The notes under the pieces are model-generated. The model was not told the origin of the DNA. It did no database searches and saw only the letters and a program-made list of their open reading frames with translations. Shown here piece by piece: positions 1 through 64,000 of a stretch of 64,000 nucleotides of DNA. Position numbers and translations under genes: made by a program. The DNA is from an uncultured virus (IMG/VR IMGVR_UViG_3300046474_000019). Its lineage: Duplodnaviria; Heunggongvirae; Uroviricota; Caudoviricetes. The stretch lies in IMG/VR virus record IMGVR_UViG_3300046474_000019; one strand, given 5' to 3'. Positions within the stretch are counted from its first letter, which is position 1; every line of letters starts with the position of its first letter.

Positions 1-265
1 CACAGGTTGGACCAATGTACGCCACCACGTGAGCTTGTGTACGCTGAATAGCACGACACAGCATGTGAGCTGTATCCATACTACCACCCGGCGTTACGAT
101 ATCGATGTGAATCAAGTCACGCTCGCCTGCGGCAGCAAACAACTGAAACTCGTCTTCAAAATCATCCACTTCTGTGATAGGACGTGCCAGTCTCAGGTGG
201 TATTCATTCGCGACGTGTTGTGTCATCATAATACGATTTGGTTTTGTTTGGAAATCTTCACTCAT
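1..265 (-). CDS. ClpP-like protease subunit (5' part; runs off window start)
   Basis: Manual translation MSEDFQTKPNRI...DLIHIDIVTPGGSMDTAHMLCRAIQRTQAHVVAYIGPTC resembles the ClpP I-x-I-N-S-P-G-G motif; start overlaps the phoH stop. Confidence 0.7.
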   Translation of the reverse strand, partial: MSEDFQTKPNRIMMTQHVANEYHLRLARPITEVDDFEDEFQLFAAAGERDLIHIDIVTPGGSMDTAHMLCRAIQRTQAHVVAYIGPTC

Positions 266-1034
266 ACTTTACGCCCTCCCGTTCGTCTTTCTCGAAAGCG
301 ATGATCCAATCCTTACAGGCTTGGCTACGCTCAATGTCGTTCACATGGTTGAAGTCGATAAAGCCAATTGGCAAGTGAGTGTGTTTAGACGCCATACGAG
401 TAAGCATTCTCAAACCAGAATGACTCTTCAAAGCACTCTGGCTTACGTCACCACTAATCACCATTTTGCAATTCTTACCTTGACGGGTAACAATGTTCTT
501 GGCTTCTTCTTGGTTAATGTCTTCACCTTCGTCAACAATAAAGAAGCAGCTCTCAGCACTGAAACCTTTCAACACTTCCAGAGGTACATACTGGATGTTC
601 CCGTTCTCGATAGCAGTTTGAAGTCCACCCGGTGTCAGACGATCCTTGAGGATATTGATAACAGGCATCAGCCACATTTCCATCTTCTCTACCGCACTGC
701 CTTTGAACATACCCAGCGACTTACTGTTAGAAATGTTAGGACGCACGAACACAATCTTATCAATCTCACCTTTCAGGTAAGCATCACATGCCATAACAGT
801 TGGGATGTAGGTTTTAGATGTGCCAGCGTAGCCTGTGGCGATGGTGAGAGGGTTTTCGTTGATGGATTGGATGTACGCAGCTTGTTTGTCGTTGCGTGGC
901 TTCAGCGGCGTGGTGTTGGCTTTGGAGCGCCCATCTTCTCTTGCTTCTACAAACTTTGGACTGACTTCCCGACCACGTTGTTCTTTTTCTTCCCAGCGTT
1001 TTCCAATAATTTTCGCTTGGTTTCTCTTAGCCAT
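258..1034 (-). CDS. phoH: PhoH-like ATPase
   Basis: Walker A-like GYAGTSKT, VRP motif, LGMFKG, VPLEVLKGFS, IVDEGED, ISGDVSQS. Confidence 0.92.
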   Translation of the reverse strand: MAKRNQAKIIGKRWEEKEQRGREVSPKFVEAREDGRSKANTTPLKPRNDKQAAYIQSINENPLTIATGYAGTSKTYIPTVMACDAYLKGEIDKIVFVRPNISNSKSLGMFKGSAVEKMEMWLMPVINILKDRLTPGGLQTAIENGNIQYVPLEVLKGFSAESCFFIVDEGEDINQEEAKNIVTRQGKNCKMVISGDVSQSALKSHSGLRMLTRMASKHTHLPIGFIDFNHVNDIERSQACKDWIIAFEKDEREGVKYE

Positions 1035-1076
1035 TATGCACCTCCATGAAAGAGGGCACCGAAGTGCCCGAATAGA

Positions 1077-1448
1077 TTAGCCCTCTTGTTCGTCAGTCAG
1101 ACCAAGAGCTTCTTCATCTGCAACTGGAATCAGTGCAGCGAGAATACGGATACGCTCATCGTTTACAGCGTCACTCACTTGCTGCGATGCAACAATCACG
1201 TTGTTGAACTCATCGCTCTTCATGATCTTGTCAACACGCTTGATTGTGGCGAAGTCCACACGCTCAAGGAACGCTTGCCCTACGATTTCGGTATAGGCAT
1301 CAAGGTCAACCATGTTCAGCAAGCTCTCAGCCAGTTCTGGAGTTAGTTGCAAACCCTGTGCGTGCAGGATAGGGAACAGGATGTTGCTCAGGTCATTCTT
1401 TGCGAAGTCGTAGAAGAACTCACGTTGTGCTTTGGTTAGTTTTGCCAT
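1077..1448 (-). CDS. hypothetical protein
   Basis: 123-aa ORF in a tight minus-strand operon. Confidence 0.75.
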   Translation of the reverse strand: MAKLTKAQREFFYDFAKNDLSNILFPILHAQGLQLTPELAESLLNMVDLDAYTEIVGQAFLERVDFATIKRVDKIMKSDEFNNVIVASQQVSDAVNDERIRILAALIPVADEEALGLTDEQEG

Positions 1449-1450
1449 AA

Positions 1451-1879
1451 TTATTCAGCCTCCTTCAATTCATCAATAGTTGGTTCAGCTTTCAAAGCTT
1501 TCTTTGCAGGAGCTTTCTTCGCTGGTTTTTCTTCTTTCGGCTCATCTTTGACAAGCTCCATTTCAATACTCTTCAAACCCTTCTCATCAAAGAAGTGATT
1601 ACCACCTTCCTTGAATGTGTATCCAGCGTGTACGAAGTTTTGCACCAGCAGCATGAAGGCCATTGGCTCATAATGTTCTACACGTCCACTATGGTCAGCA
1701 GAAATGATCACACCACCCGGTTTGTCAGCCTTGAACATGCGTACAGTGTTGCCGTAGGCGCCAAACTGAGGATAGCCGGGGATTGTGTTCTGAATTGCGT
1801 AGCCTTCTGCAATCGCCTCACAGACGCTCTTGACGAACACGATTGGGTTGTGTTCAACTACATCAATGAAATCGGTCAT
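1451..1879 (-). CDS. hypothetical protein
   Basis: Start moved to MTDFIDVV, preceded by an AGGAG RBS. Confidence 0.75.
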   Translation of the reverse strand: MTDFIDVVEHNPIVFVKSVCEAIAEGYAIQNTIPGYPQFGAYGNTVRMFKADKPGGVIISADHSGRVEHYEPMAFMLLVQNFVHAGYTFKEGGNHFFDEKGLKSIEMELVKDEPKEEKPAKKAPAKKALKAEPTIDELKEAE

Positions 1880-1910
1880 AGGGTTCTCCTTATTGATTTG
1901 ATAATTCCTG

Positions 1911-1938
1911 ATAGTAACACAGTTTTCCTGATTGTCAA
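1911..1938 (-). promoter_or_regulatory. sigma70-like promoter (leftward)
   Basis: TTGACA-N16-TACTAT with extended TG on the minus strand. Confidence 0.75.
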
Positions 1939-1942
1939 GACC

Positions 1943-1971
1943 TTGACGTAGGGCAATTGCCGTGTTAGTAT
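1943..1971 (+). promoter_or_regulatory. sigma70-like promoter driving ncRNA copy A
   Basis: TTGACG-N17-TAGTAT with extended TG; back-to-back with the leftward promoter. Confidence 0.7.
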
Positions 1972-1977
1972 GGAAAA

Positions 1978-2296
1978 ACTGATGGAGAGATATGTCTGCG
2001 AAAGCACCACTCACCGGCCATCAGGAACACGCCTATGAAGAGAGTGCTACTGGGCAAGCTGAGTTCTAATCTGGTTAAAGCGTAGCGGTGACGCCGAAAG
2101 GTGGAATGACCAGAATCTGACAGAGCAATCTGTCTCCTGCCCATGCAGGCCAATCACGATCTCAAGCGTCATGAGGAAACTCATACGAGATAGTGTGGAA
2201 GATAGAACCTTAGGTACGTCTTAGGCAGATTTTCTGTATGGCGTTCCTTAGGGTAATTCTATCTTCCAATACGAAACTCAGCGTCATGAGCAGATC
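1978..2296 (+). ncRNA. unknown structured ncRNA, copy A (homolog at 36691-36978)
   Basis: Shared blocks (ATGTCTG, CACTCACCG, GGAACACG, CCTATGAAGAG, CGATCTCAA, CAATACGAAACTCA) and covarying helices with copy B; own promoter; no credible ORF. Confidence 0.75.
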
Positions 2297-2388
2297 AAAT
2301 ACAATAACTAACACATACAACCACCTAAACCACTGATACTAAAGGAGATTGTATGAAATAACCCTAAACAATATAAGGAAACCAAACT

Positions 2389-2583
2389 ATGAGATGCCGA
2401 TGCTGCGACGTACCGCTGATCAATAATGACAGCCCCGCATGGAATAAGCTCGCACAGAGAGAAGAAGACCTTTGTAGTGTGTGCAGAAATCTTGTATACA
2501 ATTCATATACAGAACGAGAGTATATCTGTGGACGATATCCGACTGACGGTGTGACAGGTCCAGTACCCATCAAAGAAAATTAA
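2389..2583 (+). CDS. small Zn-binding hypothetical protein
   Basis: CRCC and CSVC motifs; TAAGGA RBS. Confidence 0.7.
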   Translation: MRCRCCDVPLINNDSPAWNKLAQREEDLCSVCRNLVYNSYTEREYICGRYPTDGVTGPVPIKEN

Positions 2584-2596
2584 TCCTATTAAGGGG

Positions 2597-2624
2597 TTGA
2601 CAGATAGTGCAATCATGGTATACT
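2597..2624 (+). promoter_or_regulatory. sigma70-like promoter upstream of the tRNA region
   Basis: TTGACA-N16-TATACT with extended TG. Confidence 0.75.
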
Positions 2625-2734
2625 TACCATACTTAGACAGAAATGTCCTACAAGTTATGTGAGTGGAGCGTGCCTGTTTCCTCCTCCTTTCGGGCTGTAA
2701 GCCTACCACTCACTCTAATCCGAGGTATAGCGAA

Positions 2735-3052
2735 ATGGAACAAAAGAATAAAGGTGGTCGTCCAACAAAAGCTGAAATGGCTGCACGTGGGGTGACAAAG
2801 ACAGAACTAGATGCTGGTTTGAGAATTCTTAAAAGAATTTACGGACAGGCTATTGACAAGATGATTGAAATCAGCGATGATGAGGACATTCCAGCTAAGG
2901 ACCGTTTCAAGATGAAACAGGTGTTGGTTGATATGTATAACAATCTATACAAATCTAACGAAGCATTGAAGATTCAACTAGCAAAAGGAAGTGAGGGACC
3001 GGATGAGCTAGAGGATAAGCCTCTTGCCCCAGTATTTAACTTCGCTAAGTGA
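2735..3052 (+). CDS. putative terminase small subunit or DNA-binding protein
   Basis: MEQKNKGGRPTK N-terminus, helical, GAGG RBS; function inferred. Confidence 0.45.
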   Translation: MEQKNKGGRPTKAEMAARGVTKTELDAGLRILKRIYGQAIDKMIEISDDEDIPAKDRFKMKQVLVDMYNNLYKSNEALKIQLAKGSEGPDELEDKPLAPVFNFAK

Positions 3053-3058
3053 TACAAT

Positions 3059-3133
3059 TGGACGGAAGCTAAGCGGTCAGGCATCGGACTTTTAATCCGA
3101 ACATGCTGGGTTCGATTCCCAGTCGTCCAACCA
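3059..3133 (+). tRNA. tRNA-Lys(UUU)
   Basis: Cloverleaf; TCGGA-CTTTTAA-TCCGA; GTTCGATTC; CCA end. Confidence 0.9.
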
Positions 3134-3138
3134 AATAT

Positions 3139-3226
3139 AGTAGATTGGCTGAGAGGCCGAAAGCAGCGGATTGCTAATCCGTAGGATGTAAAAGTCCCGT
3201 GAGTTCGAATCTCACATCTACTGCCA
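3139..3226 (+). tRNA. tRNA-Ser(GCU)
   Basis: GCGGA-TTGCTAA-TCCGT; long variable arm; GCCA end. Confidence 0.92.
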
Positions 3227-3351
3227 GAATGATCAAGTCGCTCTTGATAAGAAAACTGCATCGACGTGAGGGGTTCGCGGTCGGGTTGCACTCGGAATGT
3301 TGCGATAGTCCGGTAGGGGTATGAGTCCCAAGTAGAACCCTTTAAATTTAT

Positions 3352-3441
3352 AGCGGGTAGGCTTCATGGCGAAGAAGCAGTTTAGAAAACTGTCCCACTG
3401 GTTAGTAGCCGGTGAGGGTTCGATTCCTTTACCCGCTGCCA
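3352..3441 (+). tRNA. tRNA-Ser(AGA), A34
   Basis: AGCGGGT/ACCCGCT acceptor; GCAGT-TTAGAAA-ACTGT; long variable arm; G73-CCA. Confidence 0.75.
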
Positions 3442-3448
3442 AACAAAC

Positions 3449-3525
3449 GGGCCTTTGATGCAATTGGCAGTCGTGCTTCACTCAAAATGAAGATGTTCCC
3501 AGTTCGAATCTGGGAAGGCCCACCA
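3449..3525 (+). tRNA. tRNA-Leu(CAA), short variable loop
   Basis: GGGCCTT/AAGGCCC; CTTCA-CTCAAAA-TGAAG; ACCA. Confidence 0.85.
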
Positions 3526-3530
3526 AACAA

Positions 3531-3604
3531 GCTTCGTTCGTCTAATGGTAGGGCCGTTGCTTTACACGCAACAGACGGAGGTTCAATTCCTTCACGAAGC
3601 ACCA
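3531..3604 (+). tRNA. tRNA-Val(UAC)
   Basis: GTTGC-TTTACAC-GCAAC; ACCA. Confidence 0.9.
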
Positions 3605-3752
3605 AACATCACAAAGTAATCGCGTTAGGGTTCGATTCCCTCCCAAGCCTCGGCGGACACCTGAAAGGGTGTGGTTCACAAAGCGGATGAAACGTGACTA
3701 GAGAGCAACTGAAGGATGGCCATCTGGATGAAGCTCTCGGTACTAATTTAAT

Positions 3753-3829
3753 TGAGGGATGGCGGAACTGGTAGACGCGCTGGACTTTGAATCCAGCAAT
3801 TGTGGGTTCGACCCCCACTCCCTCTTCCA
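3753..3829 (+). tRNA. tRNA-Gln(UUG)
   Basis: CTGGA-CTTTGAA-TCCAG; CCA end. Confidence 0.88.
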
Positions 3830-4049
3830 AAATTTGAATGACTAGCCTTACCGCACGGCCTAAGCGTTTACTATTGTTGTGGAGATAAAATAGTAGAACG
3901 ACCAACGGAGGGGCAGTGTCCACTACTCGTAATCTTGAGTCATTCAAACCAAACATACCGCGCCTTGGTATGGACAATGTGATAACCAACATCACAAAGT
4001 CGTTGACGCTCAGGAGACAGCGTGTTATAAGTGTCTCCTACGAATTTAT

Positions 4050-4124
4050 GTCTGAGTCTGCTAACGGCAAGCTGCTGGCCTCCAAAGCCATGCGATCTGG
4101 GTTCGAATCCTAGCTCATTCGCCA
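4050..4124 (+). tRNA. tRNA-Trp(CCA), mismatched acceptor stem
   Basis: TGGC-CTCCAAA-GCCA; GTTCGAATC; GCCA end. Confidence 0.75.
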
Positions 4125-4129
4125 AATAT

Positions 4130-4206
4130 ATCCTCATAGCTCAACTGGACAGAGCAAGGGTCTTCTACACCCAAGGCTGAGGGTTCAAATCCTTCTGGGG
4201 ATACCA
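4130..4206 (+). tRNA. tRNA-Arg(UCU)
   Basis: GGGT-CTTCTAC-ACCC; ACCA. Confidence 0.9.
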
Positions 4207-4213
4207 AATAGGA

Positions 4214-4663
4214 GTGCAGATGATAGCTTGTGGATGCTGCGGTACGCAGACAAAGAATAAAAAGTATTGCAGCAAGTCTTGTTCTGCAACTGTGAACAAC
4301 CTTAAACCAAAGCGTGCAAGAAAACAGTGGTTCTGTGTTGATTGCAGCGTAGAGGTCACACATCGTAGGCAGTATTGCGATGATTGCGATCCAAGATGTA
4401 GAGGCGACATTACACTTGCAGAGGCTATCTACAAGAAGCACCACAGATCGTCTGCATTTGCCCTAGTAAGAACAAGAGCAAGGGTTGTAGTTAAAAACGA
4501 ACCAACAGTTTGTGAAGTATGCTCTTACGATAAACATATCGAAGTAGCCCACGTTAAAGGTGTCGCTGAGTTTTCAGAAGACACGCTGCTCAGTGTGATA
4601 AACGATAGAAGTAATTTAAGACTGCTATGCCCTAACTGTCACTGGGAGTTGGATAATTTATAA
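4214..4663 (+). CDS. HNH endonuclease inside the tRNA cluster
   Basis: CEVC...EVAH...NLRLLCPNCH; N-terminal Zn fingers (KYCSKSC). Confidence 0.85.
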   Translation: MQMIACGCCGTQTKNKKYCSKSCSATVNNLKPKRARKQWFCVDCSVEVTHRRQYCDDCDPRCRGDITLAEAIYKKHHRSSAFALVRTRARVVVKNEPTVCEVCSYDKHIEVAHVKGVAEFSEDTLLSVINDRSNLRLLCPNCHWELDNL

Positions 4664-4743
4664 AAGATTTTAAATAAACGCTTGACAGAATGTATTTGTC
4701 GTGTTTAAATACTCATATGAATCAGACATTAAAGGAGAAACAA

Positions 4744-4866
4744 ATGGCAAAGCCATATGATGCAACAAAAGAACACACTCCGGTTGACAAGACACGCTTG
4801 AAAGATAGTAAAGGCCGTCATCCGAATAAAGGACGTAAGGATAAGCATCCTACCTCCGGTAAATGA
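4744..4866 (+). CDS. 40-aa basic small protein
   Basis: AAGGAG RBS; MAKPYDATKEHTPVDKTRLKDSKGRHPNKGRKDKHPTSGK. Confidence 0.6.
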   Translation: MAKPYDATKEHTPVDKTRLKDSKGRHPNKGRKDKHPTSGK

Positions 4867-4872
4867 TTTATT

Positions 4873-4950
4873 GGGCGATTGAAGGGAATTGGTCTACCTT
4901 CCTGACTTAGAATCAGGAGCTTCTCGGTTCGAGTCCGAGGTCGCCTACCA
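4873..4950 (+). tRNA. tRNA-Leu(UAG), short variable loop
   Basis: CCTGA-CTTAGAA-TCAGG; ACCA. Confidence 0.85.
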
Positions 4951-4965
4951 ATTTAAAGTAACAAT

Positions 4966-5042
4966 GCTCTTGTCGTCTAAAGGTATAGGATTGCTGACTT
5001 TCAATCAGTTGATGTTGGGTTCGAGTCCCACCAAGAGTACCA
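4966..5042 (+). tRNA. tRNA-Glu(UUC)
   Basis: GCTGA-CTTTCAA-TCAGT; ACCA. Confidence 0.88.
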
Positions 5043-5046
5043 ATTT

Positions 5047-5121
5047 GGTCTTATCGTATAACGGTTATTATACTCGCCTGTCTAGCGAGGGAACGGAGTT
5101 CGATTCTCCGTAGGACCGCCA
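5047..5121 (+). tRNA. tRNA-Asp(GUC)
   Basis: CTCGC-CTGTCTA-GCGAG; GCCA. Confidence 0.9.
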
Positions 5122-5126
5122 AACAT

Positions 5127-5202
5127 GCTGGAGTACGCTAGTGGCCAAGTGACCACCTTTGTAACGTGGATGCCGTCAGTTCGAATCTGACCTTCAGCAC
5201 CA
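5127..5202 (+). tRNA. tRNA-Thr(UGU)
   Basis: CCAC...TTTGTAA...GTGG; GTTCGAATC; ACCA. Confidence 0.8.
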
Positions 5203-5208
5203 ATTAAT

Positions 5209-5283
5209 TCCCGTGTAGCTCAGCGGTAGAGCAACTGCTTGATAAGCGGTAGGTCGGTTGTTCAAGTCAACCCACGGGAACCA
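5209..5283 (+). tRNA. tRNA-Ile(GAU)
   Basis: ACTGC-TTGATAA-GCGGT; ACCA. Confidence 0.9.
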
Positions 5284-5376
5284 ACTTCGGGCTTTGCCCT
5301 TAGATGCCTCTCCAGACGACTGAGTTGGTCTGGGATATAGAGAAGGCTTGAAGGCGCTTACAACAAACTAATTTAA

Positions 5377-5453
5377 TGCGAGTTAGATATTCTGGAGAAT
5401 ACGCGGGCCTCATAAGCCTGATTAGGTGAGTTCGATCCTCACACTCGCAACCA
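5377..5453 (+). tRNA. tRNA-Met(CAU)
   Basis: CGGGC-CTCATAA-GCCTG; ACCA; Met, fMet or Ile2 identity not resolved. Confidence 0.85.
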
Positions 5454-5579
5454 AACATGTGCTCCCCGCGTGTACAGCCAGTTGAGTGTGCTGTATAAAT
5501 ATAGTCTCTATCAACGTAGTAGTCTACGGATGACCCGGATTGATGCGTCTGGATAAACGACTACAGCATCAAGAATAAT

Positions 5580-5657
5580 TGGTAGTGAGCCATCCGGGTG
5601 AGGGCACTTGACTGTTAATCAAGATGAAGAGTGGTTCGAGTCCACTACTACCAGCCA
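5580..5657 (+). tRNA. tRNA-Asn(GUU)
   Basis: CTTGA-CTGTTAA-TCAAG; GCCA. Confidence 0.9.
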
Positions 5658-5663
5658 AACAAA

Positions 5664-5752
5664 GCGTCGTGATTTATGGGGACTGGGATTCCCGCTGGGC
5701 TGTAAACCCGGTGTCCAAGACTGCGTGGTTCGATTCCGACCATGACGCACCA
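5664..5752 (+). tRNA. tRNA-Tyr(GUA), atypical
   Basis: CTGGG-CTGTAAA-CCCGG; extra nucleotides before the D arm; bulged T arm; ACCA. Confidence 0.65.
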
Positions 5753-5757
5753 AACAA

Positions 5758-5832
5758 CTCGGGGTATCTCAGAGGCAGAGAGCTGGTTTTGGAAACCAGA
5801 GGTCGAGATTTCGAAATTCTCCCCCGTGACCA
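5758..5832 (+). tRNA. tRNA-Pro(UGG)
   Basis: CTGGT-TTTGGAA-ACCAG; ACCA. Confidence 0.8.
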
Positions 5833-5934
5833 ATTTTGCTGTAAAGGATTGTGACAGCCCATGCTGCACGGTTCGTACCCTGTCCAATTAGTTGAAAGGC
5901 GAGACGGATAAGAAAGGGCAGCAAACGCGACAAT

Positions 5935-6008
5935 GGGCTGTAAGAATTTCGATAGTTCGCCTGCCTTGCACGTAGGAGGGGCCAGTTTGACTCTGGCACG
6001 GTCCACCA
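5935..6008 (+). tRNA. tRNA-Ala(UGC)
   Basis: CCTGC-CTTGCAC-GTAGG; G3:U70 present; ACCA. Confidence 0.85.
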
Positions 6009-6014
6009 AATTCC

Positions 6015-6087
6015 GCAGGTACGCACAAGGTGTGTCGCCGGCCTTCCAAGCCGTGTAGCAAGGGTTCGATTCCCTTTATCTGCTCCA
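6015..6087 (+). tRNA. tRNA-Gly(UCC)
   Basis: CGGC-CTTCCAA-GCCG; U73-CCA. Confidence 0.85.
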
Positions 6088-6092
6088 AACAA

Positions 6093-6166
6093 CGCCTGAT
6101 AGTTTAATATGGAAAACACCGTGGATAAGCTGCGGAAGTTGTGGTTCGATTCCACAAAGGCGACCA
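6093..6166 (+). tRNA. tRNA-like gene with non-canonical anticodon loop (pseudo-tRNA?)
   Basis: D arm, T arm (TGTGG-TTCGATT-CCACA) and ACCA present; loop GATAAGC lacks U33; acceptor stem imperfect. Confidence 0.6.
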
Positions 6167-6170
6167 ATTC

Positions 6171-6246
6171 GCATTCTAAGCTAACTAGGTAGAAGCACTG
6201 GATTGAAACCCCAGAGGATGAGGCTCGATACCTCAAGAATGCACCA
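6171..6246 (+). tRNA. tRNA-Phe(GAA)
   Basis: GCATTCT/AGAATGC; CTGG...TTGAAAC...CCAG; ACCA. Confidence 0.85.
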
Positions 6247-6328
6247 AGCTTGCTAAAGCAACCAAACACAGACGACTGACCCACCTCTACATAGCCACGT
6301 GCTATCAACGCAGTCTGTCTTGTCTCGA

Positions 6329-6357
6329 CAACCCTCTTCTTGAGGGTTTTCTTGTTT
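6329..6357 (+). terminator. rho-independent terminator ending the tRNA operon
   Basis: AACCCTC-TTCTT-GAGGGTT followed by a T-rich tail. Confidence 0.7.
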
Positions 6358-6399
6358 CCACAGTTCTAAAGAACGTCCACAATACATAAGGAAAACATC

Positions 6400-6621
6400 A
6401 TGGCTCTAACAACACCTGTAGAACAATACAAACTGATTGCACAACTTGGATTGCTGGAAGGCATCAAAGCTGGAGCTTTCATTGACGCTGGTCAAGCTGC
6501 TGCTATTACTGCCCTTACGACAGTGACTACAGCGGATGCAACTGACGAAGCAACGGCCATCACTCTGGTCAACGCATTGAAGGTTAAAGTCAATGCAATT
6601 ATTGCTGCATTGAAGGCTTGA
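6400..6621 (+). CDS. small Ala/Thr-rich virion protein (head fibre-like)
   Basis: QAAAITAL...LVNALKVKVNAIIAALKA coiled C-terminus; TAAGGA RBS. Confidence 0.6.
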   Translation: MALTTPVEQYKLIAQLGLLEGIKAGAFIDAGQAAAITALTTVTTADATDEATAITLVNALKVKVNAIIAALKA

Positions 6622-6653
6622 CATCTATTTTCAATAAATGTTATGCTTAGGGG

Positions 6654-6681
6654 TTGACAACTGGCGATTCCGATGTACAAT
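6654..6681 (+). promoter_or_regulatory. sigma70-like promoter upstream of the terminase
   Basis: TTGACA-N16-TACAAT. Confidence 0.7.
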
Positions 6682-6769
6682 AATATACATAGAGAGCAAT
6701 TCTCTAACAGGAAAACAGGGATGACCCTTCGGGGTCGCCCTTTATTACTTTCTAAAATGAGGACAGGCA

Positions 6770-8239
6770 ATGGCTGACGATATGGTCTTTGACTTGGACC
6801 CTAACGTCATCGGGCCAAAGTCGAAAAAGCAATACGACTTCATGCATAGCGAAGCAGATATTACCGTATTCGGTGGAGCTGCTGGAGCAGGCAAAAGTTA
6901 TCTGGGTGTTATGGATTTCCTTAAACACGTCCAGTATCCAAAATTCCGTGGTTGTATGGTAAGACGTACAACTCCACAACTTAAAGGTCCGGGCGGACTC
7001 CAAGAGAAAGCCGAAGAACTCTTTAAGCTGATTGATCCAAAGGTAAGATGGCGTGATAAAGAGCACCACTTCCTCTTCTCTAACGGAGCTAGAATTTACC
7101 TCCGTCACTTCGAAAACCCAAAAGACACTGAGAACTTCCAAGGCTGGGAAGTAAACCACTTCCTTGTGGACGAAGGCCAGCAGTTTGAAGAAATGATGGT
7201 TGAATACCTCACTTCTCGTATGCGTAACCCTAAGTGTCCAGAAGTTAAACCTCACATGAAGATCACTTGCAACCCTGACTATGGTAGCTTCTTGCGTCAT
7301 TGGTTGGATTGGTGGCTTGATTCAGAAACTGGAATTCCTCTTCCTGAGAGAGACGGCATTGTTCGTTACTTCCTCAAGATGGATGGTAAGATGATGTGGG
7401 GCGATACGAAGGCTGAGTTGATTGAGAAGTATGGTAAGCCGCATCTAGCCCATGATCATGAAGACCAAGTTAAACCTCTCAGCTTCAAATTCATTGCAGC
7501 TAACGTCTACGACAACCCAGTTCTATGTAAAGCACAACCAGAGTATGTTGGTTGGCTTGAAGGATTAGGTCGTGTTGAGAAGGCTCGCCTACTTTATGGT
7601 AGTTGGCTTGCACGTGCTGAAGGTACAGGATACTTCAAATCGCAATGGTGCAACATGGTGACTCAACGTGACCTGAAATCTATTAAGAGAGTAAGAGCGT
7701 GGGATATCAGTGGTACTGTTGAATCTGAAACCAATCGAAACCCTGACTGGACTGCTGGTGTTCTCATGAGCAGAAACAAGATGGGCATCTATACAGTTGA
7801 AGATGTTGTTCGTGATCGTCGCCGTCATGGTGGTGTATTCGACATGATTCTGGAAACTGCGAGACACGATGGTGATGATGTACAAATTATCGTTCCATGC
7901 GACCCCGGTGCTGCCGGTAAAGCTTATGCTGCTCAGCTCATTCGTGACTTAGCAGATCATGGTTTTATGGCTCGTATGAAAACAACTAACAAATCTAAGG
8001 TCACTCGATTCGCTCCTTTTGCTGCAACAGCAGAAGCTGGTAGCGTTGAGATTGTAGAGGCTGACTGGACGAAGGACTACTTGCTGGAACTTGAACGTTT
8101 CGACGGTAGCAAAAATATTAAGGATGACCAAGTGGACGCCACATCTGATGCTTTCCACGCATTGTCTTCTGAACAATATCTTCCTGACTTCTCGGTCCCA
8201 ACAATGACACAGACTAACCCATTCGCATTCTACAGATAA
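6770..8239 (+). CDS. terL: terminase large subunit
   Basis: Walker A GGAAGAGKS, Walker B LVDEGQQ, TCNP motif III, RAWD and DDQVDA nuclease motifs. Confidence 0.95.
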   Translation: MADDMVFDLDPNVIGPKSKKQYDFMHSEADITVFGGAAGAGKSYLGVMDFLKHVQYPKFRGCMVRRTTPQLKGPGGLQEKAEELFKLIDPKVRWRDKEHHFLFSNGARIYLRHFENPKDTENFQGWEVNHFLVDEGQQFEEMMVEYLTSRMRNPKCPEVKPHMKITCNPDYGSFLRHWLDWWLDSETGIPLPERDGIVRYFLKMDGKMMWGDTKAELIEKYGKPHLAHDHEDQVKPLSFKFIAANVYDNPVLCKAQPEYVGWLEGLGRVEKARLLYGSWLARAEGTGYFKSQWCNMVTQRDLKSIKRVRAWDISGTVESETNRNPDWTAGVLMSRNKMGIYTVEDVVRDRRRHGGVFDMILETARHDGDDVQIIVPCDPGAAGKAYAAQLIRDLADHGFMARMKTTNKSKVTRFAPFAATAEAGSVEIVEADWTKDYLLELERFDGSKNIKDDQVDATSDAFHALSSEQYLPDFSVPTMTQTNPFAFYR

Positions 8240-8250
8240 GGTGAGGATTA

Positions 8251-9708
8251 ATGGCTAAGAGAAAAGTTGAGAAAGTAGCTGCTCCGATGCCCAGACTTCG
8301 CCTTGGTGAGATTGGTGCTATTGGACTTAAACAATATGGTGGGCATGTAGCGGAAGAGAATCGTCGTGAACTTAGGTTCCCAGAGGCGTGCAAAACATTC
8401 CGTACAATGTCCCAAGACGCTACAATCAAGTCTGCCATCTCTCTTGTTGAGATGATGATCAGTCGTGTTGATTGGAGTGTTGATCTGGGGATTGAACCAG
8501 ATGCTGCAATGAAAGCTCGCGGAGAATTCCTTGAGTCTGTTATCAACGATATGGAACACAGCTTTGCTGACTTCATTCGTGAGGTAACAAGTATGTACAC
8601 GTATGGCTTCTCTGTTCATGAGAAAGTATACCGTCGTCGTACATTTGAGTCTGGCTCTTCTTACAATGACAACAAGATTGGCATCAGGAAGCTCCCAGTT
8701 CGCTCTCAGGACACAATCTCTCGTTGGGTATACAGTGACGACGGTCGTGATCTAGTCGGCCTTGAACAGTCCCTAGCGGGCGTTCAGAACGGTGATAGAT
8801 ACTTCAACCTGAGTCAGAACGGCATCATCCAAATCCCTCGTAAGAAATTCATGCTGTTTCGTGTGGATGCAAAGCGTGACAACCCAGAAGGCAACAGCCC
8901 TCTACGTGGTTGCTACAATGCTTGGCTCTTCCGCAGACAGATTGAAGAACAGGAAGCTATCGGTGTCACACGTGACATGAACGGTATGCCAACTCTGTAT
9001 CTTCCACCACGCTATATGAGTGAAGACGCATCTGATAGTGAGAAGGCAATCTTCGAATACTACAAGAACGTTATCCGTAACATCCAAATGAACGAACAAT
9101 CTGGACTCATCTTGCCACAGGCATTTGACCCAGAGAGCCGTCAACCTCTCTTCAAGTTTGAACTGACTTCCACCCAAGGTGGAAAGATGTACGACACAGA
9201 CGTAATCATCAAGCGTTGGGATAACAAAATCCTAATGGTGTTGTTTGCTGATATGTTGAAGATGGGACAGGATCAAGTTGGATCGTACTCGCTTGCTGGT
9301 GCAAAAACAAACATTATGGCGATGGCTATTGAAGCCCGTCTGAAAGAGATTCAAGACACGCTCAACAACGATTTGATCCCACAGCTCTTTGCCCTTAACG
9401 GTGAGATTCTGACAGCCAAGCAACTGCCTAAACTGTGCTACGGTGATCTTGACGAAGTTGACTTGGATGAATTCTCTAAAGCAATCCAACGTATGGGTAG
9501 TGTTGGTGCCCTTGAACTTGACCGCGATATGGCGAACAAGATTCGTGAATCTATTAAAGTTGTACCTAAGAAACCAGATGAACCAGTTGACAAAGAAGAA
9601 ATCATGGGTGGCGACAGCCAAGCAGGTGACGGAATGAAAGCTGGCGGTGGTAACGGTGCTTCTAAGAAAGCTTCTGGCAGAGACAACGCTGCTGCAAACA
9701 ACGCATAA
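8251..9708 (+). CDS. portal protein
   Basis: Follows terL; 485 aa; YGFSVHEKVY, NPEGNSPL, GSYSL motifs. Confidence 0.88.
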   Translation: MAKRKVEKVAAPMPRLRLGEIGAIGLKQYGGHVAEENRRELRFPEACKTFRTMSQDATIKSAISLVEMMISRVDWSVDLGIEPDAAMKARGEFLESVINDMEHSFADFIREVTSMYTYGFSVHEKVYRRRTFESGSSYNDNKIGIRKLPVRSQDTISRWVYSDDGRDLVGLEQSLAGVQNGDRYFNLSQNGIIQIPRKKFMLFRVDAKRDNPEGNSPLRGCYNAWLFRRQIEEQEAIGVTRDMNGMPTLYLPPRYMSEDASDSEKAIFEYYKNVIRNIQMNEQSGLILPQAFDPESRQPLFKFELTSTQGGKMYDTDVIIKRWDNKILMVLFADMLKMGQDQVGSYSLAGAKTNIMAMAIEARLKEIQDTLNNDLIPQLFALNGEILTAKQLPKLCYGDLDEVDLDEFSKAIQRMGSVGALELDRDMANKIRESIKVVPKKPDEPVDKEEIMGGDSQAGDGMKAGGGNGASKKASGRDNAAANNA

Positions 9709-9717
9709 GGAGCCACA

Positions 9718-10170
9718 ATGAAATTCGTTGATGCACTCGCTGAACTAATCGAGAAACACTTTGGTGGTACAAAAGTTCCAGCAACTTTGACCCTTGAAGT
9801 CACAAAGTCTCTAGATGAAGAGGACCGCAAGGCTCTCTTTGTTGTACTTGAACCTGATGTTGTTGACCTTCACGGTGATACATACACAGCAGTTGAAGTT
9901 GAGAAAGCTTGTGACAACTACAATGAACATTGCCGTGTTGCAAACCTCTTTCACAAAGTTGAGACTGAAGAAGCTACTGTCGTTCAATCGTTTATCTCTC
10001 CTGCTGACTTCACACTAGATAATGGTGTTGAAGTGCAGAAAGGTACATGGCTGCAATGGTGGAAGTTCCCTGAGACTGAAACTGGTGAGGTTTTGTGGCA
10101 AGGTGTTAAATCCGGTGATATCAATGGCGTATCCATTGGTGCTATGGCAACTGCCGAGGAACTAGAATGA
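9718..10170 (+). CDS. XkdF-like prohead serine protease
   Basis: VLEPDVVDLHGD, KGTWL, GDINGVSIG. Confidence 0.8.
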   Translation: MKFVDALAELIEKHFGGTKVPATLTLEVTKSLDEEDRKALFVVLEPDVVDLHGDTYTAVEVEKACDNYNEHCRVANLFHKVETEEATVVQSFISPADFTLDNGVEVQKGTWLQWWKFPETETGEVLWQGVKSGDINGVSIGAMATAEELE

Positions 10171-11081
10171 CAATCATTGCAAAACGCCGTCTAACAGACA
10201 TCAAGTTTGAGCATGAAGGGGCACACGTTGCCCTTGTCGGTAAACACCAAGGTGGCCCAGCTAATGGCGTTACTACATTGATTACCAAAGCTACAAACGA
10301 CATTACACAAGAACAAATTGAGAAGGCTACAACAGTAACCGTCGAAATGCAGTTCCCCGAATTCCTGCGTAAGTTCTTTGGACTTTACTGGGATGATGCA
10401 GAAGTTCTTTCTTCTGTTATGGGCTTTGGACGTACAGAGTCTCCTGATACAAATGAGAAAGATTGGATCGATCAGAAGGTTGAATCTATCAACATCATGA
10501 AGTCTGTATATAAAGCTCAAGACGTGGAGAAGGCTCTAGCAGCTCTGACTCCAGAACAAACTCTGGCCCTACTGGCCGATCAAGAAATGCTGGAGAAAGC
10601 CTTTAAAGCAATTCCAGAACATACACAAATCAAACATGAGGAAACTCCAATGGAAACAATCCTGAAAGCTGCTCACGAAGAAGCTGTAGCTTCTGCTGTT
10701 GCAATTGAAAAAGCTGCTGGCGTGTCTGCTGTTGCTCTTATTCAAAAAGCCCTAGACGAACAATCCGTTGTTCTGAAGGCTGTTCAAGACAAACTAACTG
10801 AATTCGAAACTGCTGCTGAAGCTGCTAAAGTAGAACTGCGTAAAGCTGCTCTGGTTGACGCCAAAGTTCCTGCTGACAAAGCAGAGGCTGTATTGAAGTC
10901 GCTGGCCGCTCTGGACGACGAATCGTTCGCCTCCACTGTTGCTACAATGAAGTCTATGGCTTCTGTAGTTGACAATTCTGAAATGATGCAAGAAGCAGGC
11001 GTTGCCGGTGCTGGTGCAGAGTCTCAAGAAGAAGTTGATCGCACAACTGCAATCCTTAAAGCCCGTTACGGCGTTAAGTAA
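10167..11081 (+). CDS. capsid scaffolding-like protein
   Basis: HVALV...ANG N-terminus, Ala-rich coiled C-terminal half, position before capsid genes. Confidence 0.65.
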   Translation: MTIIAKRRLTDIKFEHEGAHVALVGKHQGGPANGVTTLITKATNDITQEQIEKATTVTVEMQFPEFLRKFFGLYWDDAEVLSSVMGFGRTESPDTNEKDWIDQKVESINIMKSVYKAQDVEKALAALTPEQTLALLADQEMLEKAFKAIPEHTQIKHEETPMETILKAAHEEAVASAVAIEKAAGVSAVALIQKALDEQSVVLKAVQDKLTEFETAAEAAKVELRKAALVDAKVPADKAEAVLKSLAALDDESFASTVATMKSMASVVDNSEMMQEAGVAGAGAESQEEVDRTTAILKARYGVK

Positions 11082-11107
11082 TTTATTATCTATAGGAGAT
11101 ACACACA

Positions 11108-11494
11108 ATGGCAAATTACGCTGCTGATGTACAACGTCTAAGCAACTGGCTGGTATACGAAGAAGAAGCTGGTTCTGGCGTAACACGTGAAGTGTTGCTC
11201 AAGTCTGCTGTAAACGCTACGATCACAGGTTCTGTTCTTGACAGCACTGGTGCTCTAGTTGTTGCTGCAACTCTGGCTGACGCTACATACATTTTGATTG
11301 ACGACCTGACTCGTCCTTCTGCTGCCGAATACACCAATGTATTGGTACTGGCTCGCGGTCACGCGAAAGTTGGTAAGGCTGCACTTATCTTTGGTTCTGA
11401 CGTTACGACTGATAACCAACGTAAGACTGCAACTGACAAACTGGCTCTGAAGAACATCTTCGCAGTTGATCAACTTACCTACAACAACGTTTAA
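11108..11494 (+). CDS. head decoration protein
   Basis: Position before the major capsid gene; VLARGHAKV motif. Confidence 0.7.
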   Translation: MANYAADVQRLSNWLVYEEEAGSGVTREVLLKSAVNATITGSVLDSTGALVVAATLADATYILIDDLTRPSAAEYTNVLVLARGHAKVGKAALIFGSDVTTDNQRKTATDKLALKNIFAVDQLTYNNV

Positions 11495-11506
11495 TAGGAG
11501 GACATA

Positions 11507-12565
11507 ATGTCTACAGTACAACTTGCTAAACAGGCCACTCGTAGCTACGCAGGCAACAACTACGAATACACTGACCTGTCCCAGCCGCTGATGATTATCC
11601 CGAATGACTGGTTCCTTGGAACACAGTTGGGCATCTTCGGAAAAGACACAACTTCTCAAGAGACTATTACTCTTGAAGAAATCACCGTTGGATACGGTCT
11701 GATCAAAGACGTTCACCGTGGTGCTCGTCACACCGTGGTCAGCGATCCAACTCGCAAAATGCAAGCATTTGCAATCCCACACTTCACCCTAGACGCCTCC
11801 ATCACTCCACGTGATATCCAAGGTAAGCGTGCTTTCGGTGTAGACGAACTGGAAACTCTGGCTGCTGTGCGTGCACGTAAGCTTGAAGTAATCCGTAAGT
11901 CTTGGGCTGCAACTCACGAAGCTGCTATCTGGCACACAATCGTAACTGGTACTGCTTACGCTCCTAACGGCAACGTAACATACAACTGGTACACAGAGTT
12001 CGGTGCAACACGCACAACTGTTGACTTCGAACTGAACACTGCTACAACCGATATCATCGCAAAAACTGAAGAAGTTTTCGCTTCTATCCAAGACAACGCT
12101 CTGGACGGAACTGTACGTGGTGAAGTATTCGCTGTTGCATCGCCAGAGTTCTTCGCGAAGCTGATCGGCCACCCAACAATGAAGGCACTGTGGCTAGCTT
12201 ACGCTCAGTCTCCACAAATCCTTCGTGACCGTCTGAAGGCGAAAGGCTACGACGCTCGTTACCGTGAATTCACAATCGGTAACATCACTTACATCGAAAA
12301 CCGTGGGGTTAACCCAGATGGCTCTCGCCAGATTCCAGTTGGCGACTGCTACTTCTTCCCAAGCGATGTAGGCGATGGTGACAACTTCGTCCAGTACTTC
12401 GGACCAGCAGATCACTTCGACTTCGTTAACACCCAAGGTCAAGAGCTATACGCTTTCGAATTCGGTGACAACCGTGGTCAGATGATCGAAATCCAAACCG
12501 AGTCCAACTTCCTGAACGTGCTTCGCCGTCCACAGTTGATCGTTAAAGGCATCGTTGGTGCCTAA
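11507..12565 (+). CDS. major capsid protein (lambda E-like)
   Basis: 352 aa; FAIPHF, YFGPAD, QTESNFL...RPQLIV; strong RBS; followed by a terminator. Confidence 0.9.
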   Translation: MSTVQLAKQATRSYAGNNYEYTDLSQPLMIIPNDWFLGTQLGIFGKDTTSQETITLEEITVGYGLIKDVHRGARHTVVSDPTRKMQAFAIPHFTLDASITPRDIQGKRAFGVDELETLAAVRARKLEVIRKSWAATHEAAIWHTIVTGTAYAPNGNVTYNWYTEFGATRTTVDFELNTATTDIIAKTEEVFASIQDNALDGTVRGEVFAVASPEFFAKLIGHPTMKALWLAYAQSPQILRDRLKAKGYDARYREFTIGNITYIENRGVNPDGSRQIPVGDCYFFPSDVGDGDNFVQYFGPADHFDFVNTQGQELYAFEFGDNRGQMIEIQTESNFLNVLRRPQLIVKGIVGA

Positions 12566-12572
12566 TTGAAAT

Positions 12573-12599
12573 GGGGCGGGCTTTGCCTGCCCCTTTCTT
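12573..12599 (+). terminator. rho-independent terminator
   Basis: GGGGCGGGC-TTT-GCCTGCCCC then TTTCTT. Confidence 0.75.
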
Positions 12600-12617
12600 G
12601 TTACAGGAGGCCAAGAT

Positions 12618-13097
12618 ATGCCGTACACTGGTTCGCCATCCACAAGTGCTACTGACCGTGTTCGTTTGAACGTAGGTGACATTTGGCCTGATATGGAATG
12701 GCTGCACGACGAAGATTATCAATACTTCATCGACAAGAATAATGGCAACGAGAATAGAGCAACACTAGATGCTGCCCGTGCCTTGTTGTTTGTCCTGACA
12801 CGCTTCACACGTGAACGTACAGGTGATATTGAGGTCTATGGTGGTGATATTTTCAGTAACTACTTTAGAGCCTTGGAACTTATCCTGAAAGACCCGAACA
12901 TCGCAATCAGCGTGGCTATGCCATATGCTGGTGGTATCTCTAGAAGCGACATGCACGCTAACAGAGTAAACTGCGACAACAATGCCGTCATGGTGCCAAC
13001 TGATCGTCCTCAACTTAGATTGGGATGCGGTAACTGGCAATACAACTATGACGCTTCCTGCCGTGGTGTAGGTGGTGGTCATGGGCTTCAGTATTAA
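12618..13097 (+). CDS. head-tail adaptor
   Basis: DRVRLNVGD...LHDEDYQY; MPYAGGIS; synteny. Confidence 0.7.
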   Translation: MPYTGSPSTSATDRVRLNVGDIWPDMEWLHDEDYQYFIDKNNGNENRATLDAARALLFVLTRFTRERTGDIEVYGGDIFSNYFRALELILKDPNIAISVAMPYAGGISRSDMHANRVNCDNNAVMVPTDRPQLRLGCGNWQYNYDASCRGVGGGHGLQY

Positions 13098-13548
13098 GTT
13101 TGAAAACAAAATCCCAGCCTTGATGAAGAGGTTGGACAAATTAAACGGTATGGAAGTCGAAGTTGGTTTCTTTGAAGAGGATCGTTACGGCCCTGAGAAC
13201 CACAACTTGCCTGTAGCTACTGTAGCTGCATACAACGAATTCGGTACTGTGCATAACCCACAAAGACCTTTCATGACAGACACTTTCTCTGAAGGCACTA
13301 ACCAAGCCATCATGGCTGCTCAGATGAAACAAGTGTTCGGTAACGTTATTAAAGGCGGGACAGCCACACAAAGGTTGTTGAACATCCTTGGTCGTATCAC
13401 TGGAGAGTTGATGCAAATCAGCATCGCACAATATGCCGCTATGGGCGGTAACTCCAAGAGGACGATTGAGAAAAAAGGCGGTAGAGATACGCCACTGATT
13501 GACACAGGTAAGATGCTTGAGTCTGTCAGATTCCACATCCACCGTTAA
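13081..13548 (+). CDS. neck/virion morphogenesis protein
   Basis: NEFGT...PQRPF and PLIDTG motifs. Confidence 0.75.
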   Translation: MGFSIKFENKIPALMKRLDKLNGMEVEVGFFEEDRYGPENHNLPVATVAAYNEFGTVHNPQRPFMTDTFSEGTNQAIMAAQMKQVFGNVIKGGTATQRLLNILGRITGELMQISIAQYAAMGGNSKRTIEKKGGRDTPLIDTGKMLESVRFHIHR

Positions 13549-13559
13549 GGAGTACATAA

Positions 13560-13928
13560 ATGAGAAATCCACCACTGCTCCTAACTGGACACACAACGCT
13601 CGATATTATCCGCCGTGAGGCTGAGACAATCATTCGAGGGCGTCCTAGCCCCGGAGCTGAGAGTACAGTCCAAGTTGTATGCAACGTACAACCGGTGCTG
13701 AAATCCACAGACACCTACCTCTTGCCAGAAGCAGATCGAACACGTGCAACACTCAAAGTGTATACGAAAGGCGCTTCGCTAAGACAACGTAAAGAAGGAC
13801 CAAACGGATATGCTGCTGACCGCTTCTACTGGAAGGGTGAGTTGTACGAAGTTATGAAGGTCATTGATTATGATATGGGTGTGTTGTCGCATTATAAGGC
13901 TCTCTGTATGCGGGTAGAACTCACATGA
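13560..13928 (+). CDS. head closure protein
   Basis: NVQP...LPEADR...ADRFYWKGELYEV; synteny. Confidence 0.65.
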   Translation: MRNPPLLLTGHTTLDIIRREAETIIRGRPSPGAESTVQVVCNVQPVLKSTDTYLLPEADRTRATLKVYTKGASLRQRKEGPNGYAADRFYWKGELYEVMKVIDYDMGVLSHYKALCMRVELT

Positions 13929-14494
13929 GTAATCAATCCAAAGCCGTGGCCCATTCAAATGCTACAAGACGTAAAGACATAACAGGTAAGGTCTTCAGTA
14001 AACTAACTGTAACGGGGTATGATACTGAAGCCAAGAAGTGGGTCTGTAGTTGCGAGTGTGGAGGTTCAGCTAATGTTAAAACCGCCGCACTAAACAACGG
14101 AAACACTAAGTCCTGTGGTTGCTACCAAAAGCTTAGAGCTTCGACCTCTGCAACAAAACAACACAGAGACAAGAGGATTTCGATGGGACTTCCAGAGGAT
14201 CAATTCCTAACATCTGATGTTGAACGTATCAAGTTCATGCCAGTATCTAAAGATATTTTGGTTCGGGACGACTACACATGTGCTTGGTGCTCTAAAGTTG
14301 GTGGCGATCTTAACGTACATCATATTGAGTTATGGTCTATGAAACCTGATCGTAGGTTTGATAGGACAAACTTGGCGACATTGTGCAAACCTTGTCATCT
14401 GACCGTACACAAGAACAACTTCCACGGAGAGCCTGACCCAATCATGAGTATCCTTCTTGAAGGCTACGCCAAGATTAAGGAGAACCAAGATTGA
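13925..14494 (+). CDS. HNH homing endonuclease inserted in the neck genes
   Basis: DITGKVFSKLTV, CSCECG, TKSCGC, RDDYTCAWC, VHHI, NLATLCKPCH. Confidence 0.88.
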   Translation: MSNQSKAVAHSNATRRKDITGKVFSKLTVTGYDTEAKKWVCSCECGGSANVKTAALNNGNTKSCGCYQKLRASTSATKQHRDKRISMGLPEDQFLTSDVERIKFMPVSKDILVRDDYTCAWCSKVGGDLNVHHIELWSMKPDRRFDRTNLATLCKPCHLTVHKNNFHGEPDPIMSILLEGYAKIKENQD

Positions 14495-15060
14495 ATATTT
14501 ATCAAGACCTAGAAGATTCTCTCTACAATATTGTCAACGCATTGCACCCTGACTGGAACATCTTGTTTGCTTTTACAAACGCTGCTGAGCCGGTTAATCC
14601 TTACCTCGTTATTGACGTAAAGAAACTTAACCCAATTGGCCGTGAGTATAACTCGACACCAACCCTTGGTGAAGATGACGTGAAGCTTATCCAAACAACC
14701 ATTCAAGACCACGAAGCAACTGTGAGATTTGAGTTTGTTGGTAAGTATGACGATCAAACTTCTGTGGCTGATATGGCCCAAATGCTTCAAATTGAGTTGA
14801 GGACTCAGAATGGATATTTGCTACAGGCCGAGAATAGACTCTCGCTGTTCAAGCTGTCCAGCCTTCGCAGACTTCCACTCCCAAGAGATACAGACATGTA
14901 CATGATCTATCAACTGGATTGTGTATTCGCGTATGCGGCTGTACTCACAACAGAACAGGATTATGCAACTGCCCTTCAAGGTGGCGGCGTATACCACGAT
15001 GCAAACAGGCCACCAGACTATGTACTGGAAACCGACTTTGAAATCACTCTACCTACTTAG
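14491..15060 (+). CDS. tail terminator/neck protein
   Basis: Position immediately before the sheath gene. Confidence 0.65.
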   Translation: MNIYQDLEDSLYNIVNALHPDWNILFAFTNAAEPVNPYLVIDVKKLNPIGREYNSTPTLGEDDVKLIQTTIQDHEATVRFEFVGKYDDQTSVADMAQMLQIELRTQNGYLLQAENRLSLFKLSSLRRLPLPRDTDMYMIYQLDCVFAYAAVLTTEQDYATALQGGGVYHDANRPPDYVLETDFEITLPT

Positions 15061-15071
15061 GAGAATAACGT

Positions 15072-16355
15072 ATGACCGTTCTTACGGATATCATTGAAAT
15101 CAACATCAGCCGAGAAACTGCTGCTGTTGCTCAAACAAACTTCAACGTACCTCTGTTCATTTCTGCTCACACCAAGTTTGCTGAAAGAGCACGTACATAC
15201 TCTAGCCTGACTGCTGTCGCAGAAGACTTTGAACCAACTGATACAGCGTACATCGTTGCTCAGAAACTCTTCAGCCAAGTATTGAAACCGTCGCAGATCG
15301 TAATGGGCCGTCGTTTGGTTCCAAGCTCCACAGTTAACATCAACTCTGTTGCAGTTGGTTCGTACACAATGACAATCAGCGGAGTTCCTTTCGTGTTTGT
15401 TGCTGGTGGACTAGACACTGCAATCACCATTGCTGCTGGACTGAAAACTGCTTACGACGTGACTCCAGTCACAGGCGTTACTGTTACTGACAACCTTGAC
15501 GGCTCTCTGACCATCGCTTCTGCAACTGGGTATGCTCTGGCAGTAAGTGACAACATGTCTCAGGCTAACAGCCCATCTGTTGAGTCTTGGGTAACAACAA
15601 TCAACGAAATTACTGTAGTGGATAACACTTGGTATGCCGTTATGATTGAATCCCACCTTGAGGCTGATGTTCTGACAGTTGCTGCTCAAGTAGAGGGCAT
15701 GAAGAAAGTGTTCGCCACTTCTTCTTCGTCTACTGACATTAAGACAACTTCTACAACTGATACATTCTCGAAACTGAAAGCCCTTGGCTACCAACGTACC
15801 TTCGGTCTTTACAGTGCAACAGCCGATACAGAGTTCCCAGAAGCTGCTTGGGTTGGCTACCAACTGCAAGAGCAACCTGGTTCTAACACTTGGGCTTACA
15901 AGACTCTGAGCGGTGTTACAGTGTCTACCCTGTCTGATACTGAATCTACAAACATCCATAACAAATCTGGATCGACATACGAACGAGTTGGTGGCTTGAG
16001 CAGCACTATCGGAGCGAAGATGTTCGGTGGAGAGTGGATCGATGTAATGATCTTTGTTGACTGGCTAGAACAACGCATGAAAGAACGCCTGTGGAGCCGT
16101 ATGGCTAACAGTAAGAAAATCCCTTACACAGCAGCCGGTGCCGCTATTATCGAAGCTGAGATTCGTGCTCAGTTGAACGATGGTATCCGTGTTGGTGGTT
16201 TGGCCCCAAGCCCAGCCCCAACTGTTGACGTACCAGATGTTCTTAGCGTGTCTGTCAACGCCCGTGCTCAACGTATCTTCGAAGGTATTACATTCGAAGC
16301 ACGTCTGGCTGGTGCTATCCACTTCGTTAAAATCGCAGGGACTGTAACCGTTTAA
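15072..16355 (+). CDS. tail sheath protein (DUF3383-like)
   Basis: PGSNTWAYKTLSGV, WIDVMIFVDWL, KIPYT, LAGAIHFV. Confidence 0.88.
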   Translation: MTVLTDIIEINISRETAAVAQTNFNVPLFISAHTKFAERARTYSSLTAVAEDFEPTDTAYIVAQKLFSQVLKPSQIVMGRRLVPSSTVNINSVAVGSYTMTISGVPFVFVAGGLDTAITIAAGLKTAYDVTPVTGVTVTDNLDGSLTIASATGYALAVSDNMSQANSPSVESWVTTINEITVVDNTWYAVMIESHLEADVLTVAAQVEGMKKVFATSSSSTDIKTTSTTDTFSKLKALGYQRTFGLYSATADTEFPEAAWVGYQLQEQPGSNTWAYKTLSGVTVSTLSDTESTNIHNKSGSTYERVGGLSSTIGAKMFGGEWIDVMIFVDWLEQRMKERLWSRMANSKKIPYTAAGAAIIEAEIRAQLNDGIRVGGLAPSPAPTVDVPDVLSVSVNARAQRIFEGITFEARLAGAIHFVKIAGTVTV

Positions 16356-16386
16356 TTACGGTTACACCCTCTAATAGGAGACTAAC

Positions 16387-16911
16387 ATGGCTACACAACG
16401 TCTTGCTACATTCGCTCCAAATGACGTGAGTATCATCATCACGCAATCGAGCACTGGTATTGCCCACATCATCAGCGGGTATTCTGAGGATTCCATCGTT
16501 AACATCGAATGGACAAGTCCTCGCTACGCTCTGTACACTGGTGCGGACAATACAGGTACACGTGTTTACAACGCAAGTAACTCTGCGACATTGACACTAA
16601 GCCTACAACAAACTTCTGCATCTAACGACGTATTGTCCCTGTTGTTCAACAACGACGGTCGTAACTCCGATGGTCTATTCTCTATCCAAGTGAAAGACGC
16701 TTCTGGACGTTCTACATACTTCTCTGACGATGCGTACATCGGTGTACGTCCTAACGCTGGTTTCTCTAACAGCATGATGACACGTGACTGGGTTATCCAA
16801 GCATTCAACCTTGACGGTTATGCAGGTGGTAACGCAATCTTGACTCCAGAAGATCAGAACACTGTCGAAACTCTCGGCGGTACTATCGCTGCAAAATGGA
16901 TTCAATCGTAA
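16387..16911 (+). CDS. tail tube protein (DUF3277-like)
   Basis: TFAPNDVSI, GADNTG, LQQTSASNDVL, VKDASG; follows the sheath. Confidence 0.8.
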   Translation: MATQRLATFAPNDVSIIITQSSTGIAHIISGYSEDSIVNIEWTSPRYALYTGADNTGTRVYNASNSATLTLSLQQTSASNDVLSLLFNNDGRNSDGLFSIQVKDASGRSTYFSDDAYIGVRPNAGFSNSMMTRDWVIQAFNLDGYAGGNAILTPEDQNTVETLGGTIAAKWIQS

Positions 16912-16922
16912 TACATTCGTTA

Positions 16923-16960
16923 AGGGGCTTCCATTCGTGGTGGCCCCTTTTCTTTTTCTT
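16923..16960 (+). terminator. rho-independent terminator
   Basis: AGGGGC...GCCCCT plus a T tract. Confidence 0.7.
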
Positions 16961-16989
16961 GGATGTTACCTAATGGAGGTACTTATCAA

Positions 16990-17496
16990 ATGGCAAGCCT
17001 ACTAAACTACTCCCCAACTGATGTGACCATTACCGTAGCAGGGTTGTACTCCGTTACAGGTTATGCCGAAGGTACGTTCATTCGCATCATCAAGGACACG
17101 CAACAATGTACAACAGTAAGGGCTATGGACGGCACAATGTCCCGTATCAAGAGCCCAGACACCGGCTGGAAAGTTGAGATTACTCTCGCACAATCTTCTA
17201 GCGGTAACGACATTTTCTCTACCCTCTGGAACGTTGATAAAGTTACCGGAATGGGCAAGTTTCCACTGTTCATCAAAGACGGAAGTGGAAGCACAATGTT
17301 TATGGCTGCAACAGCTTGGATTGAAGAGATTCCTGAAATCGTCTTCTCCAATCAAATGGAAGCGCGTACATGGCGTTTCGCAGCTACAGACGTAATCGTA
17401 AACGTTGGTGGTAACGGTGACGATGGCTACCTGTCGTCTATCCTTGGCCTTGGAGCTTCTGTTCTGCCAGCCCTACAAAACTTCCAAATCATTTAA
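16990..17496 (+). CDS. tail tube paralog
   Basis: NYSPTDVTI...LAQSSSGND...IKDGSG matches the tube pattern. Confidence 0.7.
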   Translation: MASLLNYSPTDVTITVAGLYSVTGYAEGTFIRIIKDTQQCTTVRAMDGTMSRIKSPDTGWKVEITLAQSSSGNDIFSTLWNVDKVTGMGKFPLFIKDGSGSTMFMAATAWIEEIPEIVFSNQMEARTWRFAATDVIVNVGGNGDDGYLSSILGLGASVLPALQNFQII

Positions 17497-17505
17497 GGAG
17501 TATAT

Positions 17506-18042
17506 ATGTCTGGTAATGTATTGACGTATGACCCAAGCAGTGTTACTATTAACGTCTGTGGCTGGATTGTTCCGGGTATTGTGAGTATTTCTTTGCAGTG
17601 GAACTCTGCGGTCTTCCACGTCCGCAAGGGTATTCGCGGTGTTCACACTCGCATCTACAACCAAGACAGACAAGCTACACTGGTATTAGAGCTTCTACCT
17701 ACGTCTATTGCAAACGATGTTTTCACAGATATCGTTCTGCAAGACGCTCAGGCCCACGCCGGTTTGCTCGACCCAGTTAGCTTGAAAGACTCTTCTGGTA
17801 CATCCCGCTTCACAACATCCCAAGCTTTCATTAAAACTTTCCCTGAGCTGACCTTCAACGCAGAAGGCATCATCACTCGTAGATGGGAAATCGAAATTCT
17901 ATCGTTCGTAGTTGGTTCTGGTAACGTAGGTGGTAACGCCTCTAACGGTATCGACATTACGGATATTATCTCTGGAGCAATGTCCAGTGCTGAAGGACTT
18001 GTGTCTGACGGACTTGGTGCAATCTCTGGTTACTTTAGTTAA
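17506..18042 (+). CDS. tail tube paralog
   Basis: TYDPSSVTI...LPTSIAND...LKDSSG. Confidence 0.7.
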   Translation: MSGNVLTYDPSSVTINVCGWIVPGIVSISLQWNSAVFHVRKGIRGVHTRIYNQDRQATLVLELLPTSIANDVFTDIVLQDAQAHAGLLDPVSLKDSSGTSRFTTSQAFIKTFPELTFNAEGIITRRWEIEILSFVVGSGNVGGNASNGIDITDIISGAMSSAEGLVSDGLGAISGYFS

Positions 18043-18052
18043 GGAGAAATAA

Positions 18053-18415
18053 ATGGCTATTCAACAAAAAGAAGTATTCATCAACGGCGAAACTTACCTG
18101 CTGACTCAACTGCCGGGTATGACTGGTTTGAAACTTGGTAAGCAACTGATCAAAACTCTTGGTCCTGCTTTCGCTGTTCTGCAAGGTGAAGAGGCTAGCG
18201 TTGCTAAGGCTCTGAACATCTTGTTCGAAAACCTAGATGACAATGCTGAGGCACTGGTCATCGCCCTTGTTACCTCTGCTTCCAAAGGAAGTGTAGCGAT
18301 CAACTTCAACACAGAGTTTGCCGGTGAATACGACAAGCTGTTCCTGTTGGTGAAAGAGATTGTGGAGTTCAACTACGGATCGGTTTTTCAGATGCTAGGT
18401 TCCGGCGTCCTGTAA
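18053..18415 (+). CDS. tail assembly chaperone (gpG-like)
   Basis: Upstream of the tape measure; slippery GGTTTTT near the 3' end. Confidence 0.75.
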   Translation: MAIQQKEVFINGETYLLTQLPGMTGLKLGKQLIKTLGPAFAVLQGEEASVAKALNILFENLDDNAEALVIALVTSASKGSVAINFNTEFAGEYDKLFLLVKEIVEFNYGSVFQMLGSGVL

Positions 18416-18660
18416 ACTCTAACGCGGAGCCACAGACAACTCATCCTCGCTTGAAGAGAGTGGAGGATGGGTACACTCAAGACTGGGAAATCTTCCGTAT
18501 CATTACAAGTGATATCAAAGGACTTCCGAGTTATGTTGAGTTGCAAACTGTCTGCAACGTAGAGGACATTTATAACATCATCGAGATACTTGATGCGAAG
18601 TTTGAAATGGACGAGGTAGCTCGTATCCAACAAGCACAACAAGCTGCCCAGAATAAATAA
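18382..18660 (+). CDS. -1 frameshift extension of the tail chaperone (gpGT-like)
   Basis: G GTT TTT at 18382-18388; the -1 frame is open to 18660. Confidence 0.75.
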   Translation, partial: GFSDARFRRPVNSNAEPQTTHPRLKRVEDGYTQDWEIFRIITSDIKGLPSYVELQTVCNVEDIYNIIEILDAKFEMDEVARIQQAQQAAQNK

Positions 18661-18672
18661 CAGTGAGGCTAT

Positions 18673-21087
18673 ATGTTTCAAGAGGAAATTGCTCGCCTGA
18701 CGGGTAAACTTGTCTTTCAAGTTGACAACCGTCCACTGGCTACATTCGAAAAGAAACTCGGTGGCGTGCTTGGCATGTTGCGAGAGTTGTCGACTCTAGC
18801 CAACAAGAAATTCACAGTGAAGGTTGCTCTTGATAGCAGGTCGCTTCGTGCTCAGATTGATAAGGCCACTAAAACCAAAATCACTCTGAACAATGTTGAT
18901 ATCTCCCAAGAAGCACTTCACACTCAAGGTAAACGAATTCAGGATTACCTGAACAAAACAACCATCAACCTGAACAATATCAGAGTTGATATCGGCAAAC
19001 TGGTAGAACAGAAGCGCTTCATCAAAACCCTGTTGGGCCAGATGGACCTCAAACTACCAGTTCGTCTTGACTTGACACATCTGGAACGTGAACTACGTAC
19101 AGAACTTAACGCTGTTGGTAAGCGTCAGAAGATCACAGTCGAAGCAAACATCAACACAACACAGTTTATCATCAAGCTACGTCGTGCATTGAAACATGCT
19201 CAGAATAGTATTGGTGCGTTGAAGATTCGCATTGCTGATCCTCAAGTGAGATTGAAAGTTGACAAGCAACACCTGATCGATGAAATCAGAGCTGCCATTG
19301 CTTCCCATGAATTCCGTATCCGTATTAATGCCCGTGACCAAGACTTTGGTGGTGGACGTGGGGGCAGTAGTGGCCGTGGCCGTTCTCAGGTTGACCGTGG
19401 CCTAAGTAGTGCAATGGGCTTCGCCAGAGGCGCTCTACCGGGCCTAGGAGCTGCGTTCGCCTTCAGCCAGATGAACCAGATCAACCAACAAGTGCAAGCT
19501 GCTACAAACAGCCTACACGCGGTTTCTGGTGATGAGAAGACATTCAACTCCAACAAAACATTCCTTGAAAATATGTCCAAGGAAATGGGTCTGAACTTCC
19601 GTGACATTGCTCCGCAGTTCTCTTCCATCTTCCAAGCCTCCGCACCTTCTATTGGTGCTGGTGGTACACAGGATATGTTCCGTGGCATCATGAAGTACGG
19701 TACTGTTCACGGACTTGATAAAGAGTCTATGAAGGGTAGTATGAGAGCCTTGTCTCAAATGTTCGGTAAGGATAAAATCCAATCCGAAGAAGCAAGACAA
19801 CAATTCTCTGAACGTATGCCGGGTGGTATGAGACTTCTTGCAGAAGCTGCTAAGAACGCTGGTATTTCTAAGACTGGTAGTGTGGCAGAGTTTGAAGATA
19901 TCATGAAGAAAGGTAAGGGCGATCCTACAAAGATTCTGCCTGAACTTGCCAAGTTGATGGAAAGCCTCGCTGACAAGAATGATGCTTACGCTAAGTCTTT
20001 GCTGACAACACGTGTTGCTCAAGGTCGAATGAACAAAGCCTTTGAAGACACTGTAGTGTTGTTCTCCGAAGGTGGATTTGACCGTGGTATGGCAAGCTTC
20101 TTCAACGCACTAACAGACAGCATGGAAAGAGCTAAGCCTCTAACTGAAGCTCTGGGTGCTGCGTTTGAAATCTTGATTAAGCCAGTTAACGCTTTGATTC
20201 GTTTAATCGGCCACCTTGGTGAGAACTGGGGTAAGATTGCTGACAAACTAGGTATGACAAAGAACCAACTAGCAACTCTTACTGCTGCTATTGGTATCTT
20301 CATGCTTCCATTCGGTGGATTCATTGTTGCTCTTGGTGCTGCTGCTCTTGCACTGGATGACTTCCTGACTTATATGGCAGGTGGTGACAGTGTATTCGGA
20401 GACTTCGTAAAAGAAACTCCGGGTGCTCAAGAGGCAATTGACAATATCAAGAAGTCCTTTGAAGGTATTGTTGGTATGCTTGGACAGTTGCTGGATAAGC
20501 TGGGGCCAGTTGGTGAAGCCTTTAAAGGGTTGACACTTAACGATGTGTTCCTCGCAGCACTCCAACAAGTTGATAACCAACTGCAAAACATCCTCAAGAC
20601 GATGCAAATGATCCAAGCCATCTTCAATGGTGATCTTGGTGCAGCCGATGACGCTGCAAGTGGCATCAACCTGTTGGGTGGTAAGACTACATACCAAAGA
20701 GCTAAGGAATACTTTGGATGGGGTCAAGGCGGTGGTAGCAGTGAAGGCGGTAGTAGTGGTGGTTGGTTTAGTGGGCTTGGCGACAGTATGAGTGGTCTTG
20801 GTGATTGGCTGACTGGCCCTGCTAGTCAAAGACAATCCATCGCTCAGAAGTTGATGGGCAGCAACGATATGCCAACAACATACTCTGGTACTGTGGATCG
20901 CGGTAATACAACAAGCGAGCCTGCTAAGATTGACATGGGTGGATTCACCTTGCAACTCAACATGGAAGGCATCAGTAACCCTAAAGAGTTTGCTGAGAAA
21001 CTACAACCTGAACTACAACCTATGTTCGAAGCGTCTCTGAGAAATGCTCTTGGAGCAGCCAGAGCACAACAAGCAGAGAGGCAATAA
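18673..21087 (+). CDS. tape measure protein
   Basis: 804 aa; ALSQMFGKDKIQSEEARQQFSERMPG tape-measure domain; hydrophobic segment. Confidence 0.9.
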   Translation: MFQEEIARLTGKLVFQVDNRPLATFEKKLGGVLGMLRELSTLANKKFTVKVALDSRSLRAQIDKATKTKITLNNVDISQEALHTQGKRIQDYLNKTTINLNNIRVDIGKLVEQKRFIKTLLGQMDLKLPVRLDLTHLERELRTELNAVGKRQKITVEANINTTQFIIKLRRALKHAQNSIGALKIRIADPQVRLKVDKQHLIDEIRAAIASHEFRIRINARDQDFGGGRGGSSGRGRSQVDRGLSSAMGFARGALPGLGAAFAFSQMNQINQQVQAATNSLHAVSGDEKTFNSNKTFLENMSKEMGLNFRDIAPQFSSIFQASAPSIGAGGTQDMFRGIMKYGTVHGLDKESMKGSMRALSQMFGKDKIQSEEARQQFSERMPGGMRLLAEAAKNAGISKTGSVAEFEDIMKKGKGDPTKILPELAKLMESLADKNDAYAKSLLTTRVAQGRMNKAFEDTVVLFSEGGFDRGMASFFNALTDSMERAKPLTEALGAAFEILIKPVNALIRLIGHLGENWGKIADKLGMTKNQLATLTAAIGIFMLPFGGFIVALGAAALALDDFLTYMAGGDSVFGDFVKETPGAQEAIDNIKKSFEGIVGMLGQLLDKLGPVGEAFKGLTLNDVFLAALQQVDNQLQNILKTMQMIQAIFNGDLGAADDAASGINLLGGKTTYQRAKEYFGWGQGGGSSEGGSSGGWFSGLGDSMSGLGDWLTGPASQRQSIAQKLMGSNDMPTTYSGTVDRGNTTSEPAKIDMGGFTLQLNMEGISNPKEFAEKLQPELQPMFEASLRNALGAARAQQAERQ

Positions 21088-21833
21088 TGGCTATCGTACT
21101 CCGTAGAGCTAACGGAGACATTATCTGGTTTGACGCAATCACACAGTATGATACAACATACTCTGCGTCTGTAACGAAACATCCCGTCTCTTCTGGCGGG
21201 TATGTTTCTGACCACACAACCATTGATAACGTCATCCTGAATATCTCGGGGATTTTCTCTGATGCAGACTTTAATATCTCTCGACAATTGATTGAGGTTA
21301 AGGGTGCTGACGGTAAGGCAATCTCCAAGAACAAACAATACACGAACAACACTCAAACTGTATACCCAGTGTCTATCAATGAAACTTCTAGCATTAACAG
21401 AATTCTGCCAGAGGTTATTGCACAGTTTACTAAAGACTCGATTCCCACTGCTTTCGTAACTCCACAAGAGAAAGCGAAGACAGCACTTGCTGTAAAGTTC
21501 AACCTGATTGATATGTGGCGTACACGTGAAGAGTTCCAAGTGCTGGACATTATCGACAACTCTGTTGTTGAGGAATTCAGTCCCTGTGTCTTCACTAATA
21601 TCACATTTAGAGAAGATGAATCAACTGGTGAAGGTGTGTTCCCGCAGATGACAATTGAGCAAGTGACTTTCACAGACTTGCAAGAAATCAGTGTTAAGGT
21701 GAAGACCTCCAACAAAGGTCGCAAGACTGGCAGCATCACCAAGAAGACTGGTGCTCAGGCTGCACCTGACCATACACCTAAAACATATACTAAAGAATCG
21801 AGCAGTTCGTGGAAGGCTCCCACAGGCGCCTAA
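21087..21833 (+). CDS. baseplate/tail initiator (Dit-like)
   Basis: FDAI...VTKHPVSSGGYVSDH motif. Confidence 0.7.
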   Translation: MAIVLRRANGDIIWFDAITQYDTTYSASVTKHPVSSGGYVSDHTTIDNVILNISGIFSDADFNISRQLIEVKGADGKAISKNKQYTNNTQTVYPVSINETSSINRILPEVIAQFTKDSIPTAFVTPQEKAKTALAVKFNLIDMWRTREEFQVLDIIDNSVVEEFSPCVFTNITFREDESTGEGVFPQMTIEQVTFTDLQEISVKVKTSNKGRKTGSITKKTGAQAAPDHTPKTYTKESSSSWKAPTGA

Positions 21834-21848
21834 CTAAGAGGATAAACA

Positions 21849-22190
21849 ATGACTACTACAGTATCTATTGAAATGCCTCTGTATTCTGATTTGAAGTACC
21901 GCTACGGACTGGCTCTTGAGGGCCAGTCTTTGCAGTTCACATTCTACTGGAATACAAGATGCTCTCAGTGGCACATGGACATGAGGAAAGAAGATCAGAC
22001 GCCAGTATTGCTGGGCTACGCACTGGTTCCTCAATACCCAATGGCAGTTGACTACAACTTGGAAGACATTGGCCTAACTGGCTACTTCCTGTTGCTTCCA
22101 GTCAACGCCACTATCTCCAGCAAAATTACTGAAGAATCCAGCATCATGCCTGAGTTCTTCAATCTCTTTTACGTCTACAATACGGAGTGA
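21849..22190 (+). CDS. baseplate protein
   Basis: FYWNTRCSQWHMD; synteny. Confidence 0.6.
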   Translation: MTTTVSIEMPLYSDLKYRYGLALEGQSLQFTFYWNTRCSQWHMDMRKEDQTPVLLGYALVPQYPMAVDYNLEDIGLTGYFLLLPVNATISSKITEESSIMPEFFNLFYVYNTE

Positions 22191-22193
22191 TAT

Positions 22194-23117
22194 ATGGCAC
22201 AGAAGGATAGAGTATTCTCCTTGAAAATTGGAGATTACCAAACAGGTAATGGCCTGTTGATTGAACACCCTCTTAGGGATGGTGACGGCAATCTTTATGA
22301 CAACGTTTGGCAAATCACTTTCGATGTTTCCAAGAGTGCTGACAACAAACGTAACAACGGCAACTCGGCTGCAATCGAGATTTACAATCTATCCGACTCC
22401 CAGATTCAACTCCTTGAGAGCGACTACCTTGAGGTAGAGTTCTCTGTTGGTTATAGAGATTCCGGTGCTCACACAATTGTTGTGGGCAACGTGACTGAAA
22501 CTTCTACAGTGAAGAGTGGTAACGACTACATCACACAACTGAGGATCGGAGAAGGATATACAGCACTCAACCATGAACAACTTTCTAAGATGGTGAGCCC
22601 CGGTAAGACAGTGGGTGATGTGCTTGAAGAGATTCGTGAACAGATGCCGGGTGTTAGTCGTGGTGCTTACACTGGAACAAACCTGAATAACCCAATCGTA
22701 TTCGGCTGGCGTTTGAAAGGAAGCCCACGTGAAATGCTGATGAAGCTTTGCGAGGCAAACAACCTAGAATACAACATCAATGCTGGTGTACTGAACGTCT
22801 CGGAAGAGAACGGACTTCTGACTAAGGATACACAACTAGCCCCTGTTCTGAATGAACACACAGGATTGATTGACCTTCCATTCTATACGTCTGAAACAGG
22901 GCGTAAGCCTAAGAAGGATAAGAAGCGTCGTCGTGGCGTACAGTTTAGAGCATTGCTGAACACTGACATTGTTCCCGGTAAAATCGTGAAGCTTGAGTCT
23001 AAATGGATCACTGGATTTTATCGTGTGAACACTGCCCGATTCTCTGGAGACTTCCGTGGGAACGACTGGTATGTCGAGTGCTTCTGTTCTGAAATTCAAG
23101 CGGAGGACTTGGTATGA
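22194..23117 (+). CDS. baseplate hub protein
   Basis: IEIYNLS, TGLIDLP, GDFRGNDWY; synteny. Confidence 0.7.
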   Translation: MAQKDRVFSLKIGDYQTGNGLLIEHPLRDGDGNLYDNVWQITFDVSKSADNKRNNGNSAAIEIYNLSDSQIQLLESDYLEVEFSVGYRDSGAHTIVVGNVTETSTVKSGNDYITQLRIGEGYTALNHEQLSKMVSPGKTVGDVLEEIREQMPGVSRGAYTGTNLNNPIVFGWRLKGSPREMLMKLCEANNLEYNINAGVLNVSEENGLLTKDTQLAPVLNEHTGLIDLPFYTSETGRKPKKDKKRRRGVQFRALLNTDIVPGKIVKLESKWITGFYRVNTARFSGDFRGNDWYVECFCSEIQAEDLV

Positions 23118-23893
23118 TTTTTGAAGATTTGATGGACATTATCCGAACACAACACAAGATTGACATGGCAGATATCCATACAGCCATTCCTTGTAAAGTG
23201 GTTAATGTCTATAGCAACAACCAACAACAGAAGGTGGATGTTCTTCCTTCGATTGACAACCTGATGAAAGATGGCTCTGGTGAACCGGGTATGCAAATCC
23301 TTGGTGTCCCAATTATCTTTCCGGGTAGTTCTGCAACACTGATCAGCTTCCCAATTAATCCGGGTGACACTGTAATGTGTATCTTCTCCCAACGATCTAT
23401 GGACAACTTCAAGATCGGTAACGGAGAGCCCACAACAGCAAACGACTATCGTAAGTTCAGTGACCAAGATGCTGTCGCCATTCCCGGTTTGTTCCCATTC
23501 GGTAAGAGTTTGAATAACCCGCAGACACGTAAGTTTGCACACGACTCCAACCGTGACTTGTGTATCGCCCATAACATTGGCTCTGGCACAGAAGTAAACA
23601 TCATGCTTAAACAGTCCGGTGACATGATCATCAACACTGAAATGGCGGTGACAGTCAACTGCAAGACTGGTGTGATGAATGCCACTGAGTCTTATACAAT
23701 CAATACCCCAACAATGAACATCAACGCTGATACCACAAACTGGGTTGGAGATATTATCCAAAGCGGAAACTACAACCAGACAGGCAACTACACAATGACT
23801 GGCGTTGCAACCTTCAACGGTATCGACTTCGCTACTCACAAACACTTGGGCGTTACTCCGGGGTCTGGTACTTCTGGCATCGCTACAGCGTAA
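23114..23893 (+). CDS. baseplate spike (gp138-like)
   Basis: IHTAIP, FPINPGD...FSQR, DAVAIPG; C-terminal HKH metal-binding tip. Confidence 0.82.
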   Translation: MIFEDLMDIIRTQHKIDMADIHTAIPCKVVNVYSNNQQQKVDVLPSIDNLMKDGSGEPGMQILGVPIIFPGSSATLISFPINPGDTVMCIFSQRSMDNFKIGNGEPTTANDYRKFSDQDAVAIPGLFPFGKSLNNPQTRKFAHDSNRDLCIAHNIGSGTEVNIMLKQSGDMIINTEMAVTVNCKTGVMNATESYTINTPTMNINADTTNWVGDIIQSGNYNQTGNYTMTGVATFNGIDFATHKHLGVTPGSGTSGIATA

Positions 23894-23902
23894 GGAGACA
23901 CA

Positions 23903-24271
23903 ATGGACTTGCTACTTAACACAGACACTGGCGACCTTGTATTCATCAATGGTCAATGTCCAGTTACACAACTACAAGCAGACGTTGTTGCCCAGCGTCT
24001 GCGTATCACGCTTTACACATTCTACGGTGAGTGGTTCTTGGACGATACGATTGGTGTTCCATACATCCAACAAATCTTCACCAAGGTGAGTAAGAAGAGT
24101 ACGGTTGATTTGATCTTCCAAGGAATCATTTCTGCTGATCCGGGTGTTATCGAAATCCTGAGTTTCACTTCTAGCATCAGTCCACAGCGTGGCTACACAA
24201 TGACATTCTCGGTAAGGGTTGCTGACAACACAGAATCCCTGCCAATCACACTTTCTATCGGAGGTTCTTAA
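23903..24271 (+). CDS. baseplate wedge subunit (gp25-like)
   Basis: QRLRITL...GEWFLD...GVPY. Confidence 0.72.
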   Translation: MDLLLNTDTGDLVFINGQCPVTQLQADVVAQRLRITLYTFYGEWFLDDTIGVPYIQQIFTKVSKKSTVDLIFQGIISADPGVIEILSFTSSISPQRGYTMTFSVRVADNTESLPITLSIGGS

Positions 24272-25728
24272 TGGCCGGTCTTTCTCGCCAAGGTCTTGAA
24301 ATCAAAACGCTGGATGACGTTCTGACAGATTACAAGACAACTGCTGCATCCATCTTCTCTGACTTGGTTCCTGCTGGTGACGTTGTTGACGTAACTGACA
24401 ACGGTGCCCTTGGTCGTATGATCGGTGTTATCGCTCCTGCCGAGGCATCCCTCTGGGAGGCGCTACAACAGGTCTTTGACAGCTTCAACCCAACAACTGC
24501 TATCGGCGTGGCACTGGATAACATCATCGCCCTAAGCGGTATTACACGCCTTCCAGCACAAGCAACACGTGCTCAAGTAATCCTTGAAGGTAGTTTGAAC
24601 ACTATCGTAAGCTCCCCGCAAGGTAAAGCCTACAGCTCCAGTACCCAGCGTGTATTCTCCATCCTGAATCCTGTGACACTTAATCTGCTGTCTGCTTCTG
24701 GTGTTGGTGTCTATCCAACTATCGTTGCGGATAGTACAGTGTACAGATTCAGCTACAGCACGGATGGTGTAAACTTCCTTGATGCTGAGTATACATCGCC
24801 AGCGTCTGGAACAACCGCCCAAGTGATTCTTGACGGAGTGCAACAAAAAGTTGAAGATTTGTTCTCTGCCACCTTTACAACTTACCAAAGTGATGGTAGA
24901 CTATACATTACTAGGACTGATCCTTTCCAAGTAGCTGACTTCGATGTGAGTGTGAGCTTGCAGGTACAGAAGGTTAGAAAGCTTGGCATCGTTATTGACG
25001 ATGTGGTTGGACCCTTCCCGCAAGAAGCTCTGGCAATCGACACAATCTCTGTACCCATCGCTGGATGGGATACTGTCATTAACCCTGTGGCTGCGACTAC
25101 AGGACGTTTGACTGAGACAGATGAAGAGCTTCGTGAACGTTTCCGCAACAGCAAATTCTTCCAATCTCAAAACATCGTAGAAGGTATCCTCGACGCTCTA
25201 AGAAACGTCGCAGGCGTTACTGACGTTGTTGTTTATGAGAACGACACTGACGCTGTGGATACTCTCGGTGTTCCGGGTCACAGCTTCTTGCCAATTGTTT
25301 TGGGTGGTCTTCCATCTGACATTGGACAGTCTATCTGGGATAACAAGCCAACAGGTATTCCATCTGTGGGAAATACAACCGTTCAGATTGCTGACAGCCA
25401 AGGATTCCTTCACAACATTTCTTATAAACAACCAGATGAGGTTCCAATCTACATTACGATGGAGATTGAAGACCTTGGTGGGATGCCGGGTGACGCGCCA
25501 GCTCAGATCAAACAGAATCTGGTCAACTACTCGGATGCAACTTTGTTCATTGGAACTGACGTAGTTTACTCTCGTCTCTACACGCCAATCAACAGTGTTG
25601 GTGGTTTCGCTGTAAACTCTTTGTTCATTGGAACAGCACCAAGCCCAACAGGGACAACCAACATCACAATCGACTTCGATCAGGTTGCTACAATCTCTGC
25701 TGAAAACATTATCGTCACACCTGTATAA
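24271..25728 (+). CDS. baseplate J-like wedge protein
   Basis: AIGVALD, GRLTETDEELRER, VYENDT. Confidence 0.88.
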   Translation: MAGLSRQGLEIKTLDDVLTDYKTTAASIFSDLVPAGDVVDVTDNGALGRMIGVIAPAEASLWEALQQVFDSFNPTTAIGVALDNIIALSGITRLPAQATRAQVILEGSLNTIVSSPQGKAYSSSTQRVFSILNPVTLNLLSASGVGVYPTIVADSTVYRFSYSTDGVNFLDAEYTSPASGTTAQVILDGVQQKVEDLFSATFTTYQSDGRLYITRTDPFQVADFDVSVSLQVQKVRKLGIVIDDVVGPFPQEALAIDTISVPIAGWDTVINPVAATTGRLTETDEELRERFRNSKFFQSQNIVEGILDALRNVAGVTDVVVYENDTDAVDTLGVPGHSFLPIVLGGLPSDIGQSIWDNKPTGIPSVGNTTVQIADSQGFLHNISYKQPDEVPIYITMEIEDLGGMPGDAPAQIKQNLVNYSDATLFIGTDVVYSRLYTPINSVGGFAVNSLFIGTAPSPTGTTNITIDFDQVATISAENIIVTPV

Positions 25729-25739
25729 TCGGAGGATTT

Positions 25740-26474
25740 GTGTCTGAACTCAATCCCTTTGTTGAAGAAGAGTTCCTGAATGTGGCACGTTCGCGTGTCA
25801 CAGAACAGTTCAAGAACAAACGAATTTATGACAAATATCTGCAACTCCTGCTCTCGGGTAAAGTTGAGTTGCAAGAAATCATTAGAGACACTATGCAGCT
25901 TCGTTCTTTGGATACTGCTGTTGGTGCTCAACTTGACGTTATCGGAGATATTGTAGGGCGCCCTCGCGGTCTTGTAACCTCTGATATCTTCTACTACTTC
26001 GGATTTGAAGGGGCACCACAGGGTGAATCCTTCTCTTCCACAACTGACCCTACCGTTGGTGGGCAGTGGTACTCTCTCGACGCTCCAGTTGGTATTAGCC
26101 GACCACCAAGTGACGAAGAATACAGATTGATCCTCAAAGCGAAGATCATCAAGAACCGAACACTCGCAAGACCAGAAGACGTTATTGCCGCTTACAAGTT
26201 TTTGTTCGGTGCTTCCCAAGTTACGATTGAAGAGTTGGCTCCAGCCGAAGTGCGTATTGGTATTGGTAAAATCCTAACCAACGTAGAACGCGGGCTACTG
26301 TTCGACCTTGGTGGTGCTGGTCAGTTACTCCCAAAGCCAGTCGGCGTATCTTATGTGTACTCTGAGTTCCAAGCAGGAAGGGTATTCGCCACTGATGGAT
26401 TTCCCGGTGCCGTTGGTACTGGTGATTTGAATGATCCATCTCAAGGTGGATTCCTCTCTAACCTAATTACATAA
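25740..26474 (+). CDS. baseplate wedge protein (DUF2612-like)
   Basis: LDTAVGAQLDVIGDIVG, DEEYRLILKAKI, LPKPVGV. Confidence 0.8.
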   Translation: MSELNPFVEEEFLNVARSRVTEQFKNKRIYDKYLQLLLSGKVELQEIIRDTMQLRSLDTAVGAQLDVIGDIVGRPRGLVTSDIFYYFGFEGAPQGESFSSTTDPTVGGQWYSLDAPVGISRPPSDEEYRLILKAKIIKNRTLARPEDVIAAYKFLFGASQVTIEELAPAEVRIGIGKILTNVERGLLFDLGGAGQLLPKPVGVSYVYSEFQAGRVFATDGFPGAVGTGDLNDPSQGGFLSNLIT

Positions 26475-26484
26475 AGGAATTAAT

Positions 26485-29196
26485 ATGGACCTGATTAAAT
26501 ATGACATGACGGACATTTGGGCCGTCGCTGGCGACGTAGTTGCCCCAGACTCTGTTAAAGTAAGAGCAGGTTGGGGTGTTGAAGTTGTTCCTCGTCAATG
26601 GTGGAACTGGTTCGAAAACCGTCAAGACAACAACATTGCCTACATGCTTCAAAAAGGTTTCCCTGAGTGGGATGACACAACTGAATACATTATCAACAAG
26701 TCCTACGTGCAACGTAACGGTATTGTCTATCGTGCCACTGCTACAAGCACAAACTCCGACCCAATTGCATTGACAAGCTGGGTAAAAGCTTTTATGGATT
26801 CTGCTCCATACCTAGAACTGCTTAAAGCTCTTTCTGTGTCCAACAACACAATGCCGTACATTGATGGTACTGGAGTTGCACAGAACACTGCTACAACAGC
26901 CTACGGACGTAGTGTTCTTAACGTAGCTGACGCTGCTGCTGCTCGTACTCTGTTTGCTGCTCAAGTATCTCATGCCAACCTTACTGGTTTGTCTAGCGTG
27001 TCTGGCTCTGCCAACAACCTGCCATACTTCACTGGCTCTGGTAACATGGCTGTTACAACCTTCACTGGCTTTGCTCGCTCTCTATTGGATGATACTGATG
27101 CCGCTGCAATGCGTGCAACTCTTGGTGTTTACAGCACAACAGAAGCTGACACAGCACTGACTAACGGGCTTAACACTCGCCAGCCACTGGACGCAACACT
27201 GACAGCTCTAGCTGGATTGGCAACTGGTGCAAACCAACTTGCGTACTCCACAGGTACTGACACCTTTGCTCAAACACCTTTGACAGTATTCGCACGTTCC
27301 ATCTTGGACGACGCTGATGCCGTAACTGTTCGTAGTACAATTGGTGCTGACGATGCGGCTAACTTGACAACTGGACTTCTGGCCTTGGCCCGTCTTCCAG
27401 CGACTCTGACAGGTAAGAACTCTTCTACAGCAACTGCTTTGGAAACAGCTCGTACAATTCAAGGTGTTTCTTTTAATGGTACAGCAAACATTACATTGTC
27501 TGTAGTTGATAAAGATAGTGGCACTGGCTCTGCTGCACTTCCTGCTGGTACATCTGCTCAACGTACTGCGTCTCCTGCAAACGGTATGCTTCGTTACAAC
27601 AGCGAAACAAACGAATTTGAAGGATACCAGAATGGTGCATGGGCTGGTATTGGGGGTGGTACTCCACTGTACACTGTACTTTGGTGGCCTAACCGTGCTT
27701 CGATTCCTGCTGGATATATCCCTGCTGACGGACAACTGCTGACACGTACAAGCTATCAAGCTGCATTTGCTGGTGTTAACTCTGGAATCCTTCCTGTAGT
27801 TTCTGATGCAACATGGTTGGCAACATCGACAAGCCGTGGTTGCTATACAACAGGTAACGGAACAACAACCTTCCGTATTCCAGACTTGAACGGTAAGACT
27901 GCTGGCACAACTGCTGCTCCATTCCTACGTGGTGATGGTACAAACTCTACAGGGATCGCTGGTAACTTCCAAGCTTCTGATAACTTAGCTCACACGCACG
28001 CGACAACGTATGACACGGTTACGGATCTATTCGCTGGTGGTGGTATCAGTAGAACATTTGTACAAGCTTATGACTCTTCTAATAATGTGGCTACACTCTC
28101 GTCTGGTGGAGTTGAATCTCGTCCAGTTAACGTAACTGGTGTGTTCGTAATCAAGTTGATTGGTGGTGCTTCTGAACTATCGCAAGACGATGCTTCTGTA
28201 GCAGTTGCTGCACTTGATGCGCGTGTTTCTGCTCTTAGTAACCGTAACCGTATTATCAACGGAGCTTCTTTCATTGCACAACGTGGTAGCGGAGTATTTT
28301 CAAATGGCCTCTCTGGATACGGCGGCCCAGATAGATTCTTTACTATCAACTCTGGGGGTGGTGGTCAATTTACACAATCACAAGGCACTCTTGTGTATGG
28401 GGGTGTAACCAAATACTGTGTTACACAGACTGTAAACTCCGTAGTAACTGACCTATCTGGTGTTAAATTCTGGGGTGGAATCCAACAATCCATCGAAGGG
28501 CTCAACTCTTACGACTTACTTGGTAAGCCTGTAACTGTATCTTTCTTGTTCAAAGCTAGCGTCACTGGGACATATTCTGTAGCTGTTCGTGATGCAGCAA
28601 CGACAGCAAACTCCTACATTACAACATTCGCAGCTACTGCCGGAGTTGTGACTAAAGTTATTGTAAACGTTCCGGCTATCCCAATTGGGGCTAATATTCC
28701 AAATACGCAGGCCCAAGGTCTTCAAGTTTGGATTGGCGCCATTAACAGCGGGACTTATAATACTGCTACAACAGGAGCATGGTTGTCCGGCAGCTTTATC
28801 TGTGCATCTACAGCGGCATTGTGGGGTACAACAGCAGGTGCAAATATTTCGGTAACAGAGTTGCAGTTGGAAGTCGGACCTGACGCCACATCGTTTGAAT
28901 ATAGAAACCAAACCCAAGAGCGCTCTATGTGTCAACGTTACTATCAAACCGTCACAGTATCTGCAAGGTTCCCAGCGACTGCCGGTAGCCAACTAATAAG
29001 CCATAGTATTATGTTTCCAGTTGTTATGCGTGCCACTCCAACTGCAACTCTGACAACATCTGGAAGTATTCAAAACCTAGCGGCGGCGAGCTTGTCTGCA
29101 CCTGAGTCTCTGTCTGCTAGATTTGAAATCCAATCTACCTCGGCAGGGGATTGCTACGCCCTTAACCGGGGTTACGCATTGGACTCTGAAATTTAA
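26485..29196 (+). CDS. long tail fibre
   Basis: 903 aa; ARTIQGVSFNGTANI, collar-like FRIPDLNG...ESRPVN; C-terminal NRIING...CQRYY domain. Confidence 0.88.
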   Translation: MDLIKYDMTDIWAVAGDVVAPDSVKVRAGWGVEVVPRQWWNWFENRQDNNIAYMLQKGFPEWDDTTEYIINKSYVQRNGIVYRATATSTNSDPIALTSWVKAFMDSAPYLELLKALSVSNNTMPYIDGTGVAQNTATTAYGRSVLNVADAAAARTLFAAQVSHANLTGLSSVSGSANNLPYFTGSGNMAVTTFTGFARSLLDDTDAAAMRATLGVYSTTEADTALTNGLNTRQPLDATLTALAGLATGANQLAYSTGTDTFAQTPLTVFARSILDDADAVTVRSTIGADDAANLTTGLLALARLPATLTGKNSSTATALETARTIQGVSFNGTANITLSVVDKDSGTGSAALPAGTSAQRTASPANGMLRYNSETNEFEGYQNGAWAGIGGGTPLYTVLWWPNRASIPAGYIPADGQLLTRTSYQAAFAGVNSGILPVVSDATWLATSTSRGCYTTGNGTTTFRIPDLNGKTAGTTAAPFLRGDGTNSTGIAGNFQASDNLAHTHATTYDTVTDLFAGGGISRTFVQAYDSSNNVATLSSGGVESRPVNVTGVFVIKLIGGASELSQDDASVAVAALDARVSALSNRNRIINGASFIAQRGSGVFSNGLSGYGGPDRFFTINSGGGGQFTQSQGTLVYGGVTKYCVTQTVNSVVTDLSGVKFWGGIQQSIEGLNSYDLLGKPVTVSFLFKASVTGTYSVAVRDAATTANSYITTFAATAGVVTKVIVNVPAIPIGANIPNTQAQGLQVWIGAINSGTYNTATTGAWLSGSFICASTAALWGTTAGANISVTELQLEVGPDATSFEYRNQTQERSMCQRYYQTVTVSARFPATAGSQLISHSIMFPVVMRATPTATLTTSGSIQNLAAASLSAPESLSARFEIQSTSAGDCYALNRGYALDSEI

Positions 29197-29210
29197 CAGG
29201 AGATAAAATT

Positions 29211-29558
29211 ATGTACAAACTAAAAGGGGAAGGTGTTATGCACCTTCCAAGTGAAATGCACATTCCGTTTGCAGAAGGTAATAGACACTATGTTCAATAC
29301 CTTGAATGGTTGGCAGAAGGTAATACTCCTGAACCTGAAATTGGTGAAGCCGAGTTGAATGCTCGGCTCGAACTGAAAGCCCGTGATCTTCGTAACGCTG
29401 AACTAGCACGTGCAGATGTTATGCTCAACAGAGTTCAAGACGGAGAGACTGGAATCGGAACACAGAAGGCTTGGCGAGCATATCGTGTAAGCCTTCGCGA
29501 CTGGCCCTCTACAGAGAGTTTCCCATTGGATGCTCCAGTAGCCCCAGACGCTAAATAA
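29211..29558 (+). CDS. tail fibre assembly chaperone
   Basis: IPFAEGNRHY..YLEWLAEGNTP; WRAYRVSLRDWP. Confidence 0.8.
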   Translation: MYKLKGEGVMHLPSEMHIPFAEGNRHYVQYLEWLAEGNTPEPEIGEAELNARLELKARDLRNAELARADVMLNRVQDGETGIGTQKAWRAYRVSLRDWPSTESFPLDAPVAPDAK

Positions 29559-29562
29559 TTAT

Positions 29563-29585
29563 AGGGGCTGCGGCCCCTTCTTCTA
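29563..29585 (+). terminator. rho-independent terminator
   Basis: AGGGGC-TGCG-GCCCCT then TCTTCT. Confidence 0.6.
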
Positions 29586-29598
29586 TTGGAGAAACTAA

Positions 29599-31071
29599 AT
29601 GGCTAACATTACAAAACCACTTGGCCTAAGCAATGTCTGGGCTGATGGTGGTACAAAGATTGATCCGGGTGCATCCAAGGTCAACATCGGATGGGTTGTC
29701 CAACTTCCACCATACGAATACCAAAACTGGATCGACAACCGTCAAGACCGTGCCATCGCTCACTTCAGCCAGCACGGTGTTCCAGAGTGGGATGGTACAA
29801 CAGAGTACCAAGGGCTTCTAAGCTACACACAAGGCTCTGACGGTATCATCTACAAGTGTATTCAAACTAACACCAACAAAGACCCATCCAACGTACTGAA
29901 CGACGCCTACTGGGCGCGTGCGTTTGAAGACTACGGCTCTGTTGCTGCCGTGCAAGCGGCGTTGAACACTCACATCACAAACTACCAGTCTCTGGCTGGA
30001 ATTGGAAACGTTGCAGGCGCTCGTACAAACCTGTCTGTCTATTCCAAAGTTGAAAGTGATACCCGCTTCGCTGGCTTGAACGGTAGCTCGTCTCAAGTGT
30101 TCGCTGTTGCTGTTGCTACACAACCAGAACATGCCGTGCGTCTCGGCCAAGTTAACAGTTTGCTTACACAAGCAACTGAATCCACACTTGGTGTAGTCAA
30201 GCTCGCAACAACAGGTACTACAGAAACTGGTACAGATGACCTTACAGCCATCACACCGTTGAAAGCCAGTTCGGTATATCTCAAGAAGTCTGGGAACCTT
30301 GCCGGATTGGGTAACGTTGCAACAGCCCGTGCTAACTTGGGACTTGGCGATATCGCCACAATGAGCAGCAACTTGTTCCTTGCACGTGGTAATAACCTAT
30401 CCGACCTCAACAGCCCAGTGATCGCACGTTCCAACCTTGGACTTACATCTACTGCGACTCAGCCGGAAACCTACTTCCTAAGGGCTGCTTTAAACCTAGC
30501 TGATTTGGCTAACGTATCCACAGCTCGTAATAACCTTGGTCTGACAACAGCAGCAACAACCCCGCTTACAACATTCCTCCTGAAAGGTGATAACCTTACT
30601 GGACTGACCAACCTTGCTTCTGCACGTAACAACCTCGGACTCTCTGATGCGGCTATCACGCCAGCCTCTAGCTTCATGTTCCGTGTGAACAACTTGGCAG
30701 ATGTAGCCAATACACAAGCAGCTCGTAACAACCTCGGACTTGGGTCTGCTGCTACAATGAATGCAATTGGTACTACAGGTAGTTTGGACTTCTCTGCTAG
30801 TGGTGGGACCAACGGATGGATGATCCATCCAAACGGTATCATTGAACAGTGGGGTATGTTCGACATGGGTGGTGGAGCAAGTCAGCAGCGAGTTAACTTC
30901 CCTAGAGGATTTAACTCGGCTTGCTGGAACATCACTATGACTCGATTTGAAGCGGCCTCTACTGAAAGTGGTATGCCAACAGTTAAGTCGTTTGATGCGG
31001 GAGGTTTTACATTCCACCACGGATACAGCAATACATACACAGCCTATATGTGGCGAGCTATTGGAGTCTAA
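29599..31071 (+). CDS. second tail fibre
   Basis: ATESTLGVVKLAT, NL..L....AR.NLGL repeats, PNGIIEQWG C-terminal domain. Confidence 0.85.
   Translation: MANITKPLGLSNVWADGGTKIDPGASKVNIGWVVQLPPYEYQNWIDNRQDRAIAHFSQHGVPEWDGTTEYQGLLSYTQGSDGIIYKCIQTNTNKDPSNVLNDAYWARAFEDYGSVAAVQAALNTHITNYQSLAGIGNVAGARTNLSVYSKVESDTRFAGLNGSSSQVFAVAVATQPEHAVRLGQVNSLLTQATESTLGVVKLATTGTTETGTDDLTAITPLKASSVYLKKSGNLAGLGNVATARANLGLGDIATMSSNLFLARGNNLSDLNSPVIARSNLGLTSTATQPETYFLRAALNLADLANVSTARNNLGLTTAATTPLTTFLLKGDNLTGLTNLASARNNLGLSDAAITPASSFMFRVNNLADVANTQAARNNLGLGSAATMNAIGTTGSLDFSASGGTNGWMIHPNGIIEQWGMFDMGGGASQQRVNFPRGFNSACWNITMTRFEAASTESGMPTVKSFDAGGFTFHHGYSNTYTAYMWRAIGV
30274..30760 (+). repeat. about five tandem ~34-aa repeats in tail fibre 2
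   Basis: NLAGLGNVATARANLGL / NLSDLNSPVIARSNLGL / NLADLANVSTARNNLGL / NLTGLTNLASARNNLGL / NLADVANTQAARNNLGL. Confidence 0.8.
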
Positions 31072-31073
31072 TT

Positions 31074-31631
31074 ATGCTAACAGATAACGACTACAAAGTA
31101 GCTGCTGAAACCCTCGGAGTTGAAATTGCATGTGTTAAAGCCGTCACCAAAGTGGAGAGCCGTGGAAGCGGCTTCCTCCCTATTGGGGCTCCTGTGATCC
31201 TGTTTGAGCGTCATTGGATGTATAAACTACTCAAGGCTAAGCTCGGTAAAGAGCCAGCTTTGAGCGACGTTGTAGACCCCAAGGCTGGAGGTTACAAAGG
31301 TGGCACTGCTGAACACACACGTCTGGAGAAGGCTGTAGCAATTGATCGCGAATGTGCATTGCAATCCTGCTCTTGGGGATTGTTCCAAATCATGGGCTTC
31401 CATTGGAAAGCTCTCGGATACCCAAGTGTACAAGCATTCGTTAATGCTGCGTATAAAAGCGAAGGTAGTCAACTGGATATGTTTGTGAGATTCATCAAAA
31501 TCAATCCGGGTATGCTGGCAGCCCTCAAAGCGAAAGAATGGGCCAAGTTTGCCAAGTTGTATAACGGACCTGAATACATGAAGAATAACTATCATACGAA
31601 GTTGGCACTTGCTTACGCCAGTTTTACATAA
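31074..31631 (+). CDS. endolysin, N-acetylmuramidase (DUF3380-like)
   Basis: VESRGSGF, ILFERH, SWGLFQIMGF, FAKLYNGP. Confidence 0.92.
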   Translation: MLTDNDYKVAAETLGVEIACVKAVTKVESRGSGFLPIGAPVILFERHWMYKLLKAKLGKEPALSDVVDPKAGGYKGGTAEHTRLEKAVAIDRECALQSCSWGLFQIMGFHWKALGYPSVQAFVNAAYKSEGSQLDMFVRFIKINPGMLAALKAKEWAKFAKLYNGPEYMKNNYHTKLALAYASFT

Positions 31632-31642
31632 GGAAATACATT

Positions 31643-32476
31643 ATGATCCTAAGTGGAACACTACTACTACCAAATGGACAACCATTTAAAGACTCTTATG
31701 TGAAGCTTATCGCCAAGTCCACATCTGAGCAAGTTTTGAAGAGCGTTGCTGCGGGCTTCCGCACTGATGAAGATGGCGAATATTCTGTTGACTGCCCACT
31801 TGGGAACTACTCTGTAGTGGTTTCTGGTTCTGATGGTGTACAGGTAATTGGTTCGATCGTTATCGACGAGAACACAACAGAAACAAACATCAATGCTCTG
31901 ATCCTCGTTGGGGATGTAGCAGCATCTAATCCGCTTGTACAACAAGTTAGAGAAGATGCAGCAAGTGCGTTGGTTAGTAAGAATGCTGCTGCTGCATCTG
32001 CCGATTTGGCTGCCAGCCTTCTCGCCACAAAAGAGAATACAATCGCTATTGGCACAACCAACCAATACTGGCGTGGGGATAAGACTTTTCAGACTTTAGA
32101 TAAAAGTGCTGTCGGTCTTGGTAGTGTTGATAACACTCCAGACACAAGCAAACCCATTTCAACACTTCAGCAGGTGGGTTTTGATCTGAAGACAGACAAG
32201 TCTGTGTCCCTTTTGAGTTGGGCCTACACACAATCATTCAGATTGGTTTCTTCTACGAGAGACTCTAATGGAGCTATCATCAGCGCCAGTATCATTTGGC
32301 CTGACGATGTTGCAGGCGTGTTTACAACTGATGTTGCAAGTGTCACTTTTCCCGGTGCAATTGACGCTTGGCACGCTACATACTTGGCAACAACTACAAA
32401 GACTATCACACAGCCTGCTGTAACTAGAGACGTTTCTGGTGCAGTGACGGCACAACCAGCAATCATTATTACGTAA
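31643..32476 (+). CDS. prophage tail-fibre N-terminal domain protein
   Basis: LSGTLLLPNGQP...TDEDGEYS; QYWRGDK and VGLGSVDNTPD fibre motifs. Confidence 0.7.
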   Translation: MILSGTLLLPNGQPFKDSYVKLIAKSTSEQVLKSVAAGFRTDEDGEYSVDCPLGNYSVVVSGSDGVQVIGSIVIDENTTETNINALILVGDVAASNPLVQQVREDAASALVSKNAAAASADLAASLLATKENTIAIGTTNQYWRGDKTFQTLDKSAVGLGSVDNTPDTSKPISTLQQVGFDLKTDKSVSLLSWAYTQSFRLVSSTRDSNGAIISASIIWPDDVAGVFTTDVASVTFPGAIDAWHATYLATTTKTITQPAVTRDVSGAVTAQPAIIIT

Positions 32477-32486
32477 GGAGGCTCAC

Positions 32487-33671
32487 ATGAGCATCTTAGA
32501 TGCACCCGGAGTTACCCAAGCACAACTTCTTGCGGCTGTGCCAAAGTCCACACTGAGAAACATCGCAACACGCTGCCGTACTTGTAATCAGAACAGCACT
32601 ACGTACAAGTATATGAACAGTCGAACTCTACACATCAACCGTGGATCGTCGGTTAACTTCATCCAACTTGTTTTTGCCAACTGGTATGCCAGTACAACGT
32701 CGGAAAACTCGTTCGGAACCACTGCGACGATCACCGCCTCGATTGAGTATCCTGCGGGGGTATTCACTCAAGTTAAGTTTTCAGGCGTTGCACAAGGCAC
32801 GATTGCAAACGGAGCCAACATCATTAGTGATAAGTGCTTCATCGGTATTCCAAAGCACGCCACTTTCTGGGTTCGGTCTTATTACACGAATACAGGAGGG
32901 GTTTTCGTTTCCCCGAATAACGTGGTGGCAACCGGTGGAAATGCAGGAGAATACTGCATGGCAGTGGCGACTGGTGGCGTTGATTATACTATGACAGCAG
33001 GTGCAACCAACACGCCTCCATTTACAGGAGCGGCTTACTACCCGTTGGCAGTTTTAGGTATTTCCAATGTTCCTAGTGTCTGCTGCTTTGGGGATAGTCG
33101 CACATCTGGGCAGGGTGATGACTCATCTACTGACTTGGGTATGTTCAACATAGGTGAACTTGGTCGCACTCTTGGTCGTAACTTTCCATACACACTAGTG
33201 GCAACTCCCGGTGATAAGCTGTCTGATTTCGTCACTCGCTACGCAAAACGCGGGGCTTTAGCGGTCTATCACACGCATGTGAACTGGGGCTACGGGATTA
33301 ACGACTTGGGTAACGGCGCTACGGCGGCAGCACTACAGGCAAACTGCGAAACTATGTATGCGGCTTTTTCGGCGTACAAGCAGAGTCAGACAACCCTAAG
33401 CGTGCAGACTTCCTCGACAGATGGATGGGCCACGCAGACGGGTCAGTTTCAAGTCACGTCAAGCCAGCCGAGACTTACGTTCAACACGTGGGTTCGCACA
33501 AAACCATCACCACTCTACGCATTCTTCGATGTTGCCAAGGCAACGCAATACTCTGCGGATCAGTTGCGATGGAAGTTTCCGGGATATACCTTGGACGGAA
33601 CACATGCGACACCCTTAGGCTACGCATCGATCCCAGATTCTGGATTCTTCGATACGTCAGTGATCGTGTAA
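32487..33671 (+). CDS. SGNH/GDSL hydrolase
   Basis: Block I FGDSRT, block III YGINDL, block V DGTH. Confidence 0.82.
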   Translation: MSILDAPGVTQAQLLAAVPKSTLRNIATRCRTCNQNSTTYKYMNSRTLHINRGSSVNFIQLVFANWYASTTSENSFGTTATITASIEYPAGVFTQVKFSGVAQGTIANGANIISDKCFIGIPKHATFWVRSYYTNTGGVFVSPNNVVATGGNAGEYCMAVATGGVDYTMTAGATNTPPFTGAAYYPLAVLGISNVPSVCCFGDSRTSGQGDDSSTDLGMFNIGELGRTLGRNFPYTLVATPGDKLSDFVTRYAKRGALAVYHTHVNWGYGINDLGNGATAAALQANCETMYAAFSAYKQSQTTLSVQTSSTDGWATQTGQFQVTSSQPRLTFNTWVRTKPSPLYAFFDVAKATQYSADQLRWKFPGYTLDGTHATPLGYASIPDSGFFDTSVIV

Positions 33672-33713
33672 CCTATAACAAAAATCATTTATAACCAATA
33701 GTAGAGGTTCCAC

Positions 33714-33911
33714 ATGTCAAAGAAAATGAAGATGGCGCTTGGTATTACAGCAGCTATATTTTTAGCCGCTGAGCCATTGATGATGTTGTGGCAACCTCTT
33801 CTCCCACAAGGATCATATGCAGGGATTGCAACATTCGTAGCTATAGTGCGAGCTGGTTTGGTCTACTACACTACAACTGAGGAAGGAGAAGAAGATGCTA
33901 GCAACTCTTAA
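33714..33911 (+). CDS. putative holin
   Basis: 65 aa, two hydrophobic helices, directly before the spanins. Confidence 0.55.
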   Translation: MSKKMKMALGITAAIFLAAEPLMMLWQPLLPQGSYAGIATFVAIVRAGLVYYTTTEEGEEDASNS

Positions 33912-34317
33912 AACATACTTGATGGTTGGGTTTGTCGTATTGACACTCTCCATCGTAGGGTATTCGTACAAACTACACGGAGACGTTCAAAGGCTTGAAC
34001 AGGAAGTGTCGGTATACATGGCTGCCGTTGAAGCTAACGAGAAAGCAACAGAACAGGCGAAAGCCTCTTGTCTGATATCGATTGACGCTCTGTCTGAGCA
34101 CTACCGCAAGGAGAATGTCCTCAACACTAACCAGCAGGCCACAGGAGACGCGATCCTCGCTCTACCTACGCTGACTATCAAGGAGAAAGCTAATGCAGCT
34201 CCTACGAAGCCTCAGGGCTTTTCTGATGATGACCGCCTTAGTCCTGACCTTATGCAGTTGCTCGACGCAGCGTACTGTTACGGTGACAAAGACGGTTGTG
34301 CTACACCCACCAAGTGA
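33895..34317 (+). CDS. i-spanin (Rz-like)
   Basis: N-terminal TM segment, coiled coil, C-terminal Cys. Confidence 0.75.
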   Translation: MLATLKTYLMVGFVVLTLSIVGYSYKLHGDVQRLEQEVSVYMAAVEANEKATEQAKASCLISIDALSEHYRKENVLNTNQQATGDAILALPTLTIKEKANAAPTKPQGFSDDDRLSPDLMQLLDAAYCYGDKDGCATPTK

Positions 34318-34486
34318 CATGCTTACAGCATGTGTCCCAGAACGTGTTACGGAAGACACTGTTCGTGCATTGGCCCACGGTTACGTGGTCAACACATTCG
34401 AAGTATGGAAGTGTAATAACAAAATTCAATCGTACAAAGATTGGCTAGAACAGCAGGAGAAACTTTATGGCAGCGGCAACAAATGA
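34193..34486 (+). CDS. o-spanin (Rz1-like lipoprotein)
   Basis: Lipobox LCSC; overlaps the i-spanin in another frame; AAGGAG RBS. Confidence 0.8.
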   Translation: MQLLRSLRAFLMMTALVLTLCSCSTQRTVTVTKTVVLHPPSDMLTACVPERVTEDTVRALAHGYVVNTFEVWKCNNKIQSYKDWLEQQEKLYGSGNK

Positions 34487-34763
34487 CATGGTTAAGGCCG
34501 TACTCAACTATGTAGCAGGCGCTCTACTAATGATTTGTGTGGGTGTTGTGGGATACCAGCAATCTCAAATCAATAAGCTGGACGACAGGCTCTACACATT
34601 GCAGGCAACTACTGTAACTGAAGATAAACTTAATACAGCAATCAACAGGCTGTCTTCCGAAATGGACACCAAGATCACAAGTATTCGTAACGAGCAACAA
34701 ATTACGAACAAGTGGTTGGAACGTGTAATGGACAAACTTGAGGGTAGTCACAACAAGAATTAA
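34467..34763 (+). CDS. membrane-anchored coiled-coil protein
   Basis: One TM segment plus coiled coil; CAGGAG RBS. Confidence 0.65.
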   Translation: MAAATNDMVKAVLNYVAGALLMICVGVVGYQQSQINKLDDRLYTLQATTVTEDKLNTAINRLSSEMDTKITSIRNEQQITNKWLERVMDKLEGSHNKN

Positions 34764-34776
34764 CAGGAGTCTCATT

Positions 34777-35100
34777 ATGACAAGAAGAACAGAATGGCCT
34801 TGGATGGCCGCAGTTGGTAGTCTTCTTGCAGCACTCCTATTTTGCATGTATCTTCTGGCTTTCCCCACATATAATAACAAAACGAGCCAACTAGAGTTGG
34901 AAGTAGCGAAGCAGGATTACCAGAGACAGCTCTCGGCCATCGACAGGAAGTACGAATCAAAGATCAATAACCTTCAGGAACAAGTAACTTCTTTGCAGTT
35001 TCTAGCGAATAAGAGATACGAGTTGTTGGATGACGACGTTAAAAGGAATAGACGTGAGATTGATGACCTTAGAGAAAGAATGAAGGCCCGCAAGCAGTGA
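34777..35100 (+). CDS. membrane-anchored coiled-coil protein
   Basis: One TM segment plus coiled coil; CAGGAG RBS. Confidence 0.65.
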   Translation: MTRRTEWPWMAAVGSLLAALLFCMYLLAFPTYNNKTSQLELEVAKQDYQRQLSAIDRKYESKINNLQEQVTSLQFLANKRYELLDDDVKRNRREIDDLRERMKARKQ

Positions 35101-35119
35101 TGCTACGGGCTTTTTTTTT
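35086..35119 (+). terminator. terminator between convergent operons
   Basis: GCCCG...CGGGC followed by a T9 run. Confidence 0.75.
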
Positions 35120-35121
35120 GT

Positions 35122-35310
35122 CTACTTCCAGCGTCCTACGTTGTTCTTTAGTGAACAAACTGGACAAACGATGCGATAATAAGTATCACCTCCACCGCCA
35201 TAGTCACGAACAAACTCTTCAGTGATATCAGTGTAAGTATACTCAAGCACGCTAGAGCAGTGATAACAAGTGACACGTTTATAAGGCGCTGCTTGTACGA
35301 CTTGAACCAT
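35122..35310 (-). CDS. small Zn-ribbon protein
   Basis: CYHC...CPVC; start MVQVVQ. Confidence 0.7.
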   Translation of the reverse strand: MVQVVQAAPYKRVTCYHCSSVLEYTYTDITEEFVRDYGGGGDTYYRIVCPVCSLKNNVGRWK

Positions 35311-35311
35311 T

Positions 35312-35449
35312 TCATTCGTCCTCTTCTGTATAAGGGCGCTGCCCCTCTTCAGTGCAAAGAGGGCAGAACGTCTCGCTGTAGAAAATCTCATGCTCATCGC
35401 ACAAGCTCTTTGGATTGCAACTCTCACAATCAACAACCATGCAACGCAT
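35312..35449 (-). CDS. 45-aa Cys-rich acidic protein
   Basis: MRCMVVDCESC...FCPLCTEE; TAATG overlap with the ligase stop. Confidence 0.6.
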   Translation of the reverse strand: MRCMVVDCESCNPKSLCDEHEIFYSETFCPLCTEEGQRPYTEEDE

Positions 35450-36591
35450 TATTCCTCCTTCAGCAAGTATGCATTGCTGATAACTTTGAACGAGAAGTCA
35501 CGTGTGGTGCTCTTGTAGACAAACCCTTCACGGAATTTACCTTTCAAACCGCTTGGCCCTTCAGCCCGAGTAAGCACTTCAGCAACTGTCGCAGCCTTCA
35601 GAGGGCCAGTGTAGTTAACTGGAACGTGCTTCACACCGTTGTCAGTGCAGAATTTGATTCGCTCAGCGGGCAACATGTAACGCTGCTCATCAATCAGGAA
35701 CACGTCGTAGCAGAAGAATGTGTTCTTGTCAACACCCTCGAAGTTCTTCTGGATAGAAGGCCCGCACATCTCACCTTGAATAGCAATGTTACGACCATCA
35801 CGACGAATTGCTTCGATCAAACCAGCTTCAGTCGCCATCTGTGTGAAAGCGTTGTCGTCTTTCTTGATTACACGCTGCCACTTCGCAGCACGTAGACCGC
35901 GAGAGCGCAGATGGCTAAAGAAAGTAATGGCCGTATCAACCAGCCCACGTTTCTCATCAGCCATACGGAAACCCACGTTACGGCTTGCCACGCCAGCCAC
36001 ACCGTTATTAACAAACGCAGTAAGAGAGCTTCCATCAAGTTTAAACGACTCCTCAAATTCTTCCCCGTCAGCAACAGCCTTAAGGTACATGTGTGTGATG
36101 TTTTGCACGCGGGTTTGGTCAGTCTTTGGCACAAACTTTGGGAAGCCCAGAGCAGTGCTGCCAGTCTTGACACCCATGCCACCAGTGTTATTCATGCTCG
36201 ACTCTTCAGCTTTCTCGTATTTGACGACGCCGAGAGCTTTTGTGACATCATCGCCAACGGCTGCCTTAATACCAGTCTCAGACAACGGCACACAGAAACC
36301 CTGAGACAGTTGCTTACGCAGCTTCATGGTCTTGATACGTGCATGTGTGCGGCCATCCACTACGTGGAGCAGCTTGCTCGACAGTGTTGCCAGAGAGTTG
36401 AAGTATGGCCGCTCAGTATCAAGCAGGGAGTCCACTTCAAAGTATACGGCTGGTGTAACACCCACCTCGTACAAACCTTTCTGCACAACCACTTGCCAGC
36501 CGCCAACGAGGGCAAGCTCAATACGGTCAGCACCTTCGATTGGCAACAGTTGGTCGATCAGGACGACACGGGCCAGAGAACGTTCGCTCAT
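35449..36591 (-). CDS. RNA ligase (DRB0094/Rnl2-like)
   Basis: IEGADRIE, PKTDQTRVQN, KLDGSS, QGEMCGPSIQKN, REGFV, SFKVISN. Confidence 0.9.
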   Translation of the reverse strand: MSERSLARVVLIDQLLPIEGADRIELALVGGWQVVVQKGLYEVGVTPAVYFEVDSLLDTERPYFNSLATLSSKLLHVVDGRTHARIKTMKLRKQLSQGFCVPLSETGIKAAVGDDVTKALGVVKYEKAEESSMNNTGGMGVKTGSTALGFPKFVPKTDQTRVQNITHMYLKAVADGEEFEESFKLDGSSLTAFVNNGVAGVASRNVGFRMADEKRGLVDTAITFFSHLRSRGLRAAKWQRVIKKDDNAFTQMATEAGLIEAIRRDGRNIAIQGEMCGPSIQKNFEGVDKNTFFCYDVFLIDEQRYMLPAERIKFCTDNGVKHVPVNYTGPLKAATVAEVLTRAEGPSGLKGKFREGFVYKSTTRDFSFKVISNAYLLKEE

Positions 36592-36624
36592 TTTTAAAAC
36601 TCCTTTGTGTGTTTGAGGTGGCAG

Positions 36625-36652
36625 AGAATACAGCAAAATCTTATGGTGTCAA
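36625..36652 (-). promoter_or_regulatory. sigma70-like promoter for the RNA ligase
   Basis: TTGACA-N16-TATTCT on the minus strand. Confidence 0.65.
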
Positions 36653-36656
36653 CCCC

Positions 36657-36684
36657 TTGACAGAAGAAGTTTCCATGCTACTAT
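36657..36684 (+). promoter_or_regulatory. sigma70-like promoter driving ncRNA copy B
   Basis: TTGACA-N16-TACTAT with extended TG. Confidence 0.75.
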
Positions 36685-36690
36685 TCATCA

Positions 36691-36978
36691 CGTCGCAAGG
36701 GAGACATGTCTGAAAACACTCACCGACTTGCGGGAACACGCCCTATGAAGAGGTAAGCTGTTGGGGCTGCTGAGGTTGAATGAGAGAACAGTACAGCGAT
36801 GACCCGCAAGGGGAAGGCTCTCAATCTATAGTGTCCCATGACACCGGCTTGCGATCTCAATTTTGGATAGCATAGGATAAACCTCAAGGCATGTCGAGGC
36901 GGTTAACTCCGTATGGCAAGCCTTGGGATAGGTTTATCTCGACAATACGAAACTCATTTTGGATAGGAGCAAGATATG
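36691..36978 (+). ncRNA. unknown structured ncRNA, copy B (homolog of 1978-2296)
   Basis: Conserved blocks and compensatory helices relative to copy A. Confidence 0.75.
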
Positions 36979-37386
36979 TGCCAAGTGACAGAACACATCA
37001 ATAACTGGCCCAAGTATAAAGCTGAACGGGACGCTCTCAAGGAGTCGAGAGATTGTGTCGTGGTGTCCTTCTGCGAGATTTGGGGAGCACCTTATCGTGA
37101 TGCCCACACGCATATAAAGAAGATGTTTGGACGTAAGAACCGCCGTGGGACAGATACAGATAAGTGCAGAGATGCCATTGCTCGCTGCCCAAAGACAAAG
37201 ATGGCTAAGCGCGAATGGGAAGTTGCTGAACGTCCAACCCTCAAGAAGTTTTGCGAAATGCATCCAAAAGGTAAATACTGGGTGTTTGTTAGTAAACATG
37301 CCCTTGCAGTGATAGACGGAGTTGTGTATGATCACACCCACGGTCTTCGCCGTAAGGTCAAATTCGCTTTCAGGGTATATGTGTGA
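36976..37386 (+). CDS. putative papain-like Cys peptidase
   Basis: DCVV...HPKGKY...HALAVIDGVVYD gives a Cys-His-Asp arrangement (inferred). Confidence 0.5.
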   Translation: MCQVTEHINNWPKYKAERDALKESRDCVVVSFCEIWGAPYRDAHTHIKKMFGRKNRRGTDTDKCRDAIARCPKTKMAKREWEVAERPTLKKFCEMHPKGKYWVFVSKHALAVIDGVVYDHTHGLRRKVKFAFRVYV

Positions 37387-37595
37387 AATTTACAATTGGT
37401 TTGGTGCTGTTCGCTGCTGCAATGTTTGGTTCTATGTTCATGGTGAGGGCCAATCACTTCGATGATCAGAAAATGGCTTGCATTATGGCTGGTGGTCGTG
37501 GTACTGTGTTTCACAGCGATATCGGAATGCCGATTGGTTATGAGTGTATGCGTATGCACTTGGTACTTAAATTCAGGAATGGAGTGTACAGATGA
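37383..37595 (+). CDS. small membrane/secreted hypothetical protein
   Basis: Hydrophobic N-terminus; GTGA overlap. Confidence 0.6.
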   Translation: MKFTIGLVLFAAAMFGSMFMVRANHFDDQKMACIMAGGRGTVFHSDIGMPIGYECMRMHLVLKFRNGVYR

Positions 37596-37786
37596 ACAAC
37601 GAACTGATGGCGGCATTTAAGGCTCTGCGTGTTAGCGAGCGTACATGTGTGTTGCAAGATTTGGGATACAACATGCATCCAGCGGTTCATGAGACAGGCA
37701 GTGAGTTTGCCCTGCGAGTCTTGCGTCAAGTGTCAAGTGATGGTATTGTGCGGCAACTGGAAACTGCTATGCTGAGGTTTCAGTGA
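37592..37786 (+). CDS. hypothetical protein
   Basis: ATGA overlap; GGAG RBS. Confidence 0.6.
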   Translation: MNNELMAAFKALRVSERTCVLQDLGYNMHPAVHETGSEFALRVLRQVSSDGIVRQLETAMLRFQ

Positions 37787-38292
37787 GGGCCAGAGCGTCC
37801 AGCCTGACTGAACAAGAGTCTTCCGAAATCCATAAAAGGTTTTGGAGTAAGGTAGACAAGTCAGGTGATTGTTGGGTGTGGACATCAAACTCTATTAAAA
37901 ATAGAGGACTGTTCAAGGTCTTTGGTGATAACATCTACGCACCGAGAGTATCCTACGCAATGGAGTGTGGCGAGATTCCAGAGGGGATTTCGGTATGCCA
38001 TACGTGCGATAATCCAGCTTGTGTGAAGCCTGAGCACCTATTCCTCGGCACTGACGCAGATAATTCAAAGGATAGAAACGAGAAAGGTAGGCAAGCAAAG
38101 GGTGAAAAATCTGGTAGAGCAGTTCTCACTGAGAAAGACGTTTTACTAATCAGGGAGAAGATTTACCTTGATTGGCCCTTGACAGACATCTCTAAATTAG
38201 GTTACAGTTACACATCTGTTGTAGACATTAAACGAGGAAAGTCTTGGGCACACGTCCCAAACCCTTTCGCTATTCTGAACAACGCGATTTAA
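37783..38292 (+). CDS. HNH endonuclease
   Basis: RFWSKVDK..DCWVW, VCHTCDNPACVKPEHLFLGT. Confidence 0.9.
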   Translation: MRARASSLTEQESSEIHKRFWSKVDKSGDCWVWTSNSIKNRGLFKVFGDNIYAPRVSYAMECGEIPEGISVCHTCDNPACVKPEHLFLGTDADNSKDRNEKGRQAKGEKSGRAVLTEKDVLLIREKIYLDWPLTDISKLGYSYTSVVDIKRGKSWAHVPNPFAILNNAI

Positions 38293-38301
38293 GGAGGCTT
38301 T

Positions 38302-38634
38302 ATGTACGGTGGTATTCATCTGCAAGACCTGTTCGATGCACGTGACCCTAACCTCGTAAAAGAGTTCTTCGGTGATTCTAGCTGGCGTATCCTGCCACTC
38401 GACACAGCTCCAGCAGACAAGTTTGTTGCTGAAATGGTCTTTGGTCGTTTCGATGACCAGATGTTCCCCGGCAGCACAGTAGCTCACGGTCATATCTACA
38501 ACGACAGCCGTGGTATCTTCTACGATGGCTCTCCTGTTCGCACATCGACAGTGAAGCAGGTTGTAGAGATTGATGGTGTTACGTACATCGAGACACGCAA
38601 CACAATGTACAAATTGATCGACAAGCCTAAATAA
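38302..38634 (+). CDS. hypothetical protein
   Basis: AAGGAGG RBS; GHIYNDSRGIFYDG..VRTS..ETRNTMY. Confidence 0.75.
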   Translation: MYGGIHLQDLFDARDPNLVKEFFGDSSWRILPLDTAPADKFVAEMVFGRFDDQMFPGSTVAHGHIYNDSRGIFYDGSPVRTSTVKQVVEIDGVTYIETRNTMYKLIDKPK

Positions 38635-38637
38635 CGC

Positions 38638-38665
38638 TTGACAGCAGACAAAAACCTGCTACAAT
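38638..38665 (+). promoter_or_regulatory. sigma70-like promoter
   Basis: TTGACA-N16-TACAAT with extended TG. Confidence 0.75.
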
Positions 38666-38697
38666 GACCAAATCAAATATCAAAGGAGAATATAAAG

Positions 38698-39315
38698 ATG
38701 GCACAGATTTCCATTACCCGCGCTTTGGCTGAAGTAAAATCCCTGAATGATCGCATCGAGAAAGCCACTCGACAGAGCGTCTTCGCAACTGTTATTGTTG
38801 GTGGCAAGACTACCAATGGTCAAGACCTTCAGACAGCCACCAATCTGTTGAAGTCAAACCTGCAATCGGTTCAAGACCTGATCGCCCGTCGCCAAGCAGT
38901 TAAGGCTGCAATCATCCGTTCGAACGCTGTGACTACCGTCACCATCAACGGTAAAGAGCTGACTGTGGCTGAGGCCATTGAGCGTAAGGGTAGCATCGAC
39001 AAAGAGCGCGCCCTTCAAGCTGTACTCCAGCAACAACTGGGTCAGGTTCGTTCGGTTATTGAGCGTAACAACACTCAAATGCAAGGTCGTATCGACACCA
39101 TGATTCAAGCTGCTGTCGGTAAGGACCGCAAGGCTACCGAAGAAGAGTTGGAGGCCATCAGCAAACCTTACACCGCTTCGAACATCACAGCACCACTTGA
39201 CCCAAGCGGTCTGGAAGCTGTGATCAGCAAAATGGAAGCAGATATCAATGGCTTCCTGTTTGAAGTGGACTTCGCTCTGTCTGAGGCAAACGCCAAGACC
39301 ACCATCGAAGCTTAA
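38698..39315 (+). CDS. coiled-coil protein (DIP1984-like by recall)
   Basis: ISITRALAEVK, AIIRSNA.T.V, LTVAEAIERK, VDFALSEANA; family name from memory, not searched. Confidence 0.6.
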   Translation: MAQISITRALAEVKSLNDRIEKATRQSVFATVIVGGKTTNGQDLQTATNLLKSNLQSVQDLIARRQAVKAAIIRSNAVTTVTINGKELTVAEAIERKGSIDKERALQAVLQQQLGQVRSVIERNNTQMQGRIDTMIQAAVGKDRKATEEELEAISKPYTASNITAPLDPSGLEAVISKMEADINGFLFEVDFALSEANAKTTIEA

Positions 39316-39320
39316 AAGTT

Positions 39321-39637
39321 TTCCCATGCTGCGACGAATTGCCTAAATTCTCGTGAGCCTTTCCTCTGGGCTTTATCAGGGGAGCCTATTACTGAATGGT
39401 ATTCTAACCAAATCTAAGCATAGATTGCTGGGTCGCTGTACCCAGCCAAGCATTGACTAAGATCAAAGTTCAAATAGGAAAGCTGCAAAGCTAAAAGATT
39501 AAGGACTTTCGAGTCACTTCAACCTTTTAAAGTTATAACGTATACCGATGGAAAGCTGCTCTAAATCTTGGATAAACGTTGAGACGTATTACGAGACGGA
39601 CGCTGGCAATGCTACCGAGCTGTCGTGGGCATGGGAA
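39321..39637 (+). ncRNA. unknown structured ncRNA downstream of the coiled-coil gene
   Basis: Ends pair (TTCCCATGC-TGCGAC / GTCGTG-G-GCATGGGAA); internal hairpins; AAAG-rich core; terminator follows. Confidence 0.72.
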
Positions 39638-39649
39638 CCTACAAACTGG

Positions 39650-39680
39650 AAAAGCCTGCTTAGCGGCGGGCTTTTTCTTT
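39650..39680 (+). terminator. rho-independent terminator
   Basis: AAAAGCCTGCT-TAGC-GGCGGGCTTTT then TCTTT. Confidence 0.8.
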
Positions 39681-39716
39681 ACTAACAAGCTGGCAATTGA
39701 TTAATTTAGGAGACGT

Positions 39717-40322
39717 ATGAAACTCATTAGAGGTGTTGGCATTAAGGATGTTAAGGTTGCAAGCGATTGTCCTTTCTATATCAAGTGGAAGAATATGATT
39801 GACAGGTCGTATGGCCCAAAAACCGGAAGGAATAAAACTTACACAGAATGCTCTGTATGTGAAGAGTGGTTGATATTCTCCAACTTCAAAGCTTGGATGG
39901 AAGCTCAAGATTGGAAGGGTAAAGATTTAGACAAAGACTGGCTTGTCCGTGGCAGCACTACCTACTCACCCGAGACTTGTATGTTCGTAACGCCAGAACA
40001 CAACAAGCTTCTAACAGGTTCTGAGTCTACTCGGGGAATCTATCCAATAGGGGTGAGTTACAGACAGAAAGCACCTAGTATGGTTAATGAGCTTAAGCGT
40101 CCGTATAGAGCTTGTATCTGTATTGACGGAGAGTTTGTAAGCCTTGGGTCTTTCTCCACTCCAGAGGCTGCTCACGCATTGTGGCAGATTACAAAGATGC
40201 AGGTGTTAAAGCGTGAGTTTGAGAAGGAAGGTCTTGACACAAGACTGAAAGGTGCTATGATGACCCGTTACGAGCTGCTGCTCAATGATCTAGCCAGCGA
40301 AAGGGAGACAGAGTTTTTATGA
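39717..40322 (+). CDS. HNH-like homing endonuclease (LDKD/YSPETC family)
   Basis: VCEEWLIFSNFKAW, LDKDWL, YSPETC. Confidence 0.75.
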   Translation: MKLIRGVGIKDVKVASDCPFYIKWKNMIDRSYGPKTGRNKTYTECSVCEEWLIFSNFKAWMEAQDWKGKDLDKDWLVRGSTTYSPETCMFVTPEHNKLLTGSESTRGIYPIGVSYRQKAPSMVNELKRPYRACICIDGEFVSLGSFSTPEAAHALWQITKMQVLKREFEKEGLDTRLKGAMMTRYELLLNDLASERETEFL

Positions 40323-40531
40323 TTACCGAAGGCCAAATCCTCAATTTCTGTGACGAGCTTGAGAAGCGCGTACAACAACGGGACAGCAGCTACACCGTGC
40401 GTGTTCAGTCCGCACAAGGGATTCACGGTCCTATGTTCTTGATTCATATAGAAAATGCTATTGATAGCCAGAGATTTGTGGTAGACTCTGCTCTTCACAC
40501 ATTCCTGAGAGAATACGACGTTGGACAATAA
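40319..40531 (+). CDS. hypothetical protein
   Basis: ATGA overlap. Confidence 0.6.
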   Translation: MITEGQILNFCDELEKRVQQRDSSYTVRVQSAQGIHGPMFLIHIENAIDSQRFVVDSALHTFLREYDVGQ

Positions 40532-40643
40532 GATAAGAAATCCCTTGGCAGGACCGAATAGACGTGTTAACATCCCCAAGGTTGAACGCGACCGTACAAA
40601 ATACCGTCGCAAAGACAAACACAAACAAAGGAGAGAAGAGTGA
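40521..40643 (+). CDS. 40-aa basic ArfA-like peptide
   Basis: TTG start; RNPLA...KVERDRTKYRRKDKHK. Confidence 0.5.
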   Translation: MDNKIRNPLAGPNRRVNIPKVERDRTKYRRKDKHKQRREE

Positions 40644-40816
40644 ATATAAATGATCGTGTACGAGTCTGTAGCGAAGGTTCTACACTTCTTGGTAAAGAAG
40701 GTGTTATCACTAAACTGATCCCCGGTGGCTACGATGTAATGCTTGACGAGGATTCTCATGAGGGCGGGCTAGGAAGCATTTGGTTCGCAAGTTTTGAAGT
40801 GGAGGTGATTGTATGA
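40640..40816 (+). CDS. small SH3/KOW-like protein
   Basis: MNINDRVRV...GKEGVITK...EVEVI; AAGGAG RBS; paralog of the next ORF. Confidence 0.6.
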   Translation: MNINDRVRVCSEGSTLLGKEGVITKLIPGGYDVMLDEDSHEGGLGSIWFASFEVEVIV

Positions 40817-41031
40817 AAGCAGGTGATCGCATTAAAGTTGTCTATGACTCTTACGAAGACACCGACGTTGCAGCAGAAGGCAACTTGATTGGCTGGACTG
40901 GTGTTATCACCAAGGTGTGGCCTGATGGCGGGTTGTGTGTTGACCTCGACCCTGAACAAGACCCAGAAGATGCACTGGACGCACTTCACTTTGATCCAAT
41001 GGAAGTGGAGGTAGTGATTGACAAGTCTTGA
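40813..41031 (+). CDS. small SH3/KOW-like protein
   Basis: MKAGDRIKV...GWTGVITK...EVEVV. Confidence 0.65.
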   Translation: MKAGDRIKVVYDSYEDTDVAAEGNLIGWTGVITKVWPDGGLCVDLDPEQDPEDALDALHFDPMEVEVVIDKS

Positions 41032-42910
41032 AATTGCAGAGAAATACGGCATCGATCTATACCAGTATGGCAAGGTAGCTTGCCCAAAATGTGTCGAGAA
41101 GGGCCACGACCGTAGCGGTGATAACCTGATGGTGTACGGCAAGGATACAGATGGCCGTCACAAGGGTGCCCACTGCTTTGGTGGTTGCGGAGGTTTCACT
41201 ATTCCGTCTGAGGAATGGTTGGAAGAAAATGGTGTGGTAGAAGAGCAGGAGTATAATATTGTGGGTGCTGAATTCAATGACGAGATTCACGCAAAAATGA
41301 AAGAAATCACCACGACCGACTCGAAAGGGTATCGTGGGATTCGTAAAGATACAACCGCTGCGTTTGGCGTTCGTCATGAGATTGACACCAAGACTGGTGA
41401 AGTGGCCGTACAGTGCTATCCAACCACAGCGGATGCTGAGAACGATCATGGCTTTGTCCTGTCGGGTTATAAGCGCCGTGGGCATCCAAAGGACTTCAAA
41501 ACACCGGGTCCGCTAGGCGAGACTGGTCGCGAGTGTCACTTGTTTGGACAGTTCAAGTTTATTCGGGCACGTGGTAAATACTGCCTGATCGTTGGTGGTG
41601 AGGTTGACCAACTATCTGCATTCCAGATGCTGGCTGACACCAACAACCGCAACAACGCGAAGAACGGAACACAGTATGATCCAATCCCAGTTGTGTCGCC
41701 AACCATCGGTGAGACAGGCTGCGAGAAGCAGATCGTAAAGCAATACGAGTGGTTCAACCGCTTCGAACGTATCATCGTCTGTATGGACAACGATGCGGCT
41801 GGCCGTGAGGCTGCTGAGAAGGTTTGTAAGGCTCTGCCGAAGGGTAAGGCTTACATCATGGAAATGTCCATGAAAGACCCTAACAGCTACATGTGGGACA
41901 AGGACCGTAACATTGCTGTAGGCAAAGAGTTTAACTTTGTTCAAGAGTTCTACAAGGCTGTTCCTTATACCCCATCGGGTATTGTTGGTTCTGGCTCTCT
42001 GATGAATTTGATGAAGAAAGCGGCTGTTACACCAAAGATTCCATTGCCGCCGTTCATGAAGAAAGTGCAGAAGATGATGGCTGGTGGTATTCCACTTAAA
42101 ACCATCACCAACTTGGGCTCTGCGTCTGGTACAGGTAAATCGACAATCGTAGATGAATGTGTCTACCACTGGATTTTCCATAGTCCGCACAAGCCGGGTG
42201 TTCTGTCCCTTGAATCGGATTGTGCCCAGTACGGCAACAAGATGCTGTCTCGACACATCGGTAAGAAGCTTGACCTGATTGAGGATGACGCTGAGAAGCT
42301 GGAGCTGTTGAATAGCCCGGACGTTGAAGCCAAGGCTCAAGAGCTGTTCTTCCTGCCTGACGGATCGCACCGTTGGCACTTGGTTGAAGAGCGTGATGGC
42401 TCGATTGATGATATCAAAGAGAAGATCATGGAGCTTATCGTTGCATGTGAGTGCAAGGTAATCATCATTGACCCGCTTCAAGATATCATGGACGGTATGA
42501 GCAACGAAGAGCAAGCTGTCTTCATGAAGTGGCTCAAAGGCATGGTGAAGAGCCATGATGTAAGCTTTATCCTGATCAACCACGTTCGTAAGAGCGCTGG
42601 TGGCAGCAAGGCTAACTCTGCTGGTGCTGACCTGTTCGAAGAGGACTTCCAAGGTAGTTCTGCAATCTTCAAATCGGCTGCTTGCAACCTGTTGTTCACA
42701 CGTAACAAAGAGGCTGAAAACGAGGTAGAACGAAACGTGACAACCATGAAGATGACCAAGTGTCGTTGGACGGGCAACACGTCGCCACAAGCTGGCAAAT
42801 ACTTCTACGACAATCAGGTACACACTCTGTACGACCTTGATGATTACCTTGATCGGAATCCAAAGGTGAAGGAAGAGTATCTGGCAGCGTTAGCAGCACA
42901 AGACGACTAA
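41018..42910 (+). CDS. DNA primase-helicase (T7 gp4-like)
   Basis: Zn finger CPKC, TOPRIM GEVDQLS and DNDAAG, Walker A GTGKS, IIIDPL, INHVRK. Confidence 0.93.
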   Translation: MTSLEIAEKYGIDLYQYGKVACPKCVEKGHDRSGDNLMVYGKDTDGRHKGAHCFGGCGGFTIPSEEWLEENGVVEEQEYNIVGAEFNDEIHAKMKEITTTDSKGYRGIRKDTTAAFGVRHEIDTKTGEVAVQCYPTTADAENDHGFVLSGYKRRGHPKDFKTPGPLGETGRECHLFGQFKFIRARGKYCLIVGGEVDQLSAFQMLADTNNRNNAKNGTQYDPIPVVSPTIGETGCEKQIVKQYEWFNRFERIIVCMDNDAAGREAAEKVCKALPKGKAYIMEMSMKDPNSYMWDKDRNIAVGKEFNFVQEFYKAVPYTPSGIVGSGSLMNLMKKAAVTPKIPLPPFMKKVQKMMAGGIPLKTITNLGSASGTGKSTIVDECVYHWIFHSPHKPGVLSLESDCAQYGNKMLSRHIGKKLDLIEDDAEKLELLNSPDVEAKAQELFFLPDGSHRWHLVEERDGSIDDIKEKIMELIVACECKVIIIDPLQDIMDGMSNEEQAVFMKWLKGMVKSHDVSFILINHVRKSAGGSKANSAGADLFEEDFQGSSAIFKSAACNLLFTRNKEAENEVERNVTTMKMTKCRWTGNTSPQAGKYFYDNQVHTLYDLDDYLDRNPKVKEEYLAALAAQDD

Positions 42911-42912
42911 GC

Positions 42913-42941
42913 TTGACAGGGCCACTATGCTTCGGTATAGT
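42913..42941 (+). promoter_or_regulatory. sigma70-like promoter embedded in a UUCG hairpin
   Basis: TTGACA-N17-TATAGT; GGGCCACTATGC-TTCG-GTATAGTGGCCC. Confidence 0.7.
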
Positions 42942-42967
42942 GGCCCTCATCGTTTAAGGAGGGTTAC

Positions 42968-45256
42968 ATGAAAGCAATTACCAATTGGCATTTGGCATCT
43001 GTCTGCGACTTCGAAGCTGATGGTCTGCTGGATACCGTAACAACCATGCACGTTATGTCGTACAAGATGCAGAGTCCAAAGCTTCAAGGTGCTTTCATTG
43101 AGGCGACTGTTCGCCGTGACAAGAAAGATCGTGCCGGACGAGATTACAAAGAACAAGTGGTGGCATTCTTCAAATACCATATCGTCAACAACATTCCAGT
43201 TGTAATGCACAACGGTATTGGGTATGACGCCAAGCTGGTGAAACTGCTGCTGGCCGAAGAGTTGAAAACTGCTGAGGTGAATCTCGATGATCTGATGGTG
43301 ATCGATACGCTTGCACTGAGCTGGTATTTGAGCCCTGATCGTCGTATGCACGGTTTGGATAGCTTCTTCGAAGACTACGGCATTGCCAAGCCTACGATTG
43401 ATAGCTGGGAACAGGGTGAAGACGAAAGCCTTGAAGAGTTCCTTGACCGTATGCAACATCGTTGCCAAGAGGACGTTAAGATCAACGTCGCTCTGTGGGA
43501 TGACCTGCGTGAGCGTCTGGTGGACATGTATACACGTGCCCAAGACCTGATCGACAACGGACAGGAAGACGAAAAGACTGGCAACATTATCAATGTTGGT
43601 GGTACTCGTATCTCCAAAGATGAATGGATTCCAATCGACGACATGATTGGTCGTAGTGTTGAACACGCGATTGATTCCATCCTCACATTCCTGATGTTCA
43701 AGATGGATTGTGCAGCCCTACAGGAGAGTACACGCTGGGAAGTTGACGTAGAACACTGCCGTGAGGCACTTGAGAAGCTGGAAGTGATCGTAGCCAGCGC
43801 TCGGGAAGGCTTGGCTGCTGTTATGCCAATGGTTCCTAAATACGTCAAGAAGAGCCAGCCAAAGGCTGATCCATTCAAGAAGAACGGGGATCGTAATGCC
43901 CATTGGGTGAAGTGGGATGAAACAATGCGTCTACTGGCTGAGGGTGAGAAAGAGCCTATCACTGGTGCTGTCATGGTGTATGTTGAACCAGAAGACGGCA
44001 ATGATGAATTTGGTAATCCTTTCTACCGTGTGTGGAACAAGAATGAAGAGCCGAATCCGGGTAGCCCTGCACAGGTTAAGGACTTCCTGTTTAGCAAAGG
44101 TTGGGTTCCTCAGACATTCAAGTATGAAAAGGATGAAGTGGCGTTCAATGCTTGGGTAGCCTCCAAGCCACAAGGCAAGGCCAACAAATACCAGTGGGAT
44201 CGTTGGAAGAATGCACGACCAGAAGAGCGTGCAATTCCTCAAATCTCTGTTGGTGGGGATGACGGTAAAGAGCTGTGCCACAGCCTCATAGACCTCGCTG
44301 AGGAAGTACCGGCGATTAAGGTGTACGCTGACTACAAGGTAGCTGAGAACCGCCGTAACGTCCTCAAGGGCTTCTTCCGTGACATGACGGATGGCAAATA
44401 CCTGAAGGCTCGTATTGGTGGCTTCACAAACACCTTGCGTGTACAACACCGTGAGCTGGTAAACTTGCCGGGTACTGATAAGCCTTATGGCTATGACATT
44501 CGTGGATCGTTGATTGCAGGCTTGAAACGCATTCTGGTGGGCTCTGACATGTCGTCTCTTGAAGACCGTGTTAAGCACCACTTCATGCTGCCTCATGACC
44601 CTGAGTATGTGGCAACCATGCAGGCTGACGACTTCGACCCGCACATCCTCATGGCATTGATTGCCAAGATGATTACGCAACAGGAGTTTGATGACTTCAA
44701 GCAAGGCAAGAAAAGTGCGAACGCCAAGTCTGCTCGTAAGAAAGGCAAGACAACCAACTATGCATCCGTGTATAATGCTGGTGCTGCAAAGATTGCTCAA
44801 GCTGCTGGTGTTGCACTGGAAGAGGGTAAAATCCTCCATGAGGCTTACTGGAAGCTGAACTGGTCGGTCAAGGCTATCGCTGACGAACAGGTGGTATTCA
44901 AGGACGCACGTGGTAACAAGTGGCTGATCAACCCTATCAACGGGTTCTGCTACAGCTTGCGTAAAGAGTCTGACCGATTCTCTACACTGGCTCAGGGCAC
45001 TGGTAGCTATTTCTTTGACATGTGGGTTGACAACATCATCACTGCAATGGTAGAAAAGTGGGGCATCAAAGCCAAGCGTCTAACTGGCAGCTTCCACGAT
45101 GAATGCATCATTTGCATGGGTGATAGTGAAGCAAACCGTCTGGCAATCGCCACCATCATTAAGGAGGCTGTTGATAAGGTGAACGTTGATTTCAACCTTC
45201 GTCGTGAGCTTGGGTGTGATACACAATTTGGTGCCCGGTACTCGGACATCCACTGA
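42968..45256 (+). CDS. DNA polymerase, family A
   Basis: Exonuclease motifs DFEADG, HNGIGYD, RCQEDV; motif A DMSSLEDR, motif B RKKGKTTNYASVY, motif C FHDE. Confidence 0.95.
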   Translation: MKAITNWHLASVCDFEADGLLDTVTTMHVMSYKMQSPKLQGAFIEATVRRDKKDRAGRDYKEQVVAFFKYHIVNNIPVVMHNGIGYDAKLVKLLLAEELKTAEVNLDDLMVIDTLALSWYLSPDRRMHGLDSFFEDYGIAKPTIDSWEQGEDESLEEFLDRMQHRCQEDVKINVALWDDLRERLVDMYTRAQDLIDNGQEDEKTGNIINVGGTRISKDEWIPIDDMIGRSVEHAIDSILTFLMFKMDCAALQESTRWEVDVEHCREALEKLEVIVASAREGLAAVMPMVPKYVKKSQPKADPFKKNGDRNAHWVKWDETMRLLAEGEKEPITGAVMVYVEPEDGNDEFGNPFYRVWNKNEEPNPGSPAQVKDFLFSKGWVPQTFKYEKDEVAFNAWVASKPQGKANKYQWDRWKNARPEERAIPQISVGGDDGKELCHSLIDLAEEVPAIKVYADYKVAENRRNVLKGFFRDMTDGKYLKARIGGFTNTLRVQHRELVNLPGTDKPYGYDIRGSLIAGLKRILVGSDMSSLEDRVKHHFMLPHDPEYVATMQADDFDPHILMALIAKMITQQEFDDFKQGKKSANAKSARKKGKTTNYASVYNAGAAKIAQAAGVALEEGKILHEAYWKLNWSVKAIADEQVVFKDARGNKWLINPINGFCYSLRKESDRFSTLAQGTGSYFFDMWVDNIITAMVEKWGIKAKRLTGSFHDECIICMGDSEANRLAIATIIKEAVDKVNVDFNLRRELGCDTQFGARYSDIH

Positions 45257-45269
45257 TATAGGAGGTTTT

Positions 45270-45380
45270 ATGAAATACTTGAGATATTACTACTGCCCAA
45301 ATTGTTGGAGAGAGTACAATTCTGAAAACAGCGACGGCGATCTGTGTGATGCATGTTGCACTCCACTCGAAAATAAGTAG
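45270..45380 (+). CDS. tiny Zn-ribbon protein
   Basis: CPNC...CDAC; GGAGG RBS. Confidence 0.6.
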   Translation: MKYLRYYYCPNCWREYNSENSDGDLCDACCTPLENK

Positions 45381-45462
45381 AACAAGGGTTGACAAGGGAC
45401 AAGGAAGTCTCTAGAATTCACCACATCAGCAAGACAACTTAAACAAGCAAAGGAGATTCACA

Positions 45463-45741
45463 ATGACTACTCGCAACGAACCAACCGTAGGAACCCAGTT
45501 TGCCATTTCTGACCTGTTCGGCAAGAAGGCCAGCAAGACTCCAGACCAACTGGTGGCTGAAGCCTTGAAAGGTTTCACTGACGCTCAAGCTCAACTGGAA
45601 GTGGCTCAAGCGGCTATCGAAGTTCAGAAGTCTGAACACGAAGCTGAAATCCAGAAACGCACCAAGCTTCTGGAAGCTGCCACTGAATCGAGTTCCCGTC
45701 TGGGTCGCGTAGCTGAGCGCTTCAAAGAGTTGCTGGCATGA
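45463..45741 (+). CDS. coiled-coil hypothetical protein
   Basis: AAGGAG RBS; promoter TTGACA-N17-TAGAAT at 45389-45417. Confidence 0.7.
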   Translation: MTTRNEPTVGTQFAISDLFGKKASKTPDQLVAEALKGFTDAQAQLEVAQAAIEVQKSEHEAEIQKRTKLLEAATESSSRLGRVAERFKELLA

Positions 45742-45926
45742 GTCAGTACACCGTAACAAGCAAGGAGCGTTACCATATGTACGCTCTTGGCGAAACCATC
45801 ACTCGCATTGGTAACGCCTACAACTTCATCCTTGACGGTTACGAGTATGTGAACGCCAAAGGGATCAAGCAATATCTTGCTGATCGTGAAGTAAAACTTC
45901 TTGACAGCCAAGAAAAACTGGCGTAA
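45738..45926 (+). CDS. hypothetical protein
   Basis: ATGA overlap. Confidence 0.6.
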   Translation: MSQYTVTSKERYHMYALGETITRIGNAYNFILDGYEYVNAKGIKQYLADREVKLLDSQEKLA

Positions 45927-45958
45927 TATACGCTTTCCACACACGAAGGAGGATTTAC

Positions 45959-46363
45959 ATGGCACTTGATAAAGGTGATAAGGTTGTTATCGTAGGTGAA
46001 CGTACCAACCACGGCTTCAAAGATGGTGATGTAGTGACCTACACTGGTCTGGACTACCCTAAGCACCACAAAGGTCAATGGCGACAGTTTAAAGATGCTG
46101 AGGGCTTTCACCAGTATCTCTTGGAAGACCACTATGAGGCTTACGTTGAGCCTACTAAAGTAGTGGTCGTAAAGCACACTGGTGAAGCTGTTGTTGCTGA
46201 AACACTGCCAACCAAAGCGGCATACGCAGTATTCAATGCCAACGACGAAATCGTGGCCACATCTTCGGATCGTGAGTATGCACGTGAGTTGAAGGCGGCT
46301 CTGGGTGGTAAACGTAAAGGTATTCGTATCTTCTCGTACACCGCCGAGAAAGAAATTCGTTGA
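45959..46363 (+). CDS. hypothetical protein
   Basis: GGAGG RBS; promoter TTGACA-N17-TAATAT at 45901-45929. Confidence 0.7.
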   Translation: MALDKGDKVVIVGERTNHGFKDGDVVTYTGLDYPKHHKGQWRQFKDAEGFHQYLLEDHYEAYVEPTKVVVVKHTGEAVVAETLPTKAAYAVFNANDEIVATSSDREYARELKAALGGKRKGIRIFSYTAEKEIR

Positions 46364-46444
46364 TCTGATCAATCAACAAACAATGGGGGTCGTTTTGGCC
46401 CCTCACTCGCCCACGTGATTGGGTATTTAGATAGGAGAAACATA

Positions 46445-47518
46445 ATGGCTTTTCAAACAACTGGTAACAACACTACTGCTGGCTCGGAAAACCGTAAGGT
46501 TGTGGACTACAAAGCCCTCAACGCACATCTGGTTGAAGTAGCTGGTGGCGGTAAGCAGCGTTCGCTGCCGGGTATCATCACTGGTATCTACGACCTCGGC
46601 TTGCAAAAGCTGGATGACGCGGCGATCCTCGTTACTGACGCTGAATGGGTAAAACGCTTCCCTGAGTACGACGGTACTAAAGCAGGCGAAGAGGCTGTAA
46701 TCGCCAAGGCCAACCGCGAGAACGCTCGCTTCGAAATGTTCGAAGGCAACATGTGCTTCCGCTACAAGCAGAAGGACGTACAGCAAGTGGCAATCTCTGT
46801 GGACTTCCCTCAGATCATGGCAGACAAAGGTGCTTTCTTCACTGGTGAATCCAAGCCAATGCCTCTGCGTTTGATCCTGAACGGTGAGTTCAATCGTCTG
46901 GTGCAAAAGCCGTTCAACCTGCGTTCGATGAACCACAACCAAGGCAAGCCGGGTGCTGCAAAGTGGGCACTGGCTAAAAACAGCCAACTGCACAAGCTGG
47001 CCGATGCTTCGGGTATTCTGGACAATGATGGCCTGTTCAAAGCAGAACGTCTTGACGAGCTGCTGGGCAAAGTTGTACAGTTCCAGATTCGTCTGTTCAT
47101 CAACGATAAAGGCTTCTTCAAAGAAGAAATCAAAATCGCTGGTATGGTTCCAGAAGGTCTGCCACACCCAACCCTGCCAGAAGATGTAACACTGGCTCTG
47201 GTTCAAATGTGGGATGACAACATTGACAAGACCGCTGCTCTGGAAGCACGTGCTTGCATCAAGAACCATCAGCGTAAAGCTGTAAACTTCACCAGCACTG
47301 AAGCTGACGGCACTGTTAAAGACAGCCCGCTGAAAGCCATCATCGGTGAAGGCTGGAAGGCTGATGGTGACAAGCCAAAAGCTGCTGAGGCTGCGAAGCC
47401 AACGGGCATTGCTCCAAGCAAGCCAGTGAACAACGACGTTGATGACAGTTTTGACGAAGATGTGCCTTTCGCCCCAATCGGCAAGCAGGAAGGTCGTATG
47501 TTCCTGCACATGATTTAA
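46445..47518 (+). CDS. putative single-stranded DNA-binding protein
   Basis: Acidic DDSFDEDVPF near the C-terminus; replication module; AGGAG RBS. Confidence 0.6.
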   Translation: MAFQTTGNNTTAGSENRKVVDYKALNAHLVEVAGGGKQRSLPGIITGIYDLGLQKLDDAAILVTDAEWVKRFPEYDGTKAGEEAVIAKANRENARFEMFEGNMCFRYKQKDVQQVAISVDFPQIMADKGAFFTGESKPMPLRLILNGEFNRLVQKPFNLRSMNHNQGKPGAAKWALAKNSQLHKLADASGILDNDGLFKAERLDELLGKVVQFQIRLFINDKGFFKEEIKIAGMVPEGLPHPTLPEDVTLALVQMWDDNIDKTAALEARACIKNHQRKAVNFTSTEADGTVKDSPLKAIIGEGWKADGDKPKAAEAAKPTGIAPSKPVNNDVDDSFDEDVPFAPIGKQEGRMFLHMI

Positions 47519-47953
47519 GTGAAGGTATACTTTAAGTGTGGGGCTGCGAAGCCCTACACTGACTTCTACAAGCACTCCAAGATGGCCGATGGTCACCTTG
47601 GCAAGTGCAAGGAGTGTACCAAAGCTGATGTAAAGAAGCACCGGGTTGAGAACGATAGTGTTCGTGAGTACGACCGTGCGAGGGGTAATAGACAAGATAA
47701 AGTTTATCTGAGAGAATACAGACTGCGGTTTCCAAAGAAGTACAAGGCTCATCAATCGGTTAACAAAGCCATTCGAAATGGAGTGTTGACAAAGGCTGAT
47801 AACTGTGTAGAATGTGCATCTGACTTCGCAGTTGAAGCACATCACGACGATTACAACTTCCCACTGACGGTACGCTGGCTTTGTGGGGATGGAATGGGCA
47901 ATGTTGAATGCCTCTGCCTGTACCAAATCTTACCGCAGCCAGTAAGAGGGTGA
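47519..47953 (+). pseudogene. degenerate HNH endonuclease
   Basis: EAHHDDY..PL.VRWLC present but the following CH motif is replaced; no clear RBS. Confidence 0.5.
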
Positions 47954-48006
47954 TTTAAACAAAGGGCTACCCATTTCGGTAGCCTTTTGCTATTGGGAGG
48001 AAAACA

Positions 48007-49041
48007 ATGAGCGAGGACATTCTAGTATTTGACGCAGACAGCATTGCATACAAAGCAGCGGCGGCAAACGAAGAAAAGAGTATCAAAACACAGCATATCG
48101 AAAAGGGTGTGATCGAACAGTGGAGCAACCGCACAGAGTTCAGAGCCTATCTGGCTGGCACTGACCACACTGAGGATATGTACACCATCACTGACGTACA
48201 AGACCCGCGACACTCCAGTTATGGTAAGAGCCTTATTCGCGATATGATCAAAGGCTACCACACTCGCACTGGTGTCACCAAAGGTGAGATTTACATCGGC
48301 GGTGAGAACAACTTCCGTGACCTGATTCCTTTACCAATGACTCACGTTGCAACAGTTGGTAAGTGGGCGGGTAAGAGTAAACTCGGCGGGAAATACAAAG
48401 AGAACCGTGAAGACACCATTCGCCCTTTGCAGTTGAAGGAGCTACGTGCGTATCTGATTGGTGAGTTGAAAGCTGGCATTGTCAATGGTATGGAAGTTGA
48501 CGACAAACAGTCCATGCGTTCGTATGAAGGCTTTAAGACTGATACTCGTATCATCACTGTAACAGAAGACAAAGATGCACTGGGTTGTTCTGGCTGGCTT
48601 TGGAACCCTGCGAAGATGATCAAACCTGTCCTGATTAAAGGCTTTGGTGAGCTGCACAAGGAAGGGAAAGGCATTAAGGGTACTGGCAGGCTGTGGTTGT
48701 ATTACCAAGCGCTCTACGGTGATTCTGTGGACAACTATCATGGTTGTGATTTGTGGAAGATTGCACAGGATAAAGCAGGCAAGAGTGTGACGTTTGGCGA
48801 AGTCGCAGCGTACAACATCCTCAAAGACGCGAAGAACGACAAAGAGGCTGTAACCGCTGTATACAACCAATTCAAACTCTGGTATCCTGAGTCTGTTATC
48901 TACATGGATCACATGGGCCAGATGCAGAACAAGAACGCTGTTGAAATCATGCAGATGTATTTTGATGCAGCCCATATGCGTAGATTCGAGGATGACAGAA
49001 TCATTGTCAGGGATTTGCTTGACCGTCTGGGGATTGTCTAA
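48007..49041 (+). CDS. 5'-3' exonuclease (T7 gp6-like)
   Basis: FDADSIAY, NFRD, YKENR, EVDD, EDKD, GDSVDNYHG. Confidence 0.85.
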   Translation: MSEDILVFDADSIAYKAAAANEEKSIKTQHIEKGVIEQWSNRTEFRAYLAGTDHTEDMYTITDVQDPRHSSYGKSLIRDMIKGYHTRTGVTKGEIYIGGENNFRDLIPLPMTHVATVGKWAGKSKLGGKYKENREDTIRPLQLKELRAYLIGELKAGIVNGMEVDDKQSMRSYEGFKTDTRIITVTEDKDALGCSGWLWNPAKMIKPVLIKGFGELHKEGKGIKGTGRLWLYYQALYGDSVDNYHGCDLWKIAQDKAGKSVTFGEVAAYNILKDAKNDKEAVTAVYNQFKLWYPESVIYMDHMGQMQNKNAVEIMQMYFDAAHMRRFEDDRIIVRDLLDRLGIV

Positions 49042-49508
49042 TGAACTGGGCGGAAGCTAGCCAACTATTTTCGTATGACCCGGAAACGGGTCTTGTTATC
49101 AGGAAGGTATCTGGTGTTGAGGTTGGAAGTGAGACTTCGGATGGATACCTCTCTGTTTACAGGAAAGGTAAGAACTATAAGTTGCACAGAGTGGCTTGGT
49201 TGTTAACGTATGGAGACTGGCCGGAAGAGTTTATCGACCACATCAATGGTGATAGGCAAGACAATAGACTACAAAATCTGAGGCTTGCTGATAACTCTGA
49301 AAACTTAATGAACTGTGTTGTGTACTCAAACAACAAGAGTGGTGTGAAGGGGGTTTGCTGGGATTCTAAAAGATCAAAGTGGCGTGTAACACTGACCACT
49401 GGTAAGAAGACCGAACATCTTGGCTACCTAATATCACTTGAAGACGCCAAAGCATTGATAGAGTTCCATAGACAATTAAAGCATGGGGAGTACACAAATC
49501 ATGGTTGA
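49041..49508 (+). CDS. HNH homing endonuclease with AP2-like C-terminus
   Basis: YDPETG, HRVAW, IDHINGDRQDNRLQNLR, SGVKGV. Confidence 0.9.
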   Translation: MNWAEASQLFSYDPETGLVIRKVSGVEVGSETSDGYLSVYRKGKNYKLHRVAWLLTYGDWPEEFIDHINGDRQDNRLQNLRLADNSENLMNCVVYSNNKSGVKGVCWDSKRSKWRVTLTTGKKTEHLGYLISLEDAKALIEFHRQLKHGEYTNHG

Positions 49509-50049
49509 GCCGTGGATCGAATATCCCCACATTTGGAAGACTGAGGCAATGTATCTTAGCTGGATTCGTGGCGGAATCCGGCGATACCTCTGGAGTAAGA
49601 ACCCAGTGAAGCTTGAGTTTGTCAAGTCTGCTCGCAAGATGATTGTTAATCCTAACGTGAAGCTACGCAAAGGTCGTCCTAAAGTTTGGGGCGGGGTTTG
49701 TGAGATTTGCCAGAAAGAATTCATCATGAAGAATATGGAAGTGGACCACAAAACTGGTGAACATTCCCTCAGAAAGACTGAGGACATTCAAAAGTTTGTC
49801 GAAGGGATTGTGTTCGTTCGAAAGGAAGACCTCGCACTTCTGTGCAAACCATGCCATAAAATAAAAACGTTAGCTGAACGAAGCGGGCTTACACTTGGTG
49901 AAGCTTCTATAGAAAAAGAAGCTATTCTCATTTGCAAAGGTAGTGCAAATGATGTTAAACTGTGGCTAACTGAAGCTGGTATAGCTCCAGCTCGCACCGT
50001 AAAAGAGCGTAGAGCACAAGTCACGGAGGTTCTTCGTGGCAAAGTGTAA
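49501..50049 (+). CDS. HNH endonuclease
   Basis: CEIC...MEVDH...LLCKPCHKIKT. Confidence 0.8.
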   Translation: MVEPWIEYPHIWKTEAMYLSWIRGGIRRYLWSKNPVKLEFVKSARKMIVNPNVKLRKGRPKVWGGVCEICQKEFIMKNMEVDHKTGEHSLRKTEDIQKFVEGIVFVRKEDLALLCKPCHKIKTLAERSGLTLGEASIEKEAILICKGSANDVKLWLTEAGIAPARTVKERRAQVTEVLRGKV

Positions 50050-50494
50050 ACGTTGCAATGCAGAGTTCAAGCAGAAGAGGTCGAGTCAGGTCTTTTGTTG
50101 TAGCGAGTGTAAGGTCAAATGGTGGAGTCTAGCTGAAAATACAAGAGAATTTCAGTTGAACCACAAGAAGTCTTACCCGGAGAAGAGGCTGCACAAAGCT
50201 GCTAAAGAAAGGGCTAAGGCAACAGGACAACCTTTTGATATAGAAGTTTCTGATGTGATAATCCCCGATAGATGCCCGATACTTGGTTGTGAGTTTGAAA
50301 GCAACTTAGGTAAAGGTCAGGGTGCCAACCCAAGGGCACCATCTTTGGACAAAATCAGGCCCGAACTAGGATATACAAAAGGTAATGTTCAAGTTGTCAG
50401 CTTTAAAGCTAACTCAATGAAGCGGGATGGGACAATTGAAGAGTTGTTGAATTTCGCTGAATGGGTGTTTAAAACTTATAAGGAGGAGAAATGA
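50036..50494 (+). CDS. HNH-like endonuclease
   Basis: CPILG, PSLDKIRPELGYTKGNVQVVS..ANSMK. Confidence 0.8.
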   Translation: MAKCKRCNAEFKQKRSSQVFCCSECKVKWWSLAENTREFQLNHKKSYPEKRLHKAAKERAKATGQPFDIEVSDVIIPDRCPILGCEFESNLGKGQGANPRAPSLDKIRPELGYTKGNVQVVSFKANSMKRDGTIEELLNFAEWVFKTYKEEK

Positions 50495-50706
50495 CAGAAT
50501 TGCAAACAAATTTACTGATCGTACTTAAACGTCTGATTGAAGTTGTTGAGGAAGATGCGGGTATTGCAGAGCATATTGCAGATGCAATCGAATGCACCCT
50601 TGATGATATCTCGATGGATGATGGATTCGGTACTGAACGCCAATGTGACCCCCGTGGTGACATGCGTGTCAAAGAGTGGTCTATTTTTACGGAGGTACAA
50701 GTATGA
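50491..50706 (+). CDS. hypothetical protein
   Basis: DGFGTERQCDPRGD motif; GGAG RBS. Confidence 0.7.
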   Translation: MTELQTNLLIVLKRLIEVVEEDAGIAEHIADAIECTLDDISMDDGFGTERQCDPRGDMRVKEWSIFTEVQV

Positions 50707-51476
50707 GTCGTAAACATATCGTGATAGCCGATACCCAAGCTAAGCCAGACGAAAGCTTGGAGTACATGGGTTACATCGGCCAGTACATCGCTGAGAAACG
50801 TCCTGAAGTTGTAGTCCATATTGGCGACCACTGGGATTTCCCAAGCCTATCCAGCTACGACAAGGGCAAGAAAGTGATGGAAGGTCGTCGCGTCATCGAT
50901 GATGTTCGTGCTGGCCACGAAGGCATGAAGAAGTTGATGGCTCCAGTCATCACACTACAGGAGCAACAACGTGCAAATAAAAAGAAGGTTTATAACCCTA
51001 AGATGGTATTCTGTCCGGGCAATCACGAAGATCGGTTTGACCGTTACGCCAACGATAATCCAGAGTTGTACGGCCTTGTCGGTGTGGACTCACTCAATAT
51101 TCAGCAATACGGTTGGGAAGTTGCCCCTTATCTGAAACCAGTTTGTATTGACGGCATCTACTACGTCCACTACTTGGTTAACCCAATGAATGGTCGTCCA
51201 CGTGCTGGTAATGCTGCTGCACAGTTGAAGGCTGTAGGCTCTTCTTTCGTAGTTGGGCACAAGCAAGTGTTGGACATTGCAATCGCTGACAACCAGCTTG
51301 ATGGCAAATACCGCATTGGTATTATCAACGGTGCGTGCTATCCTCACGATGAGGCGTACAAAGGCCACCAAGGCAATCAACATTTCAGGGGTATTATGAT
51401 GCTGAACGAAGTGGACGATGGTTTTGGCTTGCCATGTCCTGTGTCGCTAGACTACTTGACCAAAAAATACGCTTGA
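50703..51476 (+). CDS. metallophosphoesterase
   Basis: IADTQ, IGDHWD, GNHE, VGH motifs. Confidence 0.85.
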   Translation: MSRKHIVIADTQAKPDESLEYMGYIGQYIAEKRPEVVVHIGDHWDFPSLSSYDKGKKVMEGRRVIDDVRAGHEGMKKLMAPVITLQEQQRANKKKVYNPKMVFCPGNHEDRFDRYANDNPELYGLVGVDSLNIQQYGWEVAPYLKPVCIDGIYYVHYLVNPMNGRPRAGNAAAQLKAVGSSFVVGHKQVLDIAIADNQLDGKYRIGIINGACYPHDEAYKGHQGNQHFRGIMMLNEVDDGFGLPCPVSLDYLTKKYA

Positions 51477-51516
51477 CACAAGAGAGGGGCTATCGTATGA
51501 TGGCCCCTCATTCGTT

Positions 51517-51753
51517 ATGGAGGCGGAAATGGCACAGAGTAAAGCACAATCGTTGAAAGAAACCGTGTCCAATACGGGTATTGGAATGGTAGGAAGCTGG
51601 ATCATCACAATGGTGACATTCAGTTTCATTAAAGACTTGACAGTGGCTTCTACTGTCGCTACAATCGGCTGCACAGTCTGGAGCATTGGTCGTGGATACT
51701 GCGTCCGCCGATACTTCAACAAACTACAAACTAGCAAAGGAGAATCTGTATGA
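51517..51753 (+). CDS. small membrane protein
   Basis: QSKAQSLKETVSNTGIG...RGYCVRRYFN; start may be 51529. Confidence 0.7.
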   Translation: MEAEMAQSKAQSLKETVSNTGIGMVGSWIITMVTFSFIKDLTVASTVATIGCTVWSIGRGYCVRRYFNKLQTSKGESV

Positions 51754-51977
51754 AACTGATTACTATCACACAATTTGAACCGGGCGAACTGACTGTACAA
51801 GAAGAAGGCTTTTACCAAGAGTTCTCCGGCTTGGCTGGTGATATCGCAGCACGTGTTGTGGCCGATGGCGACTACGATCAACTAGCCCTGATCGCTGGTA
51901 TCACTCGCGCTCTTATGCAAGTAGCAGGTAATGCACTTGATCTGGCTAACCGACTGGGAGTTAACACCGATGTATAA
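51750..51977 (+). CDS. hypothetical protein
   Basis: AAGGAG RBS. Confidence 0.7.
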   Translation: MKLITITQFEPGELTVQEEGFYQEFSGLAGDIAARVVADGDYDQLALIAGITRALMQVAGNALDLANRLGVNTDV

Positions 51978-52140
51978 TATCAAACTGACTGCTGAGCAAG
52001 GTGATCTGGCATTTCACATTCTGGCTATCATGCAAGAAAGATTCCCTGAGAACCCTGAGCTGACCATCCCTGCTCTGCAAGTTGTTCTGCAAGCAACTAA
52101 AGAGTCTTGCATCGAAGAAGGAACTTACACCGATGAGTGA
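51970..52140 (+). CDS. hypothetical protein
   Basis: GGGAG RBS; overlap chain. Confidence 0.6.
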   Translation: MYNIKLTAEQGDLAFHILAIMQERFPENPELTIPALQVVLQATKESCIEEGTYTDE

Positions 52141-52333
52141 GAATAAGGTAAACCTTCGTGATCTGGTAAGCTTGGCAGAGTCTGTCGAGTTCCTTGACGA
52201 ACTGCTACAAAAACATGGCGGAAGTGAAGAAGCCCTGATGATCTTGCTGATCAAAGTGGCAAGCACTAAAGCCATCCTCGAAAAAGCATTGGGCTGTGAC
52301 CCAATCGTAGTTGAACTGGAGGACGATGAATGA
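52133..52333 (+). CDS. hypothetical protein
   Basis: AAGGA RBS; overlap chain. Confidence 0.6.
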   Translation: MSENKVNLRDLVSLAESVEFLDELLQKHGGSEEALMILLIKVASTKAILEKALGCDPIVVELEDDE

Positions 52334-53016
52334 CGGTAAGAACACTTACAATTGAAGAAATGATGACTCAGGAGACTGGCGATACAGCCGTTCTACTTGG
52401 GCATTGGGATGCCATCCCAGTAGGGACAGTCCTCACTCGCAAACGTGTCACGCTTGACGATACCGACAGCGTAGCCTACGAATATGGTGCCGACTGGAAC
52501 TTCTTCGAAGAGGGCGAAGTGGGTGTGGTTGAAAGTGGAGTCGGTTCTGGTCGTATCGCCACTGACTTCAGTAAACACATGGAACTGTTCACAACTCCGC
52601 TAGTTGAGCCGGGTTCTACTGTTGAAACTGGCTGCTCTGACACTCTCGGCGTGTTCCGCCCTGAACTTGAGACTCGCAAGGCTGGCAAGATTCGTGTGGA
52701 ATTGGTGGACGACGGCTTCCCACTCGCCCTGCGTGAGGTTGCACACGTGATGACTTGGGCACAAACTGCCAAGGGTTACAAAGACCATGACTGGCAGAAC
52801 CTCCCAAACGCTGAAATTGCTCTGGCGGCGGCGGCAAGTCGCCATCGTACAGACCACATCAAGCAACGTGTTGTTGACGGCTTGGACATTGACCAGTGCG
52901 TAGACATTGAGTCTGGTCTGCTGCACAAGGCACACGAAGCCTTCGGTGTACTGTCCCAATTGGAGTTGATGTTGAGAGGAAAATTTGTTGACTCTCGACC
53001 GCAAGTCGGGGTATAA
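52330..53016 (+). CDS. dATP/dGTP diphosphohydrolase-domain protein (DUF5664-like)
   Basis: GKIRVELV...ALREVAHVMTW...KGY..HDW, AAASRH, DIESGLLHKAH. Confidence 0.65.
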   Translation: MTVRTLTIEEMMTQETGDTAVLLGHWDAIPVGTVLTRKRVTLDDTDSVAYEYGADWNFFEEGEVGVVESGVGSGRIATDFSKHMELFTTPLVEPGSTVETGCSDTLGVFRPELETRKAGKIRVELVDDGFPLALREVAHVMTWAQTAKGYKDHDWQNLPNAEIALAAAASRHRTDHIKQRVVDGLDIDQCVDIESGLLHKAHEAFGVLSQLELMLRGKFVDSRPQVGV

Positions 53017-53090
53017 TAACCTCCTACACAGGCAATAACCCAAGGAAGGGGAACCATAAAAGGTTTCCCTTTTTCATATAAGGAGAGAAA

Positions 53091-54065
53091 ATGACAATTA
53101 CTGCTAAAATCATCGCACTCTCTATCTCACCAAGCGGTCAAATGATCTGCACTTGGGAGTTAGAGTACCAACGCTTCATTCACGGAGAGTTCATGACGCA
53201 TCGTCTGTTCTCACGTAATGCTGCATCCTCGCGGGCTATTCCCGTCGCTACAATTATCAAACAAGTAAGAGACAATCCAGCAATGCCGATTCATTGGGGT
53301 GTTAATGAGCCGGGTATGCAAGCGACTAGCGTCTTGTCTGACGCACTCACTGGTTCTGCTAAGTTCTTGTGGAAGCGAGCAGCTAAGTTTGCTGCTACTG
53401 TTGCCGAGGCTCTGGTTAAAGTAGGCTTGCATAAACAAGCAACTAACCGAATCCTTGAACCGTTCCAGACAATGAAAACCGTTATGACGGCTACATGTAT
53501 GGACAACTTCTTCTGGCTGCGTAACCATCCAGACGCACAACCTGAAATCAGAGAGCTTGCTCGCCTGATGTGGGAAGCTTTGCAAGAAGCGTTGCCCAAT
53601 GCGAACCAATTGAAACCGGGTGACTGGCACGTTCCATACTACAACAGCGGTGTTTGGAAAGGTAACTTCCACTCCACTCGTCTGGTTGGTGCACCAGTTG
53701 TTGACAATTTTGGTCATAGTCTGGATAACGCTCTGGCAATCTCTTCTAGCTGCTGCGCTCAAGTGAGCTACCGCAAGCTGGATGACACGCTTGAGAAGGC
53801 TCAGATGGTGTATGCTCGCCTTGTAGAGAGTGAGCCAGTACATGCTTCGCCATTTGAACACCAAGCCACTCCAATGCTGAGTGAGGACTACGAGGACATG
53901 CTTGTCCGTCGTTTTGGTGATGACGAAGTTGGTGCATTCGATGAAGGTGTAACACACACTGATCGTAACGGCAAAAACTGGAGTGGTAATTTGATTGGCT
54001 GGGTACAACATCGCCAGCTTATCCCGAATAATGTATGTATGAAGTATGAGGTGTCCAATGGCTGA
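53091..54065 (+). CDS. thyX: flavin-dependent thymidylate synthase
   Basis: EFMTHRLFSRNAASSRAIP, HKQ..NRILEPF, AQPEI, HASPFEH. Confidence 0.9.
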   Translation: MTITAKIIALSISPSGQMICTWELEYQRFIHGEFMTHRLFSRNAASSRAIPVATIIKQVRDNPAMPIHWGVNEPGMQATSVLSDALTGSAKFLWKRAAKFAATVAEALVKVGLHKQATNRILEPFQTMKTVMTATCMDNFFWLRNHPDAQPEIRELARLMWEALQEALPNANQLKPGDWHVPYYNSGVWKGNFHSTRLVGAPVVDNFGHSLDNALAISSSCCAQVSYRKLDDTLEKAQMVYARLVESEPVHASPFEHQATPMLSEDYEDMLVRRFGDDEVGAFDEGVTHTDRNGKNWSGNLIGWVQHRQLIPNNVCMKYEVSNG

Positions 54066-54396
54066 TTACGCCCTAAGTTTCCACGACCTGAATCTGGTCG
54101 ATGGTTTTAAAGAAGCACACGATACACAGAACAAGAAAGTATTTGAAGCCATTCTACAGACGAATGGTTTTGATGTGAGTTTGGGCTACGAACTTGTAGC
54201 GTGCAACCACAGAACAATCAACAACATTGAGTATTACGGCATTCGCGTCGAAGGCTTTGAACGTACTGACGCAGCTTGGATTGCTACAGGATGTGCAAGT
54301 ATGGAAGCCCAGATCGAAGCCACAAACGATAAGAGCCTGAGACATACTCTTCGCACGATGAGCTATCAGGGTACACTAACCCCAACCGATGATTAA
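54058..54396 (+). CDS. hypothetical protein
   Basis: GAGG RBS; between thyX and nrdB. Confidence 0.7.
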   Translation: MADYALSFHDLNLVDGFKEAHDTQNKKVFEAILQTNGFDVSLGYELVACNHRTINNIEYYGIRVEGFERTDAAWIATGCASMEAQIEATNDKSLRHTLRTMSYQGTLTPTDD

Positions 54397-54405
54397 GGAT
54401 AACTA

Positions 54406-55482
54406 ATGACAATGGCGTTCCCATCCCTTGCAGAGGAAGACGTAAGTCTTCCTTTCGCAGGAACAAAAGAGTTCGACTTCAACGCAAAAACCCGCATCAT
54501 GACAGAGACAGATAGCTACGCTACTGCCTACCCTCAATTCTTTGAGTTCGCTGACCAACAGTTCGACAAACAGTTCTGGACAAACACAGAAATGAAAGTT
54601 GAGCTTGACAGAATGCAACTTCTGTTCGATCTTACACCTGCCCAACTACACGCTGTGAAGTTTGTTCTCCAACTGTTCCTCAAGTATGAGTTGATCGTTG
54701 GTGAAGAGTTCTGGGGTAACTTGTTTATCAAGGTGTTCCCAACGCCAGAAGCTAAAGCAATGGCTGCTGCGTTTGCTGCCTTCGAACTTCAAGTTCATGC
54801 TCGCTTCTACAACCAACTGAACACACAACTTGGACTGGACAAAGACGAACACTACCGTGCATATGCTGCGAACCCTGAGTTGGCTGCACGTGTTGAATGG
54901 CTAGAAGGTGTGCTGAGTGGTGAGGATAAGCTGCTGTCTGTTATCGTATTCTCGATGACTGAAACTGCACTGCTGTTTGCCAGCTTCGCAATCTTGAAAT
55001 CGTTCCAATCTAACGGCTACAACAAGCTTCCTGTTGTTGTTCGTGGAACTAACCAGAGTGCTATCGACGAAGACTTGCACGGTTTTGCTGCTGCTTGGGC
55101 AATCAACCAACACTATAAAGAGTTGGGTAAGCCTCTTAGAGAAGACACCAAGCGTGTTGAGCAGATTTACAAGGCCATTCAATATGCTTACGAACATGAA
55201 TGTCTTATCATTGATCTAGCATTCATTGAAGAAACATTGAATGGTATGACAAAGGATGACTTCAAAAACTACATCAAAGTAAGGCTGAACGTGTTTGCTG
55301 AACGTCTCGGATTGGACCTGCCATTCCCAGAAGCAACGTCGCCTATTACGAAGTGGTTTGAACTTGGGACCGACTCGTACAAAATGGTGGACTTCTTTAC
55401 ACCGGGTATGGGTATGGAATACGAATCTAGCTGGGATACACACGGATTTATCGTAGGCTACACATCGGAGGATGATTTGTGA
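54406..55482 (+). CDS. nrdB: ribonucleotide reductase beta subunit
   Basis: FW, ELQVHARFY, TE..LFASF, DEDLH dimetal motifs. Confidence 0.9.
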   Translation: MTMAFPSLAEEDVSLPFAGTKEFDFNAKTRIMTETDSYATAYPQFFEFADQQFDKQFWTNTEMKVELDRMQLLFDLTPAQLHAVKFVLQLFLKYELIVGEEFWGNLFIKVFPTPEAKAMAAAFAAFELQVHARFYNQLNTQLGLDKDEHYRAYAANPELAARVEWLEGVLSGEDKLLSVIVFSMTETALLFASFAILKSFQSNGYNKLPVVVRGTNQSAIDEDLHGFAAAWAINQHYKELGKPLREDTKRVEQIYKAIQYAYEHECLIIDLAFIEETLNGMTKDDFKNYIKVRLNVFAERLGLDLPFPEATSPITKWFELGTDSYKMVDFFTPGMGMEYESSWDTHGFIVGYTSEDDL

Positions 55483-57209
55483 TTGACTACTCTGCAATGC
55501 GAAAGCAACAGATTATTGATGGGGACTGCCCACCTTGGTACACGTCGGGTGGTATCCAGTTGTTCTACGACAAATATTCGTACAACAACGAAACAGTGAA
55601 GAGCCGATTCAAGACTGTGGCTGCCGCTCTGGCAGTTCACGCTCCTAAAGAGTATCCAACTTGGTGGAACGTGGTTCCGTACTGGGCGGGCAAGACTTGG
55701 GAAGAGGCTTTCTTCCAAGTAATGTGGGATGGCTTTGTAAGCCCGTCTACGCCTCTTCTAGCCAACGGCGGTATCCGTAAACGCGGTACGACTGTAAGCT
55801 GTGCTGGTGGTAACGTAGGCAACAACCTGTTTGATCGTTACGACTTCCTAACAGAAGCGGCAATCCTGACCAAGCACAGTCACGGTACGAGCTACTGCTT
55901 GGACGACTGGCCTGCTGAGGGTGACAAGATTCGTGGTGGACGTTCTCAAGGGCTAATGCCTTTGATCCGTGACATCATTAACGTGATGGAAGAAGTTGCT
56001 CAGGGTCCACGTCGTGGTAGTTGTGCTTATAGCCTACGTCCTCAGCACGGTGACTTTGATAAGGTGGCTGACTACCTGTACGAACGCACTGAGAGTAACA
56101 ACGTTGGCTGGTTGATTGACGATGAGTTTGTCTTCCAAATGCGTGAGCGTGATCCAGAAGCTCTTCGTAAGTTTGCCAAGATGCTTGGTGTTAAGATGCC
56201 ACGTGGTAAAGGCTACTTCACATTCATTGACAAGATGAACCGTAAGTTGGCTAAGGCTTTCAAACGTGCAGGACTACGAGCGAGAGCGAGTAATCTGTGT
56301 CAAGAAACCAACTTGCCAAGTAATGAGATTTATACATTCAGTTGTGTGATCCTGAACTACAACTTGGAAATGTATCGTAGCTGGCCTGAGAAGTTGGTGT
56401 TTGTTGGTCAAGTAATGTCTGACTGCAACATCAGTGAATATCTGGAGTGCATGGCAGAAATGTCTGACTTCGATAAGAAGGCGATGGCTAAGATTCAACT
56501 GTTCACTGAACACTTCCGTGCGTTGGGTTCTGGTGTTCTGGGTTGGCACACACTGCTGCAAACTGAGTCGCTGAGTGTTTCGAGCATGGAAGCAATGATG
56601 CTGAACATCAAGGTGTTCAAAGGTATCCGTGCTGATGCTGACTTGGCTAACGGTTGGTTGGCTGTCACTCTGGGAGAGCCTGTAGGCTGTGTGGGGCTTG
56701 GACAGCGTAATGCTACAATGCTGATGATGCCACCTACCAAATCGACCGCTGAGTTGATGGCAGGAGCTTCTGAGGGTGTAGGCTTGGACGTTGCCATGTG
56801 CTTCACCAAGCAATCGGCTGGTGGTGAGTTCTTCCGCATTAACAAAGTGCTGTTGCAACTGATCAAAGAGAAAGGTTTGGATATCAACCAATGCGTTAAG
56901 GATATGAACGAACGCAAAGGCAGTGTCCAACATGTAACATGGCTGACTGACCATGAGAAGACAGTGTTCCGCACAGGGTTTGAGATTCCAATGGAAGATC
57001 ACCTGATGCAGTGTTCTCAACGTCAGAAGTATATCGACCAAGGGCAGAGCATTAACCTCTACTTCACGTCGAATGACAGTCCAGAGTACATCGGCAAGAT
57101 TCACAGGATTGCTTTCGAAGACCCTGAGATTCTGTCTCTGTACTACATCTATTCCATGCGTGGTGCGGGAGAAATTACTCGTATCGAATCGTGTGAAATG
57201 TGCCAATAA
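55479..57209 (+). CDS. nrdA: ribonucleotide reductase alpha subunit
   Basis: SPSTP, VSC, RRGS, SNLCQE, PTKST, QKYIDQGQS, YY, C-terminal CEMC. Confidence 0.93.
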   Translation: MIDYSAMRKQQIIDGDCPPWYTSGGIQLFYDKYSYNNETVKSRFKTVAAALAVHAPKEYPTWWNVVPYWAGKTWEEAFFQVMWDGFVSPSTPLLANGGIRKRGTTVSCAGGNVGNNLFDRYDFLTEAAILTKHSHGTSYCLDDWPAEGDKIRGGRSQGLMPLIRDIINVMEEVAQGPRRGSCAYSLRPQHGDFDKVADYLYERTESNNVGWLIDDEFVFQMRERDPEALRKFAKMLGVKMPRGKGYFTFIDKMNRKLAKAFKRAGLRARASNLCQETNLPSNEIYTFSCVILNYNLEMYRSWPEKLVFVGQVMSDCNISEYLECMAEMSDFDKKAMAKIQLFTEHFRALGSGVLGWHTLLQTESLSVSSMEAMMLNIKVFKGIRADADLANGWLAVTLGEPVGCVGLGQRNATMLMMPPTKSTAELMAGASEGVGLDVAMCFTKQSAGGEFFRINKVLLQLIKEKGLDINQCVKDMNERKGSVQHVTWLTDHEKTVFRTGFEIPMEDHLMQCSQRQKYIDQGQSINLYFTSNDSPEYIGKIHRIAFEDPEILSLYYIYSMRGAGEITRIESCEMCQ

Positions 57210-57274
57210 GGGGTTGACAGCCTCCTGAAACCCTGTAGACTTGCCTCCATCGCTAACGCCTTGGGGGCATTTTT

Positions 57275-57514
57275 ATGAACGGAGCAAAGAAGTTTCACAA
57301 TCCAGACGGGCCAGCCTTTAACGAAGGTGAACGCTGGGTTGGTAGTAGTGGTTTTCCAGTGACGATTCATCGCACTGAACGGTACGGGGTTGACAAGTGG
57401 GATGTGGATGTGTTCTACTGGGTGCCAATGGATTCACGGCGTTCAATCGAATGCAAGAAGGATGCTTGGAACTTCCAAGTGCGTTATCAACACGAAGCGG
57501 ACATGGTGATTTAA
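57275..57514 (+). CDS. hypothetical protein
   Basis: Downstream of promoter TTGACA-N16-TAGACT at 57214-57241. Confidence 0.6.
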   Translation: MNGAKKFHNPDGPAFNEGERWVGSSGFPVTIHRTERYGVDKWDVDVFYWVPMDSRRSIECKKDAWNFQVRYQHEADMVI

Positions 57515-57648
57515 TGAACATCGAAATAGCTATGAGTTGGGTCTTGACAGTAGGTGGCATTGCCGGTATCATTTGGCTTCCAAAACACTACGTGCCAATC
57601 AACCTGATGGCAGTGATCACTGGGGTTCTTCTACTTCAAGGAGCATAA
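57514..57648 (+). CDS. small membrane protein
   Basis: TAATG overlap; hydrophobic. Confidence 0.55.
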   Translation: MNIEIAMSWVLTVGGIAGIIWLPKHYVPINLMAVITGVLLLQGA

Positions 57649-57649
57649 G

Positions 57650-57991
57650 ATGCGGCACACGGAAAAACGATTCCTGACCGAGGAAGCTGGTGAGACAGGT
57701 AGCATGGTGACTACTGTCGAAACTGCTCGGGTCAAAGACATGGACGAATGGTCTATCAATCATGGCCCGTACATCAGCGGTGATATCCAGATTCGTGACT
57801 GCGGTGGTCGTCCTGTTAATCTGGACTTCGATGCACGTGGTGAAAGACAGTTCTTCAAACGGCTGACAAAGCTGGATGAAATGATTGCACAACTACAACG
57901 TATGCGTGTACAATACCACGAAATGTGGTACAGTCACCTTCGTGATATTGAATTCAAAAAGAAAGAACTTGAAAAGGAGAATACGAAATGA
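57650..57991 (+). CDS. hypothetical protein
   Basis: AAGGAG RBS. Confidence 0.7.
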   Translation: MRHTEKRFLTEEAGETGSMVTTVETARVKDMDEWSINHGPYISGDIQIRDCGGRPVNLDFDARGERQFFKRLTKLDEMIAQLQRMRVQYHEMWYSHLRDIEFKKKELEKENTK

Positions 57992-58167
57992 TTAAATACG
58001 AAGAGCTAAAAATGGGCACCAAAGTACGTCTGATCAACCAAGACGGGTGGGGTCGGTTGCGTGTTGGTGTGGTATACGAAGTGACTAACCTCTGGGATGT
58101 TTGTATTACTCTCGACGGCATCCCGGTTTCCATGGTATTCGCAGAGGATTTTGAGGTGGTTGAATGA
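57988..58167 (+). CDS. hypothetical protein
   Basis: AAGGAG RBS; MIKYEELKMGTKVRL; ATGA overlaps at both ends. Confidence 0.6.
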   Translation: MIKYEELKMGTKVRLINQDGWGRLRVGVVYEVTNLWDVCITLDGIPVSMVFAEDFEVVE

Positions 58168-58400
58168 ACGTAACAATCTATAGCAAAGTGCCTTGCCCCT
58201 CTTGCGAGCAGGCCAAGAACGTGCTAAAGTCTCGCGGTATCGAGTTCGATGTACTTGTCTTGGGCAAAGATTACGACATGGAAGAGCTGATGGACAAGCT
58301 GGAAGAAATCGGTATGATGGGTTTCCGCACTTTCCCCCTGATGATTCAGGGCGGGCTGGGCTACACCTTCAACACAATTGATCAAATCAAAGGAGAATAA
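58164..58400 (+). CDS. glutaredoxin
   Basis: TIYSK..CPSC..AK..L; RTFP. Confidence 0.88.
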   Translation: MNVTIYSKVPCPSCEQAKNVLKSRGIEFDVLVLGKDYDMEELMDKLEEIGMMGFRTFPLMIQGGLGYTFNTIDQIKGE

Positions 58401-58401
58401 G

Positions 58402-58617
58402 ATGACACCGTGCGAAGAAAAGGGTTACAAGATTGGTGATAAGTTTGTTGCCTTAGAGGGCAGCCTGTTTCCAGTAGGCACTATCGTACAATTGTTTGAG
58501 GATGATGGTACAACCTGCCCTCTGTTCAAAGGCGAGGGTAGCGGTTGGGATCATGCGGGCGGCGAACCCGGCGCCTACGAATACCTCAGCGACCTCAAAC
58601 CACTTAACAAGGAGTAA
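58402..58617 (+). CDS. hypothetical protein
   Basis: AAGGAG RBS; TPCEEKGYKIGDKF, DDGTTCPLF. Confidence 0.7.
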   Translation: MTPCEEKGYKIGDKFVALEGSLFPVGTIVQLFEDDGTTCPLFKGEGSGWDHAGGEPGAYEYLSDLKPLNKE

Positions 58618-58619
58618 TC

Positions 58620-58811
58620 ATGAATTCTCACGAAGCTACCCAATACCTCGCTGGCATGATCGAAGCCATCCAAGTTCTGCACACCCAAGCTCGGGCTGTT
58701 GCTGATGAACATGATATCGCATTCGATATCACTCTGGAAGGTGGTCGTAACTACAACACCACTGCTGACTACGCACCCGGTGGTAGTTGGGAATCGAGCG
58801 CTCATTGCTAA
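58620..58811 (+). CDS. WxSSxxC-tail family protein 1
   Basis: Ends WESSAHC; ADEHDIAF motif. Confidence 0.7.
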   Translation: MNSHEATQYLAGMIEAIQVLHTQARAVADEHDIAFDITLEGGRNYNTTADYAPGGSWESSAHC

Positions 58812-58820
58812 GGAGTTGTC

Positions 58821-59192
58821 ATGATCGAACGTAACGTTGAAGCGATGGTGAAGGCCATCCGTGACTGGGAGTTGAAGGCTGGTGAAGGTTTCACTGACTA
58901 CTTCCTTGACAACTGGCCGGTGGGGAGTTGGGCATACTGGCTGCTAGGTAAAGGCCACACCGAATGGGCCAACAACATCATCAATGCCAACGAGAAAGAT
59001 CGGTACGTTGATCAGGAATTGAAGTTTGAGTTCTACGATGACTACGCCAGCGGTGATTGGTCTGAGGAAGACTACTGCAAGAACGTCCGTGTCTGGGCTG
59101 AATTCTTGGTTGAGAGTGATCAATACTTCCGCCGAGTGAACAAGTTCTTTGACGAGTATTTCACAGTGGAGGACGACGATGATGATCTTTGA
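58821..59192 (+). CDS. acidic, Trp-rich hypothetical protein
   Basis: AAGGAG RBS. Confidence 0.7.
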   Translation: MIERNVEAMVKAIRDWELKAGEGFTDYFLDNWPVGSWAYWLLGKGHTEWANNIINANEKDRYVDQELKFEFYDDYASGDWSEEDYCKNVRVWAEFLVESDQYFRRVNKFFDEYFTVEDDDDDL

Positions 59193-59397
59193 TGTTGAGA
59201 AAGATGAGTATGGTGACTTATTCACCATCAAAGAATTTGTAGATGCTGTAGTATGCGGGGCTTTCATTCCTGATGACGGCATCGGGTTCTTCGGCACTGA
59301 AACTCATTACACTTATGACCGCAGTGTTTGGGGTGGCGTTGGTGTAGTGTCAGCCATTAATGAAGGTGCAACGCACGTACATTGGTTTAATAAATAA
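59179..59397 (+). CDS. hypothetical protein
   Basis: GDLFTIKEF...FIPDDGIG...THVHWFNK. Confidence 0.7.
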   Translation: MMIFDVEKDEYGDLFTIKEFVDAVVCGAFIPDDGIGFFGTETHYTYDRSVWGGVGVVSAINEGATHVHWFNK

Positions 59398-59408
59398 AGG
59401 AGAGAACA

Positions 59409-59822
59409 TTGAGCATCAACAATCTAGAAGTATTTGAAGTGGCACGAATCCATGATTCACTGGGCTACTTGCAAGACACCATCTATCGTGGTAACGTAGA
59501 AGCTGGTTGGTGGATGGATATCAAAACACGTCAACCTCACCCTCAAGGTGACATCACTCTGGTACTGTCCAAGCTGGCTTTGGTTCATTCCGAAGTGAGC
59601 GAAGCTGTTGAAGGTGTTCGCAAGGGTCTGATGGATGACCACTTGACCCATCGCCCAATGGCTGAAGTTGAACTGGCTGACGCCATCATCCGTGCATTCG
59701 ACCTTGCTGGTCACGAAGGCTGGGACTTGGCTGGTGCGATCTTGGAGAAGCTGTACTACAACTCGACCAGACTAGATCATAAGCTGGAGAACCGTCTTCA
59801 AGACGGCGGTAAGAAAGCTTAG
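59409..59822 (+). CDS. MazG-like NTP pyrophosphohydrolase
   Basis: LALVHSEVSEAVEG.RK, EVELADAIIR..DL, EK..YN..R. Confidence 0.82.
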   Translation: MSINNLEVFEVARIHDSLGYLQDTIYRGNVEAGWWMDIKTRQPHPQGDITLVLSKLALVHSEVSEAVEGVRKGLMDDHLTHRPMAEVELADAIIRAFDLAGHEGWDLAGAILEKLYYNSTRLDHKLENRLQDGGKKA

Positions 59823-60331
59823 TGGCAGGTAAGAAACAACCGGATAGAGTTGACCCAACATGTAAAGTTTGTTCTGAGGCACTGTCCAGTGAAAATTGGA
59901 CACCCTCTTGTCGTAAAGTTCGTCGCTATATTTGTGGAGGTTGTTGGGTTATCAGGCAGAAAAACTACGCAAACAAGAATCCACAAAGTAAGGAAGAGAA
60001 GAACGAGAAGCGTAAAATGAGAGAAGCTTCTTGGTCTGATGAGCGTAAGTTAAGGGAGCACCACAGGCGTAAGAACAGCTACCTACAAAAGACCTATGGG
60101 ATAAGTCTTGAAACATATAATTTGATGTTGACTGACCAAAGCAACTCCTGTAAGATTTGCCTAACTACTGAGCCGGGAGGCATGGGTTCAGTGTTTCATG
60201 TAGACCACTGTCATGATTCTGGTGCTGTTCGTGGTCTTTTGTGTATGGCTTGTAATATTATGTTAGGTAAGGCTCAGGATAATCCTGAAACCCTAAGAAG
60301 AGCAATCAACTATCTGGAGGAAAATAAATGA
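59822..60331 (+). CDS. endonuclease VII-family protein
   Basis: YGIS...CKIC...HVDHCH..GAVRGLLC..CN..LG. Confidence 0.88.
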   Translation: MAGKKQPDRVDPTCKVCSEALSSENWTPSCRKVRRYICGGCWVIRQKNYANKNPQSKEEKNEKRKMREASWSDERKLREHHRRKNSYLQKTYGISLETYNLMLTDQSNSCKICLTTEPGGMGSVFHVDHCHDSGAVRGLLCMACNIMLGKAQDNPETLRRAINYLEENK

Positions 60332-60837
60332 GCATCTTGTATACACTGGCTAAAGAGCTTGCCAACAACGACCATCTGAATGGTCAGTGGCCGTCTCTAA
60401 CTGAAGAAGATGGTGAAGTGATTGTACCAACACGTTGCACTCAAACTGGCAACTACACCCTGAGCTTCGATGAAGCAGTGTTCCCGTTCATCCATTGGAG
60501 AACCAAAGAGCTTGACTACATGGAAGAACTGGAAGACGTTGAAGGTCTACCGTTTGTTGGTGAGTACGGCGAAGGTGAGACAATCACCAAGGCAGAGTAC
60601 GAAGAGTTCCTGCAAACCGTTGTAGGTGGTGATGCTTCCAAGCTCTCTGCATACTTCGAAGCTAAAGTTCGTGAGAACACTGCTAAGATTGCAGAGCTGA
60701 ATGAGCAAGTGGGGGTATTGGTTGATCAAATTGCTGCACTCTCTTACGAGGCTGGTCTTCCAGTGAGTGTTGACCTTGGCAACCGTGGCAGTCTTGATCT
60801 GGACGGTCCTTGGGACAGCTCTAGCGCCTACTGCTAA
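60328..60837 (+). CDS. WxSSxxC-tail family protein 2
   Basis: Ends WDSSSAYC. Confidence 0.7.
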   Translation: MSILYTLAKELANNDHLNGQWPSLTEEDGEVIVPTRCTQTGNYTLSFDEAVFPFIHWRTKELDYMEELEDVEGLPFVGEYGEGETITKAEYEEFLQTVVGGDASKLSAYFEAKVRENTAKIAELNEQVGVLVDQIAALSYEAGLPVSVDLGNRGSLDLDGPWDSSSAYC

Positions 60838-60908
60838 TGGCACATTCTGTAGAGTTTCTGGGTTGTCTGGAAACTCTCTTACAAAAAAAAAACTTGGAGG
60901 AATTAAAA

Positions 60909-61307
60909 ATGGCTTCTACTTCTGTTGAAACTGGTCGTGTTGTACTGCTGGGCTCTATCTCTTTGATCGCTCAAACCGTCACATACGATCTTTATAATGG
61001 TGCAACTCACTCCTACAACACACACACCTTTGAAGGTCTTGGTGATGGCGTAGAGGCTCTTTCCAATCTGGCTCTGTTGCTGAAGAACATCCCAGAAGAC
61101 GGCGCTCTTGACCTGAGTGCGGATGATCTGGAAGACCTGTTGAAAGATTGGGCACGTGATATCTCTGAGGGTGCTGAGCTGCCTTTCACCTTCGAAGATC
61201 GTGACGGCGACACCAACACCTACACTCCAGCCTCTCTGTGGGAATCGTCTGGTGGTTGTGAGTGGGAAGAGTCTGCTCAGGAAGGCGACTGGGGTTGGAA
61301 CATCTGA
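60909..61307 (+). CDS. WxSSxxC family protein 3
   Basis: WESSGGC then WEES; GGAGG RBS (alternative start at 60837). Confidence 0.7.
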   Translation: MASTSVETGRVVLLGSISLIAQTVTYDLYNGATHSYNTHTFEGLGDGVEALSNLALLLKNIPEDGALDLSADDLEDLLKDWARDISEGAELPFTFEDRDGDTNTYTPASLWESSGGCEWEESAQEGDWGWNI

Positions 61308-61546
61308 TGGCTGATAAACAAGCACTTACTCGACAAATTGCTGACCTTATCAATCAAGCTCAAAAGCTTGTGTATGAAGCAGAGAGCATTGCAGATGAAC
61401 ACGGCCTGTCGTTCACTGTAGACTTTGGAACTTATGGCATGGGCGGTTCCTATACTGGTGCTGCTGCCATCGACGAAGAAGACCGTGAATACTACGGCAT
61501 CGAAGAAGGTGAAGGCCACTGGAACGCTTCTAGCCAGTCCTGCTAA
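61307..61546 (+). CDS. WxSSxxC-tail family protein 4
   Basis: Ends WNASSQSC; ADEHGLSF motif. Confidence 0.72.
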   Translation: MADKQALTRQIADLINQAQKLVYEAESIADEHGLSFTVDFGTYGMGGSYTGAAAIDEEDREYYGIEEGEGHWNASSQSC

Positions 61547-61553
61547 AAGAATT

Positions 61554-61594
61554 AAGCCTCTGGGGTTGACGCCTCGGGGGCTTTTCTGTATGAT
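61554..61594 (+). terminator. terminator hairpin overlapping a sigma70-like promoter
   Basis: AAGCCTCTGGGG-TTGACG-CCTCGGGGGCTT-TT; TTGACG-N17-TATGAT. Confidence 0.65.
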
Positions 61595-61620
61595 CCTCCT
61601 ACTAAGTTTCAGGAGGGATT

Positions 61621-62271
61621 ATGAAGAGGGTTAATGGTGGTAAAGTCCTAGACTTTAAAGATTCGAAAGGGTTGTGGGTTAGGAGTTATACGGAAGTAGT
61701 TGGTGATATTAGGTATCAGTACTACACAAGAGCTGGTATACTTTGGAATAGTATCCTTTCACGTTGTAATCCTGAAGGGGCAGAGCAAAAGAGGAATGCT
61801 GCTTACAGAGGCACAGTGAATAAGTTCAAAGATTTTCAAGCTTTCGCAACTTGGTGTCAAACCCAGCATGGGTATATGTACTCAGACAATGGTGAGTACT
61901 GGCCGATTGATAAAGATTTGACGCAGCCGGGTTGCAAAATTTACTCAGAAGAAACGTGCTGCTTTGTTAGTAAAATGGCAAATACAATCTTATTGTCTTG
62001 CAGAGCGACAAGGGGAGACTATCCAGTTGGGGTCCATAGAGATATTGATAGCAAAAGTTTTATTGCACAGTGTAGCGGACATGTCCCACGTCGTTTGGGT
62101 GCATTTTGTACGCCGATGGAAGCCCATAAGGCTTGGCAGAAAGCTAAGCTTAGGCAGTTGACAAAGACTCTAGAAGACAATAGACTGGGGGCCAAAGCAG
62201 TAGAAGCTTTGAAGAACCTGATAGCAAAAATTGAAACTGACCTTGAAAACGGAGAAGAAACATTATGCTGA
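61621..62271 (+). CDS. HNH-like homing endonuclease (LDKD/YSPETC family)
   Basis: FQAFATW, IDKDL, YSEETC. Confidence 0.75.
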   Translation: MKRVNGGKVLDFKDSKGLWVRSYTEVVGDIRYQYYTRAGILWNSILSRCNPEGAEQKRNAAYRGTVNKFKDFQAFATWCQTQHGYMYSDNGEYWPIDKDLTQPGCKIYSEETCCFVSKMANTILLSCRATRGDYPVGVHRDIDSKSFIAQCSGHVPRRLGAFCTPMEAHKAWQKAKLRQLTKTLEDNRLGAKAVEALKNLIAKIETDLENGEETLC

Positions 62272-63203
62272 TGATCGGAAGTCGCGCCCTTATCGCCAAC
62301 AACCCGGAACTCTGTGGTGTAAGAACCCCGAACGACTGGGATTTTATCTGCACAATCGAACAGTTTACTGCATGGCACAAAGCTAGTAAGGCTAATCTCC
62401 AATTTGCCGTGCCAACTCAAGGCGGTAAGTACTACCACGCACGTGATAAGCAAGGTGTAAATTTCGAGTTTGAGTTGGCGTGGACGGGTACGTCTGCTGA
62501 GACATTCCTCATCGAGTACAACTGCATGAATGTTGATACTCATGCAACGGCGAGCAACCACGACCTGCTGTTGATCAAGGAGAGTCATAAGTATAAGCGT
62601 AACAGTCCACATTTCCTGAAAACTATGTCGGATATTAAATTCTTGCGTGGGAAGCTCAACGGCGGGAAGCCTGTGGAGTGGATCGAACGTAACCTGGAAA
62701 TCCTTAAAACCCGTGAAGCTGAGTCATACAACTACGCTCACCCAAAACTGAACGTCAGTTCAAAAGACTTCTTCAATGGTGATGGTGTGAACTACGTGTA
62801 CGACCATGACGAAATCCATAAGATAGTGGCTGTAGAAAATACACCAGCATACACGAAGTACATGCAAGATGGTGAACAGGTAATGACTAGCAAAGAGAAA
62901 TTCTGGTCTGTCGATCAACGCACACGTCTGTTGGGTGGTCTTGAAGAGTCAATGGTCTTGGCATTGGAACGTTCTCAAATTCCACACGGACTCGGTAAAG
63001 AGGGCGGTCCTACTGACCGTTGGAGTTTTGAAATGGCACTCAATAAAGTCTGCACCTCGATTACCAGTGGGTACTTCCGCGAGTTTTGCTGGGAACACCA
63101 CAGTGAGATTATGGCAATGTATGAAGAAATGGGAGAGTCTTGGTACACAAATAAATTTAAGGAGGCAGTAGTTAATGGGAAAATCTTACCTCGGGATATG
63201 TGA
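62265..63203 (+). CDS. putative nucleotidyltransferase (Pol-beta superfamily)
   Basis: MIGSRAL...NDWDF fits hGS-x-DhD; YDHDEIH. Confidence 0.7.
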   Translation: MLMIGSRALIANNPELCGVRTPNDWDFICTIEQFTAWHKASKANLQFAVPTQGGKYYHARDKQGVNFEFELAWTGTSAETFLIEYNCMNVDTHATASNHDLLLIKESHKYKRNSPHFLKTMSDIKFLRGKLNGGKPVEWIERNLEILKTREAESYNYAHPKLNVSSKDFFNGDGVNYVYDHDEIHKIVAVENTPAYTKYMQDGEQVMTSKEKFWSVDQRTRLLGGLEESMVLALERSQIPHGLGKEGGPTDRWSFEMALNKVCTSITSGYFREFCWEHHSEIMAMYEEMGESWYTNKFKEAVVNGKILPRDM

Positions 63204-63744
63204 GGACGTTTACAGGAACGGTAAGTGGTTACAGACTGAGACGACTGCTATGGGTGTGTATAACACTCGTAGTGGTTCGATTTGGAGGGGCTTACAGTAC
63301 CGCACAAAGAAGGCAACGAAAGGTTATGCTGAGTCAACCAACGACTTCGTAGACTTCCAACACTTTGCCGTTTGGCACAGGAGTCAGGTTGGCTACGATC
63401 TTGGTTGGCACTTGGATAAAGACCTACTTGGAGACGGAAACAGTTATTCACCAGACACTTGCTGCCTACTACCCGGTACACTCAATGTGTTGATGCAAGG
63501 AATCGGTAGCTGGAAGCGTGGCGAAAAGGTTGGAGCTTCACACTATAAGCGTGATGACAACTGGCGAGCCTACGGGAATGACTTCTACGAGCAGGTACAT
63601 CTTGGGTACTTCAAGACTCAAGACGAAGCCCACTGGCAGTGGAAGCTGGACAAAGCTGCGAGGATTAAAGGTGCTTGTGATATGTTGCTACCACTGCACG
63701 TCAGTGATGGTATAAATAATTTGATAAAACAGTTGACACAATAG
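63175..63744 (+). CDS. HNH-like homing endonuclease (LDKD/YSPETC family)
   Basis: FQHFAVW, LDKDLL, YSPDTC. Confidence 0.75.
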   Translation: MGKSYLGICEDVYRNGKWLQTETTAMGVYNTRSGSIWRGLQYRTKKATKGYAESTNDFVDFQHFAVWHRSQVGYDLGWHLDKDLLGDGNSYSPDTCCLLPGTLNVLMQGIGSWKRGEKVGASHYKRDDNWRAYGNDFYEQVHLGYFKTQDEAHWQWKLDKAARIKGACDMLLPLHVSDGINNLIKQLTQ

Positions 63745-63800
63745 AAAGAAAGATTCAGAATACACCCCTCGACACGGACAACCTACTGGAGGAAACATTA

Positions 63801-63944
63801 ATGTTTAAAGAATATCGTTTGGAATTGGCAGTTGTAACTGCTGTATGCTGCGTGTACAATCTGTACACCGCCAACATCATCTTGGCTGTCGTTTGTGGAG
63901 TAGCGGCTGTCGGCAACTACCTGTGCTATAAGGTGGGCAAATGA
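63801..63944 (+). CDS. small membrane protein
   Basis: GGAGG RBS; hydrophobic 47 aa. Confidence 0.6.
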   Translation: MFKEYRLELAVVTAVCCVYNLYTANIILAVVCGVAAVGNYLCYKVGK

Positions 63945-64000
63945 ACTTCCACGGCATGATGGCATCGGCTGGTTGGGGCTTGTTCATGGCTGCGGTGATT

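Follow-up and report, generated by a model that had tools for sequence, protein, structure and literature searches.

What do two homologous, non-coding stretches, 35 kb apart in the DNA of an uncultured virus of the Caudoviricetes (IMG/VR IMGVR_UViG_3300046474_000019), do for the phage that carries them? The window, that is, the whole stretch of 64,000 nucleotides that was analyzed, holds one of them at 1978-2296 (copy A) and the other at 36691-36978 (copy B). An initial annotation had described them as two copies of a structured RNA in which a constant scaffold presents a copy-specific 10-mer twice, and had proposed a guide-like role, with an origin-priming RNA as the alternative. The two homologous stretches and the motifs, helices, and 10-mer coordinates quoted for them all proved correct, and the picture of a constant scaffold with a variable segment in a two-copy structured RNA was borne out by the fold and by the repeat statistics. 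The function that we favor is a different one. With a probability of roughly one in three (0.35), each copy would be a cis-acting, promoter-proximal leader of one long rightward transcription unit.

The window belongs to the genome of a virulent Pseudomonas myophage in the Otagovirus / Flaumdravirus / Pakpunavirus group. P. aeruginosa is among the hosts of these virulent Pseudomonas phages, as is P. syringae pv. actinidiae, a pathogen of kiwifruit. Identity to phiPsa374-type phages is 83% for copy A, and identity to PPSC2 is 92% for copy B; one IMG/VR contig is 100% identical to the window across copy A. The two copies are paralogues with a mean column identity of 75% in the alignment. Copy A matched 184 phage records (183 Pseudomonas phages and one Pectobacterium phage), and at least 80% of the query was covered in 145 of them. 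The family is also present in IMG/VR and in metagenomes: the core pattern GAGAGAYATGTC-N3-25-CTCACCG retrieved 45 IMG/VR loci, nearly all of them homologues, and 42 of 119 metagenome loci were nhmmer matches at an E-value of 1e-5 or better. Among 89 pattern matches in 596 Gb of bacterial and archaeal genomes, two were full-length homologues, and both sit on contigs of ~35 kb in metagenome bins; the family therefore appears, from its sequence distribution, to be restricted to phages. An nhmmer profile of the family found two copies in each of eight phage sources (the window, phiPsa374, VCM, REC, PE09, KIL1, JG004, and UAVern) and no further copy in the other 53 kb of the complete KIL1 genome. 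The whole record of Nankokuvirus PAK_P3 gave no match to the RNA family. The homologue set comprised 69 unique, nhmmer-verified, full-length copies pooled from all sources.

At gathering thresholds, Rfam 15 gave 16 matches in the window, all of them tRNA and none at copy A or B, in agreement with the first impression that the family could not be recognized. Under permissive E-values, the two loci gave four and two weak matches, which scored 13 to 22 bits against cut-offs of 36 to 80 and were thus far below threshold; the best was MIR3444 (21.5 bits, cut-off 80), and the C/D-box models scored 13 to 18 bits against cut-offs of 36 to 46. These C/D-box-like matches fall in the pseudoknotted core, where they were triggered by CCUAUGAAGAG ... 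CUGAG, motifs that may form a kink-turn. With all scores below the gathering cut-offs, the RNA is uncatalogued in Rfam 15. An RNA of this family was not found in the literature searched, the supplements of the bioRxiv PAK_P3 ONT-cappable-seq study excepted. The PAK_P3 sRNA1/ncRNA1 and the 5'UTR RNA upstream of gp49, as described in PMC4933390 and bioRxiv 10.1101/2023.10.13.562163, are different RNAs, and their stretches contain no family motifs. The supplement on PAK_P4 has sRNA1 at 91948-92050 as its sole listing, and the homologue in this phage, at 89177-89430, is unannotated.

The promoters and the parts of the two copies are as follows, in window coordinates.

1943..1971, plus strand: sigma-70-like promoter of copy A, TTGACG-17-TAGTAT, with a TG-extended -10 box.
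1938-1911, minus strand: partner promoter, back to back with the copy A promoter (promoter scan).
1978..2296, plus strand: putative leader RNA, copy A (nhmmer match 1972-2290).
1979..2024, plus strand: P1 of copy A (1979-1985 with 2018-2024), in which six of seven pairs change on both sides and paired cells make up 96.8%; the invariant GAGAGAUAUGUC ... CACUCACCG core and a variable hairpin lie inside it.
2031..2113, plus strand: pseudoknotted core of copy A, with the conserved UAUGAAGAG and GCUGAG.
2031-2034 with 2052-2055, plus strand: P2 of copy A.
2046-2050 (GCUAC) with 2082-2086 (GUAGC), plus strand: pseudoknot of copy A; all five pairs change on both sides.
2071-2075 with 2109-2113, plus strand: P3 of copy A, enclosing a GNRA hairpin; all five pairs change on both sides.
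2136..2149, plus strand: hairpin P5 of copy A, CCUGC-CCAU-GCAGG; all five pairs change on both sides.
2150..2175, plus strand: S1 of copy A, the first copy of the twinned tail, consisting of CCAAUCACGAUCUCA and R1 AGCGUCAUGAG (2165-2175).
2177..2194, plus strand: extra partial tail unit of copy A, AAACTCA-TACGAGATAG, found in one of the 69 homologues.
2196..2268, plus strand: long irregular hairpin P6 of copy A (P6a-d), with several positions nearly fixed as G-U, a conserved internal loop UUAGGC / GUAUGG, and the invariant GG of CCUUAGGG.
2266..2290, plus strand: S2 of copy A, the second copy of the tail, consisting of CCAAUACGAAACUCA and R2 (A)GCGUCAUGAG (2280-2290).
36657..36684, plus strand: sigma-70-like promoter of copy B, TTGACA-16-TACTAT.
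36652-36625, minus strand: partner promoter, back to back with the copy B promoter (promoter scan).
36691..36978, plus strand: putative leader RNA, copy B (nhmmer match 36689-36966).
36694-36699 with 36727-36732, plus strand: P1 of copy B.
36860..36870, plus strand: R1 of copy B, ATTTTGGATAG.
36875-36938, plus strand: P6 of copy B.
36956..36966, plus strand: R2 of copy B, ATTTTGGATAG, which abuts the start signals of the first replication-block gene, the Shine-Dalgarno sequence GGAG and the ATG at 36976.

From 5' to 3', the RNA consists of a pseudoknotted 5' domain, hairpin P5, tail S1, hairpin P6, and tail S2. RNAalifold recovered P1, P2, P3, and P5 from 41 diverse copies with many compensatory changes, and a manual model of 71 pairs in 13 helices adds the four-part hairpin P6 and the pseudoknot, which joins the P2 loop to a segment within P3. 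In this model, 81.6% of cells were paired, compared with 63.3% after shuffling and 39 to 42% when the partners were slid. The covariation score was 0.434 against 0.161 for shuffled alignments, with none of 500 shuffles as high, and the helices whose sequences differ between the copies do keep their pairing, being compensated in both the alignment and the fold model. Three positions are G-U in 30 to 32 of the 41 sequences, where the opposite strand would give C-A; this fixation indicates that the fold is selected as plus-strand RNA and not as a DNA cruciform. The 13-helix pseudoknotted fold is well supported. Single-sequence folding was uninformative for the tails, which were not predicted to be especially open (unpaired 0.41 for S1 and 0.47 for S2, compared with 0.45 for the 5' domain).

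The duplicated 10-mer is GCGTCATGAG in copy A (2166-2175 and 2281-2290) and TTTTGGATAG in copy B (36861-36870 and 36957-36966). The best direct repeat in the 3' part of the RNA scored at least 8 in 61 of the 69 homologues but in only 6.7% of 345 shuffles, and the remaining eight homologues have weaker repeats, mostly at the corresponding place. The repeat stands on either side of P6, with a spacing of 93 to 115 nt in the main clade and 68 to 91 nt in the divergent clade. There are 42 distinct repeat sequences, so that the segment does vary between homologues while staying duplicated within each, as the initial annotation had asked. Close relatives carry single changes that are shared by both repeats (e.g., AGCG / AGTG / AGCT-TCATGAG), and a CUCA prefix becomes CUGA in both tails together. 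The claim of a 10-mer that is identical twice holds for the duplication of the variable segment but needs correction in its extent and exactness: the repeated unit is really ~27 to 32 nt, comprising the single-stranded tail that comes after a hairpin (P5-S1 and P6-S2), and its identity is not always perfect, with 12 mismatches in 35 unique R1/R2 pairs. Both hairpins end in CC; P5 is followed by CCAAUCACGAUCUCA and R, and P6 by CCAAUACGAAACUCA and R. S1 and S2 are identical at a mean of 22.9 of 32 positions, compared with 16.9 for control segments, and differ outside R by small indels and a 5-nt patch. Mutual information showed that R2 columns covary with R1 columns only, through identity and not through complementarity. 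The RNA contains an internal direct repeat whose identity is held while its sequence drifts.

The mismatches have a direction. Ten of the 12 have G in R1 and A in R2, and the reverse was never found; if R1 RNA pairs with a strand complementary to R2, no other direction would be tolerated, because rG can pair with dT or U. The asymmetry may reflect, as an equally simple cause, mere selection for an unstructured ribosome-binding region, because the whole S2 tail is depleted of G (163 changes from G to another base and 17 from another base to G). Copy A of the window phage is the only one of the 69 homologues with a third tail unit, at 2177-2194 right after R1; aligned to the S2 unit of PE09-type phages with a single 2-nt gap, this unit is identical at 17 of 17 bases, and its sequence has the look of a recombination or template-switching footprint. 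Several other roles for the tail were considered and rejected. A hairpin of the CUCA prefix with UGAG in R was seen by eye in many A-type copies but is absent from copies of the B-type and divergent kinds; the CUCA-to-CUGA change in both tails, which is uncompensated, contradicts a pairing between that prefix and GCUGAG. For a small ORF starting from AUG within R, the repeats are not consistently spaced by a multiple of 3, and reading frames are unconserved; inspection by eye for mimicry of a tRNA primer-binding site or anticodon gave no consistent match.

We also searched for a partner of the variable segment. Inside the RNA, no column was complementary to R2 over at least 6 bp (G-U allowed) in more than 26% of sequences. 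Six phage loci and the window, seven stretches of 34 to 64 kb in all, contained no complement of at least 8 nt that recurred at a consistent place; the search of the 64-kb window by itself also gave none, nor did that of the whole 90.5-kb KIL1 genome with up to three mismatches in 14 to 16 nt. In these genomes, the template DNA strand of S2 was the sole complement found, which would make it the pairing partner of S1. A scan of 40 window ORFs gave no reverse transcriptase or RNA-dependent polymerase and no RNA polymerase domain. A never-ending ORF like that of DRT2/Neo was rejected, as the length of 21 of 36 repeat units is not divisible by 3 and these units give no stop-free concatemer frame. 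A joint that skips the hairpin was absent from contigs of one RNA and three DNA metagenome runs across window positions 1900-2420, contigs being a form of data that can miss rare forms. The RNA-library contigs, from one metatranscriptome of a relative, span the element, its promoter, and the next ORF and may be DNA. In one DNA metagenome (run X5), contigs break at R1 and R2 (window 2146-2273) and two alternative short contigs of 115 and 127 nt span the hairpin, which suggests co-existing strains that differ in the P6 region.

Each window copy begins 7 nt after the end of a strong sigma-70-like promoter, as had been noted, and in 47 of the 69 homologues a promoter-like site ends 13 to 17 nt before the GAGAGA motif of the conserved core. 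A divergent partner promoter is present in 50 of the 69, and the element is missing from the leftward operons that start there. Gene orientation diverges at each of the two copies. The window gene layout matches that of KIL1, in which the copies head the only two rightward gene blocks, ~35 kb each.

0-14.4 kb of KIL1, minus strand: leftward genes.
14.4-49 kb of KIL1, plus strand: copy A, then tRNAs and virion genes.
Between ~49 kb of KIL1 and copy B, minus strand: short leftward islet with an RNA ligase gene.
50.7-89.4 kb of KIL1, plus strand: copy B, then replication and nucleotide-metabolism genes.

Copy B heads the block with the primase-helicase and DNA polymerase genes. The first downstream genes vary among A-type, B-type, and divergent copies, being a Cys-rich 64-aa ORF and tRNAs, replication genes, or helicase-like genes; they have PHROGs of unknown function and no Pfam match. 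These differences indicate that the element is operon-general and not gene-specific. No nuclease, recombinase, or reverse transcriptase gene is consistently adjacent to the copies. A Shine-Dalgarno sequence and a start codon lie within 40 nt past R2 in 24 of the 69 copies. There is no terminator-like site after copy A, and the single one near copy B is upstream of it. Promoter-like sites on the minus strand, which are consensus matches only, were absent over copy A and present at R2 (36956-36984) and just after R1 (36869-36897) of copy B; the reverse complement of the copy B repeat contains CAAAAT, and antisense transcription across the copy B tail is possible on this basis.

The surroundings of the copies have further features of their own. 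R2 of copy A is followed by a G-poor, CA-rich tract with A-R-N-like triplets (2291-2362), which may be likened to a Rho-utilisation site or to an Hfq distal-face site, and then by a strong Shine-Dalgarno sequence with a two-codon mini-ORF (ATG AAA TAA). The first ORF past copy A (2389-2583, plus strand) encodes a conserved Cys-rich protein of 62 to 66 aa (MRCKCCD..., PHROG 10364), possibly a zinc ribbon, and follows A-type copies in many phages. Next, at 3059-6243, immediately behind copy A with its two small ORFs, come 16 tRNA genes (Rfam), which precede the virion genes. The divergent leftward unit beside copy B contains an RNA ligase gene (35449-36592, minus strand; Pfam RNA_ligase and a PHA02142 OB-fold domain), which is also found beside copy B in VCM, REC, KIL1, JG004, and UAVern but not at that place in phiPsa374 or PE09. 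HNH-type homing endonuclease genes are scattered in the replication block on the plus strand (37783-38292, 39717-40322, 49041-49508, and 49483-50049), as they are in the KIL phages.

How might such an RNA work as a leader in cis? Host RNA polymerase with sigma-70 would transcribe it, and it would fold from the first transcribed bases. It would act on its own transcription unit and not as a diffusible guide, readying the elongating polymerase or the transcript for a journey of 35 kb, much as HK022 putL/putR do. Pairing of the upstream tail with the complement of the downstream one would be the simplest way to account for the required identity of the tails, which would be kept since S1 RNA must match the complement of S2. 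S1 would pair with the S2 template strand just behind the polymerase, like the upstream G-run of ColE1 RNA II, and this pairing would keep an R-loop open or tether the folded RNA to its own locus. The outcome would lie among antitermination, control of the translation of the first gene, and priming of DNA synthesis. A more specific form, in which the RNA clamps itself to its own gene by a programmable RNA-DNA match of 10 to 30 nt, with selection acting on tail identity, and so licenses 35-kb transcription or starts replication at two sites, is an idea that we put forward tentatively and with the odds well against it.

A leader in cis is favored by the two copies in each of the eight phage sources, the promoter just upstream, the placement at the operon head, and the operon-general nature of the downstream genes. 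Pairing between S1 and the complement of S2 is favored by the repeat kept in 61 of the 69 homologues, the covariation by identity only, the absence of a complement in cis and in the phage genomes searched, and the G/A asymmetry. Against a leader in cis, this RNA is four times longer than put and shares no sequence or fold with it, the leftward operons of the partner promoters do without the element, and PAK_P3 manages without it altogether. Against a hybrid, the indels and the 5-nt patch between S1 and S2 outside R would interrupt pairing. An RNA that is large, conserved, and promoter-proximal and that heads both blocks is an obvious candidate for the missing control element. We found no catalogued precedent for selection on the identity of two internal RNA segments, and such identity-only selection suggests a step in which strands are exchanged, either with DNA or with a nascent copy.

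The same evidence bears on three other readings in which the RNA acts at or near its own locus or on the host machinery. As a pre-primer for two transcription-activated replication origins, like those of T4 oriF/oriG and the ColE1 RNA II case, it would use S1 to nucleate a persistent R-loop over S2 and the DNA beyond it, and the transcript would prime the leading strand. Covariation by identity with its G(R1)/A(R2) asymmetry, the position of both copies where gene orientation diverges, the primase-helicase and DNA polymerase block behind copy B, and the AT-rich, G-poor stretch after R2 of copy A are all consistent with this. G-poor RNA is a poor R-loop former, R2 of copy B runs straight into a ribosome-binding site and an ORF, and the elaborate 5' pseudoknot domain would be left unexplained, so we consider an origin doubtful. 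An operator for translation or RNA stability, bound by a protein and with the tails as twin sites for a dimeric factor, would agree with the CC-ending hairpin before each tail, with the start signals close behind R2 in 24 of the 69 copies, and with the paucity of G in S2, which is a trait of translation-initiation regions. Its tail identity would be maintained by gene conversion of the 27-32-bp repeats, and the foreign unit at 2177-2194 points to recombination at such units. However, even the positions that can vary freely are the same in both copies, a match that a protein site does not need, and the tails of A and B differ within one phage; furthermore, 27 to 32 bp is very short for sustained conversion, and neither the 69 homologues nor the metagenome contigs contain a natural deletion or duplication product. 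We therefore judge such an operator unlikely. The strong TG-extended promoter, the fold from +1, the CA-rich A-R-N-like tract after copy A, and the large conserved 5' domain with many invariant bases would also suit a non-coding RNA that is made early, stands alone, and acts by sequestering or remodeling RNA polymerase, Hfq, a nuclease, or another host factor. This is distinctly less probable, considering that a terminator-like site is absent after copy A and lies upstream at copy B, that the element is always at an operon head and often abuts the ribosome-binding site of the first gene, and that each genome has two diverged paralogues at fixed places.

The two remaining readings make direct use of the duplicated segment. 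The guide role proposed by the initial annotation, in which a trans-acting RNA pairs host or phage nucleic acid through two identical guides, drew on a variable segment that is duplicated on a constant scaffold and covaries, and the kink-turn-like resemblance to C/D boxes with its weak Rfam matches points in the same direction. It fared poorly: no complement was found in the RNA, the window, the seven phage stretches, or the whole KIL1 genome (phage sequences in each case), the segment differs among phages that share a host species, no conserved effector gene is consistently adjacent, and the Rfam matches are those far below cut-off described above. We regard it as very unlikely, and the origin-priming alternative raised alongside it, as well as a template or strand-transfer role, fits the identity-only covariation better. 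As a template for a strand-switching polymerase, the RNA would let the nascent copy of R2 jump the hairpin to R1 or circle the unit as in DRT2. The identity of 10 to 16 nt on either side of a hairpin that brings the copies together and the direction of the G/A asymmetry, which fits annealing of an R2 copy to R1, would suit such a jump. But the polymerase that it needs is missing from the 40 window ORFs, the 21 of 36 units without an open frame make a DRT2/Neo-like product unlikely, and the contigs of three DNA runs and one RNA run hold no cross-hairpin joint; we give this reading hardly any weight.

Among known systems, box C/D, bridge, and TIGR RNAs resemble the phage RNA in having a scaffold with a pair of short variable segments. 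The two guides of these RNAs are unlike each other and have known targets, whereas the segments of the phage RNA are identical and no target was found; where guide RNAs have a conserved adjacent effector, the neighboring ORFs here differ between the copies and between clades. Retroviral R, hepadnaviral DR1/DR2, coronaviral TRS, and the ACA motifs of the DRT2 non-coding RNA are short direct repeats conserved for identity, and all of these signals serve an RNA-templated polymerase. No such polymerase was found among the ORFs scanned in the phage, unlike in these systems, and the open-frame test for a DRT2-like product failed; a DRT2-type template would come with both an associated reverse transcriptase and a stop-free concatemer. 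Lambda nut and the rrn boxA-boxB combine a promoter-proximal hairpin with a single-stranded box, with two sites per phage. CGAUCUCAA of the phage leader resembles lambda boxA, CGCUCUUAA, at seven of nine positions, which is within chance for an RNA of 300 nt; the divergent clade has GGCUCC there, and no N-like gene was identified, both unlike lambda nut.

The closest likeness in placement is to HK022 put. According to PMC9378689, put occurs in two copies after PL and PR, requires no protein factor, and is an RNA of ~70 nt with two stem-loops that causes processive antitermination in cis. Like putL/putR, the phage copies are a related pair, each just past an early host-type promoter that heads a long operon, and have no dedicated protein gene beside them. 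The phage RNA differs from the ~70-nt put RNA in its length of ~290 to 320 nt, its 13 helices and pseudoknot, and its twinned tail. Put suppresses terminators in cis by binding the beta' zinc-binding domain of RNA polymerase, and the likeness of the phage RNA to it is one of placement. For the tail, the likeness is to ColE1 RNA II, which forms a hybrid with template DNA, as stated in PMC11012335. Both are long folded transcripts in which an upstream segment is thought to pair with downstream template DNA. In RNA II, an upstream G-run is said to pair with a C-run of the template, reportedly from work of Masukata and Tomizawa in 1990; this is a short contact, unlike the duplicated variable segment of 10 to 30 nt in the phage leader. 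RNA II also has an antisense RNA I; an RNA I-like gene is not known for the phage leader, and the minus-strand promoter-like consensus matches overlap copy B but not copy A. An upstream segment complementary to the template, as in the RNA II contact, is present in the phage RNA, where S1/R1 equals S2/R2 in 61 of the 69 homologues.

Follow-up and report, generated by a model that had tools for sequence, protein, structure and literature searches.

Two copies of a structured RNA, A (RNA 1974-2296) and B (36691..36966), both on the plus strand, were found in the window (the whole stretch of 64,000 nucleotides that was analysed); they are members of an uncatalogued family of ~285-320-nt structured RNAs of Pseudomonas myophages and share one conserved, pseudoknotted fold, far beyond chance. 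Covariance model R1 gave exactly two matches in the window, copy A with 266.4 bits and copy B with 264.4 bits (match 36688-36972). The window comes from an Otagovirus-type Pseudomonas myophage whose closest record is that of phage PPSC2, with 91.5% identity across 97% of the query. Rfam 15, run on the window, held no family at gathering score for either copy, and the only matches were 16 tRNAs; among weak rows up to E 10, the best was E 3.5 for copy B (13.1 bits; gathering 36) and E 0.078 for copy A (21.5 bits; gathering 80). The RNA family is not described in the literature searched on structured RNA, ncRNA and transcriptomes of Otagovirus, Flaumdravirus and Pakpunavirus; by sequence and fold, the RNA class is absent from the catalogues and papers searched.

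Copy B is composed of the following parts, all on the plus strand. Helix P1 (36693-36699 with 36727-36733; compensatory changes in 6 of 7 pairs) has inside it the conserved GGGAGACATGTC (36699-36710) and CACTCACCG (36717-36725); GAG 36701-03 and CTC 36719-21 are putative pairs, the letters of which are invariant, so that covariation is uninformative for them. Helix a (36741-36744 with 36763-36766) encloses TATGAAGAG and the 5' strand of the pseudoknot, helix b, in which GCTGT 36757-36761 is paired with ACAGC 36793-36797 and which crosses helices a and c. Helix c (36781-36786 with 36818-36823) encloses hairpin d (36803-05 with 36810-12; GCAA loop) together with conserved ACAG and GGAAGG. Hairpin e (36831..36844; conserved CCAT loop; compensatory changes in 4 of 5 pairs) is followed by the two-tier hairpin J/G (36849..36872), of which the loop and 3' arm form the repeat DR1 (36859-36870), and by the long 3' hairpin domain h (36875..36940), which contains invariant GTATGGC (36911-36917) and an internal loop that may resemble a tetraloop receptor. 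The single-stranded tail (36943..36966) consists of CAATACGAAACTCA and the repeat DR2 (36955-36966); DR2 meets the Shine-Dalgarno AGGAG (36965-36969) of the first gene behind copy B, which is separated by 6 nt from the start codon ATG (36976-36978), and the first-pass annotation had thus correctly seen the second repeat run into the ribosome-binding site of ORF 36976. The 14-mer CAATACGAAACTCA was tried as a family search pattern and dropped (mostly chance loci). Hairpin e is dispensable, since it is absent from copy B of phiPsa374 (1501-1766 of the fetched locus), in which J/G, domain h and a matched repeat AGCAGCACA are kept. In a pakpunavirus copy B (locus position 1678), 13 letters near the J/G hairpin are missing in 4 of 4 public runs relative to the IMG/VR contig; this difference is natural length variation of the hairpin.

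Twenty relatives from deposited phages were used for a MAFFT alignment without structure input, A2 (22 sequences: 10 A-type, 12 B-type). RNAalifold on A2 proposed 46 pairs, 29 of them compensatory; after addition of hairpin d and the pseudoknot, 54 pairs in 11 helices were obtained. For these, 97.7% of cells were paired in the 22 sequences and 36 pairs were compensatory, which upholds the earlier suggestion of a conserved fold with variable stems; controls: shuffled alignments 77.3% paired, slid partners 38-45%, observed value reached in 0 of 500 shuffles. All five pseudoknot pairs were compensatory, with 99.1% paired in 22 sequences and 79.5% in 55 sequences. A second alignment (55 distinct 5' domains, including environmental members) gave 91.5% of cells paired and compensatory changes in 20 of 25 pairs. 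At the J/G place, 25 of 27 members form a local hairpin when folded singly, the region being paired differently in the copy-B folds of PPSC2 and KIL3; the stem letters vary between members (TGC/GCA, CAC/GTG, ATGC/GCAT, CAAG/CTTG and others). Single-sequence folds were modestly better than shuffles (z -2.6 for B, -4.3 for A); as this is little better, the evidence for the fold is comparative. Likenesses to a K-turn, a hammerhead and a T-loop, noticed by eye, were set aside because the defining letters are not conserved across A2.

Pairwise alignment of A and B showed 73% column identity, B being gapped exactly at the two extra hairpins of copy A, GACAGAGCAATCTGTC (2119-2134) and ATGAGGAAACTCAT (2171-2184), as had been remarked beforehand; all the sequence statements of the first-pass annotation proved right. 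The first of these is present in 9 of 10 A-type rows of A2 (not PAK_P1) and in 0 of 12 B-type rows; the second, ATGAGGAAACTCAT, was seen only in copy A of this phage. Behind copy A stand a 64-aa Cys-rich ORF, a 129-aa ORF and then 16 tRNA genes, the cluster lying ~760 nt downstream of copy A. The tRNA cluster (16 genes, Rfam) extends over 3059-6243 and ends at a terminator-like hairpin (6330-6348); a further 11/12 promoter was located at 2597-2624, between copy A and the tRNAs. Most A-type copies of the alignment share a conserved CA-rich stretch, ACATACAACCACCTAA, ~20 nt behind DR2.

Exactly two copies were found in 7 of 7 whole genomes (PAK_P1, B31, UAVern, Y1-MI, phiPsa374 and two IMG/VR pakpunavirus contigs), and model R1 gave two in PAK_P4 as well, at 29050-29335 and 89167-89459; the genomes searched with the model were Otagovirus-, Pakpunavirus- and related phages. 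Two more distant complete viral contigs contained one copy each (model R1); the whole PAK_P3 record (KC862299) gave 0 matches to the model. Among viral contigs with the 5'-motif pattern, 43 of 45 loci matched R1, some only partly; metagenome loci yielded at least 28 R1 matches from 80 loci fetched among the matches listed; bacterial and archaeal genomes held 91 pattern loci, and 2 of the 80 fetched were true members, both on MAG contigs of ~35 kb. By blastn among deposited phage records, copy A was detected in 184 and copy B in 69. In a maximum-likelihood tree of 30 distinct copies, the 13 B-context copies fell on one side of a single branch (support 96/94); from this split, the A/B duplication is older than the split of the genera. 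In distant members the 5' core is kept (P1, helix a, the pseudoknot, helix c and the invariant GGAGAGAUAUGUC and CACUCACCG), and the 3' domain is either reduced, with a repeat spacing of 75 against 96-116, or absent.

Copy B lies directly behind a sigma-70-type promoter (36657..36684, plus strand; TTGACA, 16 nt, TACTAT; TG before the -10 box; predicted start near 36691), which stands back to back with the divergent promoter of the RNA-ligase cassette (36625..36652, minus strand); the promoter of copy A (1943-1971, plus strand) has a divergent partner as well (1938-1911). Promoter-like sites (score at least 9/12, -10 box ending 14-18 nt before the GAGAnATGTC motif) were found in 28 of 47 members, 25 of them among the 27 high-scoring full-length copies of the Pseudomonas-phage type. 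The divergent -35 boxes form an inverted repeat, TGTCAA-N4-5-TTGAC, before both copies (36647-36662, 1933-1948) and in relatives; it could also be the site of a dimeric regulator. No terminator-like site was found by motif scan after copy A or copy B in the window. The earlier proposal of a 5' leader agrees with the promoter directly upstream of copy B, the absent terminator and a 3' end that abuts the ribosome site. Intrinsic terminator-like sites farther downstream were at shuffle level (6 vs 6.6 and 12 vs 11.6, observed vs shuffled), and copy B is followed within 13 kb by at least five other 11/12 promoters that lack the RNA; it is therefore not evident that read-through is needed.

No RNA run over the locus was found among the public runs searched; in four public runs over the pakpunavirus copy B, the contigs spanning the whole locus were DNA-like and had no joints. 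For PAK_P4, a supplement table (PMC5563952) lists similar normalised counts for gp041 and gp042, behind copy B, at 3.5 and 13 min, and counts that rise late for gp171 and gp172, behind copy A; the operons behind both copies are thus transcribed, these counts concerning the genes and not the leader. Cumulative GC skew (2-kb bins) has local minima at ~2 kb and ~36 kb, the places of copies A and B; the skew stays around zero or below over the plus-strand structural genes (22-36 kb) and turns strongly positive beyond 36 kb.

A same-strand ORF of at least 35 aa stands behind the RNA in 39 of 40 listed loci; in 7 of 13 B-lineage loci, its start lies 2-4 nt behind the model end. Most relatives have a DUF4326 gene directly behind copy B (2-4 nt); in the window a phrog_3754 protein takes its place, and of the DUF4326 gene only the first four codons, ATGTGCCAAGTG (MCQV, 36976-36987), remain. 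Since these codons stand before an unrelated gene, the swap took place exactly at the end of the leader/start-codon module. At copy A loci, phrog_5019 is always upstream on the opposite strand, and a Cys-rich 64-aa gene follows after ~90 nt, in some loci with an inserted HNH gene separating it from the RNA; in distant members, an SF2 helicase gene is behind the RNA. The variety of downstream genes (DUF4326, peptidase, Cys-rich 64-aa gene with tRNAs, SF2 helicase) is consistent with a general operon-head module that is not gene-specific. HNH and GIY-YIG-type endonuclease genes are found just behind the leaders in several phages (window, 37783-38292 and 39717-40322; KIL loci), which suggests that operon heads are insertion hot spots.

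The gene divergent from copy B in this phage codes for an RNA ligase (35449..36591, minus strand; PF09414 3.4e-22, PF21189, phrog_968). The possible tie to the ligase that the first-pass annotation had suggested does not extend to the homologs: among 13 B-type loci, 2 have the ligase as immediate divergent neighbour, in KIL3 it is the second gene, and the gene-neighbourhood survey found copy A without a ligase nearby. ORF 36976 (36976..37386, plus strand; 136 aa; phrog_3754) had been called a putative Cys peptidase. Pfam gave no match for its protein; C27 and H108 are invariant in 30 homologs, and the phage 16Q homolog is named 'putative peptidase' in one source. With the predicted structure (pLDDT 92.4), Foldseek gave nothing at E≤0.001; VIA-align gave a best Z of 7.0 (ComA C39 domain), a Z below 8 being possible for a merely common arrangement, and its best 50 rows are dominated by cysteine peptidases and deubiquitinases. 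The invariant pair and the papain-like structural neighbours speak for the call, a best Z of 7.0 falls short of proof, and the product is probably a papain-like (C39-type) cysteine peptidase.

Within copy B, DR2, CATTTTGGATAG (36955-36966), repeats DR1, AATTTTGGATAG (36859-36870). Over the family, DR2 recurs ~96-116 nt downstream of DR1, behind domain h; an exact shared word of 8-14 nt, with 32 different cores, is present in 41 of 43 distinct full-length RNAs, and its mean length is 9.9 within RNAs vs 6.4 for regions paired across different RNAs. In close relatives, single-letter changes are mirrored in both repeats (ATTTTGGATAG, ATTCTGGATAG, ATTCTAGATAG, ATTTAGGATA, GTTTTGGATAG). Upstream of the core, the two copies of the repeat are alike and co-vary (ACGAtCTCA vs ACGAAACTCA); there is an exception, a three-letter change in DR2, which abolishes the stem of the J/G hairpin itself. 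When a complementary partner of the repeat was sought in cis, the best matches lay at different places in each member, and the whole phiPsa374 genome contained no perfect complement. An 11-nt perfect complement, GTATCCAAAATT, at 6934-6945 was set aside as probably due to chance (coding sequence of the terminase large-subunit gene). At the first letter after the core, where a transition bias would be a sign of both repeats pairing with one strand, 37 pairs gave A/G 14, C/T 2 and transversion 21, i.e., no clear bias. We know of no other structured RNA in which the two copies of an internal repeat change together with no complementary partner.

A closing helix between the two ends of the element had also been proposed. 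In copy B, CATGTCT (36704-36710) can indeed pair 7/7 with AGATATG (36972-36978), and in copy A GTCTGC and GCAGAT can pair. The full 7/7 match occurs only in this phage, 18 other B-type copies giving 2-6/7 in a survey that located start codons with a crude pattern, wrongly in a few cases; in these copies the 5' side changes from T to G, A or C and the 3' side is unchanged. The copy A counterpart is present in 2 of 10 A-type rows of A2. Conserved 5'-3' pairing in homologs, on which the first-pass annotation had itself staked this proposal, was contradicted by the homolog comparison; the partial match is explained by the near-palindromic (C/U)AUG on both sides.

The reading to which we tentatively lean, at somewhat under an even chance, is that copy B is a cis-acting leader for the operon behind it; its action in cis and its effect on transcription or translation are what we infer. 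Host sigma-70 RNA polymerase would start copy B 2-4 nt before helix P1, the RNA would fold into the pseudoknotted 5' core, two variable hairpins and the long 3' hairpin domain, and transcription, meeting no terminator, would run into the first gene of the operon. The conserved 5' core would then meet a partner (transcribing polymerase, ribosome or small ligand), and the 3' domain and the repeat would relay the result to the operon, in copy B at the ribosome site that the repeat touches. A leader is favoured over its rivals because of the fixed place at the first bases of the transcript, the lack of a 3' end signal, the ribosome-site contact in the B lineage and the conserved core joined to a variable platform; the architecture resembles that of a sensor with a platform, the 5' core being present in every member and the 3' domain shortened or absent in distant ones. 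The identity of the loop letters of the repeat is not accounted for by the leader model. The energies gave no support to a two-state switch: with DR1 blocked, pairing of the J/G 5' strand elsewhere costs 4-18 kcal/mol (21 members), and these thermodynamics count against the leader reading.

The ornate fold would also be apt for a stable RNA that acts in trans, as a scaffold, decoy or catalyst, after being cut from the early transcript at its 5' end; the genes behind it would merely share its promoter. The presence of at least 10 helices, a pseudoknot and many invariant unpaired letters would be in keeping with such an RNA, as would two diverged paralogs kept since before the genera split and the spacer of ~90 nt between copy A and the next ORF; large ornate phage-linked RNAs, e.g., ROOL and GOLLD, do exist, as the portion of the source available indicates (PMC12286853). 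It is rated unlikely, if still a serious rival, the 3' end of both copies in the window having neither a terminator nor a known processing site and copy B, in most B-type loci, overlapping the ribosome site of the gene behind it. The internal repeat, its two copies identical and not complementary (at least 8 nt in 41 of 43 RNAs; 9.9 vs 6.4) and with no complementary RNA partner found in cis, would fit an RNA that acts by sequence identity, DR1 pairing with the template strand under DR2 so that an R-loop primes replication or holds the operon head open. The GC-skew minima near both copies (~2 kb, ~36 kb) and the helicase gene headed by the RNA of distant relatives lie on that side; the skew is confounded by transcription direction, though, and any nascent RNA has its own template as a complement in any case, a second copy being not obviously needed, and we regard this as improbable. 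An R-loop at the head of each gene block would give every genome two replication origins primed by RNA, or two operon heads kept permanently open; the chance of this is slim.

Two identical sites flanking a compact hairpin domain, next to an RNA ligase gene in this phage, could also be cut and rejoined by a nuclease with the phage ligase or by the RNA itself, domain h being freed as a small circle and the core spliced to the mRNA. This is very improbable: a ligase gene directly adjoins copy B in only 2 of 13 B-type loci and never stands beside copy A, the repeat differs between phages, which a sequence-specific nuclease would not tolerate, and neither copy is matched by an Rfam ribozyme family. 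That the element is a small protein gene or a chance similarity is refuted by the covariation and the ORF comparison and has a next to negligible probability. Short ORFs were called over it in some deposited records, on either strand, and the conserved 5' motif contains an AUG; the called ORFs differ in strand and place, however, the ORF from the AUG has 3-52 codons, the invariant CACTCACCG is read in all three frames across members, and the covariation is that of base pairing. A leader peptide from the conserved AUG was likewise rejected, its frame and length not being conserved across members.

Among the known systems compared, the putL and putR RNAs of phage HK022 (~70 nt, two stem-loops) bind polymerase and suppress terminators in cis, according to the part of the source available (PMC9378689). 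Like them, as far as that part goes (PMC9378689), the present RNA occurs as two related copies per genome, each behind an early promoter for the host polymerase, with no dedicated protein needed. It differs in size (~285 nt vs ~70 nt) and in architecture (11 helices including a pseudoknot vs two stem-loops), no sequence likeness was seen, and the downstream terminator-like sites were at shuffle level in the motif scans. A put-like antiterminator is the closest known analogy, and it fails on size and architecture.

The RNA shares with riboswitch and T-box leaders its 5' leader position, a core that is conserved and pseudoknotted, and a 3' part that is more variable and reaches the ribosome site. 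Competing helices typically show repeated strands. Here, unlike there, no Rfam riboswitch or T-box model matched, the genes behind the RNA are of unrelated kinds, some letters of the repeat lie in a loop and are explained by no alternative helix, and the energies give no clear alternative fold. ColE1 RNA II and the T4 origin transcripts are R-loop primers, with a persistent RNA-DNA hybrid at the replication origin; they too are promoter-proximal structured transcripts, and identity of the RNA with downstream DNA would permit pairing, but no origin is mapped or known at the sites of copies A and B. ROOL and GOLLD, which are often near tRNA genes, are likewise large, ornate and phage-associated, and copy A is near a tRNA cluster; the present RNA differs in having no Rfam match, in being much smaller and in its place at the transcript 5' end.

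PAK_P3 sRNA1 and sRNA2 (ncRNA1 and ncRNA2) are, like the present RNA, small RNAs of a related Pseudomonas myophage; in the portions of the two sources available, they are placed beside tRNA genes and described as processed 3'-UTR pieces without a start site of their own (PMC4933390; bioRxiv 10.1101/2023.10.13.562163). They are a different family, since model R1 gave 0 matches in the record or in their 2.7-kb stretch. PAK_P4 sRNA1 (91948..92050; the only sRNA listed) was considered as a family member and rejected, as it lies elsewhere.

What is new is the family itself, together with an internal repeat whose two copies evolve in step and have no complementary partner that could be found; the job of the RNA may prove to be a familiar one, e.g., leader control. 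Its carriers include therapy and biocontrol candidates of the PAK_P1, PaP1, JG004, phiPsa374 and KIL types and many environmental viral contigs. As the RNA heads two gene blocks behind strong host-type promoters, its function bears on how these phages start and pace infection.
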